Shown: positions 1 through 64,000 of the stretch, piece by piece
How positions within the stretch are numbered: the first letter of the stretch is position 1
Layout: the number at the start of each line of letters is the position of its first letter
Assembly: GCF_013167455.1 (NCBI RefSeq)
Contig: NZ_CP038328.1
Strand: one strand, 5' to 3'
DNA length: 64,000 nt
DNA from: Escherichia coli O157:H7
GTDB taxonomy: Bacteria > Pseudomonadota > Gammaproteobacteria > Enterobacterales > Enterobacteriaceae
The notes under the pieces: generated by a model
What the model saw: only the letters and a program-made list of their open reading frames with translations
Database searches by the model: none
Told to the model about the DNA's origin: nothing
Position numbers and translations under genes: made by a program

Positions 1-1723
1 GACCTTCTCCCGCTAATTTCTCCGCCGCTTGCAGGGTGATTTCCATCTCTGAACCGGTGGCAATCAAAATAATATCTGGCTTACCGCCGCTGTCTTTCAG
101 CACATAACCGCCACGAGCAATCTCTTTAACCTGATCCGGCGTACGTTCCACCTGGGCCAGATTCTGCCTGGAGAGAATCAGTGCCGTCGGTCCGTTGTGG
201 CGCTCAACCGCCAGCTTCCAGCCCACCGCCGCTTCCACCTGATCGCACGGTCGCCAGGTGCTGAAATTTGGCGTTAAGCGCAGGCTGGCCAGTTGCTCAA
301 CAGCCTGGTGCGTCGGACCATCTTCGCCCAGACCAATTGAGTCGTGGGTATAAACCATAATCTGCCGCGCTTTCATCAGTGCCGCCATCCGCGCGGCGTT
401 ACGGGCGTATTCAACAAACATCAGGAACGTTGCGGTATACGGCACAAAGCCGCCGTGGTGCGCAATGCCGTTGGCGATAGCGGTCATGCCAAATTCACGC
501 ACCCCGTAGTGAATGTAGTTGCCCGCCGGATCTTCCTTCAGCGAAACAGAACCTTTCCAGATGGTCAGGTTGCTGGGAGCCAGATCCGCCGAACCGCCGA
601 GCAGCTCCGGTAGCATCGGCCCGTAAGCGTTAAGCGTATTTTGCGAAGCCTTACGGGTAGCGATTTTCGCCGGATTCGCCTGCAACTCATTGATATATTT
701 CTGAGTCGTTTTCTCCCAGTCCTTCGGTAAACCACCGCTCATCCGACGGGTAAACTCTTCTGCCAGTTGCGGATGAGCCTTTTTATAGGCGGCAAACTTC
801 TCATTCCAGCTCTGCTGCGCTTTTTCGCCTTTTTCGCGGGCATCCCAAGCGTGATAAATATCTTTAGGGATCTCAAATGGCGGATGGTGCCAGCCCAGTT
901 TTTGCCGTGCCAGCGCCACTTCTTCTTCCCCCAGCGGTGCGCCGTGCGCCTCTTCCTTACCTGCTTTATTCGGCGAACCAAAGCCAATCACCGTACGGCA
1001 GATAATCAGCGACGGCTTATCTTTCACGCTTTGCGCTTCAAGGATTGCTTCCTTCACCGCCTGCGGATCGTGACCGTCGATTTCATGGATCACATGCCAG
1101 TGATAGGCTTCAAAACGTTTTGCCGTATCGTCGGTAAACCAGCCTTCGGTTTCTCCATCAATCGAAATACCGTTGTGATCGTAAAAACCAATCAGCTTGC
1201 CCAGTCCCAGCGTGCCCGCCAGCGAACAGACTTCGTGGGAAATACCTTCCATCAGGCAGCCGTCGCCCATAAACACATAGGTGAAGTGATCGACAATTTC
1301 ATGATCCGGCTGGTTAAACTGCGCCGCCAGTGTACGTTCCGCTATCGCCAGCCCGACGGCGTTCGCCAAACCTTGTCCAAGAGGACCGGTGGTGGTTTCA
1401 ACTCCGGGCGTATAGCCGATTTCCGGGTGGCCAGGGGTTTTCGAATGCAGTTGACGAAAGTTCTTCAGCTCTTCCAGCGGCAGGTCGTAACCGGTCAGAT
1501 GCAGCAAACTGTAGAGCAGCATCGACGCGTGACCGTTGGAAAGAATAAAGCGGTCGCGATCATACCAGGTTGGGTCGGTAGGGTTATGTTTAAGAAAATC
1601 GTTCCACAGCACTTCGGCAATATCAGCCATGCCCATCGGCGCGCCGGGATGACCAGAATTGGCTTTTTGTACCGCATCCATACTGAGTGCGCGAATCGCA
1701 TTGGCAAGGTCTTTTCGGGACAT
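1..1723 (-). CDS. tktB: transketolase 2, partial (N-terminal ~574 codons; 3' end lies before window start)
   Basis: Reverse-complement from 1723 translates [11 protein letters not shown]..., the typical transketolase N-terminus; open to position 1 so absent from ORF track; directly downstream of talA as in talA-tktB operon. The 400-aa + strand ORF 767..1969 is its shadow. Confidence 0.88.
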
Positions 1724-1742
1724 ATAACACTCCGTGGCTGGT

Positions 1743-2693
1743 TTATAGTTTGGCGGCAAGAAGATCTTCCAGTTTGCGTTGATCAACGGCGAACAGACGA
1801 ATGCCTTCAGACAGTTTTTCTACCGCCATCGCATCCTGATTGTGCTCCCAACGGAACTCCGCTTCGCTCATGGGAGCTGGGCGTGGGAACGTCTGAGAAG
1901 GTGGGATTAATTTACGTACCACTGGCGAAACTTTTTCCTGCAGCTCCTTCAGCAAATTCGGTGCGATAGTCAGTCGATCGCAGCCGGTTAAGGCGAGGAT
2001 TTGTTCGGTGCGACGGAAGCTCGCGCCCATCACAATGGTTTCATAGTGGTGTTGCTTATAGTAGTCGTAGATATTGCGCACCGATTTAACGCCCGGATCT
2101 TCTTCCACCACATATGGGTCCATCGGCTTGCGTGCCTGATACCAGTCATAAATACGCCCGACAAACGGCGAAATCAGAAAAACGCCCGCTTCTGCACAGG
2201 CCCGCGCCTGTGCAAAAGAAAACAGCAGCGTCAGGTTGCAGTTAATACCTTCTTTTTCCAGCTCTTCTGCCGCGCGAATTCCTTCCCAGGTCGAAGCCAG
2301 TTTGATCAGAATGCGTGATTTCTCAACGCCTTGTTGCTGATACAAGTCCACCAGATGGCGCGCCTTCTCAATACTCTTTTCTTTATCAAAAGAGAGGCGT
2401 GCATCAACTTCTGTTGACACGCGACCGGGTACGATTTTGAGGATTTCAGCACCGAAATTGACCGCCAGTTTGTCACACGCTGCGACCACCTGTTGTTCCT
2501 GGGTCTTGCCATTTTTTTTACCCCAGGCGATAGCATCGTCTATTAAATGCTCATATTGTGATAATCCGGCAGCCTTGAGTAACAGCGAAGGATTGGTGGT
2601 GGCATCCTGGGGATGATAATGGCGAATGGACTCAATATCGCCGCTGTCTGCCACGACAGTGGTGAACTGTTTGATGCCGTCTAACTCGTTCAT
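1743..2693 (-). CDS. talA: transaldolase A
   Basis: 316-aa [26 protein letters not shown]..., transaldolase family; 19 bp upstream of tktB on same strand. Confidence 0.93.
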
Positions 2694-2981
2694 AGGAAAT
2701 ACTCCTTGAAAAGTAAAGTGTTAGATGAGTGCGTTAATTCACACTTCTGAGAAATTTCGCTAAACGCATCAAAAAAGCATAGCAGACAGGCATGGTATTG
2801 CTGGATTAAGCAGGTAACATCAGTGTTATAGGATTATTACCAAAACATTATATTAATGGTGAGAGTTTGGACTTGCTCAAAGTCTGTAGACTCCGGCAAG
2901 GTAATAATGTGCGCCACGTTGTGGGCAGGGGCTGTTGCCCACACACTTTATTTGTGAACGTTACGTGAAAGGAACAACCAA

Positions 2982-5261
2982 ATGGATGACCAGTTAAAAC
3001 AAAGTGCACTTGATTTCCATGAATTTCCAGTTCCAGGGAAAATCCAGGTTTCTCCAACCAAGCCTCTGGCAACGCAGCGCGATCTGGCGCTGGCCTACTC
3101 ACCAGGCGTTGCCGCACCTTGTCTTGAAATCGAAAAAGACCCGTTAAAAGCCTACAAATATACCGCGCGCGGTAACCTGGTGGCGGTGATCTCTAACGGT
3201 ACGGCGGTGCTGGGGTTAGGCAACATTGGCGCGCTGGCAGGCAAACCGGTGATGGAAGGCAAGGGCGTTCTGTTTAAGAAATTCGCTGGGATTGATGTAT
3301 TTGACATTGAAGTTGATGAACTCGACCCGGACAAATTTATTGAAGTCGTCGCTGCGCTCGAACCGACCTTCGGCGGCATCAACCTCGAAGACATTAAAGC
3401 GCCAGAATGTTTCTATATTGAACAGAAACTGCGCGAGCGGATGAATATTCCGGTATTCCACGACGATCAGCACGGCACGGCAATTATCAGCACTGCCGCC
3501 ATCCTCAACGGCTTGCGCGTGGTGGAGAAAAACATCTCTGACGTGCGTATGGTGGTTTCCGGCGCGGGTGCTGCAGCAATCGCCTGTATGAACCTGCTGG
3601 TAGCGTTGGGTCTGCAAAAACATAACATCGTGGTTTGCGATTCAAAAGGCGTTATCTATCAGGGCCGTGAGCCAAACATGGCGGAAACCAAAGCCGCATA
3701 TGCGGTAGTGGATGACGGCAAACGTACCCTCGATGATGTGATTGAAGGCGCAGATATTTTCCTCGGCTGTTCCGGCCCGAAAGTGCTGACCCAGGAAATG
3801 GTGAAGAAAATGGCTCGAGCGCCAATGATCCTGGCGCTGGCGAACCCGGAACCGGAAATTCTGCCGCCGCTGGCGAAAGAAGTGCGTCCGGATGCCATCA
3901 TCTGTACCGGCCGTTCCGACTACCCGAACCAGGTGAACAACGTCCTTTGCTTCCCGTTCATCTTCCGTGGCGCGCTGGACGTTGGCGCAACCGCCATCAA
4001 CGAAGAGATGAAACTGGCGGCGGTACGCGCGATTGCAGAACTGGCCCATGCGGAACAGAGTGAAGTGGTGGCTTCAGCGTATGGCGATCAGGATCTGAGC
4101 TTTGGCCCTGAATACATCATTCCAAAACCGTTTGATCCGCGTCTGATAGTCAAGATTGCTCCTGCGGTCGCGAAAGCGGCGATGGAGTCGGGCGTGGCGA
4201 CGCGTCCGATTGCTGATTTCGACGTCTACATCGACAAGCTGACTGAGTTCGTTTACAAAACCAACCTGTTTATGAAGCCGATTTTCTCCCAGGCTCGCAA
4301 AGCGCCGAAGCGCGTAGTTCTGCCGGAAGGGGAAGAGGCGCGCGTTCTGCATGCCACTCAGGAACTGGTAACGCTGGGACTGGCGAAACCGATCCTTATC
4401 GGTCGTCCGAACGTGATCGAAATGCGCATTCAGAAACTGGGCTTGCAGATCAAAGCGGGCGTTGATTTTGAGATCGTCAATAACGAATCCGATCCGCGCT
4501 TTAAAGAGTACTGGACCGAATACTTCCAGATCATGAAGCGTCGCGGCGTCACTCAGGAACAGGCGCAGCGGGCGCTGATCAGTAACCCGACAGTGATCGG
4601 CGCGATCATGGTTCAGCGTGGCGAAGCCGATGCAATGATTTGCGGTACGGTGGGTGATTATCATGAACATTTTAGCGTGGTGAAAAATGTCTTTGGTTAT
4701 CGCGATGGCGTTCACACCGCAGGTGCAATGAACGCGCTGCTGCTGCCGAGTGGTAACACCTTTATTGCCGATACCTACGTCAATGACGAACCAGACGCAG
4801 AAGAGCTGGCGGAGATCACCTTGATGGCGGCAGAAACTGTCCGTCGTTTCGGTATTGAACCGCGCGTTGCTCTGTTGTCGCACTCCAACTTTGGTTCTTC
4901 TGACTGCCCGTCGTCGAGCAAAATGCGTCAGGCGCTGGAACTGGTCAGGGAACGTGCGCCAGAACTGATGATTGATGGTGAAATGCACGGCGATGCAGCG
5001 CTGGTGGAAGCGATTCGCAACGACCGTATGCCGGACAGCCCTTTGAAAGGTTCTGCCAATATTCTGGTGATGCCGAACATGGAAGCTGCCCGCATTAGTT
5101 ACAACTTACTGCGCGTTTCCAGCTCGGAAGGTGTGACTGTCGGTCCGGTGCTGATGGGCGTGGCGAAACCGGTTCACGTGTTAACGCCGATCGCATCGGT
5201 GCGTCGTATCGTCAACATGGTGGCGCTGGCCGTGGTTGAAGCGCAAACCCAACCGCTGTAA
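2982..5261 (+). CDS. maeB: NADP-dependent malic enzyme (malic enzyme domain fused to phosphotransacetylase-like domain)
   Basis: 759-aa [26 protein letters not shown]...; length and sequence match MaeB as recalled. Confidence 0.95.
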
Positions 5262-5553
5262 TTCTTTTTTAACTCTCACGCTTACCCTGAATATTCAGGG
5301 TAAGCGGTTTAGCTGCAATATATTAGTAAAGCTTATTACTGAGTTTGCGAATAATAAAAAAAGCAGTATATAAAATATCTCGATATTATTTTATTTATAT
5401 TCATGCGTCGCATATGAAAGTTTATTCATAACAGTAAATATCTCTCCATTCTTAGTGATCTACCTCACCTTTTAAACGCGCTTGCCGAATTTTGTTATTT
5501 ACTCTGACGAAAAATTGTCACGATACACGAAAGTTTTTCACAGGCGGCGACTC

Positions 5554-5889
5554 ATGGATAAAGAACGCATCATTCAGGAATTTGTGCCCGGCAAACAGGT
5601 CACACTGGCGCATCTCATCGCGCATCCCGGCGAGGAACTGGCGAAGAAAATCGGCGTTCCGGATGCGGGCGCAATTGGCATTATGACGCTAACTCCCGGC
5701 GAAACGGCGATGATCGCCGGTGATTTAGCGCTGAAAGCCGCCGATGTGCATATCGGATTTCTCGACCGCTTCAGTGGTGCATTGGTGATTTATGGCTCGG
5801 TGGGCGCAGTAGAAGAAGCGTTATCACAAACCGTCAGTGGTTTAGGTCGCTTATTAAATTATACGCTTTGTGAAATGACCAAAAGTTAA
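5554..5889 (+). CDS. eutS: ethanolamine utilisation microcompartment shell protein EutS
   Basis: ORF track 5482..5889; 111-aa product from internal ATG at 5554 ([10 protein letters not shown]...), BMC-domain protein at head of eut operon. Confidence 0.85.
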
Positions 5890-5901
5890 TACGAGGCATT
5901 C

Positions 5902-6381
5902 ATGAAACGAATTGCGTTTGTGGGTACCGTCGGGGCAGGGAAAACAACGTTATTTAATGCGTTGCAGGGGAATTATACCCTCGCCAGAAAAACACAGGCC
6001 GTGGAATTTAATGATAAGGGCGATATTGATACGCCGGGTGAATATTTTAGCCATCCCCGCTGGTATCACGCCTTAATTACCACGCTACAGGATGTGGACA
6101 TGCTGATCTATGTCCACGGCGCGAATGACCCGGAAAGTCGGTTGCCTGCCGGGTTGCTGGATATTGGCGTCAGCAAACGGCAAATCGCCGTCATCAGTAA
6201 AACGGACATGCCGGATGCTGACGTCGCCGCAACGCGAAAGTTATTGCTTGAGACGGGCTTCGAGGAGCCGATTTTCGAGCTAAACAGCCACGACCCGCAA
6301 AGCGTGCAGCAACTGGTGGATTATCTGGCATCTCTCACCAAACAGGAGGAAGCAGGTGAAAAAACTCATCACAGCGAATGA
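5902..6381 (+). CDS. eutP: EutP, P-loop GTPase/acetate-kinase-like eut protein
   Basis: 159-aa ORF with Walker A GTVGAGKTT; operon position. Confidence 0.9.
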   Translation: MKRIAFVGTVGAGKTTLFNALQGNYTLARKTQAVEFNDKGDIDTPGEYFSHPRWYHALITTLQDVDMLIYVHGANDPESRLPAGLLDIGVSKRQIAVISKTDMPDADVAATRKLLLETGFEEPIFELNSHDPQSVQQLVDYLASLTKQEEAGEKTHHSE

Positions 6382-7057
6382 TATTCGTGAAGCACACGCG
6401 CGCGGCGAACAGGCAATGTCCGTGGTTCTGCGCGCCAGCATTATTACCCCGGAAGCCCGTGAAGTGGCGGATCTACTGGGTTTTACCATCACCGAATGTG
6501 ATGAATTGATCCCGGTAACGGCGTCCGTGCCCGCCAGCGTGCCAGCCGATAAAACCGAAAGCCAGCGCATCCGCGAAACCATTATCGCCCAGCTACCGGA
6601 AGGCCAGTTTACCGAAAGCCTGGTCGCGCAGCTGATGGAAAAAGTGATGAAGGAAAAACAGTCGCTGGAGCAGGGTGCAATGCAGCCGAGCTTCAAATCG
6701 GTGACCGGCAAAGGCGGCATCAAAGTGATTGATGGTAGCAGCGTCAAGTTTGGTCGCTTTGATGGCGCACAACCGCATTGCGTGGGCTTGACTGATCTTG
6801 TGACCGGAGACGACGGCAGCAGCATGGCCGCCGGTTTTATGCAGTGGGAGAACGCATTCTTCCCGTGGACCCTGAACTACGACGAAATCGACATGGTGCT
6901 GGAAGGGGAGCTCCATGTTCGCCACGAAGGCGAAACCATGATCGCTAAAGCAGGCGACGTGATGTTTATCCCGAAAGGCTCCAGCATCGAATTTGGTACG
7001 ACATCCAGCGTGAAATTCCTGTATGTCGCCTGGCCGGCTAACTGGCAATCCCTATGA
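6356..7057 (+). CDS. eutQ: EutQ, cupin-domain eut protein
   Basis: 233-aa ORF, GTG start overlapping eutP 3' end by 26 nt. Confidence 0.88.
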   Translation: MKKLITANDIREAHARGEQAMSVVLRASIITPEAREVADLLGFTITECDELIPVTASVPASVPADKTESQRIRETIIAQLPEGQFTESLVAQLMEKVMKEKQSLEQGAMQPSFKSVTGKGGIKVIDGSSVKFGRFDGAQPHCVGLTDLVTGDDGSSMAAGFMQWENAFFPWTLNYDEIDMVLEGELHVRHEGETMIAKAGDVMFIPKGSSIEFGTTSSVKFLYVAWPANWQSL

Positions 7058-7785
7058 AAGATTTCATCACCGAAGCATGGCTAAGAGCGAACCATACGCT
7101 CAGCGAAGGCGCAGAGATCCATCTCCCTGCGGACAGTCGCCTGACGCCCTCTGCCCGGGAGTTGCTGGAAAGCCGCCATCTGCGCATCAAGTTTATTGAC
7201 GAGCAGGGCCGCCTGTTTGTTGACGATGAACAGCAGCAGCCGCAGCCCGTTCATGGGCTAACCAGTAGCGATGAACATCCGCAGGCGTGCTGCGAACTGT
7301 GCCGCCAGCCGGTGGCAAAAAAGCCGGATACGCTGACTCACCTGTCGGCGGAAAAAATGGTCGCCAAAAGCGATCCGCGTCTGGGTTTTCGCGCAGTTCT
7401 CGACAGCACCATTGCGCTGGCAGTGTGGCTGCAAATTGAACTGGCGGAACCGCTGGGCTGCCAGGCGATTGTCGGGCTTTCTGACGAAGATCTGCACCGG
7501 CTTTCTCATCAGCCGTTGCGTTATCTTGGTCACGATCATCTGGTGCCGGAAGCAAGCCACGGGCGCGATGCGGCGTTGCTGAATCTGCTACGCACCAAAG
7601 TGCGGGAAGCCGAAACCGTAGCGGCGCAGGTGTTTATCACCCGCAGTTTTGAAGTATTACGCCCGGACATCTTGCAGGCGCTGAACCGCCTTTCCAGCAC
7701 GGTCTACGTGATGATGATCCTGAGCGTAACGAAGCAGCCGCTAACGGTGAAGCAGATCCAACAACGACTGGGGGAAACGCAATGA
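7054..7785 (+). CDS. eutT: EutT, ethanolamine corrinoid adenosyltransferase
   Basis: 243-aa [17 protein letters not shown]..., Cys-rich HPQACCELC motif; ATGA overlap with eutQ stop. True start not verified. Confidence 0.85.
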
Positions 7786-8798
7786 TTATTGAACGTTGTT
7801 GTGAACTGGCGTTGCGAGCGCCCGCCAGAGTGGTTTTTCCGGATGCGTTAGATCAACGTGTGCTGAAAGCTGCGCAATATTTACATCAACAAGGTCTGGC
7901 AACGCCCATTCTGGTCGCCAATCCGTTTGAACTTCGTCAGTTTGCGCTCAGTCACGGCGTGGCGATGGACGGGCTACAGGTGATAGATCCGCATGGCAAC
8001 CTCGCAATGCGGGAAGAATTTGCTCATCGCTGGCTGGCCCGCGCGGGCGAAAAAACGCCGCCGGATGCGCTGGAAAAACTTACCGATCCGCTGATGTTCG
8101 CCGCCGCAATGGTCAGCGCCGGTAAAGCGGATGTCTGTATCGCGGGCAACCTCTCTTCCACGGCGAATGTGCTGCGTGCCGGATTACGCATTATCGGCTT
8201 GCAGCCAGGCTGTAAAACGCTCTCATCCATTTTCCTGATGCTGCCACAGTACAGCGGTCCGGCGTTGGGCTTTGCCGATTGCAGCGTGGTACCACAGCCG
8301 ACGGCGGCGCAGCTGGCGGATATCGCGCTTGCCAGCGCCGAAACCTGGCGCGCCATCACCGGAGAAGAGCCGCGCGTGGCGATGCTGTCGTTTTCCAGTA
8401 ACGGTAGCGCCCGTCACCCCTGCGTTGCCAATGTCCAGCAGGCGACAGAAATCGTCCGTGAGCGCGCACCAAAGCTGGTAGTCGATGGCGAGTTGCAGTT
8501 TGACGCCGCCTTCGTGCCGGAAGTGGCGGCGCAAAAAGCGCCTGCCAGCCCGCTACAGGGCAAGGCCAATGTGATGGTTTTTCCGTCGCTGGAAGCCGGA
8601 AATATTGGCTACAAAATCGCACAACGACTCGGCGGATATCGTGCCGTCGGGCCATTGATACAAGGACTTGCCGCGCCGATGCACGATCTCTCTCGTGGTT
8701 GTAGTGTGCAGGAAATTATCGAGCTGGCGCTGGTGGCAGCTGTGCCGCGTCAGACAGAAGTGAACCGCGAAAGCAGTTTACAAACACTGGTTGAATGA
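7782..8798 (+). CDS. eutD: EutD phosphotransacetylase
   Basis: 338-aa PTA-family ORF; start overlaps eutT stop (ATGA). Confidence 0.9.
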
Positions 8799-8836
8799 AC
8801 GGTCCCGTTCTGGACCCTGATAAAGAGGAAAGCACA

Positions 8837-9130
8837 ATGGAAGCATTAGGAATGATCGAAACCCGGGGCCTGGTTGCACTGATTGAGGCTTCTGACGCGA
8901 TGGTGAAAGCTGCGCGCGTCAAGCTGGTTGGTGTTAAGCAGATTGGCGGCGGCCTGTGTACTGCCATGGTTCGTGGTGATGTTGCAGCCTGTAAAGCGGC
9001 GACCGATGCCGGTGCCGCAGCGGCACAGCGTATCGGCGAGCTGGTATCTGTACACGTTATCCCGCGTCCGCACGGCGACCTGGAAGAAGTGTTCCCGATC
9101 GGCCTGAAAGGCGATAGCAGCAACCTGTAA
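8837..9130 (+). CDS. eutM: EutM, major BMC shell protein
   Basis: 97-aa product [26 protein letters not shown]... (canonical BMC-H domain); SD AAGAGGA upstream of ATG 8837. Confidence 0.92.
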
Positions 9131-9236
9131 TCACCCTGTGTGACGTCGATTCGGGCGTCACGCTCTCTCATTTTTCATTTTACCTTCCGCGGAGGGTAGG
9201 GGGAGCTTTTACCTGAAATACGCCACGGAGGCGGGT

Positions 9237-9524
9237 ATGAAACTGGCAGTCGTCACTGGACAAATTGTTTGTACCGTACGCCATCACGGACTGGCGCATG
9301 ACAAATTGCTGATGGTGGAAATGATTGATCCACATGGTAATCCTGACGGGCAATGTGCCGTCGCCATCGACAATATTGGCGCGGGAACCGGGGAGTGGGT
9401 GTTGCTGGTGAGTGGCAGTTCCGCCCGCCAGGCGCATAAAAGCGAAACGTCACCGGTCGATCTGTGCGTGATTGGCATCGTCGATGAGGTGGTGTCTGGC
9501 GGTCAGGTAATTTTCCACAAATAA
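9237..9524 (+). CDS. eutN: EutN, BMC vertex (pentamer) protein
   Basis: 95-aa ORF MKLAVVTGQIVCTVRHHGL..., EutN/CcmL family. Confidence 0.9.
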   Translation: MKLAVVTGQIVCTVRHHGLAHDKLLMVEMIDPHGNPDGQCAVAIDNIGAGTGEWVLLVSGSSARQAHKSETSPVDLCVIGIVDEVVSGGQVIFHK

Positions 9525-9535
9525 GGCAGAACATC

Positions 9536-10939
9536 ATGAATCAACAGGATATTGAACAGGTGGTGAAAGCGGTACTGCTGAAAATGCAAAGCAGTGACAC
9601 GCCGCCCGCCGCCGTTCATGAGATGGGCGTTTTCGCGTCCCTGGATGACGCTGTTGCGGCAGCCAAAATTGCCCAGCAAGGGTTAAAGAGCGTGGCAATG
9701 CGCCAGTTAGCCATTGCTGCCATTCGTGAAGCAGGCGAAAAACACGCCAGAGATTTAGCGGAACTTGCCGTCAGTGAAACCGGCATGGGTCGCGTTGAAG
9801 ATAAATTTGCCAAAAACGTCGCTCAGGCACGCGGCACGCCAGGCGTTGAGTGTCTCTCTCCGCAAGTGCTGACGGGCGACAACGGCCTGACTTTAATTGA
9901 AAACGCGCCCTGGGGCGTGGTGGCTTCGGTGACGCCGTCCACTAACCCGGCGGCAACCGTAATTAATAACGCCATCAGCCTGATTGCCGCGGGCAACAGC
10001 GTCATTTTTGCCCCGCATCCGGCGGCGAAAAAAGTCTCCCAGCGGGCGATCACGCTGCTCAACCAGGCGATTGTTGCCGCAGGCGGGCCGGAAAACTTAC
10101 TGGTTACTGTGGCAAATCCGGATATCGAAACCGCGCAACGCTTGTTCAAGTTTCCGGGTATCGGCCTGCTGGTGGTGACCGGCGGCGAAGCGGTAGTAGA
10201 AGCGGCGCGTAAACACACCAATAAACGTCTGATTGCCGCAGGCGCTGGCAACCCGCCGGTAGTGGTGGATGAAACCGCTGACCTCGCCCGTGCTGCTCAG
10301 TCCATCGTCAAAGGCGCGTCTTTCGATAACAACATCATTTGTGCCGACGAAAAGGTACTGATTGTTGTTGATAGCGTAGCCGATGAACTGATGCGTCTGA
10401 TGGAAGGCCAGCACGCGGTGAAACTGACCGCAGAACAGGCGCAGCAGCTGCAACCGGTGTTGCTGAAAAATATCGACGAGCGCGGAAAAGGCACCGTCAG
10501 CCGTGACTGGGTTGGTCGCGACGCAGGCAAAATCGCGGCGGCAATCGGCCTTAAAGTTCCGCAAGAAACGCGCCTGCTGTTTGTGGAAACCACCGCAGAA
10601 CATCCGTTTGCCGTGACTGAACTGATGATGCCGGTGTTGCCCGTCGTGCGCGTCGCCAACGTGGCGGATGCCATTGCGCTAGCGGTGAAACTGGAAGGCG
10701 GTTGCCACCACACGGCGGCAATGCACTCGCGCAACATCGAAAACATGAACCAGATGGCGAATGCTATTGATACCAGCATTTTCGTTAAGAACGGACCGTG
10801 CATTGCCGGGCTGGGGCTGGGCGGGGAAGGCTGGACCACCATGACCATCACCACGCCAACCGGTGAAGGGGTGACCAGCGCGCGTACGTTTGTCCGTCTG
10901 CGTCGCTGTGTATTAGTCGATGCGTTTCGCATTGTTTAA
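9536..10939 (+). CDS. eutE: EutE, CoA-acylating acetaldehyde dehydrogenase
   Basis: 467-aa aldehyde dehydrogenase-family ORF. Confidence 0.92.
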   Translation: MNQQDIEQVVKAVLLKMQSSDTPPAAVHEMGVFASLDDAVAAAKIAQQGLKSVAMRQLAIAAIREAGEKHARDLAELAVSETGMGRVEDKFAKNVAQARGTPGVECLSPQVLTGDNGLTLIENAPWGVVASVTPSTNPAATVINNAISLIAAGNSVIFAPHPAAKKVSQRAITLLNQAIVAAGGPENLLVTVANPDIETAQRLFKFPGIGLLVVTGGEAVVEAARKHTNKRLIAAGAGNPPVVVDETADLARAAQSIVKGASFDNNIICADEKVLIVVDSVADELMRLMEGQHAVKLTAEQAQQLQPVLLKNIDERGKGTVSRDWVGRDAGKIAAAIGLKVPQETRLLFVETTAEHPFAVTELMMPVLPVVRVANVADAIALAVKLEGGCHHTAAMHSRNIENMNQMANAIDTSIFVKNGPCIAGLGLGGEGWTTMTITTPTGEGVTSARTFVRLRRCVLVDAFRIV

Positions 10940-10949
10940 GGAGTAACAG

Positions 10950-11786
10950 ATGGCGCACGACGAACAATGGCTCACCCCACGTCTGCAAACGGCGGCAACG
11001 CTGTGTAACCAGACGCCCGCCGCGACGGAATCTCCGCTGTGGCTGGGAGTGGATCTGGGCACCTGCGATGTGGTGTCGATGGTTGTCGACCGCGACGGTC
11101 AGCCAGTGGCGGTATGCCTCGACTGGGCCGATGTGGTTCGCGACGGCATCGTCTGGGATTTCTTCGGCGCGGTCACCATTGTTCGTCGCCATCTCGACAC
11201 GCTCGAGCAGCAATTCGGTCGTCGTTTTAGCCATGCGGCGACTTCATTTCCTCCAGGTACGGACCCGCGTATTTCCATCAACGTGCTGGAGTCTGCCGGG
11301 CTGGAAGTGAGCCATGTGCTGGATGAGCCAACCGCAGTCGCGGATCTGCTGCAACTGGACAACGCCGGTGTAGTGGATATCGGCGGTGGCACTACCGGCA
11401 TTGCCATCGTGAAAAAGGGCAAAGTGACGTACTCGGCGGATGAAGCCACCGGCGGACATCACATCTCTCTGACTTTCGCCGGAAATCGCCGTATTTCGCT
11501 GGAAGAGGCGGAGCAGTACAAGCGCGGTCACGGTGAAGAGATTTGGCCTACGGTGAAACCGGTGTACGAAAAAATGGCGGACATTGTCGCCCGGCATATT
11601 GAAGGGCAGGGCATTACTGATTTATGGCTGGCGGGCGGCTCCTGTATGCAACCGGGCGTGGCAGAACTGTTTCGCAAACAATTCCCGGCGTTACAGGTGC
11701 ATTTACCGCAGCACAGTTTGTTTATGACCCCGCTGGCGATCGCCAGTAGTGGGCGAGAGAAAGCGGAGGGGCTATATGCAAAATGA
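10950..11786 (+). CDS. eutJ: EutJ, Hsp70/actin-fold chaperone-like protein
   Basis: 278-aa ORF with DLGTCDV and DIGGGTTGIAIV ATPase-fold motifs. Confidence 0.9.
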   Translation: MAHDEQWLTPRLQTAATLCNQTPAATESPLWLGVDLGTCDVVSMVVDRDGQPVAVCLDWADVVRDGIVWDFFGAVTIVRRHLDTLEQQFGRRFSHAATSFPPGTDPRISINVLESAGLEVSHVLDEPTAVADLLQLDNAGVVDIGGGTTGIAIVKKGKVTYSADEATGGHHISLTFAGNRRISLEEAEQYKRGHGEEIWPTVKPVYEKMADIVARHIEGQGITDLWLAGGSCMQPGVAELFRKQFPALQVHLPQHSLFMTPLAIASSGREKAEGLYAK

Positions 11787-12963
11787 ATTGCAGACCGCGC
11801 TCTTTCAGGCGTTCGATACCCTGAATCTGCAACGGGTAAAAACATTTAGCGTTCCACCGGTGACGCTTTGCGGTCCGGGCTCGGTGAGCAGTTGCGGACA
11901 GCAAGCGCAAACGCGTGGGCTGAAACATCTGTTCGTGATGGCAGACAGCTTTTTGCATCAGGCAGGGATGACCGCCGGGCTGACGCGTAGCCTGGCCGTT
12001 AAAGGTATCGCCATGACGCTCTGGCCATGTCCGGTGGGCGAACCGTGCATTACCGACGTGTGTGCAGCCGTGGCGCAGTTGCGTGAGTCAGGTTGTGACG
12101 GGGTGATCGCATTTGGCGGCGGCTCGGTGCTGGATGCGGCGAAAGCCGTGGCGTTGCTGGTGACGAACCCGGATAGCACGCTGGCAGAGATGTCAGAAAC
12201 CAGCGTTCTGCAACCGCGCTTGCCGCTGATTGCCATTCCAACTACCGCCGGAACCGGCTCTGAAACCACCAATGTAACGGTGATTATCGACGCGGTGAGC
12301 GGGCGCAAGCAGGTGTTAGCCCATGCCTCGCTGATGCCGGATGTGGCGATCCTCGACGCCGCATTGACCGAAGGTGTGCCGTCGCATGTCACGGCGATGA
12401 CCGGCATTGATGCGTTAACCCATGCCATTGAAGCATACAGCGCCCTGAACGCTACACCGTTTACCGACAGTCTGGCGATTGGTGCCATTGCGATGATTGG
12501 CAAATCGCTGCCGAAAGCGGTGGGCTACGGTCACGACCTTGCCGCGCGCGAGAGCATGTTGCTGGCTTCATGTATGGCGGGAATGGCGTTTTCCAGTGCG
12601 GGTCTTGGGTTGTGCCACGCGATGGCGCATCAGCCGGGCGCGGCGCTGCATATTCCGCACGGTCTCGCGAACGCTATGTTGCTGCCAACGGTGATGGAGT
12701 TTAACCGGATGGTTTGTCGCGAACGCTTTAGTCAGATTGGTCGGGCACTGCGAACTAAAAAATCCGACGATCGTGACGCTATTAACGCGGTAAGTGAGCT
12801 GATTGCGGAAGTTGGGATTGGTAAACGACTGGGCGATGTTGGCGCGACATCTGCGCATTACGGTGCATGGGCGCAGGCCGCGCTGGAAGATATTTGTCTG
12901 CGCAGCAACCCGCGTACCGCCAGCCTGGAACAGCTTGTCGGCCTGTACGCAGCGGCGCAATAA
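11776..12963 (+). CDS. eutG: EutG, iron-containing alcohol dehydrogenase
   Basis: ORF track 11749..12963; start taken at ATG 11776 (MQNELQTALFQ...), overlapping eutJ 3' end. Confidence 0.9.
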   Translation: MQNELQTALFQAFDTLNLQRVKTFSVPPVTLCGPGSVSSCGQQAQTRGLKHLFVMADSFLHQAGMTAGLTRSLAVKGIAMTLWPCPVGEPCITDVCAAVAQLRESGCDGVIAFGGGSVLDAAKAVALLVTNPDSTLAEMSETSVLQPRLPLIAIPTTAGTGSETTNVTVIIDAVSGRKQVLAHASLMPDVAILDAALTEGVPSHVTAMTGIDALTHAIEAYSALNATPFTDSLAIGAIAMIGKSLPKAVGYGHDLAARESMLLASCMAGMAFSSAGLGLCHAMAHQPGAALHIPHGLANAMLLPTVMEFNRMVCRERFSQIGRALRTKKSDDRDAINAVSELIAEVGIGKRLGDVGATSAHYGAWAQAALEDICLRSNPRTASLEQLVGLYAAAQ

Positions 12964-12965
12964 AT

Positions 12966-13030
12966 GCCGCGTCTTATCCGGTCTGTGGGATTGCACATGT
13001 AGTGCGGATAAGGCTTCACGCAGCATCCGC
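12966..13030. repeat. REP-like palindromic element in eutG-eutH intergenic region
   Basis: GCCGCGTCTTATCCGG ... CGGATAAGGCTTCACGCAGCATCCGC inverted REP-type arms. Confidence 0.7.
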
Positions 13031-13062
13031 TAATAAATAACAACTAACAGGGAGTAAAGGCG

Positions 13063-14289
13063 ATGGGAATTAACGAAATCATCATGTACATCATGATGTT
13101 CTTTATGCTGATAGCTGCCGTTGACAGGATCCTGTCACAGTTCGGCGGTTCTGCTCGTTTCCTCGGTAAGTTCGGTAAAAGTATCGAAGGATCCGGCGGT
13201 CAGTTCGAAGAAGGCTTTATGGCAATGGGCGCACTGGGCCTGGCGATGGTCGGTATGACCGCGCTGGCACCGGTACTGGCTCACGTACTCGGGCCGGTAA
13301 TTATTCCGGTTTACGAAATGCTCGGCGCTAACCCATCGATGTTCGCCGGAACACTGCTGGCGTGCGATATGGGCGGCTTCTTCCTCGCCAAAGAGCTGGC
13401 GGGCGGCGACGTAGCCGCGTGGCTATACTCTGGGTTAATTCTCGGGTCGATGATGGGGCCAACGATTGTGTTTTCCATTCCGGTGGCGCTCGGCATTATC
13501 GAACCTTCTGACCGTCGTTATCTGGCGCTCGGCGTGCTGGCGGGCATTGTGACCATTCCGATTGGTTGTATCGCTGGTGGTCTGGTTGCTATGTACTCCG
13601 GTGTTCAGATCAACGGCCAGCCGGTGGAATTCACTTTCGCCCTGATCCTGATGAACATGATCCCGGTGATCATTGTTGCGATTCTGGTGGCGCTGGGGCT
13701 GAAATTCATCCCAGAAAAAATGATCAACGGCTTCCAGATCTTCGCCAAATTCCTCGTTGCATTGATCACCCTCGGTCTTGCCGCTGCGGTAGTGAAATTC
13801 CTGCTTGGCTGGGAACTGATCCCCGGTCTGGATCCTATCTTTATGGCCCCTGGCGATAAACCCGGTGAGGTGATGCGCGCCATTGAAGTTATCGGTTCTA
13901 TCTCCTGCGTTCTGTTAGGGGCGTATCCGATGGTGCTGCTGCTGACCCGCTGGTTTGAAAAACCGCTGATGAGCGTCGGTAAAGTGCTGAATATGAACAA
14001 CATCGCGGCAGCCGGCATGGTGGCAACGCTTGCCAACAACATCCCGATGTTCGGCATGATGAAGCAGATGGATACCCGCGGCAAAGTCATCAACTGCGCC
14101 TTCGCCGTTTCCGCTGCTTTCGCCCTGGGCGACCACTTAGGCTTCGCCGCTGCCAACATGAATGCCATGATCTTCCCGATGATTGTCGGCAAGTTGATCG
14201 GCGGCGTAACGGCGATTGGCGTGGCGATGATGCTGGTGCCAAAAGACGACGCGACCGCGGCTAAAACCGAAGCGGAGGCACAATCGTGA
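13063..14289 (+). CDS. eutH: EutH, ethanolamine permease
   Basis: 408-aa highly hydrophobic polytopic membrane ORF. Confidence 0.9.
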   Translation: MGINEIIMYIMMFFMLIAAVDRILSQFGGSARFLGKFGKSIEGSGGQFEEGFMAMGALGLAMVGMTALAPVLAHVLGPVIIPVYEMLGANPSMFAGTLLACDMGGFFLAKELAGGDVAAWLYSGLILGSMMGPTIVFSIPVALGIIEPSDRRYLALGVLAGIVTIPIGCIAGGLVAMYSGVQINGQPVEFTFALILMNMIPVIIVAILVALGLKFIPEKMINGFQIFAKFLVALITLGLAAAVVKFLLGWELIPGLDPIFMAPGDKPGEVMRAIEVIGSISCVLLGAYPMVLLLTRWFEKPLMSVGKVLNMNNIAAAGMVATLANNIPMFGMMKQMDTRGKVINCAFAVSAAFALGDHLGFAAANMNAMIFPMIVGKLIGGVTAIGVAMMLVPKDDATAAKTEAEAQS

Positions 14290-15689
14290 ACACTCGCCAG
14301 CTACTGAGCGTCGGTATCGATATCGGCACCACCACCACCCAGGTGATTTTCTCCCACCTGGAACTGGTTAACCGTGCGGCGGTGTCGCAGGTGCCGCGCT
14401 ACGAATTCATCAAACGCGAAATTAGCTGGCAAAGCCCGGTGTTCTTTACCCCTGTCGATAAACAGGGTGGTTTAAAAGAAGCGGAACTGAAATCGCTGAT
14501 TTTAGAGCAATATCAGGCTGCGGGCATTGCGCCGGAAAGCGTTGATTCTGGTGCCATCATCATCACCGGTGAAAGCGCGAAAACCCGCAATGCTCGCCCG
14601 GCGGTGATGGCGCTCTCTCAGTCGCTGGGCGATTTTGTCGTCGCCAGCGCCGGGCCGCACCTCGAATCCGTGATCGCCGGTCACGGTGCCGGGGCGCAAA
14701 CCCTTTCTGAACAACGGCTGTGTCGGGTACTGAATATCGACATCGGCGGTGGCACCGCGAACTACGCCCTGTTCGATGCCGGAAAAATCAGCGGCACTGC
14801 CTGCCTCAACGTCGGTGGTCGCCTGCTGGAAACCGACAGCCAGGGGCGCGTGGTTTACGCTCATAAACCGGGGCAGATGATTGTGGATGAGTGTTTCGGT
14901 GCAGGCACTGACGTCCGTTCGCTGACCGGCGCGCAGCTGGTGCAGGTTACCCGACGGATGGCAGAGCTGATTGTCGAAGTGATTGACGGAACGCTTTCGC
15001 CGCTCGCGCAGGCATTAATGCAAACCGGTTTGCTGCCCGCAGGTGTTACGCCCGAAATCATTACGCTTTCTGGCGGCGTGGGCGAATGTTATCGCCACCA
15101 GCCCGCTGACCCGTTCTGTTTTGCCGATATTGGCCCGCTACTGGCGACGGCGCTACATGACCATCCGCGCCTGCGTGAGATGAACGTGCAGTTTCCGGCG
15201 CAAACCGTGCGCGCCACGGTGATTGGCGCGGGCGCACATACCCTTTCGCTCTCTGGCAGCACAATCTGGCTGGAGGGCGTACAACTGCCGCTGCGCAATT
15301 TGCCGGTGGCGATCCCGATTGATGAAACGGATCTGGTGAGTGCCTGGCAACAGGCGCTGATTCAGCTGGATCTTGATCCCAAAACTGACGCGTACGTGCT
15401 GGCGCTTCCCGCCTCGCTGCCTGTGCGTTACGCCGCGGTACTGACGGTCATCAACGCGTTGGTCGATTTCGTCGCGCGTTTTCCGAATCCGCATCCCCTG
15501 CTGGTGGTGGCCGGGCAGGACTTTGGTAAAGCTCTGGGCATGCTGTTGCGCCCACAGCTACAACAACTCCCGTTGGCAGTCATTGACGAAGTGATTGTCC
15601 GCGCGGGGGACTATATCGACATTGGTACGCCTCTTTTTGGCGGATCGGTTGTGCCGGTGACGGTGAAATCACTCGCATTTCCTTCCTGA
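14286..15689 (+). CDS. eutA: EutA, ethanolamine ammonia-lyase reactivase
   Basis: 467-aa ORF, GTG start overlapping eutH stop; immediately followed by eutB. Confidence 0.9.
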   Translation: MNTRQLLSVGIDIGTTTTQVIFSHLELVNRAAVSQVPRYEFIKREISWQSPVFFTPVDKQGGLKEAELKSLILEQYQAAGIAPESVDSGAIIITGESAKTRNARPAVMALSQSLGDFVVASAGPHLESVIAGHGAGAQTLSEQRLCRVLNIDIGGGTANYALFDAGKISGTACLNVGGRLLETDSQGRVVYAHKPGQMIVDECFGAGTDVRSLTGAQLVQVTRRMAELIVEVIDGTLSPLAQALMQTGLLPAGVTPEIITLSGGVGECYRHQPADPFCFADIGPLLATALHDHPRLREMNVQFPAQTVRATVIGAGAHTLSLSGSTIWLEGVQLPLRNLPVAIPIDETDLVSAWQQALIQLDLDPKTDAYVLALPASLPVRYAAVLTVINALVDFVARFPNPHPLLVVAGQDFGKALGMLLRPQLQQLPLAVIDEVIVRAGDYIDIGTPLFGGSVVPVTVKSLAFPS

Positions 15690-15700
15690 GGGAACGACTT

Positions 15701-17062
15701 ATGAAACTAAAGACCACATTGTTCGGCAATGTATATCAGTTTAAGGATGTAAAAGAGGTGCTGGCTAAAGCCAACGAACTGCGTTCGGGGGATGTGCTGG
15801 CGGGCGTCGCAGCGGCAAGCTCACAGGAGCGCGTGGCGGCAAAGCAGGTGTTGTCGGAAATGACCGTAGCGGACATCCGCAATAATCCGGTGATTGCCTA
15901 TGAAGATGACTGCGTGACGCGGCTGATTCAGGACGATGTTAACGAAACGGCCTACAACCAGATTAAAAACTGGAGCATCAGCGAACTGCGTGAGTATGTG
16001 CTGAGCGATGAAACCAGCGTGGACGACATTGCCTTTACCCGCAAAGGGCTGACCTCGGAAGTGGTCGCGGCGGTAGCGAAGATTTGCTCCAACGCGGACC
16101 TGATCTACGGCGCGAAGAAAATGCCGGTAATCAAAAAGGCCAATACCACCATCGGTATTCCGGGCACCTTCAGCGCCCGTTTGCAGCCAAATGACACCCG
16201 TGACGACGTGCAAAGTATCGCCGCGCAAATCTACGAAGGGCTTTCCTTCGGGGTGGGCGATGCGGTGATCGGCGTTAACCCGGTGACTGACGACGTGGAA
16301 AACTTAAGCCGCGTGCTGGACACCATCTATGGCGTGATCGACAAATTCAACATCCCAACTCAGGGCTGCGTACTGGCGCACGTCACCACCCAGATCGAAG
16401 CGATTCGTCGCGGCGCGCCTGGCGGACTGATTTTCCAGAGTATCTGTGGCAGCGAAAAAGGGCTGAAAGAGTTTGGCGTGGAACTGGCGATGCTCGACGA
16501 AGCGCGCGCAGTGGGTGCAGAGTTCAACCGTATCGCCGGGGAAAACTGCCTCTACTTCGAAACCGGACAAGGTTCAGCGCTATCCGCTGGCGCTAACTTC
16601 GGCGCAGACCAGGTGACGATGGAAGCACGTAACTATGGGCTGGCGCGTCATTACGATCCGTTTATCGTCAACACCGTGGTCGGCTTTATTGGGCCGGAGT
16701 ATCTCTACAACGACCGCCAGATTATCCGTGCGGGCTTAGAAGATCACTTTATGGGCAAGCTGAGCGGCATCTCTATGGGCTGTGACTGCTGTTACACCAA
16801 CCACGCTGACGCTGACCAGAACCTCAACGAAAACCTGATGATCCTGCTCGCCACCGCAGGCTGCAACTACATCATGGGGATGCCGCTGGGTGATGACATC
16901 ATGCTCAACTACCAGACCACCGCATTCCACGATACCGCCACTGTGCGTCAGTTACTCAACCTGCGCCCGTCACCGGAGTTTGAACGCTGGCTGGAAAGCA
17001 TGGGCATTATGGCAAACGGTCGCCTGACCAAACGGGCGGGCGATCCGTCACTGTTCTTCTGA
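15701..17062 (+). CDS. eutB: ethanolamine ammonia-lyase large subunit
   Basis: 453-aa ORF MKLKTTLFGNVYQFKDVKEVLAKANELRSGD... Confidence 0.95.
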   Translation: MKLKTTLFGNVYQFKDVKEVLAKANELRSGDVLAGVAAASSQERVAAKQVLSEMTVADIRNNPVIAYEDDCVTRLIQDDVNETAYNQIKNWSISELREYVLSDETSVDDIAFTRKGLTSEVVAAVAKICSNADLIYGAKKMPVIKKANTTIGIPGTFSARLQPNDTRDDVQSIAAQIYEGLSFGVGDAVIGVNPVTDDVENLSRVLDTIYGVIDKFNIPTQGCVLAHVTTQIEAIRRGAPGGLIFQSICGSEKGLKEFGVELAMLDEARAVGAEFNRIAGENCLYFETGQGSALSAGANFGADQVTMEARNYGLARHYDPFIVNTVVGFIGPEYLYNDRQIIRAGLEDHFMGKLSGISMGCDCCYTNHADADQNLNENLMILLATAGCNYIMGMPLGDDIMLNYQTTAFHDTATVRQLLNLRPSPEFERWLESMGIMANGRLTKRAGDPSLFF

Positions 17063-17082
17063 TGACGCGGAGATAACACATC

Positions 17083-17970
17083 ATGGATCAAAAACAGATT
17101 GAAGAAATTGTACGCAGCGTGATGGCGTCAATGGGACAAACGGCCCCCGCGCCGTCAGAAGCAAAGTGCGCCACTACCACCTGTGCGGCACCGGTGACCT
17201 CGGAAAGCTGCGCGCTGGATTTAGGTTCTGCGGAAGCAAAAGTGTGGATTGGTGTTGAAAACCCACATCGTGCGGATGTGTTAACAGAACTGCGTCGCAG
17301 CACCGTGGCCCGCGTTTGTACCGGTCGTGCCGGTCCGCGTCCGCGTACGCTGGCGCTGCTGCGTTTCCTGGCCGATCACTCTCGTTCGAAAGATACCGTA
17401 CTGAAAGAAGTGCCGGAAGAGTGGGTGAAAGCGCAGGGCTTGCTGGAAGTACGCTCCGAAATTAGCGACAAAAATCTCTACCTGACTCGCCCGGATATGG
17501 GCCGCCGCCTGTGTGCAGAAGCTGTTGAAGCGCTGAAAGCACAGTGTGTTGCTAATCCGGACGTACAGGTCGTTATTTCTGATGGCCTGTCAACTGATGC
17601 CATCACTGTGAACTACGAAGAGATCCTGCCGCCGCTGATGGCGGGCCTGAAACAGGCCGGGCTGAAAGTCGGCACGCCATTCTTTGTTCGTTATGGTCGC
17701 GTGAAGATTGAAGATCAGATCGGTGAGATCCTCGGCGCGAAAGTAGTGATCCTGCTGGTGGGCGAACGTCCGGGGTTGGGTCAGTCAGAAAGCCTCTCCT
17801 GCTACGCCGTTTACTCGCCGCGTATGGCGACCACCGTTGAGGCCGATCGCACCTGTATCTCTAACATTCACCAGGGCGGCACGCCGCCGGTTGAAGCCGC
17901 AGCCGTCATTGTGGATTTGGCGAAACGTATGCTGGAGCAGAAAGCATCCGGCATCAACATGACCCGATAA
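17083..17970 (+). CDS. eutC: ethanolamine ammonia-lyase small subunit
   Basis: 295-aa [20 protein letters not shown]... directly after eutB. Confidence 0.95.
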
Positions 17971-17979
17971 GGAGGCATC

Positions 17980-18639
17980 ATGCCAGCTTTAGATTTGATT
18001 CGACCGTCGGTAACCGCCATGCGGGTGATTGCCTCCGTTAACGCCGATTTTGCGCGTGAACTGAAATTGCCGCCACATATTCGTAGCCTCGGTCTGATTT
18101 CTGCCGATTCTGACGACGTAACCTACATTGCGGCTGACGAAGCGACCAAACAAGCGATGGTAGAAGTGGTATATGGTCGCTCGCTGTATGCGGGCGCGGC
18201 ACACGGCCCGTCACCGACTGCCGGTGAGGTGCTGATTATGCTTGGTGGGCCAAACCCGGCGGAAGTGCGTGCCGGTCTGGATGCGATGGTTGCGCATATT
18301 GAAAATGGCGCTGCTTTCCAGTGGGCTAATGATGCGCAAGATACGGCATTCCTGGCACATGTAGTTTCGCGTACCGGTTCTTATCTCTCATCAACCGCCG
18401 GGATCACGCTTGGCGATCCGATGGCGTATCTGGTGGCACCGCCGCTGGAAGCGACCTACGGCATTGATGCAGCGTTGAAATCTGCCGACGTACAGCTGGT
18501 GACCTATGTCCCGCCACCGTCTGAAACTAACTACTCGGCAGCATTTTTAACCGGTAGCCAGGCAGCGTGTAAAGCGGCCTGTAACGCCTTTACCGATGCA
18601 GTGCTGGAAATCGCGCGTAATCCAATCCAGCGTGCGTAA
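17980..18639 (+). CDS. eutL: EutL, tandem-BMC-domain shell protein
   Basis: 219-aa ORF, operon position. Confidence 0.9.
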
Positions 18640-18651
18640 CGGAGGTTGCCA

Positions 18652-19152
18652 ATGATCAATGCACTGGGATTGCTGGAAGTGGACGGCATGGTCGCCGCGA
18701 TAGATGCAGCGGATGCCATGCTCAAAGCAGCTAACGTTCGTCTGCTCAGTCACGAAGTGCTTGACCCAGGTCGCTTAACGCTGGTGGTGGAAGGCGATCT
18801 GGCGGCGTGTCGTGCTGCGCTGGACGCAGGTTGTGCTGCCGCGATGCGTACCGGGCGTGTCATCAGCCGTAAGGAGATCGGTCGGCCAGACGATGACACC
18901 CAGTGGCTGGTTACTGGCTTTAACCGCCAGCCGAAGCAACCCGTAAAGGAACCCGACGCGCCAGTTATCGTCGCGGAATCTGCTGACGAGTTGTTGGCGC
19001 TGTTAACATCAGTACGTCAGGGAGTGACGGCAGGAGAAGTGGCTGCCCACTTTGGCTGGCCGCTGGAAAAAGCCAGAAATGCGCTCGAACAGCTCTTTTC
19101 TGCTGGGACGTTACGTAAACGCAGTAGTCGTTATCGTCTCAAGCCCCATTAA
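18652..19152 (+). CDS. eutK: EutK, BMC shell protein with C-terminal nucleic-acid-binding-like domain
   Basis: ORF track begins at a TTG (18646); ATG at 18652 gives 166 aa (MINALGLLEVDGMVAAIDAADAMLKAA...), SD ACGGAGG upstream. Confidence 0.85.
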   Translation: MINALGLLEVDGMVAAIDAADAMLKAANVRLLSHEVLDPGRLTLVVEGDLAACRAALDAGCAAAMRTGRVISRKEIGRPDDDTQWLVTGFNRQPKQPVKEPDAPVIVAESADELLALLTSVRQGVTAGEVAAHFGWPLEKARNALEQLFSAGTLRKRSSRYRLKPH

Positions 19153-19197
19153 CCTGTCGGAGGTGCCGGGTGTCCTACAACACCCGGCATTAACATC

Positions 19198-20250
19198 ATG
19201 AAAAAGACCCGTACAGCCAATTTGCACCATCTTTATCATGAACCCTTACCCGAAAACCTGAAGCTCACGCCGAAGGTCGAAGTGGATAATGTTCATCAAC
19301 GACAGACAACGGATGTCTATGAACATGCTTTAACGATTACCGCCTGGCAGCAGATTTACGATCAGCTGCATCCGGGCAAGTTTCATGGTGAATTTACGGA
19401 AATTCTACTCGATGATATTCAGGTTTTTCGTGAATACACCGGTCTGGCGCTGCGTCAGTCGTGTCTGGTCTGGCCGAACTCGTTCTGGTTTGGCATTCCG
19501 GCGACGCGCGGTGAGCAGGGATTTATCGGTTCGCAATGTCTGGGAAGCGCAGAAATAGCGACGCGCCCTGGTGGAACCGAGTTTGAATTAAGTACGCCGG
19601 ACGATTACACGATCCTGGGCGTAGTGCTTTCTGAAGATGTCATCACCCGTCAGGCTAACTTTTTGCATAATCCGGATCGGGTATTACATATGTTGCGTAG
19701 CCAGTCGGCGCTGGAAGTGAAAGAGCAGCATAAAGCCGCGCTGTGGGGCTTTGTCCAACAGGCGCTGGCGACGTTTTGCGAGAACCCGGAAAATCTCCAT
19801 CAGCCTGCAGTGCGAAAAGTGCTGGGGGATAATTTGCTAATGGCGATGGGGGCGATGCTGGAAGAAGCGCAGCCAATGGTGACGGCGGAAAGCATCAGTC
19901 ATCAGAGTTACCGTCGGTTGCTTTCCCGCGCCCGTGAATATGTGCTGGAAAACATGTCCGAACCGGTGACGGTGCTGGACTTGTGTAATCAACTGCATGT
20001 CAGCCGCCGCACGCTACAAAACGCGTTTCACGCTATTTTAGGAATTGGCCCGAACGCGTGGCTGAAACGCATTCGCCTGAACGCCGTACGCCGCGAACTG
20101 ATAAGCCCGTGGTCGCAAAGCACAACGGTAAAAGACGCCGCCATGCAGTGGGGATTCTGGCATCTGGGGCAATTTGCCACGGATTACCAGCAGCTGTTTG
20201 CCGAGAAGCCGTCGTTGACGTTGCATCAGCGGATGCGGGAATGGGGGTGA
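19198..20250 (+). CDS. eutR: EutR, AraC-family activator of the eut operon
   Basis: 350-aa ORF with C-terminal AraC-type HTH; last gene of operon. Confidence 0.9.
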
Positions 20251-20255
20251 GGGAG

Positions 20256-21158
<903 letters not shown>

Positions 21159-22028
21159 TTATCGCTTTTTCGAATGTGCTTTCTGGTTGTCGAACCAGTG
21201 GAAATAACTGATCACGCCTTCAGCAATCGCTGTGGCGATTTTCTGACGAAACGCCGCCGTGCCTAACAGTCGCTCTTCTTCCGGGTTGGTGATAAACGAG
21301 GTTTCCACCAGCACCGAAGGAACCGACGGCGATTTCAACACCACAAACGCGGCTTGTTCGGTGTTGCGGCTGTGCAGTTTATGCACCGGCTTAATCTTTT
21401 TCAGAATATGCGAGCCGAGCGTCAGGCTGTTTTTAATAGTATCGGTTTGCACCAGATCAAACAGCACTTGCTGCAATAGATGATCCTTGTCAGTCGCCTT
21501 TTTACCGGCAACTTCATCGGCGCGGTTTTCGCGTTCAGACAGGTATTTCGCCATTGCGCTACTTGCCCCACGGTTAGAGAGGGCAAATACCGAAGCACCG
21601 GCAGCTTTCGGGTTGGTAAAGCCATCGGCATGAATTGACATAAACAGATCTGCGCCATGTTTATGGGCGATTTCAACGCGATCGTAAAGTGGGATAAACG
21701 TATCGCCAGAACGCGTTAAACGCGCATCAATCCCATGATTACGCAAAATGGAACGGACGTTTTTAGCAATCGCCAGCACCACATGTTTTTCTTTCGAACC
21801 GTTGCGCCCGATCGCTCCGGTATCAATCCCGCCGTGGCCTGGATCGAGAACAACGACACGTTTGCCGCCAGATTTTTTAGCTTTCGGCTTGCTGTGTCCG
21901 TTGCTGGTTTTTAAAGGTTCGTCTTTGGCGATGGCTTGCGACATTCCTGACAACGTCAGGGCAGCCAAACCGGCTTTCAGCACCTGGCGGCGCGAAGTGA
22001 GTGTTTTTAGTGGTTTAAAAGTGCTCAT
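21159..22028 (-). CDS. amiA: N-acetylmuramoyl-L-alanine amidase A
   Basis: 289-aa ORF with Tat-like signal (SRRQVLKAGLAAL); stop 3 nt upstream of hemF start. Confidence 0.92.
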   Translation of the reverse strand: MSTFKPLKTLTSRRQVLKAGLAALTLSGMSQAIAKDEPLKTSNGHSKPKAKKSGGKRVVVLDPGHGGIDTGAIGRNGSKEKHVVLAIAKNVRSILRNHGIDARLTRSGDTFIPLYDRVEIAHKHGADLFMSIHADGFTNPKAAGASVFALSNRGASSAMAKYLSERENRADEVAGKKATDKDHLLQQVLFDLVQTDTIKNSLTLGSHILKKIKPVHKLHSRNTEQAAFVVLKSPSVPSVLVETSFITNPEEERLLGTAAFRQKIATAIAEGVISYFHWFDNQKAHSKKR

Positions 22029-22241
22029 ACGGCCTGAGTTGTAATAATAAAGTTCCAGATGTTATATCGTATCGCGTAATCCGTTACGACCGTTTGCTGT
22101 TGAGAATTGTTTTACTTTTCATTTCAATAGTTGACAACTCCCCATTATGCCACTTTTTCAACCGATTTTCGTCAGATATTGGCTAATTCGACCGTTCACG
22201 CCATAATCAGCCTTTTAACCCGCAAAAAGGTAACGAATACC

Positions 22242-22667
22242 ATGGAGATACGCGTATTTCGCCAGGAAGATTTCGAAGAGGTCATCACCCTTTGGGAGCG
22301 TTGCGACTTGCTGCGTCCGTGGAACGATCCGGAAATGGACATCGAGCGTAAGATGAACCATGACGTCAGTTTGTTTCTGGTCGCTGAGGTGAACGGTGAA
22401 GTGGTCGGAACGGTGATGGGCGGTTATGACGGGCATCGCGGGTCTGCTTATTATCTTGGCGTGCATCCAGAGTTTCGTGGGCGTGGGATTGCCAATGCGT
22501 TGCTTAACCGGCTGGAGAAAAAGCTGATTGCTCGCGGCTGCCCGAAAATTCAGATCAACGTGCCGGAAGATAACGACATGGTGCTCGGAATGTATGAACG
22601 CCTGGGATATGAACACGCCGACGTGCTGAGTCTGGGTAAGCGTTTGATTGAAGATGAAGAGTACTGA
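22242..22667 (+). CDS. ypeA: GNAT-family N-acetyltransferase
   Basis: ORF track 22131..22667; 141-aa product from ATG 22242 ([14 protein letters not shown]...). Confidence 0.85.
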
Positions 22668-23103
22668 GTTTCATCCTGTCCATTATGATGCGCACGGTCG
22701 CCTGCGTTTACCCTTGCTCTTCTGGCTTGTGCTATTGCTTCAGGCGCGAACCTGGGTGCTGTTTGTCATTGCCGGTGCGTCGCGCGAGCAGGGTACTGCG
22801 CTGCTAAATCTGTTTTATCCCGATCACGATAATTTCTGGCTGGGGCTGATTCCTGGCATTCCGGCGGTGCTGGCGTTTTTGTTGAGCGGTCGGCGGGCTA
22901 CGTTTCCTCGCACCTGGCGTGTACTCTATTTTCTGTTGCTGTTGGCGCAGGTGGTTTTACTTTGCTGGCAACCGTGGCTGTGGCTGAACGGTGAATCCGT
23001 TAGCGGTATCGGTCTGGCGCTGGTAGTGGCGGATATTGTGGCGTTAATCTGGCTGCTGACCAATCGACGTTTACGCGCTTGTTTTAATGAAGTAAAAGAA
23101 TAA
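22654..23103 (+). CDS. yfeZ: inner-membrane protein YfeZ
   Basis: 149-aa hydrophobic product from ATG 22654 ([11 protein letters not shown]...); ORF track extends 2 codons upstream to a TTG. Confidence 0.8.
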
Positions 23104-23163
23104 CGGCACTTTTTGGTGAATTTGCACTCCAAGCAACGTTATTGAATAACCAAAGGAAGTGAC

Positions 23164-23739
23164 ATGAAATCGCTGCGTTTAATGTTATGCGCTATGCCAT
23201 TGATGCTGACCGGCTGTTCCACGATGTCGTCAGTTAACTGGTCTGCCGCTAACCCGTGGAACTGGTTTGGGTCGTCCACCAAAGTGAGCGAGCAGGGCGT
23301 TGGTGAATTAACGGCGTCCACACCACTGCAAGAACAAGCCATTGCCGATGCGGTTGATGGCGATTATCGCCTGCGCAGCGGAATGAAAACCGCGAACGGC
23401 AACGTGGTGCGCTTTTTTGAAGTGATGAAGGGCGACAACGTGGCGATGGTGATTAACGGCGATCAAGGCACGATCAGTCGCATTGACGTGCTGGATAGCG
23501 ATATTCCTGCTGACACCGGTGTTAAAATCGGTACACCGTTTAGCGACCTTTACAGCAAAGCATTTGGCAATTGCCAAAAAGCTGATGGTGATGATAATCG
23601 TGCCGTCGAATGTAAAGCCGAAGGCAGTCAACATATTAGCTACCAGTTCAGCGGGGAATGGAGTGGTCCTGAAGGGTTAATGCCTTCGGACGATACCCTG
23701 AAAAACTGGAAAGTCAGTAAAATTATCTGGCGGCGTTAA
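23164..23739 (+). CDS. yfeY: lipoprotein YfeY
   Basis: 191-aa ORF with lipobox MLTGC; followed by terminator hairpin. Confidence 0.85.
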   Translation: MKSLRLMLCAMPLMLTGCSTMSSVNWSAANPWNWFGSSTKVSEQGVGELTASTPLQEQAIADAVDGDYRLRSGMKTANGNVVRFFEVMKGDNVAMVINGDQGTISRIDVLDSDIPADTGVKIGTPFSDLYSKAFGNCQKADGDDNRAVECKAEGSQHISYQFSGEWSGPEGLMPSDDTLKNWKVSKIIWRR

Positions 23740-23750
23740 TTTGCGTCTGA

Positions 23751-24734
<984 letters not shown>

Positions 24735-24791
24735 GCGTTTCTGATTCATTGATTAAAGGCCAGGCAGTAACATTACTGACTGGCCTTTTTA

Positions 24792-37298: not shown

Positions 37299-39026
37299 TT
37301 AGCAGATTGTTTTTTCTTCAATGAACTTGTTAACCAGCGTCATTAACTCGTCCGTTGTCGGTTGAGCAAGAGCCTGCTCTGCTAACACCTTCGCATCTTC
37401 GAAGTTCGTGTTACGGATAATCTTCTTAATGCGCGGGATAGAAATGGCGCTCATAGAGAATTCGTCCAGACCCATCCCCAGCAACAGAAGTGTAGCACGT
37501 TCATCGCCAGCAAGCTCACCACACATGCCAGTCCATTTGCCTTCAGCATGAGAAGCATCAATAACTTGCTTGATCAAGTTCAGCACGGACGGTGACATTG
37601 GCTGGTAAAGGTGTGAAATCATATCATTACCACGGTCAACTGCCAGAGTGTACTGCGTTAAATCATTGGTGCCGATACTAAAGAAATCAACTTCTTTGGC
37701 TAAATGACGTGCAATTGTTGCGGCAGCCGGTGTTTCCACCATTACGCCGATTTCAATTGACTCGTCAAACGCTTTACCTTCGTCGCGCAGTTCCTGTTTG
37801 TAGATTTCGATCTCTTTGCGCAGTGCACGCACTTCTTCAACAGAGATGATCATCGGGAACATAATGCGCAATTTACCGAAAGCCGAGGCACGCAGGATAG
37901 CGCGGAGCTGATCGCGCAGGATCTCTTTACGATCCATTGCGATACGGATAGCGCGCCAGCCGAGGAACGGGTTCTCTTCTTTCGGGAAGTTCATGTATGG
38001 CAGCTCTTTGTCGCCGCCGATGTCCATGGTACGAACGATAACCGCCTGCGAGCCACACGCTTCAGCCACTGCTTTGTAAGCAGCAAACTGTTCTTCTTCA
38101 GTGGGCAGCGCGTCGCGGTCCATGAACAGGAACTCAGTACGATACAGACCAACGCCTTCAGCGCCGTTACGCTCTGCACCTTCAACGTCACGAACCGTAC
38201 CAATATTAGCGCATACTTCTACTTGGTGACCGTCCAGCGTAATAGCTGGCAGATCTTTCAGTTTAGCAAGCTCTGCTTTTTCAGAAGCCACTTGCTCCTG
38301 AACAGCGCGCATTTTATCAATAACTTCGTTGGTTGGATTGACGTAAACCTGATTATTTACGGCATCCAGAATCAGATAGTCGTCATTTTTCACCTGAGAG
38401 GTGACGCTACCGGTACCCACGATAGCAGGCAGTTCCAGAGAACGCGCCATGATAGAGGTGTGGGAAGTACGGCCACCCGCGTCGGTGATGAAACCCAGCA
38501 CCTTCTTCAGGTTCAGCTGTGCGGTTTCGGACGGTGTCAGGTCAGCGGCAACCAGAATGACTTCATCCTGAATGGCGCTCAGGTCGATAATCTTCAGGCC
38601 CAGGATGTTGCGCAGCAGGCGCTTACCGATATCACGTACGTCAGCCGCACGTTCTTTCAGGTATTCATCATCCAGCTCTTCCAGGGCAGAAGCCTGACCT
38701 TCGATAACTTCATGAGCAGCTGCGTCAGCTGTCATGTGTTTATCTTTAATCAGGGCTATGATTTCCTGCTCCAGCTCCTCATCTTCGAGCAGCATAATAT
38801 GCCCTTCAAAGATGGCTTCTTTTTCTTCACCGAACGTTTCACCAGCTTTCGTTTTGATCGTTTCCAGCTGGGCTGATGCCTTGGCACGACCGCTCAGAAA
38901 ACGTTCAACTTCCTGATCAACCTGGTCGGCAGAAATTTTTTTCCGGTCAATGACAATTTCGTCTTCTTTCAGAAGCAGAGCTTTACCGAAAGCGATACCC
39001 GGGGATGCTAAAATGCCTGAAATCAT
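37299..39026 (-). CDS. ptsI: PTS enzyme I
   Basis: 575-aa [33 protein letters not shown]... Confidence 0.97.
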
Positions 39027-39070
39027 AACCCTACCTTACTTGTGACTGATTTTTAAAAGAACCCGGGAAA

Positions 39071-39328
39071 TTACTCGAGTTCCGCCATCAGTTTAACCAG
39101 ATGTTCAACCGCTTTCTGCTCGTCTTCGCCTTCTGCGGAGATAGTCACAACTGTACCTTGAGTCAGGCCCAGAGTCTGCAGTTTAAACAGGCTTTTCGCG
39201 CTGGCGCTTTTGCCGTTGGAAGTCACAGTAATTTCAGAAGTGAAGCCCTTAGCTTCTTTTACAAACTGGGCAGCAGGGCGGGTGTGCAGACCGTTCGGAG
39301 CGGTAATGGTAACTTCTTGCTGGAACAT
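39071..39328 (-). CDS. ptsH: phosphocarrier protein HPr
   Basis: 85-aa [32 protein letters not shown]... (His15 region). Confidence 0.97.
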
Positions 39329-39661
39329 TGTATTTCCCCAACTTATAGGTTTAGTGTTGTGGAACTAAAGTCTAGCCTGGCGGTTCGACTTTAGCCTGTA
39401 TTGTTAGCGCCAGTTTTTAACAGACGCGACGCACGAAGAGCGCAATACAGTCCATTGCTGGCGGGTGTTGACCGCTGACGTTTCGTACGTCATTAAACAT
39501 TATGCCGCTAAAGGAAGAATTGAACCAAATCATAAAATCGATTCAGCTTTGGCTTTTCCTGTAACGATTAATTTCGCGCATCAAAATAATTAGTCTGGTT
39601 AAATACCAGTTCCGACAGGCTGAATCAATGCCAGGAGGGGCGAAAGTTTGAAGCAGGCCAC

Positions 39662-39689
39662 AAAAAAGCACCTGAAAAGGTGCTTTTTT
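39662..39689 (-). terminator. cysK terminator (symmetric hairpin with A/T runs)
   Basis: AAAAAAGCACC-TGAAAA-GGTGCTTTTTT located 25 nt 3' of cysK stop on - strand. Confidence 0.8.
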
Positions 39690-39711
39690 ACGCATTTTTA
39701 ACAAGCTGGCA

Positions 39712-40683
39712 TTACTGTTGCAATTCTTTCTCAGTGAAGAGATCGGCAAACAATGCGGTGCTTAAATAACGCTCACCCGATGACGGTAGAATAACCACAA
39801 TATTCTTGTTGGTAAAGCTTTCATCTTCTTGTAGTTTCAACGCCGCAGCAACAGCTGCTCCAGAAGAGATACCTGCAAGAATACCTTCTTCTTCCATCAG
39901 ACGACGCGCGGTAGAAATCGCTTCTTCATTGGTGATGCCAATGACTTTATCGACCAGCTTGAGATCGAGGTTAGCCGGGATAAAACCAGCGCCAATACCC
40001 TGAATTTTATGCGGGCCAGGTTTAATCTCTTCACCTGCCAGCGCCTGGGCGATAACTGGAGAATCGGTTGGCTCAACGGCGACAGAGATAAGATCGGTCT
40101 TACCTTTGGTGCCTTTAATGTAGCGGCTGACGCCAGTCAGCGTACCGCCAGTCCCAACGCCAGCAATAAATACATCAACCTGACCGTCGGTATCTTCCCA
40201 GATCTCCGGACCGGTGGTCTTTTCGTGAATTTCAGGGTTTGCCGGATTGCTGAATTGTTGCAGCAGCAGGTATTTCTCTGGATTGCTGGCGACAATTTCT
40301 TCTGCTTTTTGGATTGCGCCTTTCATGCCTTTAGCACCTTCGGTCAGCACCAGGTTTGCACCTAACGCTTTCAGCAGCTTGCGGCGTTCAATACTCATGG
40401 TTTCTGGCATGGTCAGGGTGAGTTTGTAACCGCGAGCGGCAGCTACATAGGCCAGTGCAATCCCGGTATTACCGCTGGTTGGTTCAACCAGTTCAACGCC
40501 TGGTTTCAGCACGCCGCGCTTTTCGGCATCCCAAATCATGTTGGCACCGATACGGCACTTAACGCTGAAGCTGGGGTTACGAGATTCCACCTTCGCCAGA
40601 ATGCGTCCGTTACCGATGCGATTCAGGCGAACCAGCGGCGTGTGACCGATAGTCAGCGAGTTATCTTCAAAAATCTTACTCAT
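39712..40683 (-). CDS. cysK: cysteine synthase A
   Basis: 323-aa [47 protein letters not shown]... Confidence 0.97.
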
Positions 40684-40867
40684 GGCCTGTCCTTAACTGT
40701 ATGAAATTGGGATACAACAGGTAGCATACCCGCTCAGAGAATATGCGGAAGTAAGGATTTAGCATATCTATATGCAGAAGGGAAATAATGACATGCAAGA
40801 TGGAATAAGGGGCGGCATAAGCCCCCCCTGTTTCACACAAACGGTTTACAAAATAACCGGTAGATTG

Positions 40868-41629
40868 TTACCGCCACATCGCGTGTTTATCGCGATAGCA
40901 ATCGACCCACATCGCCGTCGCGCCACAAACGGCAACGGGCATAATGAACAGATTAAGCAGCGGGATCATCGTAAACAGACTGGTTAAAGCACCAAACTGC
41001 ATATTGGTGATTTTGCGTGTGCGCAGGGCGGTGCGCATCTCTTTAAACGGCACTTTGTGGTTATCGAAGGGGTAATCGCAATACTGGATGGCTAACATCC
41101 AGGCGCTAAACAGGAACCACAGTACCGGCGCGACGGTTTGCCCAATACCAGGGATGAAGTAAAGAATTAGCAATACAATTGCGCGTGGCAGATACCAGGC
41201 AAATTTTTGCCATTCGCGTTTCATGATTCGCGGCACATCTTTCATGATACCGAAAATCCCGGTATCTGGCGGTGTAGCGCCAGTCAATCGTGCTTCCAGT
41301 TGTTCAGCCAATAAACCGTTAAACGGAGCGGCAATCCAGTTAGCAATCGTGGAGAAGAAATAGCCAAACACTAACAGCACAGAGATGACAGCCAGAGGCC
41401 ACAACAGATAGCTCAGCCATTGTAACCAGTCCGGAACATAACTCATGAGAGTCGGGATCCAGACATCGAGTTGCGTAAAGAGCCACCAGAATGCGCCCCC
41501 CATCAACAAAATATTGACCAGCAGCGGTAAAATAACGAAACGCCGAATCCCAGGTTGCGAGACGAGCTTCCAGCCTTGCGCAAAATAGTAAAAACCGCTG
41601 CGTGGGGCAGATGTGAATGATGAAACCAT
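40868..41629 (-). CDS. cysZ: sulfate transporter CysZ
   Basis: 253-aa membrane ORF upstream of cysK on same strand. Confidence 0.9.
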
Positions 41630-41858
41630 AATCAGGATGAGCTCCTTTTGACCAATCCCAGGAAAATTGTGCGTATTTTACCGGGTAATTGCGCAATGGA
41701 CAGTTAGGATATGTTCGAAAAAACAGCAAAAAGCACGATTTCATCTATCTTTGTGCTGTGAAAGTTAATAGTGCACTTGCACTTGAGGTAATCGGCAAAT
41801 ACTCTTAGTGAGTAAATGTTTGCCGTGGTGGCAAGGTGTTAGAACAACAGAGAATATA

Positions 41859-42857
41859 ATGATGCAGGATTTGCGTCTGATATTAATCATTGTTGGCGCG
41901 ATCGCCATAATCGCTTTACTGGTACATGGTTTCTGGACCAGCCGTAAAGAACGATCTTCTATGTTCCGCGATCGGCCATTAAAACGAATGAAGTCAAAAC
42001 GTGACGACGATTCTTATGACGAGGATGTCGAAGATGATGAGGGCGTTGGTGAGGTTCGTGTTCACCGCGTGAATCATGCCCCGGCTAACGCCCAGGAGCA
42101 TGAGGCTGCTCGTCCGTCGCCGCAACACCAGTACCAACCGCCTTATGCGTCTGCGCAGCCGCGTCAACCGGTCCAGCAGCCGCCTGAAGCGCAGGTACCG
42201 CCGCAACATGCTCCGCGTCCAGCGCAGCCGGTGCAGCAACCCGTGCAGCAGCCTGCCTATCAGCCGCAGCCTGAACAGCCGTTGCAGCAGCCAGTTTCGC
42301 CACAGGTCGCGCCAGCGCCGCAGCCAGTGCATTCAGCACCGCAACCGGCACAACAGGCTTTCCAGCCTGCAGAACCCGTAGCGGCACCACAGCCTGAGCC
42401 TGTAGCGGAACCGGCTCCAGTTATGGATAAACCGAAGCGCAAAGAAGCGGTGATTATCATGAACGTCGCGGCGCATCACGGTAGCGAGCTAAACGGTGAA
42501 CTGCTTCTTAACAGCATTCAACAAGCGGGCTTCATTTTTGGCGATATGAATATTTACCATCGTCATCTTAGCCCGGATGGCAGCGGCCCGGCGTTATTTA
42601 GCCTGGCGAATATGGTGAAACCGGGAACCTTTGATCCTGAAATGAAGGATTTCACTACTCCGGGTGTCACTATCTTTATGCAGGTACCGTCTTACGGTGA
42701 CGAGCTGCAGAACTTCAAGCTGATGCTGCAATCTGCGCAGCATATTGCCGATGAAGTGGGCGGTGTCGTGCTTGACGATCAGCGCCGTATGATGACTCCG
42801 CAGAAATTGCGCGAGTACCAGGACATCATCCGCGAAGTTAAAGACGCCAACGCCTGA
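41859..42857 (+). CDS. zipA: cell division protein ZipA (FtsZ membrane anchor)
   Basis: Start at ATG 41859 ([27 protein letters not shown]-terminal TM), long P/Q-rich linker, C-terminal FtsZ-binding domain. Antisense ORFs over the P/Q linker are shadows. Confidence 0.9.
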
Positions 42858-42886
42858 TACACTTAAGGCAAATTAACTCCTCTTCG

Positions 42887-42910
42887 AACCCCCGCTTGTC
42901 GGGGGTTTTT
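42887..42910 (+). terminator. zipA rho-independent terminator immediately upstream of ligA
   Basis: AACCCCCG-CTTGT-CGGGGGTT followed by TTTTT. Confidence 0.8.
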
Positions 42911-42918
42911 AGCATTGA

Positions 42919-44943
<2,025 letters not shown>

Positions 44944-44944
44944 G

Positions 44945-45163
44945 ATGGAAAAAGAGCAGCTGATTGAAATAGCCAATACGATAATGCCGTTTGGCAAATA
45001 CAAAGGGCGTCGCTTAATCGACCTGCCGGAGGAGTATCTGCTGTGGTTTGCCCGCAAAGATGAGTTCCCGGCAGGGAAGCTCGGTGAGCTAATGCAAATC
45101 ACGCTGCTGATTAAAACCGAGGGGCTGACGCAACTGGTCCAGCCCCTGAAGCGTCCGCTTTAA
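44945..45163 (+). CDS. ypeB: small DUF3820-family protein YpeB
   Basis: 72-aa product from ATG 44945 (MEKEQLIEIANTIMPFGKYKGRRLIDLPEEYLLWF...), overlapping ligA stop by 1 nt (TGAGATG region). Confidence 0.75.
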   Translation: MEKEQLIEIANTIMPFGKYKGRRLIDLPEEYLLWFARKDEFPAGKLGELMQITLLIKTEGLTQLVQPLKRPL

Positions 45164-46158
45164 GCTTTATCGGCGCTGCTTTCCTGCTGCGCCTGTAACT
45201 GTTCGGTCTGGCGTTTGTATCGACGCGCCAGCACCGCACAGACCATCAATTGGATCTGATGGAAAATCATCAGGGGCAGCACCATCATACCGATCACCGA
45301 TGTGGGGAACAGAATGTTTGCCATCGGGATGCCATTTGCCAGACTCTTTTTCGAACCACAAAAGACGATAGTAATTTCATCTGCCTTATTGAAGCCCAGT
45401 CGGCGTGCCATAAAGACGTTAACTACAATCACGATAGCCAGAAGAACGCAGCTGACCACCACGATAAACAGCAATGATCCCCAGCCAACTTTATGCCAGA
45501 TACCATTAACGACGGCTTCGCTGAACGCTGTATAAACCACCAACAGAATGGACGTCTGGTCAGTTTTCGCAATCCATTTTTTATTGCGCGACACCCAGTC
45601 ACCAATCCACGGCCGGGAAAGATGCCCCAACACAAACGGCAGCAGCAGTTGCAGCATAATTTTACCGACCTGCTCAAGGCTGCCCCCTGCACCGTGAACA
45701 TTCATCACCAGACCAACCAGCAATGGTGAAAGGAAAATCCCCAGCAGACTGGATGCTGACGCAGAACAAACCGCCGCCGCGACGTTACCGCCCGCCATTG
45801 ACGTGAAGGCGATTGCAGACTGCACGGTAGCCGGGAGAATGCACAAGTAGAGAAAACCGGAGTAGAGCATCGGGTCGACATTTACCGGTTTCCACCAGGC
45901 AAACAGTACACCCAGAATCGGAAACAGCACGAAGGTGCTGCACATTACCCACAAATGCAGTCGCCAGTGACCACCGCCAGCAATAATCGCCTCACGCGAC
46001 AACTTCGCGCCGTGCATAAAGAACAGCAGGGCAATAGCTGCGGTGGTCAGATTTTCAAAGAAGGGGACGAAATCGCCTCTGGCAGGAAAGAAAGAGGCCA
46101 GCAACACCACCGTGATCAGGGTTAAGGTGAAAGGATCGAGGATACGAAAAAGTTTCAT
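45160..46158 (-). CDS. yfeH: bile acid:sodium symporter (BASS)-family transporter
   Basis: 332-aa polytopic membrane ORF; divergent from LysR-type yfeR. Confidence 0.85.
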   Translation of the reverse strand: MKLFRILDPFTLTLITVVLLASFFPARGDFVPFFENLTTAAIALLFFMHGAKLSREAIIAGGGHWRLHLWVMCSTFVLFPILGVLFAWWKPVNVDPMLYSGFLYLCILPATVQSAIAFTSMAGGNVAAAVCSASASSLLGIFLSPLLVGLVMNVHGAGGSLEQVGKIMLQLLLPFVLGHLSRPWIGDWVSRNKKWIAKTDQTSILLVVYTAFSEAVVNGIWHKVGWGSLLFIVVVSCVLLAIVIVVNVFMARRLGFNKADEITIVFCGSKKSLANGIPMANILFPTSVIGMMVLPLMIFHQIQLMVCAVLARRYKRQTEQLQAQQESSADKA

Positions 46159-46247
46159 AAAGACTCCAGATGATCGATGGTTCTATTGTGCTTCTTCCAG
46201 TTTGAGAAATAAAATTGATTTATTGCATCCATTCATGAAGAAAACAG

Positions 46248-47174
46248 ATGAATTATTCTTTAAAACAATTAAAGGTTTTCGTCACAGTAGCGCAGGAGAA
46301 AAGTTTTAGTCGTGCAGGAGAGCGTATCGGCCTGAGCCAGTCGGCAGTAAGTCACAGTGTGAAGGAGCTGGAAAATCATACTGGTGTTCGCCTGCTGGAC
46401 AGAACCACGCGTGAAGTGGTGCTTACAGATGCAGGGCAGCAGTTGGCTTTGCGTCTTGAGCGACTGCTGGATGAACTTAACAGCACGTTGCGCGATACCG
46501 GGCGTATGGGGCAACAACTGAGCGGAAAAGTTCGGGTCGCTGCCAGCCAGACCATTTCCGCGCATCTTATTCCGCAATGCATTGCTGAAAGCCATCGCCG
46601 CTATCCAGATATTCAGTTTGTCCTGCACGATCGTCCGCAGCAGTGGGTGATGGAAAGTATTCGCCAGGGAGATGTCGACTTTGGCATCGTCATCGATCCA
46701 GGCCCAGTGGGCGATCTGCAATGTGAAGTGATTCTTTCCGAGCCTTTCTTTCTGCTTTGCCATCGGGATAGCGCTTTGGCCGCGGAAGATTATGTACCCT
46801 GGCAGGCATTACAGGGAGCGAAATTGGTGTTGCAGGATTATGCGTCAGGCAGCCGACCGCTGATTGACGCAGCGCTGGCGCGCAATGGTATTCAGGCGAA
46901 TATTGTGCAGGAGATTGGACATCCGGCGACGCTGTTCCCGATGGTAGCCGCAGGCATCGGCATTAGTATTCTTCCCGCACTGGCGCTACCATTGCCTGAA
47001 GGTAGCCCGCTGGTGGTAAAGCGCATTACGCCGGTGGTGGAACGCCAGTTGATGCTGGTGCGTAGGAAAAACCGTTCACTTTCCACCGCCGCTGAAGCGT
47101 TATGGGACGTGGTACGAGACCAGGGCAATACGCTAATGGCTGGGCGGGAAGGGGATCCGTTGTATCAGATATAG
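46248..47174 (+). CDS. yfeR: LysR-family transcriptional regulator
   Basis: 308-aa ORF with N-terminal LysR HTH ([38 protein letters not shown]). Confidence 0.87.
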
Positions 47175-47506
47175 ATACCGATATGAGTCGTATTTTCAAC
47201 AGGATTTAGAAGGGATACATTCAGAGACAAACGCTGCTCTTTCTCCTGCGCCTTTTCTGCCTGCTGTCTCTGCAACTGCGCCAGTTGTGTTTCCAGTAGG
47301 GTGATTTGCTGTTGAATCAATTCGGCCTGTTTTTGCTTGTCTTCAGCACTGCCGCTAGTGTCTACAATCTCTTTAATGTGTTGAGTGAGTTTGATGATTT
47401 GCTGACTTATCCGCGCGATTTGTGAAGCAACATCGCTACCTTGTGATGCCCTGTTACTACTCTGTGTTTGTATGGAAGGAATTGAAGTTGAAGAGATAGT
47501 GGCCAT
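47165..47506 (-). CDS. FlxA-like Gln/Ser-rich coiled-coil protein (113 aa), probable sigma-28-dependent
   Basis: [29 protein letters not shown]...[30 protein letters not shown] 7 nt before ATG; visibly lower GC than neighbours; upstream sigma-28-like promoter. Family assignment from recall of FlxA character, not a search. Confidence 0.6.
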
Positions 47507-47534
47507 TGTTCAGTCCTCGTCACTGTACGAGGTA

Positions 47535-47561
47535 ATATCGGCAGAAGAACAAGGAACTTGA
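47535..47561 (-). promoter_or_regulatory. putative sigma-28 (FliA) promoter for the FlxA-like gene
   Basis: On - strand: TCAAGTTC-N11-GCCGATAT versus consensus TAAAGTTT-N11-GCCGATAA (6/8 and 7/8, exact 11-bp spacer), ending about 28 nt before the start codon. Confidence 0.55.
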
Positions 47562-47593
47562 GAAGAAAAATCAATCTTACAAATCGCAGATAG

Positions 47594-47621
47594 CAAAAAA
47601 GCGCCTTTAGGGCGCTTTTTT
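47594..47621 (-). terminator. rho-independent terminator of the valU-valX-valY-lysV operon (symmetric, A-run/T-run flanked)
   Basis: AAAAAAGCGCC-TTTAG-GGCGCTTTTTT hairpin immediately 3' of lysV. Confidence 0.75.
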
Positions 47622-47625
47622 ACAT

Positions 47626-47701
47626 TGGTGGGTCGTGCAGGATTCGAACCTGCGACCAATTGATTAAAAGTCAACTGCTCTACCAACTGAGCTAACGACC
47701 C
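47626..47701 (-). tRNA. lysV: tRNA-Lys (anticodon UUU)
   Basis: Reverse complement reads GGGTCGTTAGCTCAGTTGGTAGAGCAGTTGACTTTTAATCAATTGGTCGCAGGTTCGAATCCTGCACGACCCACCA. Confidence 0.95.
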
Positions 47702-47705
47702 GAAG

Positions 47706-47781
47706 TGGTGGGTGATGACGGGATCGAACCGCCGACCCCCTCCTTGTAAGGGAGGTGCTCTCCCAGCTGAGCTAATCACCC
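47706..47781 (-). tRNA. valY: tRNA-Val (anticodon UAC)
   Basis: Reverse complement reads GGGTGATTAGCTCAGCTGGGAGAGCACCTCCCTTACAAGGAGGGGGTCGGCGGTTCGATCCCGTCATCACCCACCA; third of three identical copies. Confidence 0.95.
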
Positions 47782-47827
47782 ACTTCGGTACTTCACATTT
47801 TTACAAGAAATTTAGCTGGTGAGAAAG

Positions 47828-47903
47828 TGGTGGGTGATGACGGGATCGAACCGCCGACCCCCTCCTTGTAAGGGAGGTGCTCTCCCAGCTGAGCTAATCA
47901 CCC
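47828..47903 (-). tRNA. valX: tRNA-Val (anticodon UAC)
   Basis: Identical to valY copy. Confidence 0.95.
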
Positions 47904-47947
47904 ACTTCTCAATTTCTTGCTACACGGCGGAGACTACATAAAGTAGT

Positions 47948-48023
47948 TGGTGGGTGATGACGGGATCGAACCGCCGACCCCCTCCTTGTAAGGGAGGTGC
48001 TCTCCCAGCTGAGCTAATCACCC
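47948..48023 (-). tRNA. valU: tRNA-Val (anticodon UAC)
   Basis: Identical to valY copy; first gene of the tRNA operon. Confidence 0.95.
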
Positions 48024-48040
48024 CCGCTGTGTGGAGTCGC

Positions 48041-48068
48041 ATTATAGGGAGAGTTCAAAATGAGTCAA
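48041..48068 (-). promoter_or_regulatory. sigma-70 promoter of valU-valX-valY-lysV operon
   Basis: On - strand TTGACT-N16-TATAAT followed by GC-rich discriminator (GCGACTCC), just upstream of valU. Confidence 0.7.
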
Positions 48069-48281
48069 CGCATTTTCTAAAGAAATTGTTCGTTCGTCGT
48101 AAATTTAAGCAAGATGATCGCAAAACAGACCGTGTTGCGCAATTTGTCAACGAAAACAATAATGCGTAAGGTTGCAACCCGAACTACATTGAGGAATCAG
48201 GCGGGAGTGATAGAATATCGCCCACTCAATTTTTCCAGGATTTGCCGGTTGTCGGCATCTTTCTAAACGTAAGGCCATTTC

Positions 48282-49697
48282 ATGAAAATCAAAACTCGCT
48301 TCGCGCCAAGCCCAACAGGCTATCTGCACGTTGGCGGCGCGCGTACTGCTCTTTACTCCTGGCTTTTTGCACGTAATCACGGCGGTGAGTTCGTGCTGCG
48401 TATTGAAGACACCGATCTTGAGCGTTCCACGCCGGAAGCTATCGAAGCCATTATGGATGGCATGAACTGGCTGAGCCTGGAGTGGGATGAAGGTCCGTAC
48501 TTCCAGACCAAACGTTTTGATCGCTACAACGCGGTGATCGATCAGATGCTGGAAGAGGGCACAGCTTATAAATGCTATTGCTCTAAAGAGCGCCTGGAAG
48601 CGCTGCGCGAAGAGCAAATGGCGAAAGGTGAGAAGCCGCGTTATGACGGTCGCTGCCGCCACAGTCATGAGCATCACGCTGATGATGAGCCGTGTGTCGT
48701 ACGTTTTGCTAACCCGCAGGAAGGTTCTGTTGTTTTTGACGATCAGATCCGTGGTCCGATCGAGTTCAGCAACCAGGAACTGGACGATCTTATTATCCGC
48801 CGTACCGATGGTTCCCCAACCTATAACTTCTGTGTGGTTGTCGATGACTGGGATATGGAAATCACCCACGTTATCCGTGGCGAAGACCATATCAACAACA
48901 CGCCACGCCAGATCAACATTCTTAAAGCCCTGAAAGCGCCGGTACCGGTTTACGCGCACGTTTCTATGATCAACGGCGATGACGGCAAAAAACTGTCCAA
49001 ACGTCACGGGGCAGTCAGCGTAATGCAGTATCGTGATGACGGTTATTTGCCAGAAGCACTGCTGAACTATCTGGTGCGTCTGGGCTGGTCCCACGGCGAT
49101 CAGGAAATCTTCACTCGTGAAGAGATGATCAAATACTTCACTTTGAATGCCGTCAGCAAATCTGCCAGTGCGTTCAACACCGACAAGCTGCTGTGGCTGA
49201 ACCATCACTACATTAACGCGCTGCCGCCGGAGTATGTTGCTACTCACTTACAGTGGCACATTGAGCAGGAAAATATCGATACCCGTAACGGCCCGCAGCT
49301 GGCTGATCTGGTGAAACTGCTGGGCGAACGCTGCAAGACGCTGAAAGAGATGGCACAGAGCTGCCGTTATTTCTACGAAGATTTTGCTGAGTTCGATGCC
49401 GACGCCGCGAAAAAACATCTGCGTCCGGTAGCGCGTCAGCCGCTGGAAGTGGTTCGTGACAAACTGGCCGCGATTACTGACTGGACAGCTGAAAACGTTC
49501 ATCACGCTATTCAGGCGACGGCGGATGAGCTGGAAGTGGGTATGGGTAAAGTTGGTATGCCGCTGCGTGTCGCCGTAACCGGTGCGGGGCAGTCTCCGGC
49601 GCTGGACGTTACCGTTCACGCGATCGGTAAGACCCGCAGTATCGAGCGTATCAACAAAGCGCTGGCTTTTATTGCGGAACGCGAAAATCAGCAGTAA
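48282..49697 (+). CDS. gltX: glutamyl-tRNA synthetase
   Basis: 471-aa ORF with HIGH-class motif ([12 protein letters not shown]) and KLSKR (KMSKS-like). The antisense 366-aa ORF 48147..49247 is a shadow. Confidence 0.97.
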
Positions 49698-50240
49698 TTA
49701 GCGCATAAAAGATAAACGGCAGGAGAGATACCCCTGCCGTTTTTTATTTATCCGGTGCGCCGTAAAACCCCGTCCTTCAGGGCGGGGATATAAGGCGCGG
49801 TTTTCCACCTGACCAGGTGTTTGCTGTTGTTCAATGTATTGGCGGATGACGGATATTGGCGCACCTCCGCAGCTACTGGCAAAATAGCCAGGACTCCACA
49901 AAACGCCTTTGTAGTAATACCTGACTGCAATATCTGGTCGATCTCGTCGCAGTAACCTACCCGATACGCCTTTGAGGCTGTTTACCAGACTGGATATCGC
50001 CAGTTTGGGAGGATAGTTAGTTAACAAATGGACGTGATCTGGTTCGCCATCCATTTCAACCAGTTCAGCTTCAAAATCAGCACATACATTTGAAAAGTAA
50101 GTGCGTAGTTTTTCTGTCGCGTCATAGTCAAAAATCTGACGTCGGTATCTGGTGACAAAGAACAGATGAACATGCATCAGGAAAACACAATGCCTTCCCC
50201 GTCGGATATCGGTTTCTTTATTCATAGACCAAAGTATCAT
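49698..50240 (-). CDS. tnpA: IS200/IS605-family Y1 (HUH) transposase TnpA, with unusual C-terminal extension
   Basis: ORF contains DIRRGRHCVFLMHVHLFFVTRYRRQIF...DHVHLL (HuH motif)...SPGYFASSCGG...IRQYIEQQQ; ORF continues ~40 codons beyond the usual end, through the gltX terminator. Start may be ATG 50225 (MNKETD...). Confidence 0.75.
   Translation of the reverse strand: MILWSMNKETDIRRGRHCVFLMHVHLFFVTRYRRQIFDYDATEKLRTYFSNVCADFEAELVEMDGEPDHVHLLTNYPPKLAISSLVNSLKGVSGRLLRRDRPDIAVRYYYKGVLWSPGYFASSCGGAPISVIRQYIEQQQTPGQVENRALYPRPEGRGFTAHRINKKRQGYLSCRLSFMR
49718..49747 (+). terminator. gltX rho-independent terminator
   Basis: CGGCAGG-AGAGATACC-CCTGCCG followed by TTTTTT, 20 nt after gltX stop. Confidence 0.75.
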
Positions 50241-50247
50241 TTGGCCT

Positions 50248-50583
50248 GTGAAACGACTACAGGCATTTAAATTCCAGTTAAGACCAGGTGGTCAACAGGA
50301 GCGTGAAATGAGGCGCTTCGCAGGCGCATGTCGTTTCGTTTTCAATCGTGCTCTGGCGCTTCAGAATGAGAATCATGAGGCCGGTAATAAATACATCCCT
50401 TACGGGAAAATGGCTTCCTGGCTGGTTGAGTGGAAAAACGCCACTGAAACGCAATGGCTTAAAGATGCCCCGTCACAGCCATTGCAACAGTCACTGAAAG
50501 AGCTTGAGCGGGCTTACAAAAACTTCTTCCGGAAGCGGGCTGCTTTTCCCCGATTCAAAAAGCGGGGACAGAATGATGCATTC
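50248..50583 (+). pseudogene. tnpB: tnpB (RNA-guided nuclease of IS200/IS605 family), N-terminal fragment interrupted by IS629
   Basis: GTG-start ORF (M)KRLQAFKFQLRPGGQQEREMRRFAGACRFVFNRALA..., typical TnpB N-terminus; terminates at the first triplet (TGA) of the IS629 left end. Confidence 0.8.
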
Positions 50584-50637
50584 TGAACCGCCCCGGGAAT
50601 CCTGGAGACTAAACTCCCTGAGAAAGAGGTAAACAGG

Positions 50638-50964
50638 ATGACTAAAAATACACGTTTTTCCCCCGAGGTCCGTCAACGAGCAGTTCGTATGGTTCTGGAA
50701 AGTCAGGGCGAATATGACTCACAATGGGCGGCAATTTGTTCCATTGCCCCAAAGATTGGCTGTACACCAGAGACTCTGCGTGTGTGGGTTCGTCAGCATG
50801 AGCGGGATACCGGGAGTGGTGATGGTGGACTCACCACCGCTGAACGTCAGCGTCTGAAAGAGCTGGAACGTGAAAATCGTGAACTGCGCCGCAGTAACGA
50901 TATCCTTCGCCAGGCTTCCGCTTATTTTGCGAAGGCGGAGTTCGACCGCCTCTGGAAAAAATAA
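50638..50964 (+). CDS. IS629 OrfA (HTH / leucine-zipper transposase N-terminal protein)
   Basis: 108-aa [60 protein letters not shown]... Confidence 0.9.
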
Positions 50965-51851
50965 TGCCGCTGCTGGATAAGCTGCGTGAGCAGTACGGGG
51001 TCGGACCGGTATGCAGTGAACTGCATATTGCCCCGTCAACGTATTACCACTGTCAGCAACAGCGACATCATCCTGATAAACGCAGTGCCCGTGCTCAGCG
51101 CGATGACTGGCTGAAGAGAGAGATACAGCGCGTATACGATGAAAATCATCAGGTGTACGGTGTGCGTAAAGTCTGGCGCCAGTTGTTACGCGAAGGTATC
51201 AGGGTGGCCAGATGTACAGTGGCGCGCCTCATGGCGGTTATGGGACTTGCCGGTGTTCTCCGGGGTAAAAAGGTCCGTACTACCGTCAGCCGGAAAGCCG
51301 TTTCCGCAGGCGACCGCGTAAACCGTCAGTTCGTGGCAGAACGTCCTGACCAGCTGTGGGTGGCTGATTTTACTTACGTCAGCACATGGCAGGGCTTCGT
51401 CTATGTGGCGTTCATCATTGATGTGTTTGCCGGATGTATCGTGGGGTGGCGAGTCTCATCGTCTATGGAAACGACATTCGTGCTGGATGCACTGGAGCAG
51501 GCGTTGTGGGCCCGTCGGCCGTCCGGCACAGTCCATCACAGTGATAAAGGTTCTCAGTATATATCACTGGCCTATACGGAGCGACTAAAAGAAGCAAAAC
51601 TGCTGGCATCAACAGGGAGTACAGGTGACTCGTATGACAACGCGATGGCGGAGAGCATCAATGGTCTTTACAAAGCGGAGGTAATACACCGTAAGAGCTG
51701 GAAAAACCGTGCAGAAGTGGAACTGGCCACACTCACGTGGGTGGACTGGTATAACAATCGACGATTGCTGGGAAGGCTGGGTCATATCCCTCCGGCAGAA
51801 GCAGAAAAAGCTTATTATGCTTCCATCAGAAACGATGATCTGGCAGCCTGA
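50964..51851 (+). CDS. IS629 OrfB (DDE integrase-type catalytic domain), expressed as OrfAB by -1 frameshift
   Basis: 295-aa ORF in -1 frame relative to orfA with DDE-region sequence (WVADFTYV...HSDKGSQY...NAMAESINGLYKAE); A-rich slippery stretch GGAAAAAATAATG at the overlap. Confidence 0.9.
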   Translation: MPLLDKLREQYGVGPVCSELHIAPSTYYHCQQQRHHPDKRSARAQRDDWLKREIQRVYDENHQVYGVRKVWRQLLREGIRVARCTVARLMAVMGLAGVLRGKKVRTTVSRKAVSAGDRVNRQFVAERPDQLWVADFTYVSTWQGFVYVAFIIDVFAGCIVGWRVSSSMETTFVLDALEQALWARRPSGTVHHSDKGSQYISLAYTERLKEAKLLASTGSTGDSYDNAMAESINGLYKAEVIHRKSWKNRAEVELATLTWVDWYNNRRLLGRLGHIPPAEAEKAYYASIRNDDLAA

Positions 51852-51896
51852 GTTCACAGATAAAACACTCTCCAGGAAAACCGGGGCGGTTCATTC

Positions 51897-52769
51897 CGCT
51901 ACCCGCAGGGCGTTAAGCTCGATCAGGAAAACAGCCGTATTTTTCTGCCGAAACTTGGCTGGATGCGCTACCTGAACAGCCGTCAGGTCACGGGTGTTGT
52001 GAAAAATGTCACTGTCAGCCAGTCCTGCGGTAAGTGGTACATCAGTATTCAGACAGAAAGTGAAGTATCAACTCCGGTTCACCCTTCAGCATCAATGGTC
52101 GGACTGGATGCTGGCGTGGCTAAACTCGCCACGCTGTCAGATGGCACAGTCTTTGAGCCTGTAAACAGTTTTCAGAAAAACCAGAAGAAGTTGGCGAGAC
52201 TTCAGCGACAGTTAAGCCGCAAGGTCAAATTCAGCAATAACTGGCAGAAGCAGAAACGCAAAATACAGCGACTGCATTCCTGTACCGCAAATATCCGCAG
52301 GGACTACCTTCACAAAGTCACAACGACCGTCAGCAAAAACCACGCAATGATAGTCATTGAGGATTTGAAGGTCAGCAACATGTCAAAGTCAGCAGCGGGT
52401 ACGGTCAGCCAGCCGGGGCGCAATGTCCGGGCAAAATCAGGTTTAAACCGTTCGATACTGGATCAGGGCTGGTATGAAATGCGCCGCCAGCTTGAGTACA
52501 AGCAGCTCTGGCGTGGCGGTCAGGTACTGGCTGTTCCGCCAGCGTACACAAGCCAGCGTTGCGCGTGCTGTGGTCATACAGCGAAAGAAAACCGCCTGTC
52601 ACAAAGTAAATTCAGATGCCAGGTATGTGGATATACAGCGAACGCCGATGTAAACGGCGCTCGTAACATTTTAGCGGCGGGGCACGCCGTTCTTGCCTGT
52701 GGAGAGATGGTGCAGTCAGGCCGCTCGTTGAAGCAGGAACCCACCGAAATGATTCAGGCGACAGCCTGA
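51897..52769 (+). pseudogene. tnpB: tnpB C-terminal fragment (RuvC-like nuclease and zinc-finger portion)
   Basis: In frame with N-terminal fragment once IS629 plus one TTC copy are removed (about 402 aa reconstructed); contains GLDAG (RuvC-I Asp), IVIEDLKV (RuvC-II Glu), CACCGH...[18 protein letters not shown] (Zn finger and RuvC-III). Confidence 0.8.
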
Positions 52770-52808
52770 ACGTAGCAGGGATCCTCGTCATTCAGGGCGT
52801 GGAGGATG

Positions 52809-53201
52809 TCAAGCTGATTCATCTATGTCGAGACGAGCAAGGAAATTACGAATTCCTTCGCGTGACAAAAATTGCGCAACTTTTTCCTGCTCACTGTGAG
52901 TCATGTTGTCTATTGCACTGATGATTTGCCGATAAGCAGGAGTGCGAATCCCCGGTGCGTATTCGGCAAGGGGTTCTTCGGCTTCCAGAAGCATCGGTGT
53001 GTTATGGAAGGCTGGCGTGTTCTGAATAAACTCGCAAACTTGCGTATCGACCAGAATAAGTCTGGCACGACCGCCTTTCACGCCGGGAAATTTTTCCGTT
53101 TTCCAGCCTTTTTCTCTGATCCAACGGTTAACAGTTTGTTTAGCCACACCGAGGCATTCAGCCAGTTCTTCGGTGGTCATTTTATTGCGTAATCTTTTCA
53201 T
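52809..53201 (-). CDS. yfeD: HTH DNA-binding protein YfeD
   Basis: 130-aa ORF MKRLRNKMTTEELAECLGVAKQTVNRWIREKGW...; paralogous to adjacent yfeC. Confidence 0.85.
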   Translation of the reverse strand: MKRLRNKMTTEELAECLGVAKQTVNRWIREKGWKTEKFPGVKGGRARLILVDTQVCEFIQNTPAFHNTPMLLEAEEPLAEYAPGIRTPAYRQIISAIDNMTHSEQEKVAQFLSREGIRNFLARLDIDESA

Positions 53202-53202
53202 A

Positions 53203-53562
53203 TTATTTGCTATCGCGAATCCCTAAGCGTTGTAACAATCCGATAATCCCTTCCCGCAGAAGCAAGGATGTAAACTGTTTTTGTTCAACTGGCGTCATCT
53301 CTTTCGCCAGTGTCACCAGCAATACTTCAAGCGGCGCATCACCAGAAAGGGCAGGCGCTTCTCCCTGACCTTCTGGACGTTCAGCATTACGAATATATTC
53401 ACGAACCTGTTCATTGACGTGAACCAGTCGGGCTTTGCCACCCTGGACGCCAGGTTTTGGTGACGTTGTCCAGCCTTCCTTGCGTACCCATTTATTAATG
53501 GTCTGGCGGCTATAGCCGGTCAGTCTGGCAAGTTCATCTGGTGTCATCCTCTCCTTGAACAT
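53203..53562 (-). CDS. yfeC: HTH DNA-binding protein YfeC
   Basis: 119-aa ORF MFKERMTPDELARLTGYSRQTINKWVRKEGW...; true start may be a few codons downstream. Confidence 0.8.
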   Translation of the reverse strand: MFKERMTPDELARLTGYSRQTINKWVRKEGWTTSPKPGVQGGKARLVHVNEQVREYIRNAERPEGQGEAPALSGDAPLEVLLVTLAKEMTPVEQKQFTSLLLREGIIGLLQRLGIRDSK

Positions 53563-53720
53563 AACAATTCCCTGAATGTATGTGGGTCTATTAGTAGTTC
53601 ATTTTATAGCACCACTTTACAGGAAACCGTGACATGAATAACTACTGAATGCGAGCGGTTTTCCAAAATTGTTCATTTGCCTGATTTTTCAGCGATTGAA
53701 ACTACACGTTGCAATTTGCC

Positions 53721-53749
53721 GTTGACACATTCGGGCGGAATTCATATGA
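53721..53749 (+). promoter_or_regulatory. sigma-70 promoter of alaW-alaX tRNA operon
   Basis: TTGACA-N17-TATGAT with GC-rich discriminator GCCGCCCG, ~35 nt upstream of alaW. Confidence 0.7.
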
Positions 53750-53782
53750 TGCCGCCCGTCAACTCGACAAGCTTTACGTGAC

Positions 53783-53858
<76 letters not shown>

Positions 53859-53897
53859 AATTTTGCACCCAGCAAATTTGGTACGTAAACGCATCGT

Positions 53898-53973
<76 letters not shown>

Positions 53974-54180
53974 AATTTCCAACCCTCGCTGCAAAGCGGG
54001 GGTTTTTTGTCTCTGCTTTTTGCCGCTTTTGTAATACAGTCTACGTCCGGGTTAGTGCCGCCTGGTGAAAGCATCATTGGATGAAAAATCGGCAACAGGA
54101 TGGCCCCTGTTTGCTTCGCAATGCGAATAAACTTATTATTTGTGTGCCTGAAAACCCCGATCAGTGAGAGTAGTGTACTC

Positions 54181-56370
54181 ATGTTTGTGGAGCATAACCT
54201 GATAAAAAATATCAAGATATTCACACTAGCGTTTACGCTCACCGTGGTACTTATTCAGCTATCCCGTTTTATTTCGCCACTTGCCATTATCCATTCCAGT
54301 TATATCTTTCTGGCGTGGATGCCACTGTGCGTAATGCTGTCAATCTTGTTTATCTTTGGCTGGCGCGGTGTCGTTCCCGTTTTATGCGGGATGTTTTGCA
54401 CCAATCTGTGGAACTTTCATCTCTCTTTTTTACAGACTGCGGTCATGCTCGGTAGCCAGACGTTTGTCGTGTTGTGTGCCTGCGCAATATTACGCTGGCA
54501 GCTGGGGACGCGTTGGCGTTATGGATTGACCAGCCGATATGTCTGGCAACGTCTGTTCTGGCTTGGTTTGGTGACGCCGATCGGCATCAAATGCAGCATG
54601 TATCTTGTGGGGAGCTTCTTTGATTTCCCGCTAAAGATATCCACCTTTTTCGGCGATGCGGATGCCATTTTCACGGTCGTTGATTTGCTAAGCCTTTTCA
54701 CCGCTGTGCTGATTTACAACATGCTTTTCTACTATCTCACTCGCATGATTGTAAGTCCCCACTTTGCGCAGATATTGTGGCGCAGGGATATCGCTCCGTC
54801 GTTGGGCAAAGAGAAACGCGCATTTACCTTAAGCTGGCTGGCAGCGTTAAGCGTGCTGCTACTTCTGTTGTGCACACCTTATGAAAACGACTTTATTGCC
54901 GGTTACCTGGTACCCGTTTTCTTCATCATCTTTACCCTCGGGGTCGGTAAGCTTCGCTATCCGTTTTTAAATCTCACTTGGGCTGTTTCAACGCTTTGCC
55001 TGCTGAATTACAACCAGAACTTTTTGCAAGGGGTGGAAACCGAATATTCGCTGGCATTTATTCTCGCGGTGCTGATTTCCTTTAGCGTTTGCCTGCTCTA
55101 TATGGTGCGCATTTATCATCGCAGTGAATGGCTTAATCGCCGCTGGCATTTGCAGGCGCTGACCGATCCGTTAACGCTCCTGCCCAACTTTCGTGCGTTG
55201 GAACAAGCGCCGGAGCAAGAGGCGGGCAAGAGTTTTTGCTGCCTGCGCATTGATAATCTTGAGTTTATGAGTCGTCATTACGGGTTGATGATGCGTGTTC
55301 ACTGTATCCGATCAATTTACCGTACGCTGCTGCCATTGATGCAGGAAAACGAAAAGTTGTATCAATTGCCGGGTAGTGAACTGCTGTTAGTGCTGAGCGG
55401 GCCTGAAACGGAAGGGCGACTCCAGCATATGGTTAACATCCTGAATAGTCGGCAAATTCACTGGAACAATACCGGGCTGGATATGGGCTATGGTGCTGCC
55501 TGGGGGCGTTTTGATGGAAATCAGGAAACCCTGCAACCCTTGTTGGGGCAGTTAAGCTGGCTGGCGGAGCAATCCTGCGCACATCATCATGTGCTGGCGC
55601 TGGATAGCCGAGAGGAGATGGTTTCCGGGCAGACCACTAAACAGGTGCTATTGCTGAATACCATTCGCACGGCGTTAGATCAGGGTGATTTGCTGCTCTA
55701 CGCCCAGCCAATTCGCAACAAAGAGGGTGAAGGTTATGATGAGGTCCTCGCGCGACTGAAATATGACGGCGGCATTATGACCCCGGATAAGTTTCTGCCC
55801 CTTATTGCTCAGTTTAACCTTAGCGCGCGTTTTGATTTGCAAGTGCTGGAATCCTTGTTGAAGTGGCTGGCAACACACCCTTGCGACAAAAAAGGCCCGC
55901 GCTTTTCAGTTAATTTAATGCCGCTCACGCTGCTGCAAAAGAATATTGCCGGGCGGATTATTCGTCTATTTAAGCGTTATCACATCTCCCCGCAGGCGGT
56001 CATTCTTGAGATCACCGAGGAGCAGGCGTTTTCTAACGCAGAAAGCAGCATGTACAACATCGAGCAGCTGCATAAGTTTGGTTTCCGGATTGCGATTGAT
56101 GACTTTGGCACCGGCTATGCCAACTACGAACGGTTAAAGCGTTTGCAGGCTGATATCATCAAAATTGATGGCGTCTTTGTGAAAGATATTGTCACGAATA
56201 CGCTGGATGCGATGATTGTGAGATCAATTACCGATCTGGCGAAAGCGAAGTCATTGAGTGTGGTCGCGGAGTTTGTCGAGACGCAACAGCAACAGGCGCT
56301 ATTGCATAAGCTCGGGGTGCAATATCTGCAAGGGTATTTGATTGGTCGCCCGCAGCCATTAGCTGATTAA
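54181..56370 (+). CDS. pdeA: membrane-anchored GGDEF-EAL protein, c-di-GMP phosphodiesterase PdeA (YfeA)
   Basis: ORF track 54100..56370; 729-aa product from ATG 54181 with N-terminal multi-TM (MASE-like) region and C-terminal EAL-type sequence. Confidence 0.85.
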   Translation: MFVEHNLIKNIKIFTLAFTLTVVLIQLSRFISPLAIIHSSYIFLAWMPLCVMLSILFIFGWRGVVPVLCGMFCTNLWNFHLSFLQTAVMLGSQTFVVLCACAILRWQLGTRWRYGLTSRYVWQRLFWLGLVTPIGIKCSMYLVGSFFDFPLKISTFFGDADAIFTVVDLLSLFTAVLIYNMLFYYLTRMIVSPHFAQILWRRDIAPSLGKEKRAFTLSWLAALSVLLLLLCTPYENDFIAGYLVPVFFIIFTLGVGKLRYPFLNLTWAVSTLCLLNYNQNFLQGVETEYSLAFILAVLISFSVCLLYMVRIYHRSEWLNRRWHLQALTDPLTLLPNFRALEQAPEQEAGKSFCCLRIDNLEFMSRHYGLMMRVHCIRSIYRTLLPLMQENEKLYQLPGSELLLVLSGPETEGRLQHMVNILNSRQIHWNNTGLDMGYGAAWGRFDGNQETLQPLLGQLSWLAEQSCAHHHVLALDSREEMVSGQTTKQVLLLNTIRTALDQGDLLLYAQPIRNKEGEGYDEVLARLKYDGGIMTPDKFLPLIAQFNLSARFDLQVLESLLKWLATHPCDKKGPRFSVNLMPLTLLQKNIAGRIIRLFKRYHISPQAVILEITEEQAFSNAESSMYNIEQLHKFGFRIAIDDFGTGYANYERLKRLQADIIKIDGVFVKDIVTNTLDAMIVRSITDLAKAKSLSVVAEFVETQQQQALLHKLGVQYLQGYLIGRPQPLAD

Positions 56371-56377
56371 CAGGCGT

Positions 56378-56408
56378 AAAAAAGCCGGGGAATTATCCCC
56401 GGCTTTTT
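56378..56408. terminator. bidirectional rho-independent terminator between convergent pdeA and nupC
   Basis: AAAAAAGCCGGGG-AATTAT-CCCCGGCTTTTTT perfect hairpin flanked by A- and T-runs. Confidence 0.8.
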
Positions 56409-56419
56409 TATGTATGGTC

Positions 56420-57622
56420 TTACAGCACCAGTGCTGCGATTGACGCAGACAGCACACTCACCAGGGTAGAGCCGTAAACCAGCTTCAGACCGAAGCGAGA
56501 AACCACGTTACCTTGCTCTTCATTCAGGCCTTTAACTGCACCTGCGATAATCCCGATTGAAGAGAAGTTAGCGAAGGAAACCAGGAACACAGAGATGATG
56601 CCTTCAGCACGCGGAGAGAGTGTAGAGGCAATTTTCTGAAGATCCATCATCGCAACGAACTCGTTGGAAACCAGTTTGGTCGCCATGATACTGCCCACTT
56701 GCAGTGCTTCACTGGAAGGAACACCCATCACCCATGCAATCGGATAGAAGATGTAGCCCAGGATGCCCTGGAAGGAGATGCTGTAGCCAATCCAGCCAGT
56801 CACGGTAGCAAACAGTGCGTTCAGCGCGGCGATCAGGGCGATAAAGCCAATCAGCATTGCGGCAACGATAATGGCAACTTTGAAACCTGCCAGAATGTAT
56901 TCACCCAGCATTTCGAAGAAGCTCTGACCTTCGTGCAGGTTGGACATCTGAATGTTTTCTTCACAGGCATCAACACGGTAAGGGTTGATCAGCGACAGCA
57001 CGATAAAGGTGCTGAACATGTTCAGTACCAGCGCTGCAACGACGTATTTTGGTTCCAGCATGGTCATGTATGCACCAACGATGGACATAGAAACGGTGGA
57101 CATCGCCGTTGCTGCCATGGTGTACATACGGTTACGGGAGATTTTGCCAAGGATATCTTTATAGGCAATAAAGTTTTCAGACTGACCCAGAATCAGGGAG
57201 CTGACGGCGTTAAAGGATTCCAGTTTGCCCATGCCGTTGACTTTGGAGAGCAGGAAACCAATTGCGCGGATAATCACCGGCAACACGCGAATGTGCTGGA
57301 GAATACCGATCAGTGCAGAGATAAAGACGATTGGGCACAGCACTTTCAGGAAGAAGAATGCCAGGCCTTGATCATTCATGCTACCAAAGACGAAGTTAGT
57401 CCCTTCGTTGGCAAATCCGAGCAGTTTTTCGAACATTTCGGAGAAGCCTTTCACGAAGCCTAAACCAACGTCGGAGTTCAGGAAGAACCACGCCAGTAAC
57501 ACTTCGATAACAAGCAGTTGAATAACATAACGGATACGAATTTTTTTGCGGTCGCTGCTTACCAGCAGTGCGAGGATCGCAACAACGGCAAGTGCCAGTA
57601 CAAAATGAAGGACGCGGTCCAT
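56420..57622 (-). CDS. nupC: nucleoside:H+ symporter
   Basis: ORF track 56420..57661 (GTG); 400-aa product from ATG 57622 ([21 protein letters not shown]...). Confidence 0.92.
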
Positions 57623-57892
57623 ATTTGCTCCAAATATGAGGCAGGTTAAATTTCCGTGCACATTCTATGTAACATGGTTAAGGAAAACGAGATCTGACAC
57701 ACACTATAATGACGTCCTGTGACAAGCTTCAAAAATAGTGAGCTGTCATACATTTCTGCTATGTTGTGTATGGAAGCTGAAAGTTATGTAAATGTGCTAA
57801 CATTAAACATAACCATAACATTCAAGTCATCAATCTTTTCGTAGTCATAATCCTGGTCTATCAGAGAAATCACCACAACCCATTTAAATGAA

Positions 57893-57944
57893 TTTGATAA
57901 TCATTCTCGTTTGGCATAGCATGAAACATAGCAAAGGCTATGTT
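57893..57944 (+). promoter_or_regulatory. mntH control region: Fur-box-like site (about 57893-57908) and MntR operator inverted repeat (about 57923-57944)
   Basis: TGATAATCATTCTC resembles Fur box; AAACATAGC-AAAG-GCTATGTTT is a perfect 9-bp inverted repeat matching the MntR box as recalled from the mntH literature. Confidence 0.7.
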
Positions 57945-57948
57945 TTAG

Positions 57949-59196
<1,248 letters not shown>

Positions 59197-59227
59197 TTGA
59201 ATGAGCGTCGCATCTGGCACTATTGGC

Positions 59228-59312
59228 GATGCGGCGTAAACGCCTTATCCGCCCTACGCGTTAAAGAGCCGGTTTGTAGGCCTGATAAGACGCACTAGCG
59301 TCGCATCAGGCC
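59228..59312. repeat. REP (repetitive extragenic palindromic) elements, two units, between mntH and ypeC
   Basis: GATGCGGCGTAAACGCCTTATCCGCCCTAC and GTAGGCCTGATAAGACGCACTAGCGTCGCATCAGGCC, typical REP palindromes. Confidence 0.8.
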
Positions 59313-59335
59313 TTGTGCTCCATTGGCGAATGTGT

Positions 59336-59662
59336 TTAATGGCGGTGTCCATGTCCGCGGCCTTTTCCGCGATGATCGTCACGATCGCGCCAGCCTTCAC
59401 GATAGCCACGCTCATATGCTTTACGCTTATCCCAGCCACGATGGTAGCCATTATCATGACGCCACCAGCGGTTTTTACGCCATTCATAATTGCGATGCCA
59501 GTAGTCACGGTCGCGCCAGTGACCACCGTCCCAGTAATTACCGTAATGATCGCGATCGCCAATTTGTAATTTGATTGATGGCAGTAGGGTGATTTCGCCT
59601 GCGTTTGCTGCAAGCGGGGTAAATGCCATCAGGGCGGCCGCCAGAAACAGTGACCTGAACAT
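59336..59662 (-). CDS. ypeC: periplasmic DUF2502-family protein YpeC (signal peptide; W/R/H/D-rich repeats; His-rich C-terminus)
   Basis: 108-aa [24 protein letters not shown]... ending [12 protein letters not shown]. Confidence 0.8.
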
Positions 59663-59776
59663 TGTTATTCTCCTTCACGATCGAAGCCGTCAGCGGCCTG
59701 TTAACGCAATATTACGGGGAGGTAAAGCCCCGTATCATCGCCATAACTCTTAAATCATAAAGGAGAGCATTTTTTG

Positions 59777-61033
59777 CTAAACGTTATCGTGGGGTGGCTG
59801 TTGCTTCGGACGATTGACCATCATCATCGGCTTACCTGCTAATAACAGCCATGCCGGAAGCATGACGATACAGAGCAGCGGTAGCAATGTGGTATTGGGT
59901 ACAACGACTGCCGCCATAAAAAGACTTAACCAGCCATCGCGTGTTACCACCAGCACGATGCCGAGAATAGCGCAGGAAACGGTTATTGCCGCTGGTACGG
60001 CGGGAACGTGCTCATGCAGCATCAACCCTAATGCCACGCCGACAAACACTGCCGGGAAGATTCGCCCACCGCGAAAGCCACTGGCGGCAGCAACGACCAG
60101 GGCGGCAAGTTTAATTACCGCCAGCAAAAAGTAATCGCTGGTGCTGAAAGCCTGATTTGCCACCATCTGCTGCATCTCATCCAGCCCTTTAAACAGCGAA
60201 ACTGGTCCACCAATAACCCCCAGAATACCGAGAATAAATCCGCCAATACCCAGCACGAGCACCGGATTTTTCATTTGATGCATCATCGCGTGCAACCGTG
60301 GTAAGCACCATACGGCGACCATCCCTGCTGCGATGGCAATCGCCGCGACAATTGCACCGCTGAGAATATCGGTCATTTCCATCTGTCCGTAATGCGCAAT
60401 GGGCAGTGAAAAATGGGGATGGAAAAATAATCCGGTAGTAAGTGCACCAGCTGCTGCCGCCATTAACGGCGCAAAAAGACGATCCCATAGCGGAACTTCA
60501 CTACTGCCATTTAAGGTTTGCGAAAATATCAACGCCGCCGCAACAGGTGTACCAAACAGCGCGCCGATGGTTCCGGCAGAGGCTAAAATAGTCCACTCCA
60601 TTCGGTTGACGCGCGGTAACAGACGAGCGCCAATGGCAACCGCAAGGGCGATATTGACGGTCATGATCGGATGTTCCGGCCCCAGGCTGACGCCGCCAGC
60701 AAGACCGAGAATTAATGCTACGATAAGTCCTGGTAGCGCAGAGGGCGGAACCGGTGCGCCGATCAGCGGTTCACAGGCGGGGTCTGGTCCGGCATGACCC
60801 TGGCTGAAACGGATAACCAACCCCACCGCAATACCCGTTAGCGTTAATACACCGATGATCCAGAGGGGTGAATCCTGGGCTATCCCCAGAGTTCCCGGCA
60901 GTCGTTGCCAGAGCAAATTCTGTAATACCGAGGCGATTTTCATCACCACAATCAGAATAAGACTGGACGCAATCCCAATTGCCACGGCGGGGAGCGATAA
61001 TAACAACATGGTTCTGGCTCGCGGATGGAGCAT
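59777..61033 (-). CDS. yfeO: ClC-family ion channel/transporter homolog
   Basis: 418-aa polytopic membrane ORF. Confidence 0.85.
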
Positions 61034-61236
61034 GTTCTATTCCTTATGCGGGGTCAGATACTTAGTTTGCCCAGCTTGCAAAAAGGCATCGCTGCAATTG
61101 GTGCTGAAACGATAAAGTAATTGTGTGACCCAGATCGATATTTACAGGGAGCCTGCCTTTCCGGCGTTGTTGTTATGCCCCCAGGTATTTACAGTGTGAG
61201 AAAGAATTATTTTGACTTTAGCGGAGCAGTTGAAGA

Positions 61237-62202
61237 ATGACAAAGTATGCATTAGTCGGTGATGTGGGCGGCACCAACGCACGTCTTGCTCTGTGTGATA
61301 TTGCCAGTGGTGAAATCTCGCAGGCTAAGACCTATTCAGGGCTTGATTACCCCAGCCTCGAAGCGGTCATTCGCGTTTATCTTGAAGAACATAAGGTCGA
61401 GGTGAAAGACGGCTGTATTGCCATCGCTTGCCCGATTACCGGAGACTGGGTGGCAATGACCAACCATACCTGGGCGTTCTCAATTGCCGAAATGAAAAAG
61501 AATCTCGGTTTTAGCCATCTGGAAATTATTAACGATTTTACCGCTGTATCGATGGCGATCCCGATGCTGAAAAAAGAGCATCTGATTCAGTTTGGTGGCG
61601 CAGAACCGGTAGAAGGTAAGCCTATTGCGGTTTACGGTGCCGGAACGGGGCTTGGGGTTGCGCATCTGGTCCATGTCGATAAGCGTTGGGTAAGCTTGCC
61701 GGGCGAAGGCGGTCACGTTGATTTTGCGCCGAATAGTGAAGAAGAGGCCATTATCCTCGAAATATTGCGTGCGGAAATTGGTCATGTTTCGGCGGAACGC
61801 GTGCTTTCTGGCCCAGGACTGGTGAATTTGTATCGCGCAATTGTTAAAGCCGACAACCGCCTGCCAGAAAATCTCAAGCCAAAAGATATTACCGAACGCG
61901 CGCTGGCTGACAGCTGCACCGATTGCCGCCGTGCGTTGTCGCTGTTTTGCGTCATTATGGGCCGTTTTGGCGGCAATCTGGCGCTCAATCTCGGGACATT
62001 TGGCGGCGTGTTTATTGCGGGCGGTATCGTGCCGCGCTTCCTTGAGTTCTTCAAAGCCTCTGGTTTCCGTGCCGCATTTGAAGATAAAGGGCGCTTTAAA
62101 GAATATGTCCATGATATTCCGGTGTATCTCATCGTCCATGACAATCCGGGTCTTCTCGGTTCCGGTGCACATTTACGCCAGACCTTAGGTCACATTCTGT
62201 AA
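61237..62202 (+). CDS. glk: glucokinase
   Basis: 321-aa [24 protein letters not shown]... (ROK/glucokinase ATP motif). Confidence 0.96.
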
Positions 62203-62420
62203 ATCCTTCCTGTTATATCGGGAGGTAACTCTCCCGATAATCTTTTAAATCATACAGTTAATTCAACTTTTCTTTGTGTCCCCTCACAAGGCCGACCTGC
62301 GTCACACTTCCGTACAGCGGGATTAATTCTCCAGTAAATGCATTATTTGTCTGGTAACGGCGATTTGTTTTGCACGTTCATAATTTCACTCGTCAACTAT
62401 CACTGAACGAGGAATTAACG

Positions 62421-62747
62421 ATGAGTAAGAAACTGATTGCCTTATGTGCCTGCCCAATGGGCCTGGCTCACACTTTTATGGCCGCTCAGGCGCTGGAAGA
62501 AGCGGCGGTAGAAGCCGGTTATGAAGTGAAAATTGAAACCCAGGGCGCGGACGGTATCCAGAATCGCCTGACGGCGCAGGATATCGCCGAAGCGACCATC
62601 ATCATCCACTCCGTGGCAGTTACCCCGGAAGATAACGAACGTTTCGAATCACGCGACGTTTATGAAATCACTTTGCAGGACGCAATTAAAAACGCTGCGG
62701 GCATCATCAAAGAAATCGAAGAGATGATTGCCTCTGAACAACAGTAA
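62421..62747 (+). CDS. fryB: PTS fructose-like EIIB component
   Basis: ORF track 62370..62747; 108-aa product from ATG 62421 (MSKKLIALCACPMGLAHTFMAAQ...), SD GAGGA upstream. Confidence 0.85.
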   Translation: MSKKLIALCACPMGLAHTFMAAQALEEAAVEAGYEVKIETQGADGIQNRLTAQDIAEATIIIHSVAVTPEDNERFESRDVYEITLQDAIKNAAGIIKEIEEMIASEQQ

Positions 62748-62768
62748 TATTCGACAGGGATAATTGTT

Positions 62769-64000
62769 ATGGCCATTAAAAAACGCAGTGCAACCGTTGT
62801 GCCTGGCGCATCCGGTGCGGCAGCGGCAGTTAAGAATCCGCAGGCCTCTAAAAGCAGCTTCTGGGGTGAACTCCCGCAGCATGTGATGTCAGGGATTTCA
62901 CGCATGGTGCCGACCTTAATTATGGGCGGTGTGATCCTCGCTTTCAGCCAGTTGATTGCTTATAGCTGGCTTAAAATTCCTGCTGAGATCGGCATCATGG
63001 ATGCTCTTAATAGCGGGAAATTCTCCGGTTTCGACCTCTCCTTACTGAAATTTGCCTGGTTGTCGCAGTCCTTCGGCGGCGTGTTGTTTGGTTTTGCCAT
63101 TCCGATGTTTGCTGCTTTTGTGGCGAACTCTATCGGTGGCAAACTGGCGTTTCCGGCTGGTTTTATCGGCGGCTTGATGTCTACCCAGCCGACGCAACTG
63201 CTGAACTTCGATCCCAGCACTATGCAATGGGCGACCTCTTCGCCGGTGCCGTCCACCTTCATTGGTGCGCTGATTATTTCTATCGTTGCCGGTTACCTTG
63301 TGAAATGGATGAACCAGAAAATCCAGTTACCGGATTTCCTGTTAGCGTTCAAAACCACATTTTTGCTACCGATTCTTTCCGCTATTTTTGTCATGCTGGC
63401 GATGTACTACGTCATCACCCCCTTTGGGGGCTGGATCAACGGCGGTATCCGTACTGTGCTGACTGCCGCAGGTGAGAAGGGCGCGCTGATGTACGCAATG
63501 GGGATCGCCGCGGCGACAGCAATCGACCTTGGTGGCCCGATCAACAAAGCCGCAGGTTTTGTTGCCTTCAGCTTTACCACTGACCACGTATTACCGGTCA
63601 CCGCTCGTTCTATCGCTATCGTTATTCCGCCGATTGGTCTGGGTCTGGCGACCATTATTGACCGTCGTTTAACCGGCAAACGCCTGTTCAACGCACAACT
63701 TTATCCGCAGGGTAAGACCGCGATGTTCCTTGCCTTTATGGGGATCAGTGAGGGTGCGATTCCGTTTGCGCTGGAAAGCCCCATCACCGCCATTCCGTCG
63801 TATATGGTCGGCGCGATTGTCGGCTCAACCGCCGCTGTCTGGCTGGGCGCAGTGCAATGGTTCCCGGAATCCGCTATCTGGGCATGGCCGCTGGTCACTA
63901 ACCTGGGCGTCTATATGGCGGGGATCGCGCTGGGGGCAGTCATAACTGCGCTGATGGTGGTGTTCCTGCGTCTGATGATGTTCCGTAAAGGCAAATTGTT
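62769..64000 (+). CDS. fryC: PTS fructose-like EIIC component (partial; 3' end just beyond window)
   Basis: ATG 62769 (MAIKKRSATVVPGASGAAAAVKNP...) opens a membrane-protein frame with no stop before window end, so absent from ORF track; follows fryB by 21 nt. Confidence 0.8.
   Translation, partial: MAIKKRSATVVPGASGAAAAVKNPQASKSSFWGELPQHVMSGISRMVPTLIMGGVILAFSQLIAYSWLKIPAEIGIMDALNSGKFSGFDLSLLKFAWLSQSFGGVLFGFAIPMFAAFVANSIGGKLAFPAGFIGGLMSTQPTQLLNFDPSTMQWATSSPVPSTFIGALIISIVAGYLVKWMNQKIQLPDFLLAFKTTFLLPILSAIFVMLAMYYVITPFGGWINGGIRTVLTAAGEKGALMYAMGIAAATAIDLGGPINKAAGFVAFSFTTDHVLPVTARSIAIVIPPIGLGLATIIDRRLTGKRLFNAQLYPQGKTAMFLAFMGISEGAIPFALESPITAIPSYMVGAIVGSTAAVWLGAVQWFPESAIWAWPLVTNLGVYMAGIALGAVITALMVVFLRLMMFRKGKL

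Follow-up and report, generated by a model that had tools for sequence, protein, structure and literature searches.

The convergent genes gltX and yfeD enclose, in the 64-kb stretch of Escherichia coli O157:H7 DNA that was analysed (as a whole referred to as the window), two insertion sequences, of which one lies inside the other (Table 1). The outer one is IS609, which by its divergent tnpA (Y1 HUH transposase) and tnpB genes and their profile matches belongs to the IS200/IS605 family, and the inner one is IS629, a complete IS3-family element that splits tnpB. This nested arrangement and the family of the outer element had already been recognized in a first reading made from the letters alone (the sequence-only reading). 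Both names follow the annotation of RefSeq and K-12 and the identity of the elements to copies that bear these names.

Table 1. Features of the gltX-yfeD region (positions are those of the window).
Feature	Position	Strand	Basis or remark
gltX (glutamate--tRNA ligase), left neighbour, 471 aa	48282..49697	+	ORF; gltX annotation in identical O157:H7 region
tnpA (Y1 HUH transposase), stop codon lost	49698..50240	-	NF033573; reads through left end to 49698
Native hairpin terminator, 12-pair stem then T run	49714..49742		Also in K-12 empty site
TTTAT, IS609 target site and predicted TAM for TnpB	49747..49751	+	Precedes left end at four sites
IS609, interrupted, 3061 bp (1748 + 1310 + 3)	49752..52812	+	K-12 junction recreated on deletion
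Left-end subterminal hairpin CCCCGTCC-TTCA-GGGCGGGG	49768..49787	+	Single-stranded DNA folding
tnpB 5' fragment, codons 1-112, HTH_OrfB_IS605 region	50248..50583	+	ORF, domain search
TTC duplication, left copy (tnpB codon 112)	50581..50583	+	Flank comparison with intact tnpB
IS629 (IS3 family, IS1203-like subtype), complete	50584..51893	+	1310 bp, terminal repeats, plasmid copies, profile match
IS629 orfA, 108 aa	50638..50964	+	ORF and profile match
ALIL pseudoknot, stimulates -1 frameshift	50919..51035	+	Rfam RF01497
IS629 orfB, DDE transposase domain	50964..51851	+	-1 frame relative to orfA, from coordinates
TTC duplication, right copy	51894..51896	+	Flank comparison with intact tnpB
tnpB 3' fragment, codons 113-402 and stop	51897..52769	+	RuvC D183/E267/D363, zinc-finger cysteines
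Predicted guide-RNA (omega RNA) scaffold	about 52665..52812	+	Overlaps tnpB 3' end and right end; covariation
Right-end subterminal hairpin, degenerate here	52782..52803	+	T52785 and A52790 break stem
yfeD	52809..53201	-	52809-52812 (stop and third base of last sense codon) from IS609 right end
Predicted 16-nt guide GCTGATTCATCTATGT	52813..52828	+	Flank directly 3' of right end, antisense to yfeD 3' end

Comparison with the empty gltX-yfeD site of K-12, which had been proposed as a check, gave a clean excision match: deletion of 49752-52812 recreates the K-12 junction, TTTTTTATTTAT directly followed by GCTGATTC, with no duplication. When IS629 and one TTC are also taken out of the deleted stretch, 1748 bp remain; the K-12 feature 'insertion sequence:IS609' has the same length and an identity of 97.5% to them. 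The outer bounds given previously (49698-52808) were therefore 54 and 4 bases off, position 49698 being merely the end of the tnpA open reading frame, which continues beyond the left end as far as the native terminator of gltX. As in other IS200/IS605 elements, which insert without duplication 3' of a fixed target of 4-5 nt, the left end has a constant neighbour: TTTAT is found immediately 5' of it in four independent insertions, namely those in the window, between ydcL and ydcO of K-12, in Tatumella pTA1, and in JNE23-001.

The insertion had been thought to be intergenic, within a K-12 spacer between gltX and yfeD of ~47 bp. The spacer is, however, 51 bp long and the insertion point falls within the last sense codon of yfeD. 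The gene ends with ...GCA TAA in K-12 and with ...GCT TGA in the window, TTGA being the complement of the terminal TCAA of IS609. Because this TCAA rebuilt the stop codon, the C-terminal residues of YfeD are unchanged (...DIDESA in K-12 and in the window). The stop codon of a convergent gene is rebuilt by the right end of IS609 at two loci, at ydcO in K-12 and at yfeD in the window. On a minor and speculative reading, IS609, whose target TTTAT is complementary to ATAAA and whose terminal TCAA is complementary to TTGA, would by these sequences be able to hit convergent TAA stop codons and to rebuild a stop. The hairpin terminator, which in K-12 serves both gltX and yfeD, is in the window 3 kb away from yfeD.

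The tnpA product is a full-length match to the Y1 HUH profile NF033573 (137.8 bits; positions 2-126 of the 126 in the profile), and both the HVH motif and the tyrosine in RQYIEQQ are visible in the open reading frame. At the position of the native stop codon (49809-49811) there is now CAG, a stop-loss that is also found in the K-12 copy; the intact TnpA of IS609 from JNE23-001 has 141 amino acids and ends with ...QQQTPG-TAG. In RefSeq the identical tnpA gene of O157 is flagged as a pseudogene. The subterminal hairpins of the two ends are direct-repeat partners (repeat D6). That of the left end folds as single-stranded DNA with −14.1 kcal/mol (z −2.46). That of the right end is in the window as expected in sequence and position, but two substitutions disrupt its stem (−5.0 kcal/mol, z −0.46), whereas in other IS609 copies there is a 9-bp stem with −7.7 to −10.5 kcal/mol; the two broken pairs are seen in no other sequence of the alignment (A2). 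Because the tnpA stop codon is lost and the stem of the right-end hairpin is broken, the IS609 copy in the window is probably poorly mobile or immobile. This decay of the IS609 copy itself (tnpA stop-loss and right-end hairpin) had been missed in the sequence-only reading.

The closest named relative, IS609 of K-12 (yncK/insQ), shares with the copy in the window the divergent tnpA/tnpB arrangement, the terminal sequences (CCGGTGCG...GGATGTCAA) and TTTAT as its target. It differs in its site (ydcL-ydcO rather than gltX-yfeD) and in its tnpA, which has lost the ATG and contains an internal stop, whereas the tnpA of the window is without an internal stop. The copy in the window, in turn, has the two additional disruptive substitutions in the right-end hairpin and a tnpB split by IS629.

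For the inner element the sequence-only reading was right as to the group: the length of 1310 bp, orfA and orfB, the ALIL pseudoknot, and the copies on plasmids all place it in the IS629/IS1203 group (IS3 family, IS51 group; found in O157:H7, O111 and Shigella). It begins and ends with TGAACCGCCCCGG, which are also the termini of this group, and has imperfect inverted repeats of 25 nt (50584-50608 and 51869-51893; 88% complementary; TGAACC...GGTTCA), the terminal motif having no second occurrence in the 64-kb window, where 0.14 matches are expected by chance. Length and repeats agree with those of IS3-family elements (1.2-1.55 kb, imperfect repeats 5'-TG...CA-3'), and so does the direct duplication of 3 bp, TTC, for a family in which 3-4 bp are duplicated; it is present where it had been reported (50581-50583 and 51894-51896). 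The ALIL pseudoknot and an orfA/orfB pair with a frameshift of −1 are likewise shared with IS629/IS1203. The frameshift module is intact: orfA overlaps the −1 orfB, which encodes the DDE transposase, the IS3 transposase profile NF033516 matches with 45.1 and 312.9 bits (profile positions 1-86 and 93-369), and ALIL is recognized by RF01497 with 120.9 bits (E 7.5e-32), the gathering score being 50. Copies that agree with the insert in all of its 1310 bp (100% identity) occur on ~95-kb E. coli plasmids, and one on a plasmid of O111:H- str. 11128 is 99.9% identical; the insert differs from IS629/IS1203 by its insertion site alone. It may go by either name: IS1203 is treated as an isoform (subtype I) of IS629 (PMC3271280), and the IS629-type insert in O111:NM 2010C-3053 is labelled in RefSeq as 'IS3-like element IS1203 family transposase'.

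The sequence-only reading had the tnpB gene split after codon 112 into two colinear fragments that are in frame and retain the RuvC-I/II/III and zinc-finger residues, all of which was borne out. The left fragment of 112 codons finishes with TTC, and joined to 51897-52769 it gives an open reading frame of 402 amino acids, in which D183, E267, D363 and C334/C337/C353/C356 are all kept and are all located downstream of IS629. The restored TnpB is matched by NF040570 with 382.7 bits, contains the Pfam domains HTH_OrfB_IS605, OrfB_IS605 and TNB, and aligns with residues 3-376 to the solved structure of ISDra2 TnpB (E 2e-53). Only the restored open reading frame has the TnpB architecture (RuvC D/E/D, CxxC...CxxC), the gene as it stands in the window being split. 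Since the N-terminal 112 residues are severed from the part with the RuvC and zinc-finger residues, the locus presumably no longer yields a functional RNA-guided nuclease.

How recent the interruption is can be estimated from uninterrupted copies of tnpB, which were sought in other genomes of the lineage and found in O157:H7. The 402-residue protein obtained by removal of the insert and one TTC is the intact product of O157:H7 JEONG-1266 (WP_000826440.1), and the bases flanking the insert show 0 mismatches in 1988 to the uninterrupted copy of this strain. Among 5426 complete genomes of E. coli there are 533 with IS609 at the gltX-yfeD site, and the junction between tnpB and IS629, GACAGAATGATGCATTCTGAACCGCCCCGGG, was found in none of the 5426 when searched for with a 100-nt query spanning it. 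Because none of the 533 genomes with IS609 at this site has the junction, the IS629 insertion is considered recent and strain-specific. On the strength of these sequence comparisons, i.e., the identity of the restored tnpB and its flanks to those of JEONG-1266 and the absence of the junction elsewhere, the earlier claim of a recent interruption is upheld.

Several matches had to be discarded in these searches. The only match that covered the junction query in full came from an O111:NM strain, where its two pieces are separated by ~420 bp, and represents a different insertion. When the TnpB fragments of 112 and 268 aa were looked up as exact proteins in public assemblies, there was no match that supports the same IS629 insertion: the fragment match in GCA_000267505.2 is due to a scaffold gap of Ns, that in SRR35785792 to an allele with a 2-bp frameshift, and further matches to contig ends. 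Five records had a query coverage of 93%, and the one that was examined (EPSSH018) has a different structure, in which the IS609 copy between ydcL and ydcO carries an IS3-family element in its tnpA.

A junction that is missing from all 5426 complete E. coli genomes could also have arisen in the assembly, IS629 having been misplaced into tnpB while the true locus carries an uninterrupted IS609; indeed, an element that is multi-copy in the lineage (PMC3271280) is a typical source of misjoins. The ends of the element are, however, exact, the 3-bp target duplication is perfect and tnpB bases were neither lost nor gained, which is the signature of transposition. Moreover, it is normal in O157:H7 for IS629 sites to be strain-specific (PMC3271280, PMC4667661), and other IS609 copies were hit independently by IS3-family elements: that of O111:NM 2010C-3053 by IS1203 in tnpB and that of EPSSH018 in tnpA. 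These two nestings are of the same kind as the one in the window, and they are independent events because they are at other chromosomal loci and at other positions of IS609. An assembly artefact is therefore considered extremely unlikely.

Most probably (about 0.93), the insertion of IS629 in the tnpB of IS609 reflects a two-step transposition beside gltX and involves no new biology. The nested locus is an ordinary insertion particular to one strain, and both elements are already catalogued. In a first step, which would be old and lineage-wide, IS609 would have landed via single-stranded DNA (peel-and-paste) directly 3' of TTTAT without duplication, at a point four bases short of the end of yfeD. 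Thereafter, this copy would have lost its tnpA stop and gained the two stem-breaking changes in the right-end hairpin. In a second step, which would be recent and strain-specific, IS629 would have entered tnpB after codon 112 by copy-out-paste-in, with duplication of TTC, both ends of IS609 and its guide-RNA scaffold remaining physically intact. The transposition mechanisms given here for the two elements are those to be expected from the literature on their families.

The scaffold was predicted from an alignment of 11 homologous elements (53-98% TnpB identity), which has 37 consensus pairs, with 96.1% of cells paired. Compensatory changes are seen in 12 of the pairs, a result reached by 0 of 500 shuffles and with slid controls at 2-5, these shuffle statistics being inflated by the relatedness of the 11 sequences to one another. 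Conservation among the homologues ends exactly at ...GTCAA. It should also be considered that the helix of the right-end hairpin is at the same time a DNA signal for TnpA, and for this reason its covariation cannot separate RNA from DNA function. With covariation in the region of the right end and of the 3' end of tnpB, where the guide RNA of a TnpB is to be sought, the conserved structured RNA fits the guide RNA expected. The structure of a single sequence (52665-52828) was not significantly stable (z −1.59), and the case for an RNA structure therefore depends on the comparative analysis.

The search for an omega RNA by covariance models and structure, as had been suggested, thus turned up a structure supported by covariation, and no Rfam family reached its gathering score within the guide-RNA region. 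RAGATH-18 (RF03064) matches at 52696-52739 on the same strand with 29.5 bits, which is below the gathering threshold of 44.9 bits, and with a shortened internal stem (17 nt vs 44 model positions), which amounts to a likeness of the core motif only; a joint scan of the homologous loci did not list it at E ≤0.1. Being below threshold and not listed across the homologous loci, the match is only a hint. Two further matches, one in the window to HgcC with 16.1 bits and one in the Tatumella homologue to sot0042 with 22 bits, were below threshold as well and were dismissed.

If the published mechanism of TnpB (PMC8612924) holds also for IS609, the guide would be the flank at 52813-52828, within yfeD, and TTTAT is predicted to be the TAM. 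The guide RNA had previously been located at ~52600-52808, abutting yfeD; this was right with respect to the scaffold, which does, however, overlap yfeD, and not with respect to the guide, which would lie beyond 52812 and inside the gene. Similar to ISDra2 TnpB are the size, the RuvC D/E/D and CxxC...CxxC residues and the structured RNA ending at the transposon boundary; the differences are the predicted TAM (TTTAT instead of TTGAT), a tnpA divergent from tnpB and an interrupted nuclease gene. A TnpB named 'IS609' has been purified for a trans-cleavage screen, in which a different orthologue was the most active (PMC12781874).

The scaffold region is unbroken by IS629 and its structure is conserved in the family, two places in O157:H7 genomes match the 3' part of tnpB, and an open reading frame of 268 amino acids (51963-52769) that holds all catalytic residues is left downstream of the insert. 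The interrupted locus might accordingly keep a function, either by a guide RNA that is loaded in trans by the TnpB of a second copy or by expression of the 268-residue protein, and would in both cases remain guarded or regulated instead of being just dead. This protein would, however, be without the HTH_OrfB_IS605 domain and the rest of the first 134 residues, the scaffold of the window copy includes a broken right-end hairpin, and in the interval between IS629 and the scaffold the promoter scan found no sigma-70-like promoter on the + strand for the C-terminal open reading frame or the guide RNA, the promoter-like sites (2 in total) being not above chance (shuffle mean 2.8). Retention of function is therefore regarded as highly unlikely. 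That a guide RNA aimed at the yfeD 3' end is loaded in trans by the TnpB of a second IS609-like copy, or acts as antisense on yfeD, is likewise very unlikely. If trans loading were true, a 'dead' transposon copy would still be policed, the empty site being cut after excision.

With nested two-step transposition as the preferred reading, the significance of the locus is mostly one of annotation: the appropriate description is that of an IS609 (49752-52812) into which IS629 (50584-51893) is inserted, with tnpA and tnpB as pseudogenes and with a yfeD that terminates within the right end of IS609. The family alignment provides a first usable model of the guide-RNA scaffold of IS609 together with a probable TAM, TTTAT. 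IS629 is highly active in O157:H7, and its strain-specific site could be a typing marker, as IS629 sites are already so used in O157:H7.

The nested insertion between gltX and yfeD is real, and the sequence-only reading, which placed IS629 within the tnpB of an IS200/IS605-family element, was right except for details of the boundaries and of the guide position. The gene layout is based on the ORF map and the raw sequence of 49400-53100.

Features of the gltX-yfeD locus (window numbering)
Feature	Coordinates	Strand	Source or remark
gltX	48282-49697	+	ORF map
gltX/yfeD terminator hairpin	49714-49742		within native 49698-49751
Y1-transposase ORF (tnpA)	49698-50240	-	ORF map
112-codon ORF (tnpB 5' part)	50248-50586	+	ORF map
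108-codon ORF (orfA)	50638-50964	+	ORF map; overlaps orfB
295-codon ORF (orfB)	50964-51851	+	ORF map; overlaps orfA
268-codon ORF (tnpB 3' part)	51963-52769	+	ORF map
yfeD, followed by yfeC	52809-53201 (yfeD)	- (yfeD)	ORF map

Both tRNA clusters flanking the locus match K-12 synteny and have normal scores: four genes on the - strand (47629-48023; K-12 valU-valX-valY-lysV position) and two on the + strand (53783-53970; K-12 alaW-alaX position).

The inner element, IS629, is exactly 1310 bp long, has TTC at either side and showed in a repeat search inverted repeats of 25 nt (50584-50608 / 51869-51893; 88% complementary). Its terminal 13-mer TGAACCGCCCCGG occurs at two sites only in the 64-kb window, which are the two element ends. 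In the NCBIfam IS3 transposase model orfA corresponds to profile positions 1-86 and orfB to positions 93-369 (312.9 bits), and their overlap contains the ALIL frameshift pseudoknot of the IS3 family (120.9 bits). Over its 1310 bp the insert matches copies carried by E. coli plasmids of ~95 kb at 100% identity and one carried by a plasmid of O111:H- str. 11128 at 99.9%. IS629 of O157:H7 includes a subtype I nearest to IS1203, an isoform of IS629 originally discovered in O111:H- (Rump et al., PMC3271280); the copy in the window fits this description, and either name may apply to it.

Joining 50248-50583 to 51897-52769 yields a 402-aa TnpB identical to WP_000826440.1, the intact product of JEONG-1266 (an O157:H7 genome with an uninterrupted IS609 copy), and over 1988 bases around the insert the window and JEONG-1266 do not differ. 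The restored protein scores 382.7 bits with the NCBIfam TnpB model, contains the Pfam domains HTH_OrfB_IS605, OrfB_IS605 and TNB, matches the solved ISDra2 TnpB with E 2e-53 and keeps D183, E267, D363 and four zinc-finger cysteines, all downstream of IS629. Thus tnpB is indeed split after codon 112, with fragments in frame and catalytic residues kept, and as a consequence full-length TnpB would no longer be made from this locus. In Logan SRR35785792 the IS609 at gltX-yfeD carries a 2-bp deletion (TTTTCCCC to TTTCCC; L020 2540-2560 in that stretch's own numbering) that frameshifts tnpB, the gene having been inactivated there independently.

Of 5426 complete E. coli genomes, 533 have the junction of the gltX terminator with the IS609 left end; in the O157:H7 genomes among the matches listed the copy is uninterrupted and 100% identical. 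The tnpB/IS629 junction is found in none of the 5426, and among draft and read-derived assemblies exact-protein look-ups turned up no other convincing example of an IS629-split tnpB. The IS629 insertion is therefore recent and, as far as the collections searched show, limited to the source strain; its recency, proposed at first sight, is also in line with the identity of the restored TnpB to that of JEONG-1266. In several draft assemblies of O157 a gap or a contig end falls within the same tnpB, between the equivalents of 51897 and 51974 (GCA_000267505.2, L018 4337-4475; L019 and L021, position 1), one gap beginning one base past the IS629 site of the window; these might be other repeat insertions or coincidence. 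IS3-family elements nested in IS609 are no rarity: IS1203 sits at a different position in another IS609 tnpB in an O111:NM strain, and EPSSH018 has an IS3-family element within an IS609 tnpA. Both elements are catalogued, and this type of nesting recurs elsewhere.

The ends of the outer element, IS609, were set by alignment to the empty K-12 gltX-yfeD region and to the K-12 feature 'insertion sequence:IS609'. The left end is 49752 (CCGGTGCG...) and the right end 52812 (...GGATGTCAA); deletion of 49752-52812 recreates the K-12 junction TTTTTTATTTAT/GCTGATTC without duplicated bases. Once IS629 and one TTC are taken out, 1748 bp remain, the same length as IS609 of K-12 (97.5% identity). The start first proposed, 49698, is merely where the tnpA ORF ends after running out of IS609, the 54 bases 49698-49751 with the terminator hairpin being native, and the proposed end, 52808, is four bases short, since 52809-52812 (TCAA) belong to IS609. 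Nor is the insertion in a spacer of ~47 bp: the K-12 spacer has 51 bp, and IS609 lies inside the last sense codon of yfeD, because TCAA supplies, on the opposite strand, the third base of the last Ala codon and the TGA stop. The gene ends ...GCA TAA in K-12 versus ...GCT TGA in the window, the C-terminus reading ...DIDESA in both, and the landing of IS609 left these residues unaltered.

In K-12 ydcO the annotated stop falls in the last four IS609 bases (L004 4906-4909, numbering of the ydcO stretch), and the right end (TCAA, complement TTGA) thus forms the stop of a convergent host gene at two independent loci, yfeD and K-12 ydcO. At four independent sites (window, K-12, Tatumella plasmid pTA1 and strain JNE23-001) the left end comes immediately after TTTAT, which is the fixed target expected of the IS200/IS605 family. 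TTTAT being the complement of ATAAA, IS609 would tend to hit the TAA stops of A-rich terminator regions and to restore a stop. In K-12 one hairpin terminator serves the convergent gltX and yfeD. The insertion has put 3 kb between yfeD and this hairpin, and yfeD transcripts must now run through that length of antisense IS sequence before they arrive at it.

In the intact TnpA of IS609 (JNE23-001, 141 aa) the last residues are ...QQQTPG, and TAG comes next. This stop codon is TAG in JNE23-001 (L022 2263-2265) and the Tatumella relative but CAG in K-12 and the window (49809-49811, - strand), so that the window's tnpA ORF gains 38 residues by reading over the left-end hairpin into the gltX terminator. 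RefSeq lists the identical O157 tnpA as a pseudogene; its catalytic core is complete. In K-12, JNE23-001 and Tatumella the right-end hairpin folds into a stem of 9 bp (-7.7 to -10.5 kcal/mol), whereas in the window T52785 and A52790 break two pairs (-5.0 kcal/mol, z -0.46), as in no other of 11 aligned sequences. Uninterrupted O157 copies have the same sequence at both places, and therefore stop loss and hairpin breaks are lineage features older than IS629. They suggest a poorly mobile resident already before IS629 arrived.

IS609 would have entered 3' of its target in single-stranded form and without duplication, and IS629 by copy-out-paste-in with a 3-bp duplication; both are textbook routes, with nothing outside known mechanisms. 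Since IS629 has left both ends and the guide-RNA region of IS609 intact, transposition of the whole 3061-bp composite would in principle still be possible with a working TnpA able to recognise the variant right end.

For the guide RNA, twelve homologous plasmid tnpB loci were fetched (37-94% TnpB identity to the query), nine of which (53-94%) were aligned with the window and K-12 IS609 over a stretch that covers the final ~105 nt of tnpB and reaches to the right end (11 sequences). In all of these sequences conservation breaks off precisely at ...GGAGGATGTCAA, an independent confirmation of the right boundary. RNAalifold found 37 pairs in six helices, with compensatory double changes in 12 pairs as compared to 5.2 +/- 1.4 in shuffles (at least 12 in 0/500) and 2-5 in slid controls; in a pair-count test 96.1% of the cells were paired versus 88.8% in shuffles and 45-50% in slid controls. 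Helices 2, 3 and 5, within or just past the coding region, covary, which argues for an RNA constraint added to the protein constraint. For helix 6, which TnpA also recognises as a DNA hairpin, covariation is ambiguous. Folded as a single sequence, 52665-52828 shows no significant stability (z -1.59), and Rfam gave only sub-threshold matches in this region, on the correct strand and in the correct place: RAGATH-18 at 52696-52739 (29.5 bits versus a gathering score of 44.9; core CCUGUGGAG...CGUUGAAGCAGGAA) and HgcC (16.1 bits). RAGATH-18 RNAs are guide-RNA cores of IS607 TnpBs and co-occur only with these (PMC11061315, 2024); the likeness in IS609, with its Y1 transposase (IS605 group), may reflect a shared core motif. 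By analogy with ISDra2 (PMC8612924) the predicted scaffold would be ~52665-52812, the guide ~16 bases (52813-52828) antisense to the yfeD 3' end, and the TAM TTTAT. The early placement of a guide RNA at the tnpB 3' end and right end thus holds for the covarying structure, the guide itself being predicted beyond 52812, in yfeD.

IS609-type tnpB is found nearly throughout E. coli, 4867 of 5426 complete genomes containing 80% or more of its 3' part. The K-12-type ydcO copy occurs in 3265 genomes and is absent from O157:H7, whose genomes have a second match to the tnpB 3' part elsewhere, and it is therefore conceivable that an IS609-like copy there could supply TnpB in trans.

Follow-up and report, generated by a model that had tools for sequence, protein, structure and literature searches.

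A probable stop-loss tnpA in the IS609 copy between gltX and yfeD of Escherichia coli O157:H7

Elements of the IS608 type transpose as single DNA strands in a "peel and paste" mechanism beside a tetranucleotide. ISHp608 (IS608) of Helicobacter pylori (PDB 2a6m, 2vhg) resembles IS609 in having imperfect subterminal hairpins at both ends and in inserting 3' of a tetranucleotide, but its target is TTAC, whereas that of IS609 is TTAT. IS608 carries tnpA and tnpB in the same direction and has its left-end hairpin 19 nt from the tip; in the IS609 copy described here the two genes are divergent and the distance is 16 nt. The right end of IS608 reportedly also finishes in TCAA 10 nt past the hairpin. 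The TnpA proteins of the two elements align over residues 16-145 (E = 4e-19), and the tyrosine helix GGAP..QYIE(N/Q)Q is conserved between them. By analogy, the IS609 copy probably works, or once worked, as IS608-type elements do.

The copy lies in a 64,000-nucleotide stretch of E. coli O157:H7 DNA (contig NZ_CP038328.1 of assembly GCF_013167455.1), called the window below. It shares with IS609 of E. coli its ends, the TTAT target, the divergent tnpA/tnpB layout and about 98% nucleotide identity over 1748 bp. With respect to IS609 with the 143-aa reference TnpA, it differs in having CAG at codon 144, a 180-aa open reading frame, five substitutions (V6M, K7N, V27F, H39Y and I74T) and a split tnpB. 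Ordinary stop-loss pseudogenisation offers a second comparison: a single-base stop loss, lesions in sister copies and a second IS inside the element are common to both, but the IS609 stop-loss allele is unusually widespread, being the majority allele in E. coli and present at several sites. Literature searches on IS609 found surveys only, and no account of the stop-loss allele.

The tnpA reading frame and its conserved core

The features of the gltX-tnpA region are as follows.

48282..49697, plus strand: gltX (glutamate--tRNA ligase) coding sequence, stop TAA at 49695-49697 (open reading frame list and RefSeq annotation of the identical O157:H7 locus)
49698..50240, minus strand: tnpA open reading frame of 180 aa, stop TAA at 49700-49698 (open reading frame list)
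49812..50240, minus strand: tnpA core, codons 1-143, Y1 HUH transposase (Pfam, NCBIfam, PDB and protein alignments, reference sequence)
49809..49811, minus strand: tnpA codon 144, CAG (Gln), TAG in the reference (alignments with TAG copies and outgroups)
49698..49808, minus strand: read-out extension after codon 144 (open reading frame list, codon bookkeeping against the 49752 boundary)

Positions 49550-50300 are 100% identical to E. coli O157:H7 strains PV15-279 and Z869. With gltX at 48282..49697 and the tnpA frame, whose product ends in ...IRQYIEQQQTPGQVENRALYPRPEGRGFTAHRINKKRQGYLSCRLSFMR*, at 49698..50240, the two stop codons are directly adjacent: the gltX TAA (49695-49697) abuts the complement of the tnpA stop (TTA, 49698-49700), and together they form the palindrome TAATTA (49695-49700). 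This adjacency had been noticed in the original prediction, which was made from the sequence alone and which also held that the tnpA frame overruns its expected end by about 40 codons and crosses the gltX terminator hairpin. The overrun is real, as the Y1 domain stops near residue 140 of 180, but its exact size is 37 codons (144-180); the hairpin (49714-49742) does lie inside the frame.

The Pfam domain Y1_Tnp (PF01797) covers residues 18-139 of TnpA (134 bits) and the NCBIfam model transpos_IS200 (NF033573) residues 13-138 (137.6 bits, with a cut-off of 55), and solved TnpA structures (133-159 aa) align to residues 11-145 only. The HUH motif (H69-V-H71) and Y135 are present, all in invariant columns of the protein alignment. 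In the PDB alignment, Y135 (within QYIEQQ) stands opposite residue 127 of IS608 TnpA, which we take to be the catalytic tyrosine. Two of the five positions substituted with respect to the reference, V27 and I74, are nearly invariant columns. With its Y1 HUH transposase carrying both HUH and Tyr, subterminal hairpins, insertion 3' of a fixed motif, lack of terminal inverted repeats and of a target duplication, and accessory tnpB, the element belongs to the IS200/IS605 family. It is nearly identical, from end to end, to copies that RefSeq and UniProt call IS609, which identifies it as IS609. An intact TnpA would have a stop at codon 144 directly after ...QQQTPG; CAG is found there, at 49809-49811.

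Element ends and the shared terminator

The boundaries of the element and the adjoining host features were placed as follows.

49752..52812, no strand: IS609, whole element including IS629 (comparison of filled and empty sites)
49748..49751, plus strand: TTAT target tetranucleotide, directly 5' of the left end (copy alignment, empty site)
49752..49808, plus strand: IS609 left end, 57 nt (comparison of filled and empty sites, seven other copies, fold)
49768-49787, plus strand: left-end subterminal hairpin CCCCGTCC-TTCA-GGGCGGGG, 16 nt in from the tip (fold)
52783..52812, plus strand: IS609 right end (empty-site comparison, sequence, fold)
49714..49751, no strand: terminator common to convergent gltX and yfeD in the uninterrupted locus (folds, terminator scan, empty site)
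52809..53201, minus strand: yfeD (open reading frame identical to the empty-site translation; one protein accession for filled and empty loci)

In the many E. coli genomes without the insertion, the match to the window ends at 49751. The empty site L004 reads ...CCTGCCGTTTTTTATTTAT|GCTGATTCATCT, and its right half recurs in the window at 52813; these two observations together delimit the element as 49752..52812. At the L004 junction (...TTTTTTATTTAT|GCTGATTC), TTTAT is followed by GCTGATTC, and comparison of filled and empty sites reveals no target duplication. After taking out a 1310-bp IS3-family insert, the length of IS609 is 1748 bp, and it can be aligned over positions 1-1748 with seven other copies, which come from five other sites and from gltX in strain TR01, at 97.7-98.1% identity. 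All seven begin at the same base, with CCGGTGCGCC right after TTAT; the tetranucleotide stands before CCGGTGCGCC at each of the six aligned E. coli insertion sites, and in Morganella too. This shows the left end to be complete and fixes its tip at 49752. The original prediction had offered three explanations for the long frame: a lost stop, a truncated left end, or an element end positioned differently than assumed. The end-to-end alignment with seven copies and the empty site argue for full length over truncation and the empty site fixes the junction, so that a complete and placed left end removes the last two.

The left-end hairpin had likewise been proposed as a candidate, at about 49767-49790; it is borne out by the fold, with the span corrected to 49768-49787, and is nested in a longer imperfect palindrome (49757-49798). 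An imperfect hairpin at the right end, CCTCGTCA-TTCA-GGGCGTGG (52783-52802), is homologous to it, and 10 nt follow, of which the final TCAA is 52809-52812. In the reference element, the left end sits downstream of the tnpA stop. A search of Rfam gave no match on the left end or the terminator, returning only an ALIL pseudoknot and a sub-threshold RAGATH-18 match elsewhere in the element.

IS609 is inserted 3' of TTAT, within the T-tract of the terminator shared by gltX and yfeD. The terminator hairpin (49714-49742) has arms at 49714-49723 and 49733-49742 and a T-tract running to 49751, and the region folds on both strands (z-scores of -5.2 and -6.4); a terminator scan finds a minus-strand site at 49742->49714, its tail being ATCTTTTATG. 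The terminator reads identically in the empty site L004 and stays intact upstream of IS609, while, seen from yfeD, it is now on the far side of the element. The original yfeD stop, a TAA inside the TTAT target, was split off by the insertion. A TGA, complementary to part of the right-end TCAA, takes its place in frame, and the codon before it has changed from GCA to GCT (both Ala). Because IS609 supplies this stop and the Ala change is silent, YfeD is the same 130-aa protein whether the site is filled or empty.

Codon 144 and the frame beyond it

The changed base of codon 144 is 49811, where the plus strand has G in the window and A in TAG copies (CTG vs CTA). TAG occupies this codon in three E. 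coli copies: L007, L016 (the gltX site of TR01) and L017 (ATCC 8739). The first of these, at the yoaG/yeaQ site, carries a RefSeq-annotated intact 143-aa TnpA, and the sole difference thereabouts is CTA for CTG. TAG is also found in outgroup elements of Salmonella enterica (L010, 84% identity) and Morganella morganii (L013, 78% identity). The NCBI protein "IS200/IS605-like element IS609 family transposase" is 143 aa long, ending at G143, and aligned homologues from Salmonella, Photorhabdus, Morganella, Proteus, Klebsiella, Yersinia and Xenorhabdus finish in ...QQQTPG/S/D; homologues from outside E. coli are mostly 138, 143 or 146 aa among the matches listed. Since other E. coli copies, the Salmonella and Morganella outgroups and the 143-aa reference all have or imply TAG, this is the ancestral state. 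From these alignments, the tnpA of the window has evidently lost its native stop by one transition, TAG to CAG, as the first of the three original explanations (a lost stop in a decaying copy) had it. Reference TnpA proteins sharing the long C-terminus, named beforehand as the observation that would speak against this, were not found: the reference is 143 aa. In the PV15-279 locus, RefSeq calls tnpA a pseudogene "missing C-terminus" that covers exactly codons 1-142. Ordinary pseudogene-type decay of a known, annotated IS is the best explanation as a whole, with a probability of roughly 0.9.

Deamination at a Dcm (CCWGG) hotspot, which might have made codon 144 change repeatedly, was rejected, as the CCAGG nearby does not include the mutated base. 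A palindrome, CACCT-GACC-AGGTG (49806-49819, plus strand), surrounds the lost stop with 49811 in its loop, and is flagged on the plus strand by the terminator scan.

From codon 144 to the element tip the frame meets no stop, and ribosomes would read on into the 57-nt left end and its subterminal hairpin, a structure that TnpA is expected to recognise as DNA. Beyond it the frame would cross the 49752/49751 boundary and the hairpin of the host terminator before closing at its first stop codon, which abuts that of gltX. Codons 145-163 (VENRALYPRPEGRGFTAHR), 19 in number, are the left end and its hairpin read as protein, and the 17 codons 164-180 (INKKRQGYLSCRLSFMR) are flanking DNA: the T-tract, the terminator hairpin and the spacer before gltX. 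In composition-matched shuffles, 19 stop-free codons inside the element have a probability of ~0.57, and 36 further stop-free codons after the lost stop a probability of ~0.2. Open-frame length was accordingly dismissed as a sign of selection, and so was a conserved read-through extension, the outgroup frame being closed after 12 codons in Salmonella and shifted in Morganella. A run expected about one time in five and outgroup frames that are closed or shifted leave nothing that points to a selected extension. The excised circle, in which right and left ends are joined, would close the tnpA frame after six codons, a curiosity without support.

Spread of the CAG allele and decay of IS609 copies

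Of 5426 complete E. coli genomes, 4328 carry the IS609 left end, with a median of two copies and roughly 8,700 left ends in all. Searches of the complete E. coli genomes with 61-base probes that have the polymorphic base in the middle gave 3844 records with the exact CAG 61-mer and 588 with the exact TAG 61-mer. The sites with a CAG copy include gltX, ydcL/ydcO, TetR-gene/ytfB, DUF3251-gene and alpha-glucosidase/yidH. CAG is therefore the majority allele of E. coli IS609, present at five or more insertion sites, and the copy in the window shares its stop loss with others. Because CAG is the majority allele, other copies share the first 20 residues of the extension (to ...FTAHRI); they do not share the last 16-17, which the flank encodes. 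Long TnpA forms of E. coli have QVENRALYPRPEGRGFTAHRI in common and then wholly unlike tails, for total lengths of 155-254 aa. The exact 180-aa protein occurs on at least 1000 contigs and is UniProt A0A0H3JHC3_ECO57, "IS609 transposase".

Both alleles have been found at one and the same site, namely gltX (O157 CAG, TR01 TAG) and alpha-glucosidase/yidH (L005 CAG, L017 TAG), which indicates that the history is not a simple single event. Among eight E. coli copies, pairwise differences are 28-45 substitutions, the relationships are star-like and the variable sites mosaic. CAG probably had a single origin in E. coli IS609, from which transposition and/or gene conversion carried it to other copies. 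Its majority at five or more sites would mean either that stop-less elements still moved, with the long TnpA tolerated or TnpA supplied in trans, or that gene conversion distributed the allele. At the gltX site, O157 and TR01 differ by 0.75-0.95% in the flanks and by 2.2% in the IS; as judged from these distances, the two copies may be an old shared insertion that has been evolving unconstrained. The gltX and FlxA-like proteins of TR01, a strain labelled O157:H7, also differ from those of typical O157:H7. With flanks that are ~1% off and an IS609 that is 2.2% off, TR01 is either atypical for O157:H7 at the gltX locus or has recombined there.

The remaining parts of the element in the window are as follows.

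50248..50583, plus strand: tnpB (insQ), 5' part, cut by IS629 (Pfam HTH_OrfB_IS605, reconstruction)
50584..51893, plus strand: IS3-family insertion sequence of 1310 bp, taken as IS629 (boundaries, duplication, Pfam HTH_Tnp_1 and rve)
51897..52769, plus strand: tnpB, 3' part, with OrfB_IS605 and Cas12f1-like TNB domains (Pfam, reconstruction)

The insert, which we presume to be IS629 from its end sequence TGAACCGCCCCGGG and from what is known of O157:H7, comprises orfA and orfB, has a 3-bp TTC target duplication (50581-50583 and 51894-51896) and contains the Rfam ALIL frameshift pseudoknot at 50919-51035. Without it, the element is 1748 bp long, differs by one base from the PV15-279 copy and encodes a 402-aa TnpB, as it does intact in PV15-279; absence of the insert from this otherwise identical O157:H7 locus marks it as a strain-level polymorphism. 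A RAGATH-18 RNA match at the 3' end of tnpB (52696-52739, plus strand) is below threshold (29.5 bits, gathering score 44.9, E = 0.011) and lies where the scaffold of the TnpB guide (omega) RNA would be expected.

Lesions in tnpA are common among the sister copies: Y76* in L006, L96* in L005, a frameshift in L002 and in L017, and H23Q and R133C in TR01. Most of the eight copies (L001-L003, L005-L007, L016 and L017) have a tnpA with stop loss, a nonsense change, a frameshift or a missense change in the active-site region, and all eight have an intact annotated tnpB (insQ, 402 aa). From these annotations and alignments, the decay is evidently asymmetric in resident copies, with tnpA decaying and tnpB kept. 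The copy in the window is probably a non-autonomous relic, as indicated by its stop loss, its substitutions at two nearly invariant positions and its split tnpB. Loss of function of its TnpA is likewise probable; the HUH and Tyr residues are intact. In other E. coli, an IS609-like remnant was noted in the ybcM/yedF region (L008, 2333-2872, and L009); its tnpA matches the window from 49869 onward only and diverges past about residue 124, without the QYIEQQ tyrosine helix, and RefSeq still annotates an intact 179-aa transposase there (WP_032143406.1).

Decay of this kind was weighed against other readings. If the left end were truncated or lay elsewhere, with the native 3' end and stop of tnpA deleted or outside the element, both the lack of an in-frame stop inside the element and the RefSeq wording on the C-terminus would follow. 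This is hardly credible for an element that aligns over all 1748 bp with seven copies at ~98% identity, that has the same start base after TTAT as every other copy and a junction fixed by the empty site, and in which the native stop position is present with one base changed. The fact that the only difference is a single base might suggest a sequencing or assembly error; the chance of this is practically negligible, given the identical 751-bp stretch in independent complete O157:H7 genomes, the exact CAG 61-mer in so many records and the recurrence of the 180-aa protein on contigs and in UniProt.

It is distinctly unlikely that E. coli IS609 uses the long read-out form as its functional TnpA, having dispensed with a stop of its own and taken on a tail that depends on the insertion site. 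The numbers of CAG and TAG records, the presence of CAG at five or more sites (most simply seen as movement after mutation), the intact catalytic residues and the IS608 TnpA chain (155 aa), which runs 18 residues past the end of the alignment, would all fit such a protein. Sampled relatives in other genera, however, all stop at codon 144, the outgroup frame past it is not conserved and the tails are arbitrary flank sequence. Three of the five CAG copies translated also carry a nonsense change or frameshift, and none of 758 new insertions in K-12 mutation-accumulation lines was of IS609 (PMC5009759). Gene conversion, which the mosaic variable sites suggest, can moreover spread CAG without transposition. 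A related idea, that CAG rode on a transposition-competent master copy whose TnpA tolerates tails from the insertion site, or that the stop loss is a built-in down-regulation, appears unlikely; such a master copy would explain the CAG majority and its presence at five or more sites. Two terminator-like hairpins precede the first in-frame stop (49700-49698) on the minus strand, that of the left end, which is followed by TTTTAC (UUUUAC in RNA), and then that of gltX/yfeD. If the down-regulation idea were true, tnpA transcripts would stop short at one of these two places, the left-end hairpin or the host terminator (base of the hairpin at 49714), as non-stop mRNAs, and their products would presumably be tagged by tmRNA and degraded.

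Ordinary decay by stop loss therefore remains the preferred reading, and it has little importance beyond annotation, where RefSeq already flags tnpA as a pseudogene. The 180-aa "IS609 transposase" of O157:H7 (UniProt A0A0H3JHC3) is a read-out product in which the gltX terminator encodes the last 17 residues and the transposon end the 19 before them, so that 180 aa should not be taken as the standard length of the family. With a tail that changes from one insertion site to the next, a single IS gives rise to many spurious protein clusters, 155-254 aa in length. In a small way, the census of IS609 copies illustrates a known pattern, in which resident IS200/IS605 copies lose tnpA and keep tnpB.

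Follow-up and report, generated by a model that had tools for sequence, protein, structure and literature searches.

In an intact IS629-group insertion sequence of Escherichia coli O157:H7, the principal -1 frameshift that joins orfA to orfB very probably takes place at a U-run, stimulated by the ALIL (apical loop-internal loop) pseudoknot that begins just downstream, and OrfAB is made there, whereas the conspicuous A-run at the end of orfA would be a secondary site at most. The element lies in a stretch of 64,000 nucleotides (assembly GCF_013167455.1, contig NZ_CP038328.1), which is referred to below as the window. An initial annotation of this DNA had assigned the shift to an A-rich heptamer; it was right about the kind of event, programmed -1 ribosomal frameshifting, and wrong about the motif, as it is the U-run at 50925-50929 that is conserved and associated with structure. 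For annotation, this means that the OrfAB junction of IS629-group elements belongs at the U-run before the ALIL and not at the A-run.

The element and its genes are arranged as follows.

50584..51893, + strand: complete IS629-group (IS3 family) insertion sequence of 1310 bp, delimited by its inverted repeats.
50584..50608, + strand: left inverted repeat (IRL), TGAACCGCCCCGGGAATCCTGGAGA, a 25-nt arm that is 88% complementary to 51869-51893.
51869..51893, + strand: right inverted repeat (IRR), ...CCGGGGCGGTTCA, a 25-nt arm pairing with IRL.
50581..50583 (left copy) and 51894-51896 (right copy), no strand: target-site duplication TTC in the flanking sequence.
50638..50964, + strand: orfA, 108 aa, a helix-turn-helix (HTH) DNA-binding protein (Pfam HTH_Tnp_1, E 1.4e-12), with its UAA at 50962-50964.
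50964..51851, + strand: orfB, 295 aa from its ATG, with HTH_21 and rve DDE catalytic domains (Pfam rve 1.8e-25, HTH_21 5.3e-18).

The termini, TGAACC...GGTTCA, are imperfect inverted repeats ending in 5'-TG...CA-3', and the length lies within the 1.2-1.5 kb of the IS3 family. The other traits of the family are present as well, namely two overlapping reading frames with orfB at -1, an HTH protein encoded by orfA and an rve DDE domain encoded by orfB. Joined in the -1 frame, the two reading frames give a 404-aa protein that matches the NCBIfam profile NF033516 ('IS3 family transposase') from end to end (profile positions 1-369 of 369; 369.2 bits, cutoff 160) and carries the DDE triad as D244, D303 and E339 within the motifs WVADFTY, HHSDKGSQY and AMAESING. 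The view that the element is coding-intact was borne out, since no frameshift or premature stop occurs within it, OrfA (108 aa), OrfB (295 aa) and the fusion (404 aa) are all full length, and the alignment to a copy labelled IS1203 by PGAP is gapless. Only one copy of the element is present within the window, and a consensus promoter scan found no sigma-70-like promoter in it (0.9 expected).

The identification as an IS629-group member of the IS3 family also held. The element DNA is 100% identical across 1310 bp to copies in many O157:H7 genomes, with 17-26 places per record among the matches listed; published O157:H7 genomes contain 22-25 IS629 copies each, in three subtypes that are 4-5% apart (Rump et al. 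2011, PMC3271280), and IS1203 and IS3411 are listed as IS629 isoforms (PMC3271280). Compared with the IS1203-labelled copy, the window copy shows 95.3% identity (61 substitutions over 1310 bp) and, judged by its sequence, is a different subtype. A protein named 'IS3-like element IS629 family transposase' by PGAP is 97% identical over 177 aa to the window protein; the PGAP name for exactly this protein is 'IS3 family transposase' only, and identical copies in RefSeq bear the label 'IS3 family transposase, programmed frameshift' together with an 'AL1L pseudoknot' feature. It should be noted that the assignment to IS629 was made via such proxies (O157:H7 copies called IS629 in the literature, the IS1203-labelled copy and the PGAP names) for the Shigella sonnei reference of ISfinder, isoform level being an identity of about 95% or more. 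In public collections, the exact protein sequences occur on 851 contigs for OrfA, 190 for OrfB and 229 for the fusion. The element is an intact IS629 of the O157:H7 subtype, ordinary and well characterised.

The region in which the two genes overlap contains the following features.

50919..51035, + strand: ALIL frameshift-stimulating pseudoknot, Rfam RF01497 (120.9 bits against a gathering score of 50, E 2e-32, model 1-117 of 117).
50925..50929, + strand: U_UUU.G slip motif, read as UAU UUU GCG (50923-50931) in the 0 frame; probable principal -1 frameshift site, 5 nt 5' of ALIL stem-loop 1 (SL1) and in a conserved column.
50934..50950, + strand: ALIL SL1, GGCGG / loop AGUUCGA / CCGCC; 98.2% of cells paired in 11 sequences.
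50940..50945, + strand: apical-loop bases GUUCGA, one strand of the pseudoknot helix, the other being the internal loop UCGGAC (51001-51006); 98.5% of cells paired.
50951..50995, + strand: linker of 45 nt between SL1 and stem-loop 2 (SL2), within which lie the A-run, the stop of orfA and the start of orfB, in keeping with the ALIL layout.
50956..50966, + strand: the site singled out in the initial annotation, composed of an A6 run (50956-50961), the orfA UAA (50962-50964) and the orfB ATG (50964-50966); termination/re-initiation junction and possible secondary slip site (A_AAA, then stop).
50996..51035, + strand: ALIL SL2 with a 6-nt 5' internal loop, UCGGAC; folds alone at -19.4 kcal/mol (z = -3.09) and shows covariation.

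Coordinates and translations confirm that orfA ends and orfB begins within CTGGAAAAAATAATGCC (50952..50968), where the orfA-frame codons are CTC TGG AAA AAA TAA, and that orfB is in the -1 frame (start positions 1 and 0 modulo 3). The first ATG of orfB, at 50964, shares a base with the orfA stop (UAAUG). The -1 frame is open from 50898, which gives a 67-nt overlap with orfA, and in this overlap the in-frame Z_ZZN tetramers number just two, U_UUU (50925-50928) and A_AAA (50958-50961). As about 1.4 such tetramers are expected by chance in 22 codons (1/16 per codon, by our own arithmetic), finding a slippery tetramer is not significant in itself, and position and conservation must decide between the two.

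Position points to the U-run. The last base of the U_UUU tetramer is 50928 and the first of SL1 is 50934, and no stop interrupts the -1 frame across the motif; the resulting spacing of 5 nt falls inside the 4-10 nt past the motif at which stimulators are placed according to a rule drawn from 271 IS3-family members (PMC4066793). The ALIL is the only Rfam family found in the element, and the model match opens at CGCUUAUUUUGC. In ALIL-bearing insertion sequences, SL2 is positioned at 44-104 nt (review, Atkins et al., PMC5009743); this arrangement has been described in IS3411 and at least 27 other elements, and stimulation of -1 frameshifting by it has been reported for IS3411 (PMC5009743). It is on the basis of the IS3411 arrangement that we place the shift site 5' of SL1, at UAU UUU GCG. 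The U-run comprises the tetramer U_UUU only, and the preceding codon, UAU, re-pairs poorly; thus, the intrinsic shift frequency is probably low. The initial annotation had suggested looking for a stem-loop or pseudoknot downstream of the A-run: such a structure is indeed present in the form of the ALIL, but it belongs to the upstream U-run, about 30 bases 5' of the A-run.

It is very unlikely that the A-run at 50956-50961 is the principal programmed slippery site producing OrfAB, as in IS911, IS150 and IS1, even though A-rich motifs make up ~74.5% of the frameshift motifs in the IS1 and IS3 families (PMC4066793), A_AAA is slip-compatible in the orfA frame and the adjacent stop codon can favour P-site slippage. 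In the orfA frame the run reads G_AAA_AAA followed by UAA, which is not the canonical X_XXY_YYZ heptamer, and its slip-compatible part is confined to the tetramer A_AAA at 50958-50961. The hierarchy measured in E. coli reporters with a pseudoknot stimulator (A_AAG >> U_UUC > U_UUU > C_CCU = C_CCC > A_AAA; PMC4066793) makes A_AAA the weakest of the six effective tetramers, below U_UUU. Moreover, the A-run lies 3' of SL1, within the ALIL linker and 34 nt 5' of SL2, a position at which the ALIL should be unable to stimulate it. A dedicated stimulator for the A-run was sought by folding 50962-50998 and 50962-51035, but no convincing one emerged; these folds gave just a weak interrupted hairpin (50965-50992, about 4 nt past the A-run motif; -9.3 kcal/mol, z = 0.08) that was indistinguishable from shuffles, 98 of 200 being as good.

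Conservation points in the same direction as position. The element was compared with 14 relatives from plasmids, with protein identities from 96% to about 50%, which originate from E. coli, Xanthomonas, two Pseudomonas species, Acetobacter, Sinorhizobium, Microvirga, Burkholderia, Acinetobacter, Rhodococcus and Enterobacter. All 14 contain an ALIL match, which exceeds the gathering score in 13. Eleven sequences were aligned, namely the window copy, the IS1203-labelled E. coli copy and nine relatives from outside E. coli; the other E. coli copies (L003-L005) and a truncated Enterobacter copy were omitted. All 11 have a U-rich slip motif in the same alignment columns, lying in an open -1 frame; it takes the forms UAUUUUG, UUUUUUG, UAUUUCG, UCUUUCG and UUUUUUC, the last forming a perfect heptamer, U_UUU_UUC. 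By contrast, no A-run is present in the relatives from outside E. coli, where its columns read CAAACG, CAAGCC, GAAGUC, CAGGCU, CAAAUA and similar. Among the sequences compared, A6 is confined to the E. coli IS629/IS1203 copies, and the relatives from Pseudomonas, Xanthomonas, Microvirga, Sinorhizobium, Acetobacter, Burkholderia, Acinetobacter and Rhodococcus have non-slippery sequence in its place. This is a further argument against the A-run as the principal site, given that the ALIL and the U-run persist in relatives beyond the E. coli clade in which the A-run is missing; the claim that the run is a programmed slippery heptamer is supported neither by its reading in frame nor by its conservation, which does not extend outside that clade. 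One related copy, L003, has A5 in place of A6.

The pairing of the ALIL is likewise maintained in the alignment of 11 sequences: 93.5% of cells in the ALIL pairs are paired, compared with 32-46% after a shift of the partner by 1-3 columns, and seven pairs show double-sided changes. In the pseudoknot helix, the second pair (23-87) is CG in seven sequences, UA in three, including the window copy, and AU in one, which are compensatory changes. The near-invariance of SL1 is partly confounded with coding constraint, as SL1 encodes conserved residues in both frames. A natural orfAB fusion appeared to exist in two plasmid matches (H51 and H52), each of which was a single tblastn piece; this candidate was rejected, as their windows are laid out like the others, with orfA and orfB in different frames.

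Transcriptional slippage in bacterial insertion sequences is generally efficient only on A/T runs with a length of some 9 or more, so that A6 is too short, and a conserved ALIL pseudoknot favours a translational mechanism. It is thus scarcely credible that RNA polymerase fuses orfA and orfB by adding an A within the run, notwithstanding that homopolymer runs can cause transcriptional realignment (PMC4066793) and that the A5 of L003 shows the run to be indel-prone at the DNA level.

A different question is whether the A-run acts beside the U-run. Chen and Hu (JBC, 2006) are said to have found that TTTTG and AAAAT are both functional -1 signals in lacZ reporters, the product of TTTTG being the transposase; T4G and A4T reportedly act as -1 signals giving OrfAB' and OrfAB. 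Given this reported result, the A-run should not be dismissed as non-functional. That both sites are used, yielding two fusions that differ in 11 residues (98-108), one serving as transposase and the other as helper, is a reading that we hold only tentatively, though it has a real prospect of being correct. The two Z_ZZN tetramers of the overlap are precisely these two, the A6 run is retained in the four intact E. coli copies examined, and the title of Chen & Hu 2006 (JBC 281:21617), as given in the reference list of PMC5771124, supports dual use and speaks against a run devoid of any recoding role. However, the A-run is without a convincing stimulator and is unconserved in the wider ALIL-bearing group, so any role that it plays should be specific to the clade.

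It is also possible, if somewhat less likely than not, that the A-run has no recoding role and merely supplies the Lys-Lys at the C terminus of OrfA; what functions at 50956-50966 would then be the UAAUG, coupling initiation of OrfB to termination of OrfA. A stop/start overlap (UAAUG, AUGA, UUGA or GUGA) is found at this position in nine of the 10 aligned relatives despite the variable bases that precede it, Burkholderia having just CUGA, and IS629 OrfB has been reported to lower the transposition frequency, which implies that OrfB is made (PMC5771124). Nonetheless, an uninterrupted A6 is expected by chance only about 0.02 times per 67-nt overlap (our own estimate), and A6 is retained across IS629 subtypes that are 4-5% apart, both of which weigh against a run that serves for coding alone. 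The site is best read as a junction coupling the orfA stop to the orfB start, with a secondary slip site in addition at most.

In the O157 subtype, a G to A change at 50963 turns the orfA UGA into UAA and, in the orfB frame, AUG into AUA, which removes the first of two tandem AUGs. One might speculate that A6 followed by a stop is, in the IS629 clade, a genuinely used second recoding site that is independent of the ALIL, and that the change at 50963 could re-tune the ratios of OrfA, OrfB, OrfAB and the second fusion, thereby adding to the activity of this subtype, which is unusually high in O157:H7; we consider this unlikely.

For the principal shift at the U-run, we infer the use of the sites by ribosomes, its proportions and the coupling of OrfB along the following lines. 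Expression would most likely proceed as in IS3411, an isoform, and in other IS3-family elements that bear an ALIL. Ribosomes engaged on orfA would arrive at UAU UUU GCG (50923-50931) with the ALIL beginning 5 nt further on; the pseudoknot, with SL1, SL2 and the 6-bp helix between apical and internal loop, would hinder translocation, and some ribosomes would slip by -1 on U_UUU. Those that slip would proceed in the orfB frame and complete the 404-aa OrfAB DDE transposase, and those that do not would end OrfA at the UAA (50962-50964), where the overlapping AUG (UAAUG) may allow coupled re-initiation and thus the synthesis of OrfB alone. While the A-run is being decoded, SL1 would already be unwound, and the pseudoknot should therefore be unable to act there. 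The A-run would be at most a weak secondary slip site assisted by the stop codon, which could yield another fusion, joined as ...LWKK|IMPLL....

Both junctions are found in public annotation. For exactly this DNA, OrfAB is annotated with the U-run junction on 229 contigs and with the A-run junction (...LWKK|IMPLL...) on two; among PGAP proteins, the A-run junction is that of P0003 (2 contigs) and of P0005, a variant (99 contigs). These annotations could be counted in favour of the A-run as the principal site. However, since both junctions occur, the choice made by PGAP was rejected as evidence of mechanism: the counts reflect the rules of the pipeline and not biology. Two OrfAB junctions for identical DNA are thus currently in circulation in public protein databases.

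Among known systems, the closest is IS629 of E. coli O157:H7 itself (also IS1203v; isoform group IS629/IS1203/IS3411), which shares the length of 1310 bp, the 25-nt inverted repeats, the 3-bp target-site duplication and the 0/-1 arrangement of orfA and orfB. The element does not differ from it, and the insertion site alone is new. The ALIL pseudoknot of IS3411 (RF01497; Mazauric et al. 2008) is alike in that SL1 closely follows the slip motif, SL2 comes after another 45 nt and the apical and internal loops pair over 6 bp. Compared with the consensus of the ALIL family, the window copy has U-A for C-G (compensatory) and U-G for U-A (wobble) at two of the loop-loop pairs, and pairing is kept. 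IS911, IS150 and IS3 resemble the element in their HTH protein OrfA, in an OrfAB DDE transposase made by programmed -1 frameshifting and in a downstream RNA stimulator. Their frameshifts take place at A-rich motifs (A_AAA_AAG or A_AAG) served by a stem-loop or pseudoknot, whereas in the window element the conserved motif is U-rich, the stimulator is of the ALIL type and the A-run precedes no convincing stimulator. All of these findings are already known biology, and the understanding of the IS3 family is unchanged by them.

The one novelty, the insertion site, lies within another mobile-element gene, which is split as follows.

50248..50583 (5' part) and 51894..52769 (3' part), + strand: InsQ/TnpB gene (IS200/IS605 family), interrupted by the insertion sequence; Pfam HTH_OrfB_IS605, and OrfB_IS605 and Cas12f1-like_TNB, on the two halves.

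The interrupted gene adjoins gltX and a remnant of a Y1 tnpA. Removal in silico of the insertion sequence and one TTC restores an InsQ/TnpB reading frame of 402 aa, and the 800-bp empty site reconstructed in this way is 100% identical in many O157 genomes; in O157 strain FDAARGOS_293, it contains an intact gene annotated as 'RNA-guided endonuclease InsQ/TnpB', beside gltX. The filled site was searched for with two probes. An 80-nt probe for the left junction was covered to 80% or more in none of 5,426 complete E. coli genomes, and a 2.1-kb probe was matched only piecewise, in several segments and at about 96% identity. Taken together, the empty site that is identical in other O157 genomes and the filled junction that is missing from complete E. 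coli genomes show that the insertion is recent; on these genome comparisons, it is a strain-specific transposition event. The strain-specific insertion, the perfect target-site duplication and the known empty site also agree with the earlier description of the element as potentially active, and they indicate that the IS629 family is evidently active in this lineage. The 5.7 kb located 5' of the insertion is 100% identical to chromosomes of the O157:H7 lineage, and the insertion into insQ/tnpB next to gltX provides a usable IS-typing marker for the source strain.

The intact IS629 copy in the window (50584..51893, + strand) splits an InsQ/TnpB gene, which encodes an RNA-guided endonuclease and is carried by an IS200/IS605-family element directly adjoining gltX; it is an IS within an IS. 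The parts of the disrupted element are as follows:

49698..50240, - strand: IS200-like Y1 transposase ORF, 180 aa
50248..50583: InsQ/TnpB, the portion on one side of the IS629 copy
51894..52769: InsQ/TnpB, the portion on the other side

A search of 5,426 complete E. coli genomes found the junction between IS629 and InsQ/TnpB in none of them, and the empty site, i.e., InsQ/TnpB without IS629, is common in O157. The last base of the Y1 transposase ORF lies exactly one base past the gltX stop codon (49697). Because its tnpA counterpart in another O157 genome is labelled by PGAP as an incomplete pseudogene with a missing C-terminus, the IS200/IS605 element may already have been a truncated relic before IS629 arrived.

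Within the region where orfA and orfB overlap, the window subtype differs at position 50963 from the IS1203-labelled E. coli copy, a relative with 95.3% identity (AAAAAAUAAUGCC in the window vs. AAAAAAUGAUGCC). The orfA stop codon is UAA rather than UGA. In the orfB frame, where the other copy has two AUGs in tandem, the first is replaced by AUA, and the OrfAB fusion protein reads EKIMPLL instead of EKMMPLL. This change might shift the efficiency of termination or re-initiation.

The A-run preceding this position is A6 in the window (50956-50961). In a related copy on E. coli plasmid pP63 (LC620535.1, L003:464-579), it is A5, orfB is no longer in the -1 relationship, and the copy is annotated as three fragments. 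The occurrence of A5 in place of A6 shows that this run is prone to indels in the DNA itself. Conversely, an A7 variant would yield a constitutively fused orfAB.

In two other plasmid copies (L004 and L005, matches H51 and H52), the 404-aa fusion was aligned by tblastn in a single piece at 75-78% identity. Despite this, both show the usual arrangement of two frames in the frameshift window; one possibility is that both copies carry indels elsewhere. A truncated relative on an Enterobacter cloacae plasmid (L014:568-678) lacks orfA and the region of the U-run slip motif and stem-loop 1 (SL1), and it scored 41 bits against the ALIL pseudoknot model (Rfam RF01497), which is under the gathering score. 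RNAI, a plasmid-replication antisense RNA, lies nearby (1584-1685).

An identical IS629 copy is present in E. coli O157:H7 TR01 (NZ_CP033605.1, L001:1-2312). Near it is a gene annotated as 'TOTE conflict system archaeo-eukaryotic primase domain-containing protein'. IS629 is acted on by an IS-excision enhancer (IEE), which has been described as PrimPol-based (bioRxiv 10.1101/2023.06.07.543989).

Follow-up and report, generated by a model that had tools for sequence, protein, structure and literature searches.

The pdeA/nupC Locus

In a 64-kb stretch of Escherichia coli O157:H7 DNA (the window, by which the whole of this stretch is meant), two genes converge on a short spacer: pdeA, which encodes a c-di-GMP phosphodiesterase, and nupC, which encodes a nucleoside:H+ symporter. 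Both genes carry these names in the RefSeq annotation of identical O157:H7 genomes; the 1-kb region around the spacer is 100% identical to that of O157:H7 strains PV15-279 and M1300706002, and it is found at a median of one place per genome in complete E. coli genomes. The locus is laid out as follows:

54100–56370, + strand: pdeA (yfeA), c-di-GMP phosphodiesterase gene; longest open reading frame, annotated as pdeA in identical O157:H7 genomes and in K-12
56368–56370, + strand: stop codon of pdeA (TAA)
56371–56419: spacer between the convergent stop codons of pdeA and nupC, exactly 49 bp
56420–56422, − strand: stop codon of nupC (reverse complement TTA)
56420–57622, − strand: nupC, nucleoside:H+ symporter gene; 1203 nt, as in the K-12 annotation

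At its annotated K-12 length (2190 nt), pdeA would start at about 54181; a GTG further upstream takes the mechanically delimited nupC reading frame out to 57661. A tandem pair of tRNA genes precedes pdeA (53783–53855 and 53898–53970, + strand) and corresponds to alaX and alaW of K-12. Downstream of mntH (59204–59362, − strand), two sub-threshold Rfam naRNA4/CssrE matches, scoring 43.8 and 37.4 bits against a gathering score of 59.5, are probably REP-type palindromes.

A Predicted Hairpin at the Ends of Both Genes

The spacer holds a perfect inverted repeat of 13 + 13 nt with a 6-nt central spacer (56378–56409), composed of A6, GCCGGGG, AATTAT, CCCCGGC and T6. Its elements, read from the sequence, are the following:

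56378–56383: A6 tract, the U-tract 3′ of the hairpin on the minus-strand (nupC) transcript
56384–56403: hairpin core GCCGGGG-AATTAT-CCCCGGC, 8 pairs and a 4-nt loop on either strand
56384–56390: left stem, GCCGGGG
56391–56396: loop, AATTAT
56397–56403: right stem, CCCCGGC
56404–56409: T6 tract, the U-tract of the plus-strand (pdeA) transcript

Both U-tracts (T6 and A6) directly abut the stem, and the distance from stop codon to hairpin is 7 nt for pdeA and 10 nt for nupC. Folded as RNA, the spacer reaches −30.8 kcal/mol on the plus strand (z = −7.56) and −25.0 kcal/mol on the minus strand (z = −7.46), with none of 200 dinucleotide shuffles as good in either case; the 20-nt GC core by itself folds at −16.1 (+) and −17.0 (−) kcal/mol. 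A simple terminator scan of the spacer returned a partial minus-strand stem only, without enrichment over shuffles. The initial annotation had described a 49-bp convergent interval with a perfect hairpin, which is what the coordinates and the 13-nt complementary arms give, and had taken it for a bidirectional terminator, a reading that agrees with the sequence hallmarks and with fold z-scores of about −7.5 on both strands. A promoter-like arrangement across the hairpin, TTAACA-18-AATTAT, was set aside, as it occurs at chance level (3 found against 1.3 expected).

Judged by its sequence, the spacer appears to possess all the tested features of a two-way intrinsic (Rho-independent) terminator. 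Either transcript would fold into the same GC-rich hairpin of 8 pairs, with six U immediately after it; RNA polymerase would then pause and the transcript would be released past its stop codon, at 7 nt for pdeA and at 10 nt for nupC. We infer that termination at this hairpin is likely to take place in vivo. The arrangement is that of known bidirectional intrinsic terminators between convergent bacterial genes, in which a GC-rich perfect palindrome has an A-tract on one side and a T-tract on the other, each transcript thus ending in a hairpin and a U-run, and the structure is kept with compensatory changes; no unusual difference from these was found in the sequence.

Another mechanism has been proposed for bidirectional terminators between convergent E. 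coli genes, whereby the hairpin pauses the converging RNA polymerases and head-on and trailing collisions bring about release (Ju et al. 2019, as summarised in bioRxiv 10.1101/2022.10.23.513370). Such a collision-type terminator would suit two convergent genes with one hairpin common to both. However, the same preprint describes this class as unlike intrinsic terminators, which the pdeA/nupC site resembles on both strands, and a strong GC stem with an uninterrupted U6 on both strands should be enough for classical termination. We consider it unlikely that collisions explain this site; the two mechanisms are not mutually exclusive, and collisions would at most be an addition to classical termination.

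Conservation of the Hairpin among Enterobacteria

A degenerate pattern from the nupC C-terminus, run against one genome per species, yielded 120 loci, of which 39 are enterobacterial nupC orthologues. In most of these 39, pdeA converges on nupC across a spacer of about 40–70 nt that carries an A-tract, a GC stem and a T-tract. The stem reads ACCGGGG/CCCCGGT in Salmonella, Leclercia and Kosakonia, CCGGGAGC/GCTCCCGG in Enterobacter and Lelliottia, CGGGACG/CGTCCCG in Pseudocitrobacter, GGGCCTGTAAC/GTTACAGGCCC in Kluyvera and GGAAAAGC/GCTTTTCC in Mangrovibacter. A GC hairpin and a T-tract follow the stop codon of nupC in 36 enterobacterial orthologues, with a stem sequence that varies by genus. 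On 36 of these loci, RNAalifold returned one 8-pair hairpin with compensatory changes at 8 of the 8 pairs, a covariation that is partly circular because extraction had already selected for the best local hairpin downstream of nupC.

These orthologues also bear on the reading of the hairpin as a dispersed repeat (REP/BIME-like) or an uncharacterised small RNA, with no dedicated terminator at the site. Such a reading would fit a palindromic and intergenic element, and sub-threshold matches to Rfam ar35 overlap the hairpin on both strands (27 and 22 bits against a gathering score of 45); we treated these as generic terminator resemblance. Against it, no family reached its threshold in the Rfam scan, the motif occurs once in the 64-kb window, the 1-kb region has its median of one place per genome, and the orthologues retain structure rather than sequence, which is terminator-like behaviour. 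Membership of a REP/BIME or other dispersed-repeat family was thus not found by motif count in the 64-kb window, by Rfam thresholds or by genome copy number, and we hold this reading to be extremely improbable.

The comparison of tract lengths among orthologues is a less circular test than the covariation; here, the A-tract is the U-tract of the pdeA transcript, and run lengths were scored by visual inspection of the printed sequences. An A-tract of at least 4 nt is present at 19 of the 22 loci with a directly convergent pdeA and at 5 of the 14 without one. The median lengths are 5 and 3, respectively (one-sided Mann–Whitney p = 0.008, phylogeny ignored), while the T-tract after nupC has a median of 7 in both groups. 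A longer A-tract at loci with a convergent pdeA speaks for intrinsic termination in both directions.

The same comparison weighs on a reading in which the hairpin serves nupC only, the A-tract being incidental and pdeA being ended otherwise, for example by Rho. Long T-tracts do follow nupC in nearly all genera, whichever gene lies next to it, and the natural alleles of the site described below weaken the pdeA-direction stem only (an A–C mismatch in the plus-strand RNA, a G–U pair in the minus-strand RNA). However, the A-tract is significantly longer with a directly convergent pdeA, and the window has two six-long tracts and a perfect stem; that the hairpin is dedicated to nupC alone is therefore very unlikely. 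Fold, conservation and tract lengths, all read from sequence, together support classical hairpin and U-tract termination as the probable mode in both directions.

Insertion of IS186 in K-12

In MG1655 (NC_000913.3), an IS186 copy, IS186C (annotated length 1345 bp, 2514273–2515617, with insL3), lies between nupC (b2393) and pdeA (b2395), in the order mntH, nupC, IS186C, pdeA, alaX, alaW. The element sits inside the hairpin, in the loop and upper stem, with GGGAATTATCCC on either side, and the window thus represents its unoccupied target site. The junctions read ...CCGGGGAATTATCCC|IS186|GGGAATTATCCCCGGC... or, in window orientation, ...AAAAAAACCGGGGAATTATCCC|ATAAGCGC...IS186...GCGCTTAT|GGGAATTATCCCCGGCTTTTTT... 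GGGAATTATCCC looks like the target-site duplication; the GGG and CCC that adjoin IS186 could be element ends instead, and the sequence does not decide between the two origins because all three K-12 copies carry both.

An insertion at this position would split the hairpin, and both terminators would be lost. In K-12, the 75-nt stretches past each stop codon show no folding beyond that of shuffles (z = −0.75 and −1.25), and neither junction gave a terminator-like site in the scan; as predicted from sequence, the IS186 insertion in K-12 destroys both terminators. Since the site is split in K-12, 3′-end datasets from this strain are uninformative on the native one. K-12, the reference for transcript-end maps, would lack the native nupC and pdeA terminators, and its 3′-end and read-through data for these genes would not be transferable to other strains.

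Target Motifs of IS186 and IS4

IS186 targets 5′-GGGG(N6/N7)CCCC-3′ in either orientation, a motif that is rare in K-12 (19 N6 and 35 N7 sites) and enriched in non-coding DNA, and its hot spots include the lon promoter, fimA and menC (Lee et al. 2016, PMC5009759). In the 64-kb window, GGGG-N6-CCCC occurs once, against a chance expectation of 1.4, and this single occurrence lies in the pdeA/nupC hairpin. In the K-12 background used by Lee et al., the pdeA/nupC site already carries the element. The original IS186 target consensus is reportedly that of SaiSree et al. 2001. All three K-12 copies share the flank form GGGG-N6-CCC|IS|GGG-N6-CCCC. The sequences that relate the hairpin to its insertions are:

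56387–56400: GGGG-N6-CCCC, unoccupied IS186 target motif GGGGAATTATCCCC, with loop AATTAT
56381–56406: AAA-N20-TTT pattern of IS4 sites (AAA 56381–56383, N20 56384–56403, TTT 56404–56406)
56388–56399: GGGAATTATCCC, the 12 bp that flank IS186 (K-12, strain 300709) and IS4 (AR_0013)

The hairpin is an IS186 target, with the exact motif, actual occupation and duplicated flanks. It resembles the known IS186 hot spots in its exact GGGG-N6-CCCC, in its use in both orientations and in flanks like those of the other two K-12 copies; it differs from them in that the motif forms the stem top of a presumed shared terminator, such that one insertion would remove the termination of two genes, and in that the site is used by IS4 too.

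IS4 favours a symmetric AAA-N20-TTT consensus and makes an 11–13 bp duplication, as described in the literature of the 1980s. The K-12 IS4 site, the dgcM site of NCTC86 and the pdeA/nupC site all have AAA-N20-TTT, and the duplication, 12 bp long (13 bp in E686), lies at the centre of it. The pdeA/nupC site thus appears to fit the IS4 pattern, a match that rests on the three sites examined and on this consensus; its likeness to IS4 target specificity lies in the AAA-(20 bp)-TTT arrangement and in the centred duplication of 12 or 13 bp. With its A-tract, 20-bp palindrome and T-tract, the putative terminator matches the site patterns of both elements. At the DNA level, the palindrome would be a preferred target of two IS4-family elements, IS186 and IS4, and the two patterns, GGGG-N6-CCCC and AAA-N20-TTT, may be the cause of the recurrent insertions.

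Two further sets of sites were observed. In K-12, IS186A and IS186B lie just 3′ of the toxin genes hokC and hokE, in short GC palindromes of the form GCGGGG-N6-CCCCGC, and all three K-12 copies thus occupy stem-loop-forming sites at gene 3′ ends. In NCTC86, IS4 interrupts dgcM (1801–3260 of the locus) at the site AAAAAACAA-GGTTTTTATGCG-CGCTTTTTT, which is symmetric in its A-tract and T-tract but coding.

Occupancy of the Site across E. coli

The state of the site was counted among 5,426 complete E. coli genomes:

Uninterrupted site: 4,460 of 5,426 genomes (about 82%)
IS186, K-12 orientation: 474 genomes (471 under a stricter filter)
IS186, opposite orientation: 466 genomes (464 under a stricter filter)
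IS4, first orientation: 9 genomes
IS4, second orientation: 6 genomes
Otherwise altered site: about 11 genomes

IS186 in either orientation accounts for about 17% of the complete genomes, and the hairpin is split by an IS in K-12 and in roughly one sixth of them, in a collection that is rich in K-12 laboratory derivatives and whose percentages are not natural or population frequencies. The K-12-orientation class consists mostly of laboratory K-12 derivatives, together with larger natural isolates; the opposite-orientation class is made up of natural isolates of several lineages, including HS, O104:H4 HUSEC2011, O111:H8, ETEC and carbapenemase-bearing clinical strains. The IS186 junctions are identical in both classes; the transposase gene is co-directional with nupC in K-12 and with pdeA in the opposite orientation. 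IS4 (1426 bp) occupies this very position too; its flanking duplication is 12 bp long in AR_0013 (GGGAATTATCCC) and 13 bp long in E686 (GGGAATTATCCCC). With four insertion classes (IS186 and IS4, each in two orientations), the site has been struck at least four times.

The empty site is probably the ancestral state and the K-12 arrangement the derived one. The initial annotation had placed an IS186 (insL) copy at this position in K-12 and none in the window, as is confirmed by the annotated IS186C/insL3 of MG1655; it had named a K-12 without IS186 here as the finding that would speak against it, and NC_000913.3 carries the element. It had also proposed the vacant site as a strain marker. The site is indeed empty in the window, but the marker is a weak one, since about 82% of the complete E. 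coli genomes in this K-12-rich collection share that state; an empty site is the norm and does not discriminate O157:H7 from most E. coli. The left end of IS186 has zero copies in at least one O157:H7 chromosome, that of ECP19-198, and the median genome also has zero, which is sufficient to explain why the site is empty here. One of the otherwise altered genomes, ST2747 (NZ_CP007394.1, 4400–4730 of the locus), has a rare deletion allele that lacks nupC and the final ~100 nt of pdeA; the shortened pdeA continues into unrelated sequence, with mntH about 240 nt further on.

Natural Alleles of the Intact Site

Several alleles of the uninterrupted hairpin circulate in E. coli. The perfect-stem allele is found in O157, GABEEC10 and MS20645. 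Three others differ in the left arm, and each corresponds to the background of an insertion: A7CCGGGG in AW1.7 is the allele of the K-12 background, A6CCGGGG in IAI39 that of AR_0013, and A8CCGGGG in CFSAN061763 that of E686. In JL05, the allele GCCGGG-AATGAT-CCCCGGC has lost the IS186 motif. The left-arm variants that stand beside insertions could be taken for decay after the insertion; this is ruled out by the presence of the same alleles in the intact sites of AW1.7, IAI39 and CFSAN061763, and the left-arm differences are thus older than the insertions.

With G changed to A in the left arm, the stem loses one pair in the pdeA direction (−13.8 kcal/mol) and has a G–U pair in the nupC direction (−15.6 kcal/mol). 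Since several natural alleles have a pdeA-direction stem weakened by this loss of a pair, a perfect stem is not strictly required. The polymorphism lies at the boundary between the A-run and the G of the left arm (A6G, A7, A6 and A8; 56378–56384 of the window and homologous positions), where it weakens the pdeA-direction stem only, and it looks like homopolymer slippage.

Related Sites in Other Species

In Escherichia albertii NBRC 107761, an element of about 1.55 kb with IS4-like ends interrupts the orthologous hairpin (7706–9325 of the locus). The ends, TGATGCCAGTCAGTTAAGC... and ...TTAACTGATCGGCATTA, match with 83% identity over 142 bp at one end and with 28 identical bases at the other; no intact transposase reading frame was found in the element, and its flanking copies have diverged (GAGATTCCCC vs. 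GAGAATATTCCCC). Its sequence suggests an ancient insertion at this site that has since decayed. In the soil metagenome-assembled genome Proteobacteria CTSoil_132, which is Enterobacter- or Kosakonia-like, an IS4-like end with 87% identity over 87 bp adjoins GGGGAATTCCC / AAAAAACCGGGGAATTCCC directly after nupC, and the contig breaks at this end (contig start, 1–140); this looks like the same putative terminator struck in another genus.

The pdeA/nupC spacer is, on the sequence evidence assembled here, very probably a canonical two-way intrinsic terminator that also serves as a preferred target of IS186 and IS4 and is unoccupied in the window. A more general proposal is possible but doubtful: the shape of a two-way terminator may itself guide IS4 and IS186 to terminators shared by convergent genes, where landing would be of low cost, and pdeA/nupC would then be a hot spot that several ISs strike repeatedly, in several species. 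If so, read-through from nupC or pdeA into the transposase gene would be a side effect.

Shared terminators of this textbook kind, the annotated IS186C copy and the published IS186 motif are already known; recurrent use by two ISs and in more than one species may be the only, mildly new point. In a literature search of incomplete coverage, no description of recurrent use of the nupC/pdeA site by two ISs was found, and the search on IS186 with nupC gave no match. The locus offers a natural example of two related transposases repeatedly striking one predicted terminator hairpin; it could find use in typing within phylogroups A and B1 and as a model for testing how targets are recognised.

In some other enterobacterial genomes, namely Enterobacter sp. 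Ag1, Enterobacter sp. R1 and Cedecea sulfonylureivorans, pdeA is still found downstream of nupC, displaced by 0.2–1.8 kb of extra sequence; in C. sulfonylureivorans, the sequence after nupC has a REP-like appearance.

What the first reader, a model, noticed from the sequence alone, without database searches (positions are those of the whole stretch)
59336..59662. YpeC: secreted low-complexity W/R/H/D-rich protein with His-rich tail next to the Mn transporter mntH
The mature protein is dominated by repeats such as [32 protein letters not shown] and ends [12 protein letters not shown]. Location directly downstream (convergent) of mntH and the His-rich C-terminus suggest periplasmic metal binding; function is uncharacterised to my knowledge.
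Basis: inference. Interest (0 to 1): 0.3.

Follow-up and report, generated by a model that had tools for sequence, protein, structure and literature searches.

The report
YpeC: envelope-stress periplasmic protein, unknown function
This is the already annotated E. coli gene ypeC, a small secreted protein of unknown function. It has a compact tryptophan-rich core and a histidine/arginine-rich floppy tail, and it is switched on by cell-envelope and antibiotic stress regulators, not by the manganese regulators of its neighbour mntH.

Summary
Window 59336-59662 (-) encodes a 108-aa protein identical to UniProt YPEC_ECOLI (Pfam DUF2502, E=3e-24). It has a Sec signal peptide, a W/R/H/D/Y/G-rich mature part and a His-rich end, and lies convergent to mntH. 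It is under strong purifying selection (dN/dS 0.04-0.10). "Repeats" overstates it: the bias is compositional and there are no tandem repeats. Residues ~23-70 are a conserved, confidently predicted mini-domain; only residues ~71-108 look disordered.

The Mn/mntH link is not supported. mntH carries a perfect MntR palindrome and a Fur-like box; the ypeC promoter has neither. Instead it has a conserved marbox that published work shows binds MarA and SoxS. Published transcriptomes show strong Rcs dependence: 42-60x induction on LolCDE inhibition and -24x in an rcsB-disrupted O157 strain. The paralog YaaX and a Serratia homolog are also Rcs-induced. The mntH adjacency is old (Enterobacteriaceae, Yersiniaceae, Erwiniaceae) but lies inside a larger syntenic block, is interrupted in some genomes, and is absent for paralogs and betaproteobacterial members.

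His-rich tails are a family-wide compositional trait (mean 17% His), so binding of Zn/Ni/Cu-type metals or pH-dependent charging remains plausible but untested. The gene is known, its function is open, and interest is modest.

The parts
59336..59662 (-). ypeC coding sequence (108 codons plus stop)
   Evidence: ORF list and translation. Identical to YPEC_ECOLI. Pfam DUF2502 E=3e-24. dN/dS 0.04-0.10.
59600..59662 (-). Sec signal peptide, residues 1-21, with predicted cleavage at ANA|GE
   Evidence: Read directly from the sequence: R3, a hydrophobic core (mean KD +1.9) and A at -3 and -1. A19 and A21 are invariant in 20 orthologs. There is no lipobox and no twin-arginine motif. Cleavage has not been shown experimentally.
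59453..59599 (-). DUF2502 core, residues ~22-70: two short beta-hairpins and one helix, with the signature P-x-[IV]-x-L-x-I-G-D-R-D-x-x-G-x-Y-W-D-G-x-x-W-R-D-x-x-W
59339..59452 (-). C-terminal tail, residues ~71-108: predicted disordered, R/G/H/D/W/Y-rich, with an ortholog-conserved [14 protein letters not shown] motif and a terminal GHGHRH
   Evidence: pLDDT 39-54. A82-D96 is nearly invariant within Enterobacteriaceae, while the (G/H)n end varies in length. Tails across the family cannot be aligned but average 17% His, 22% K+R and 15% D+E.
59670..59674 (-). Shine-Dalgarno sequence AGGAG, 7 nt upstream of the ATG
   Evidence: Read from the sequence. The block CGATCGTGAAGGAGA is conserved in ~75 orthologous loci.
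59767..59781 (+). Marbox GCATTTTTTGCTAAA (MarA/SoxS site), 105-119 nt upstream of the ypeC ATG, overlapping the yfeO stop codon
   Evidence: This exact 15-mer is reported as the MarA ChIP-seq site for ypeC, and the fragment binds purified MarA at 0.3 uM (PMC5684230). The same 15-mer is the SoxS ChIP-seq site in Salmonella (PMC10268841). A strict marbox pattern matches at about -106 to -120 in 53 of 75 orthologous upstream regions, and several of the rest (Citrobacter) carry a close variant, TTATTAACAAAAAGTGC.
59709..59754 (-). Conserved core-promoter block: TTTAAGAGTT (59745-59754), a GGGG...CCCC hairpin (59714-59733) and a candidate -10 TAATAT (59709-59714)
   Evidence: Conserved across genera even though the upstream gene differs. 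The assignment as -10 element and activator half-site (TAAGA/TAGGA) is inference. The consensus scan found no sigma-70 promoter, and the published RcsB box TN(G/A)GAN4TC(T/C)NA has no match with 1 mismatch or fewer here.
59204..59313 (.). REP/BIME-type palindromes in the 139-bp gap between the 3' ends of mntH and ypeC
   Evidence: Sub-threshold naRNA4 (REP-derived) Rfam hits. A 16-nt inverted repeat at 59278-59293 / 59298-59313. No intrinsic-terminator consensus.
57958..59196 (+). mntH (Nramp Mn2+/H+ symporter), the convergent neighbour, with its own MntR box (57924-57945) and Fur-like box (57890-57908) upstream
   Evidence: ORF and annotation. Motif scan.

Best explanation
The feature is ypeC, one of two E. 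coli DUF2502 genes (the other is yaaX). It encodes a Sec-exported, most likely periplasmic, protein of ~11 kDa. The protein has a ~45-residue Trp/Asp/Gly-rich folded core and a cationic, disordered tail rich in His, Arg and Gly.

Its expression is driven by cell-envelope stress through the Rcs phosphorelay and by the MarA/SoxS antibiotic and oxidative-stress activators, through a conserved marbox. The Mn/Fe regulators MntR and Fur, which control the convergent neighbour mntH, do not appear to be involved.

The most likely role (inference) is as an effector of the envelope-stress response that acts in the periplasm. The conserved aromatic/acidic core would bind a fixed envelope ligand or partner. 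The polycationic tail, whose charge rises from about +8 at pH 7 to about +17 at pH 5 and whose His residues could also take up Zn/Ni/Cu, would hold it on anionic envelope material or on unfolded proteins.

Shown: identity, export signal, domain architecture, purifying selection, the marbox and its conservation, and the absence of MntR/Fur motifs. Taken from the literature: Rcs dependence and MarA/SoxS binding. Inferred: location, ligand and mechanism. The position next to mntH is inherited synteny, not a functional coupling.
For: Identity and reality:
-.

Architecture:
- Conserved core and variable tails.
- AlphaFold2 confidence is high for residues 31-70 and low for 71-108.

Regulation of ypeC:
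- 42-60x induction with canonical Rcs genes on LolCDE inhibition (PMC5105897).
- -23.7x (p=1.9e-17) in an rcsB-disrupted O157:H7 strain, the same lineage as this window (PMC5343319).
- MarA ChIP-seq plus in-vitro binding (PMC5684230), and SoxS ChIP-seq in Salmonella and E. coli (PMC10268841).
- The marbox is at 59767-59781 and conserved across genera.

The family shares the regulation:
- YaaX is in the RcsB regulon and is induced by colicin M and by the LolCDE inhibitor (PMC2731931, PMC3599342, PMC5105897).
- The promoter of a Serratia DUF2502 gene rises several log10 in an Rcs-hyperactive mutant, and this requires rcsB (PMC8470065).

No Mn/Fe input:
- MntR and Fur motifs are upstream of mntH only.

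Gene context of other members:
- Paralogs and distant members sit in unrelated neighbourhoods.
- In one gammaproteobacterial MAG the gene follows three lipoprotein genes.

Charge versus pH.
Against: There is no direct functional, localisation or binding data for YpeC or any DUF2502 protein in the papers I could read.

The published RcsB homodimer box is absent from the promoter. Rcs control may therefore be indirect or work through a degenerate site.

The ypeC-mntH adjacency persists even where the proteins have diverged to 36-44% identity, so a weak functional link cannot be excluded.

The family-wide His enrichment fits a metal-centred function at least as well as an electrostatic one.

The fold prediction is a model of a very small domain.
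Confidence: 0.55

Rival explanations
1. YpeC is a periplasmic transition-metal buffer or metallochaperone. The His-rich tail, possibly with the conserved Asp residues of the core, binds Zn2+, Ni2+, Cu2+ or Co2+ released or imported during envelope and oxidative stress. This role would be independent of MntH.
For: His enrichment is maintained across the family although tails cannot be aligned: mean 17%, up to 40%, often as HGHGH or HDHD runs. The YaaX tail is 33% His. The conserved D36/D38/D45 in GDRDxxGxYWDG could form a cation site (inference). One distant member lies ~3 kb from a bufferin-type (BufA1/MbnB/HvfC/DoxX) cluster with an ECF sigma factor. SoxS and MarA respond to redox and antibiotic stress, which disturbs metal homeostasis (general knowledge).
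Against: There is no metal-responsive regulator site upstream, and no metal-stress induction was found in the accessible literature. Betaproteobacterial members with CPPGQAKKGxC ends have only 5-13% His. The bufferin neighbourhood is a single case. Nothing has been tested biochemically.
Confidence: 0.25
2. YpeC is a pH-switched, intrinsically disordered periplasmic holdase. This would be analogous to the acid-shock protein Asr or to Spy/CpxP/ZraP-type stress chaperones. Protonation of His in the tail at low pH would activate binding to unfolding envelope proteins.
For: The calculated charge rises from +7.6 at pH 7 to +17 at pH 5. The tail is predicted disordered. ypeC is modestly induced by rapid acidification (log2 1.3; PMC2270276). 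It is co-induced with spy and cpxP-type genes in envelope stress. The properties of Asr are recalled from my own knowledge and were not checked here.
Against: There is no sequence relationship to Spy, CpxP, ZraP or Asr: only DUF2502 hits at E<=1. The most conserved part of the family is the folded core, not the tail, which argues for a specific ligand. Acid induction is small compared with Rcs induction.
Confidence: 0.12
3. One reading: YpeC is a periplasmic Mn-binding accessory of the MntH importer, functionally coupled to it through their adjacency.
For: The convergent ypeC><mntH arrangement is conserved in 70 or more Enterobacteriaceae species. It also holds in Yersiniaceae (Chimaeribacter, Nissabacter) and in Pantoea, despite 36-44% protein identity. 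The tail is His-rich.
Against: The promoters are separate, and the MntR/Fur boxes are upstream of mntH only. ypeC is controlled by Rcs, MarA and SoxS. The flanking genes glk, gpr and nupC are conserved equally well, so the adjacency carries no specific information. Insertions between the two genes are tolerated. YaaX and other paralogs, and the betaproteobacterial members, are not next to an Nramp gene. His-rich peptides bind Mn2+ poorly (Irving-Williams series, established chemistry).
Confidence: 0.05

Closest known systems
YaaX (b0005), the E. coli DUF2502 paralog
   Same: Same family. The two are 62% identical over residues 2-66, covering the signal peptide and the core. YaaX also has a His-rich, unalignable tail, is also Rcs-induced (PMC2731931, PMC3599342, PMC5105897) and is also uncharacterised.
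   Different: A different locus, thrC-yaaX-yaaA. Its tail is Pro/His-rich and lacks the [10 protein letters not shown] motif. No marbox or MarA/SoxS binding is reported for it in the tables I read.
Spy / CpxP / ZraP periplasmic stress proteins
   Same: Small, exported, strongly induced by envelope stress and co-induced with ypeC. ZraP uses His-rich segments and Zn (own knowledge).
   Different: No sequence similarity: only DUF2502 hits in Pfam at E<=1. Those proteins are all-helical hairpins, whereas the YpeC core is predicted as beta-hairpins plus one helix.
Asr, the acid-shock periplasmic disordered protein (own knowledge)
   Same: Small, exported, highly basic, His/Lys-rich and largely disordered. 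Both are stress-induced.
   Different: No homology. Asr is PhoBR/RstAB- and acid-controlled, whereas YpeC is under Rcs, MarA and SoxS. YpeC has a conserved folded core.
RcnB (YohN), periplasmic Ni/Co homeostasis protein encoded next to the rcnA efflux gene
   Same: A small periplasmic protein next to a metal transporter gene.
   Different: rcnB is co-regulated with rcnA (own knowledge). ypeC is convergent to mntH and regulated separately. There is no Pfam RcnB hit.
His-rich metal-binding tails (HypB, SlyD, Hpn-type) and Trp/Arg-rich cationic peptides (indolicidin or lactoferricin type)
   Same: Compositional resemblance: (G/H)n runs, and a W+R content of 28% in the mature protein.
   Different: These are resemblances of composition only. 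There is no homology and no tested activity.

Membership tests
Pfam DUF2502 (PF10697) | Match to the family HMM above the gathering score | tested here: met
   85.4 bits against a cut-off of 27, E=3.1e-24, profile positions 1-90 of 90. Ten distant relatives also match only this family.
Pfam DUF2502 (PF10697) | N-terminal signal peptide followed by the conserved core P-G-[IV]-x-L-x-I-G-D-R-D-x-x-G-x-Y-W-D-G-x-x-W-R-D-x-x-W-W | tested here: met
   All invariant and near-invariant positions are present in YpeC.
Rcs regulon (RcsB-activated genes) | Expression depends on RcsB and rises when Rcs is activated | not testable with these tools
   From the literature only: 42-60x up with the LolCDE inhibitor (PMC5105897) and -23.7x in an rcsB-disrupted O157 strain (PMC5343319).
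Rcs regulon (RcsB-activated genes) | RcsB box TN(G/A)GAN4TC(T/C)NA in the promoter (PMC7913699) | tested here: not met
   No match with 1 mismatch or fewer in 59663-59800. Only a conserved TAAGA/TAGGA half-site is present. Direct control by RcsB is therefore unproven.
MarA/SoxS/Rob regulon | A marbox upstream that is bound by the activators | tested here: met
   GCATTTTTTGCTAAA at 59767-59781 is the exact published site. It is conserved in orthologous promoters.
MntR / Fur (Mn/Fe) regulon, shared with mntH | An MntR palindrome AAACATAGC-N4-GCTATGTTT or a Fur box in the promoter | tested here: not met
   mntH upstream scores 18/18 (MntR) and 15/19 (Fur). ypeC upstream scores at best 11/18 and 12/19. 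The consensus sequences were recalled from memory; the MntR one is validated by its perfect hit at mntH.
Spy/CpxP/ZraP, RcnB, Asr, WXXGXW-repeat families | Match to the respective Pfam models | tested here: not met
   No Pfam family other than DUF2502 at E<=1. No NCBIfam hit. No PADLOC hit.
Any solved protein fold | Sequence or structure match to a PDB chain | tested here: not met

The most novel reading that the evidence does not exclude
DUF2502 may be a previously unrecognised small fold that serves as a conserved output module of the Rcs envelope-stress response. On this reading, a Trp/Asp-rich mini-domain recognises a specific envelope component such as a glycan (peptidoglycan, OPG, LPS core or capsule precursor). 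It is fused to a fast-evolving poly-His/Arg disordered tail that acts as a pH- or metal-gated electrostatic anchor. YpeC and YaaX together would then reinforce or repair the damaged envelope.
Probability: 0.2. Interest if true: 0.5.

Novelty: already known. Interest (0 to 1): 0.22.

Why it matters
YpeC is among the most strongly induced genes when the Rcs system fires, and it is a high-affinity MarA/SoxS target. No function is known for it or for any other DUF2502 protein. Finding its ligand would fill a gap in how enterobacteria respond to outer-membrane, lipoprotein-trafficking and antibiotic stress. Its promoter and those of its relatives are already used as Rcs reporters. For the scan itself, the lesson is that the proposed manganese link rests on inherited gene order and is not backed by regulation. 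The finding is an ordinary, annotated y-gene, not a new system.

Tried and rejected
- **Tandem or internal repeats.** TRF found none, and only WRDRD occurs twice (p~0.05). I rejected "repeat protein" in favour of compositional bias.
- **Spurious ORF or alternative frames.** Rejected by dN/dS of 0.04-0.10. Many database relatives with T/A/I/V-rich tails are frameshifted reads of the same gene.
- **Sigma-70 promoter and intrinsic terminator scans.** No hits.
- **RcsAB and RcsB box searches.** No convincing site.
- **Rfam.** Only sub-threshold REP-derived naRNA4 hits.
- **Structured RNA in the leader or promoter.** RNAalifold gave only a 3-bp consensus helix with weak covariation. Not pursued.
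- **NCBIfam and PADLOC.** No hits.
- **Literature by locus tags.** b2390 and STM/Z/JW/UniProt identifiers returned nothing useful. A substring search for "ypec" returned polypectomy papers.
- **Gene-neighbourhood inference across paralogs.** No recurrent metal-transport partner.
- **EF-hand or DxDxDG reading of GDRDxxG.** The spacing does not fit the canonical motifs. I could not inspect model coordinates, so this remains a bare idea.

Full report
**What is there**

The window is E. coli, 100% identical to several O157 chromosomes over this stretch. Coordinates 59336-59662 on the minus strand hold a 108-codon ORF preceded by AGGAG seven bases upstream. Its product is identical to UniProt YPEC_ECOLI, 'Uncharacterized protein YpeC'. 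K-12 annotates it as b2390, 'DUF2502 domain-containing protein YpeC'. The locus is found in 5425 of 5426 complete E. coli genomes. Pfam DUF2502 matches over its whole length, at 85.4 bits and E=3e-24. NCBIfam and PADLOC have nothing.

The first 21 residues are a textbook Sec signal peptide ending ANA|GE, with A19 and A21 invariant in orthologs.

The mature 87 residues are 18% R, 15% G, 11.5% D, 10% H, 9% W and 8% Y. W is 7-fold and H 4.4-fold above the long ORFs of the same window. The calculated pI is about 10 and GRAVY is -2.1.

Pairwise dN/dS against Escherichia, Citrobacter, Salmonella, Leclercia, Klebsiella, Kosakonia and Franconibacter orthologs is 0.04-0.10, at dS of 0.5-1.7. This is a real, constrained gene, and the overlapping alternative-frame ORFs are not.

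**Corrections to the observation**

There is no tandem repeat at the DNA level. The only repeated peptide of five or more residues is WRDRD, which occurs twice. Composition-preserving shuffles produce such a repeat 5% of the time. The protein is compositionally biased, not repetitive.

It is also not uniformly low-complexity. I aligned 46 family members, drawn from a search of 1.84 billion representatives that returned only 116 hits. The alignment shows a conserved core, P-G-[IV]-x-L-x-I-G-D-R-D-x-x-G-x-Y-W-D-G-x-x-W-R-D-x-x-W-W. G35, G41 and W44 are invariant.

AlphaFold2 predicts this core, residues ~23-70, as two short beta-hairpins and a helix. pLDDT is 86-93 in the full-length model and averages 85.5 when the core is modelled alone. 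Residues 71-108 fall to pLDDT 39-54.

The core has no relative among solved structures:
- by profile search against PDB sequences;
- by Foldseek.

The AFDB library was unavailable.

**The tail**

Within Enterobacteriaceae the tail keeps an [14 protein letters not shown] motif and ends in a (G/H)n run of variable length. Across the wider family the tails cannot be aligned, but their composition holds: mean 17% His, 22% K+R, 15% D+E and 14% G.

The E. coli paralog YaaX is 62% identical over the signal peptide and core. It has an unrelated tail with 10 His in 30 residues.

His richness is therefore a selected property of the family.

**The mntH neighbourhood**

mntH (57958-59196, +) and ypeC are convergent. 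They are 139 bp apart, with REP-type palindromes in between.

In 80 species-level genomes the order glk-(yfeO and/or ipdC-gpr)-ypeC><mntH-nupC is nearly universal. It persists in Yersiniaceae (Chimaeribacter, Nissabacter) and in Pantoea, where the DUF2502 protein is only 36-44% identical. The adjacency is old, but so is that of every gene in the block.

It is not obligatory. Several Citrobacter carry a 5-kb PfkB-kinase and sugar-ABC-transporter insert between the two genes, and Pantoea has a methyltransferase gene there.

Other family members live elsewhere:
- yaaX lies between thrC and yaaA;
- another paralog lies between ihfA and btuC;
- betaproteobacterial and unclassified gammaproteobacterial members lie next to DUF1684/FliL genes, or after three lipoprotein genes near a bufferin cluster.

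**Regulation**

The mntH promoter carries a perfect MntR palindrome (57924-57945) and a 15/19 Fur-like box. The ypeC upstream region reaches only 11/18 and 12/19.

The ypeC upstream region instead contains GCATTTTTTGCTAAA at 59767-59781. This is exactly the site reported for MarA by ChIP-seq, with in-vitro binding at the lowest MarA concentration tested (PMC5684230). It is also the SoxS site in Salmonella and E. coli (PMC10268841).

The marbox and about 130 bp of promoter and leader are conserved across Enterobacteriaceae, even though the upstream gene differs between genera.

Published transcriptomes place ypeC among the strongest Rcs-dependent genes:
- 42-60-fold induction by a LolCDE inhibitor, alongside osmB, bdm, the wca genes, ypfG and spy (PMC5105897);
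- a 23.7-fold drop in an rcsB-disrupted O157:H7 strain (PMC5343319).

YaaX is in the RcsB regulon (PMC2731931, PMC3599342). A Serratia DUF2502 promoter serves as an Rcs reporter (PMC8470065). Smaller responses are reported to rapid acidification, to conjugation and, for an unspecified E. coli DUF2502 gene, to cold soil.

I found no canonical RcsB box (TN(G/A)GAN4TC(T/C)NA, PMC7913699) within one mismatch in the promoter, so direct RcsB control is unproven.

**Interpretation**

The best-supported statement is that YpeC is an exported effector of the envelope-stress (Rcs) and Mar/Sox responses. It has a specific, conserved binding core and a polycationic, His-rich disordered tail.

What it binds is unknown. 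I favour an envelope ligand or unfolded envelope proteins, with the tail providing pH- or metal-tunable electrostatic attachment. The calculated charge is +7.6 at pH 7 and +17 at pH 5.

The main rival is a genuine metal-buffering role for Zn, Ni or Cu. A Mn-specific partnership with MntH is the least likely reading. The two genes share no regulatory motif, paralogs lack the context, and His-rich peptides are poor Mn2+ ligands (Irving-Williams series; established chemistry, not tested here).

**Novelty and score**

The gene, its family and its regulation are already in databases and papers; only the function is open. Its specific hypothesis draws on a non-informative neighbourhood. Interest is modest.

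The most novel reading still allowed is a new small fold acting as a conserved Rcs output module with a switchable His/Arg tail. I give it about 0.2 probability.

Noticed in passing
window 57888-57977 (+): A 29-codon ORF ([29 protein letters not shown]) overlaps the MntR/Fur boxes and the first 20 nt of mntH. K-12 annotates the equivalent as the small protein YpeD (b4819).
   Followed up: partly
window 59204-59254 and 59278-59313: REP/BIME-type palindromes fill the gap between the convergent 3' ends of mntH and ypeC (sub-threshold naRNA4 hits and a 16-nt inverted repeat). No intrinsic terminator consensus was found for either gene.
   Followed up: partly
window 59663-59790; loci L002-L080 upstream of the match: About 130 bp upstream of ypeC is conserved across Enterobacteriaceae although the upstream gene differs (yfeO in Escherichia, gpr/ipdC elsewhere). 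The conserved blocks are the marbox, TTTAGGAGTT, a GGGGCTTTACCGCCCC hairpin overlapping the likely -35/-10 spacer, TAATAT, a GGCC...GGCC leader hairpin and CGATCGTGAAGGAGA. In E. coli the marbox overlaps the yfeO stop codon. RNAalifold gave only weak covariation support.
   Followed up: partly
L008, L010, L013, L016, L076 (Citrobacter), about 6300-11500: A ~5-kb insert between ypeC and mntH encodes a DeoR-PfkB kinase fusion, a periplasmic sugar-binding protein, an ABC ATPase and a permease.
   Followed up: yes
proteins P0141, P0150, P0166, P0169, P0170, P0173, P0182, P0185, P0187; P0166, P0184, P0185, P0199, P0205, P0208, P0212, P0213, P0217: Some DUF2502 relatives carry the GDRDxxGxYWDGxxWRD core twice in tandem. 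A subset ends in a Cys-flanked CPPGQAKKG(N/R)C motif instead of a His-rich end. The named members of that subset are from Azonexus, Rhodocyclaceae and Jeongeupia (Betaproteobacteria) and from an unclassified gammaproteobacterial MAG.
   Followed up: partly
L085 about 170-5375: In a gammaproteobacterial MAG the DUF2502 gene follows three unannotated lipoprotein genes (lipoboxes LAGC, AGGC, LSGC). It lies ~3 kb from a divergent ECF-sigma/anti-sigma plus BufA1-MbnB-HvfC-DoxX (bufferin-type) cluster.
   Followed up: partly
L001 and L054: Likely contamination in public assemblies. A 398-bp 'Rhizobium wenxiniae' contig is 100% E. coli ypeC. A 'Chryseobacterium sp. 18061' contig carries the enterobacterial glk-yfeO-ypeC-mntH-nupC block.
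   Followed up: no
proteins P0122, P0123, P0128, P0138, P0203 and others: Many database 'relatives' are frameshifted translations of ypeC. Their T/A/I/V-rich C-termini correspond to the alternative reading frame of the W/R/H-rich region, which is the same frame as the 119-aa minus-strand ORF at window 59254-59613.
   Followed up: partly
window 40089-40102 (inside cysK): The only exact match in the window to the published RcsB box (TAAGATCGGTCTTA) lies inside cysK. The number of matches in the window is below the shuffled expectation, so it is not significant on its own.
   Followed up: partly
protein P0254 (Pantoea stewartii): One UniRef entry names a 116-aa DUF2502 protein 'Zinc ABC transporter substrate-binding protein'. 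This is probably an annotation artefact caused by the His-rich composition.
   Followed up: no
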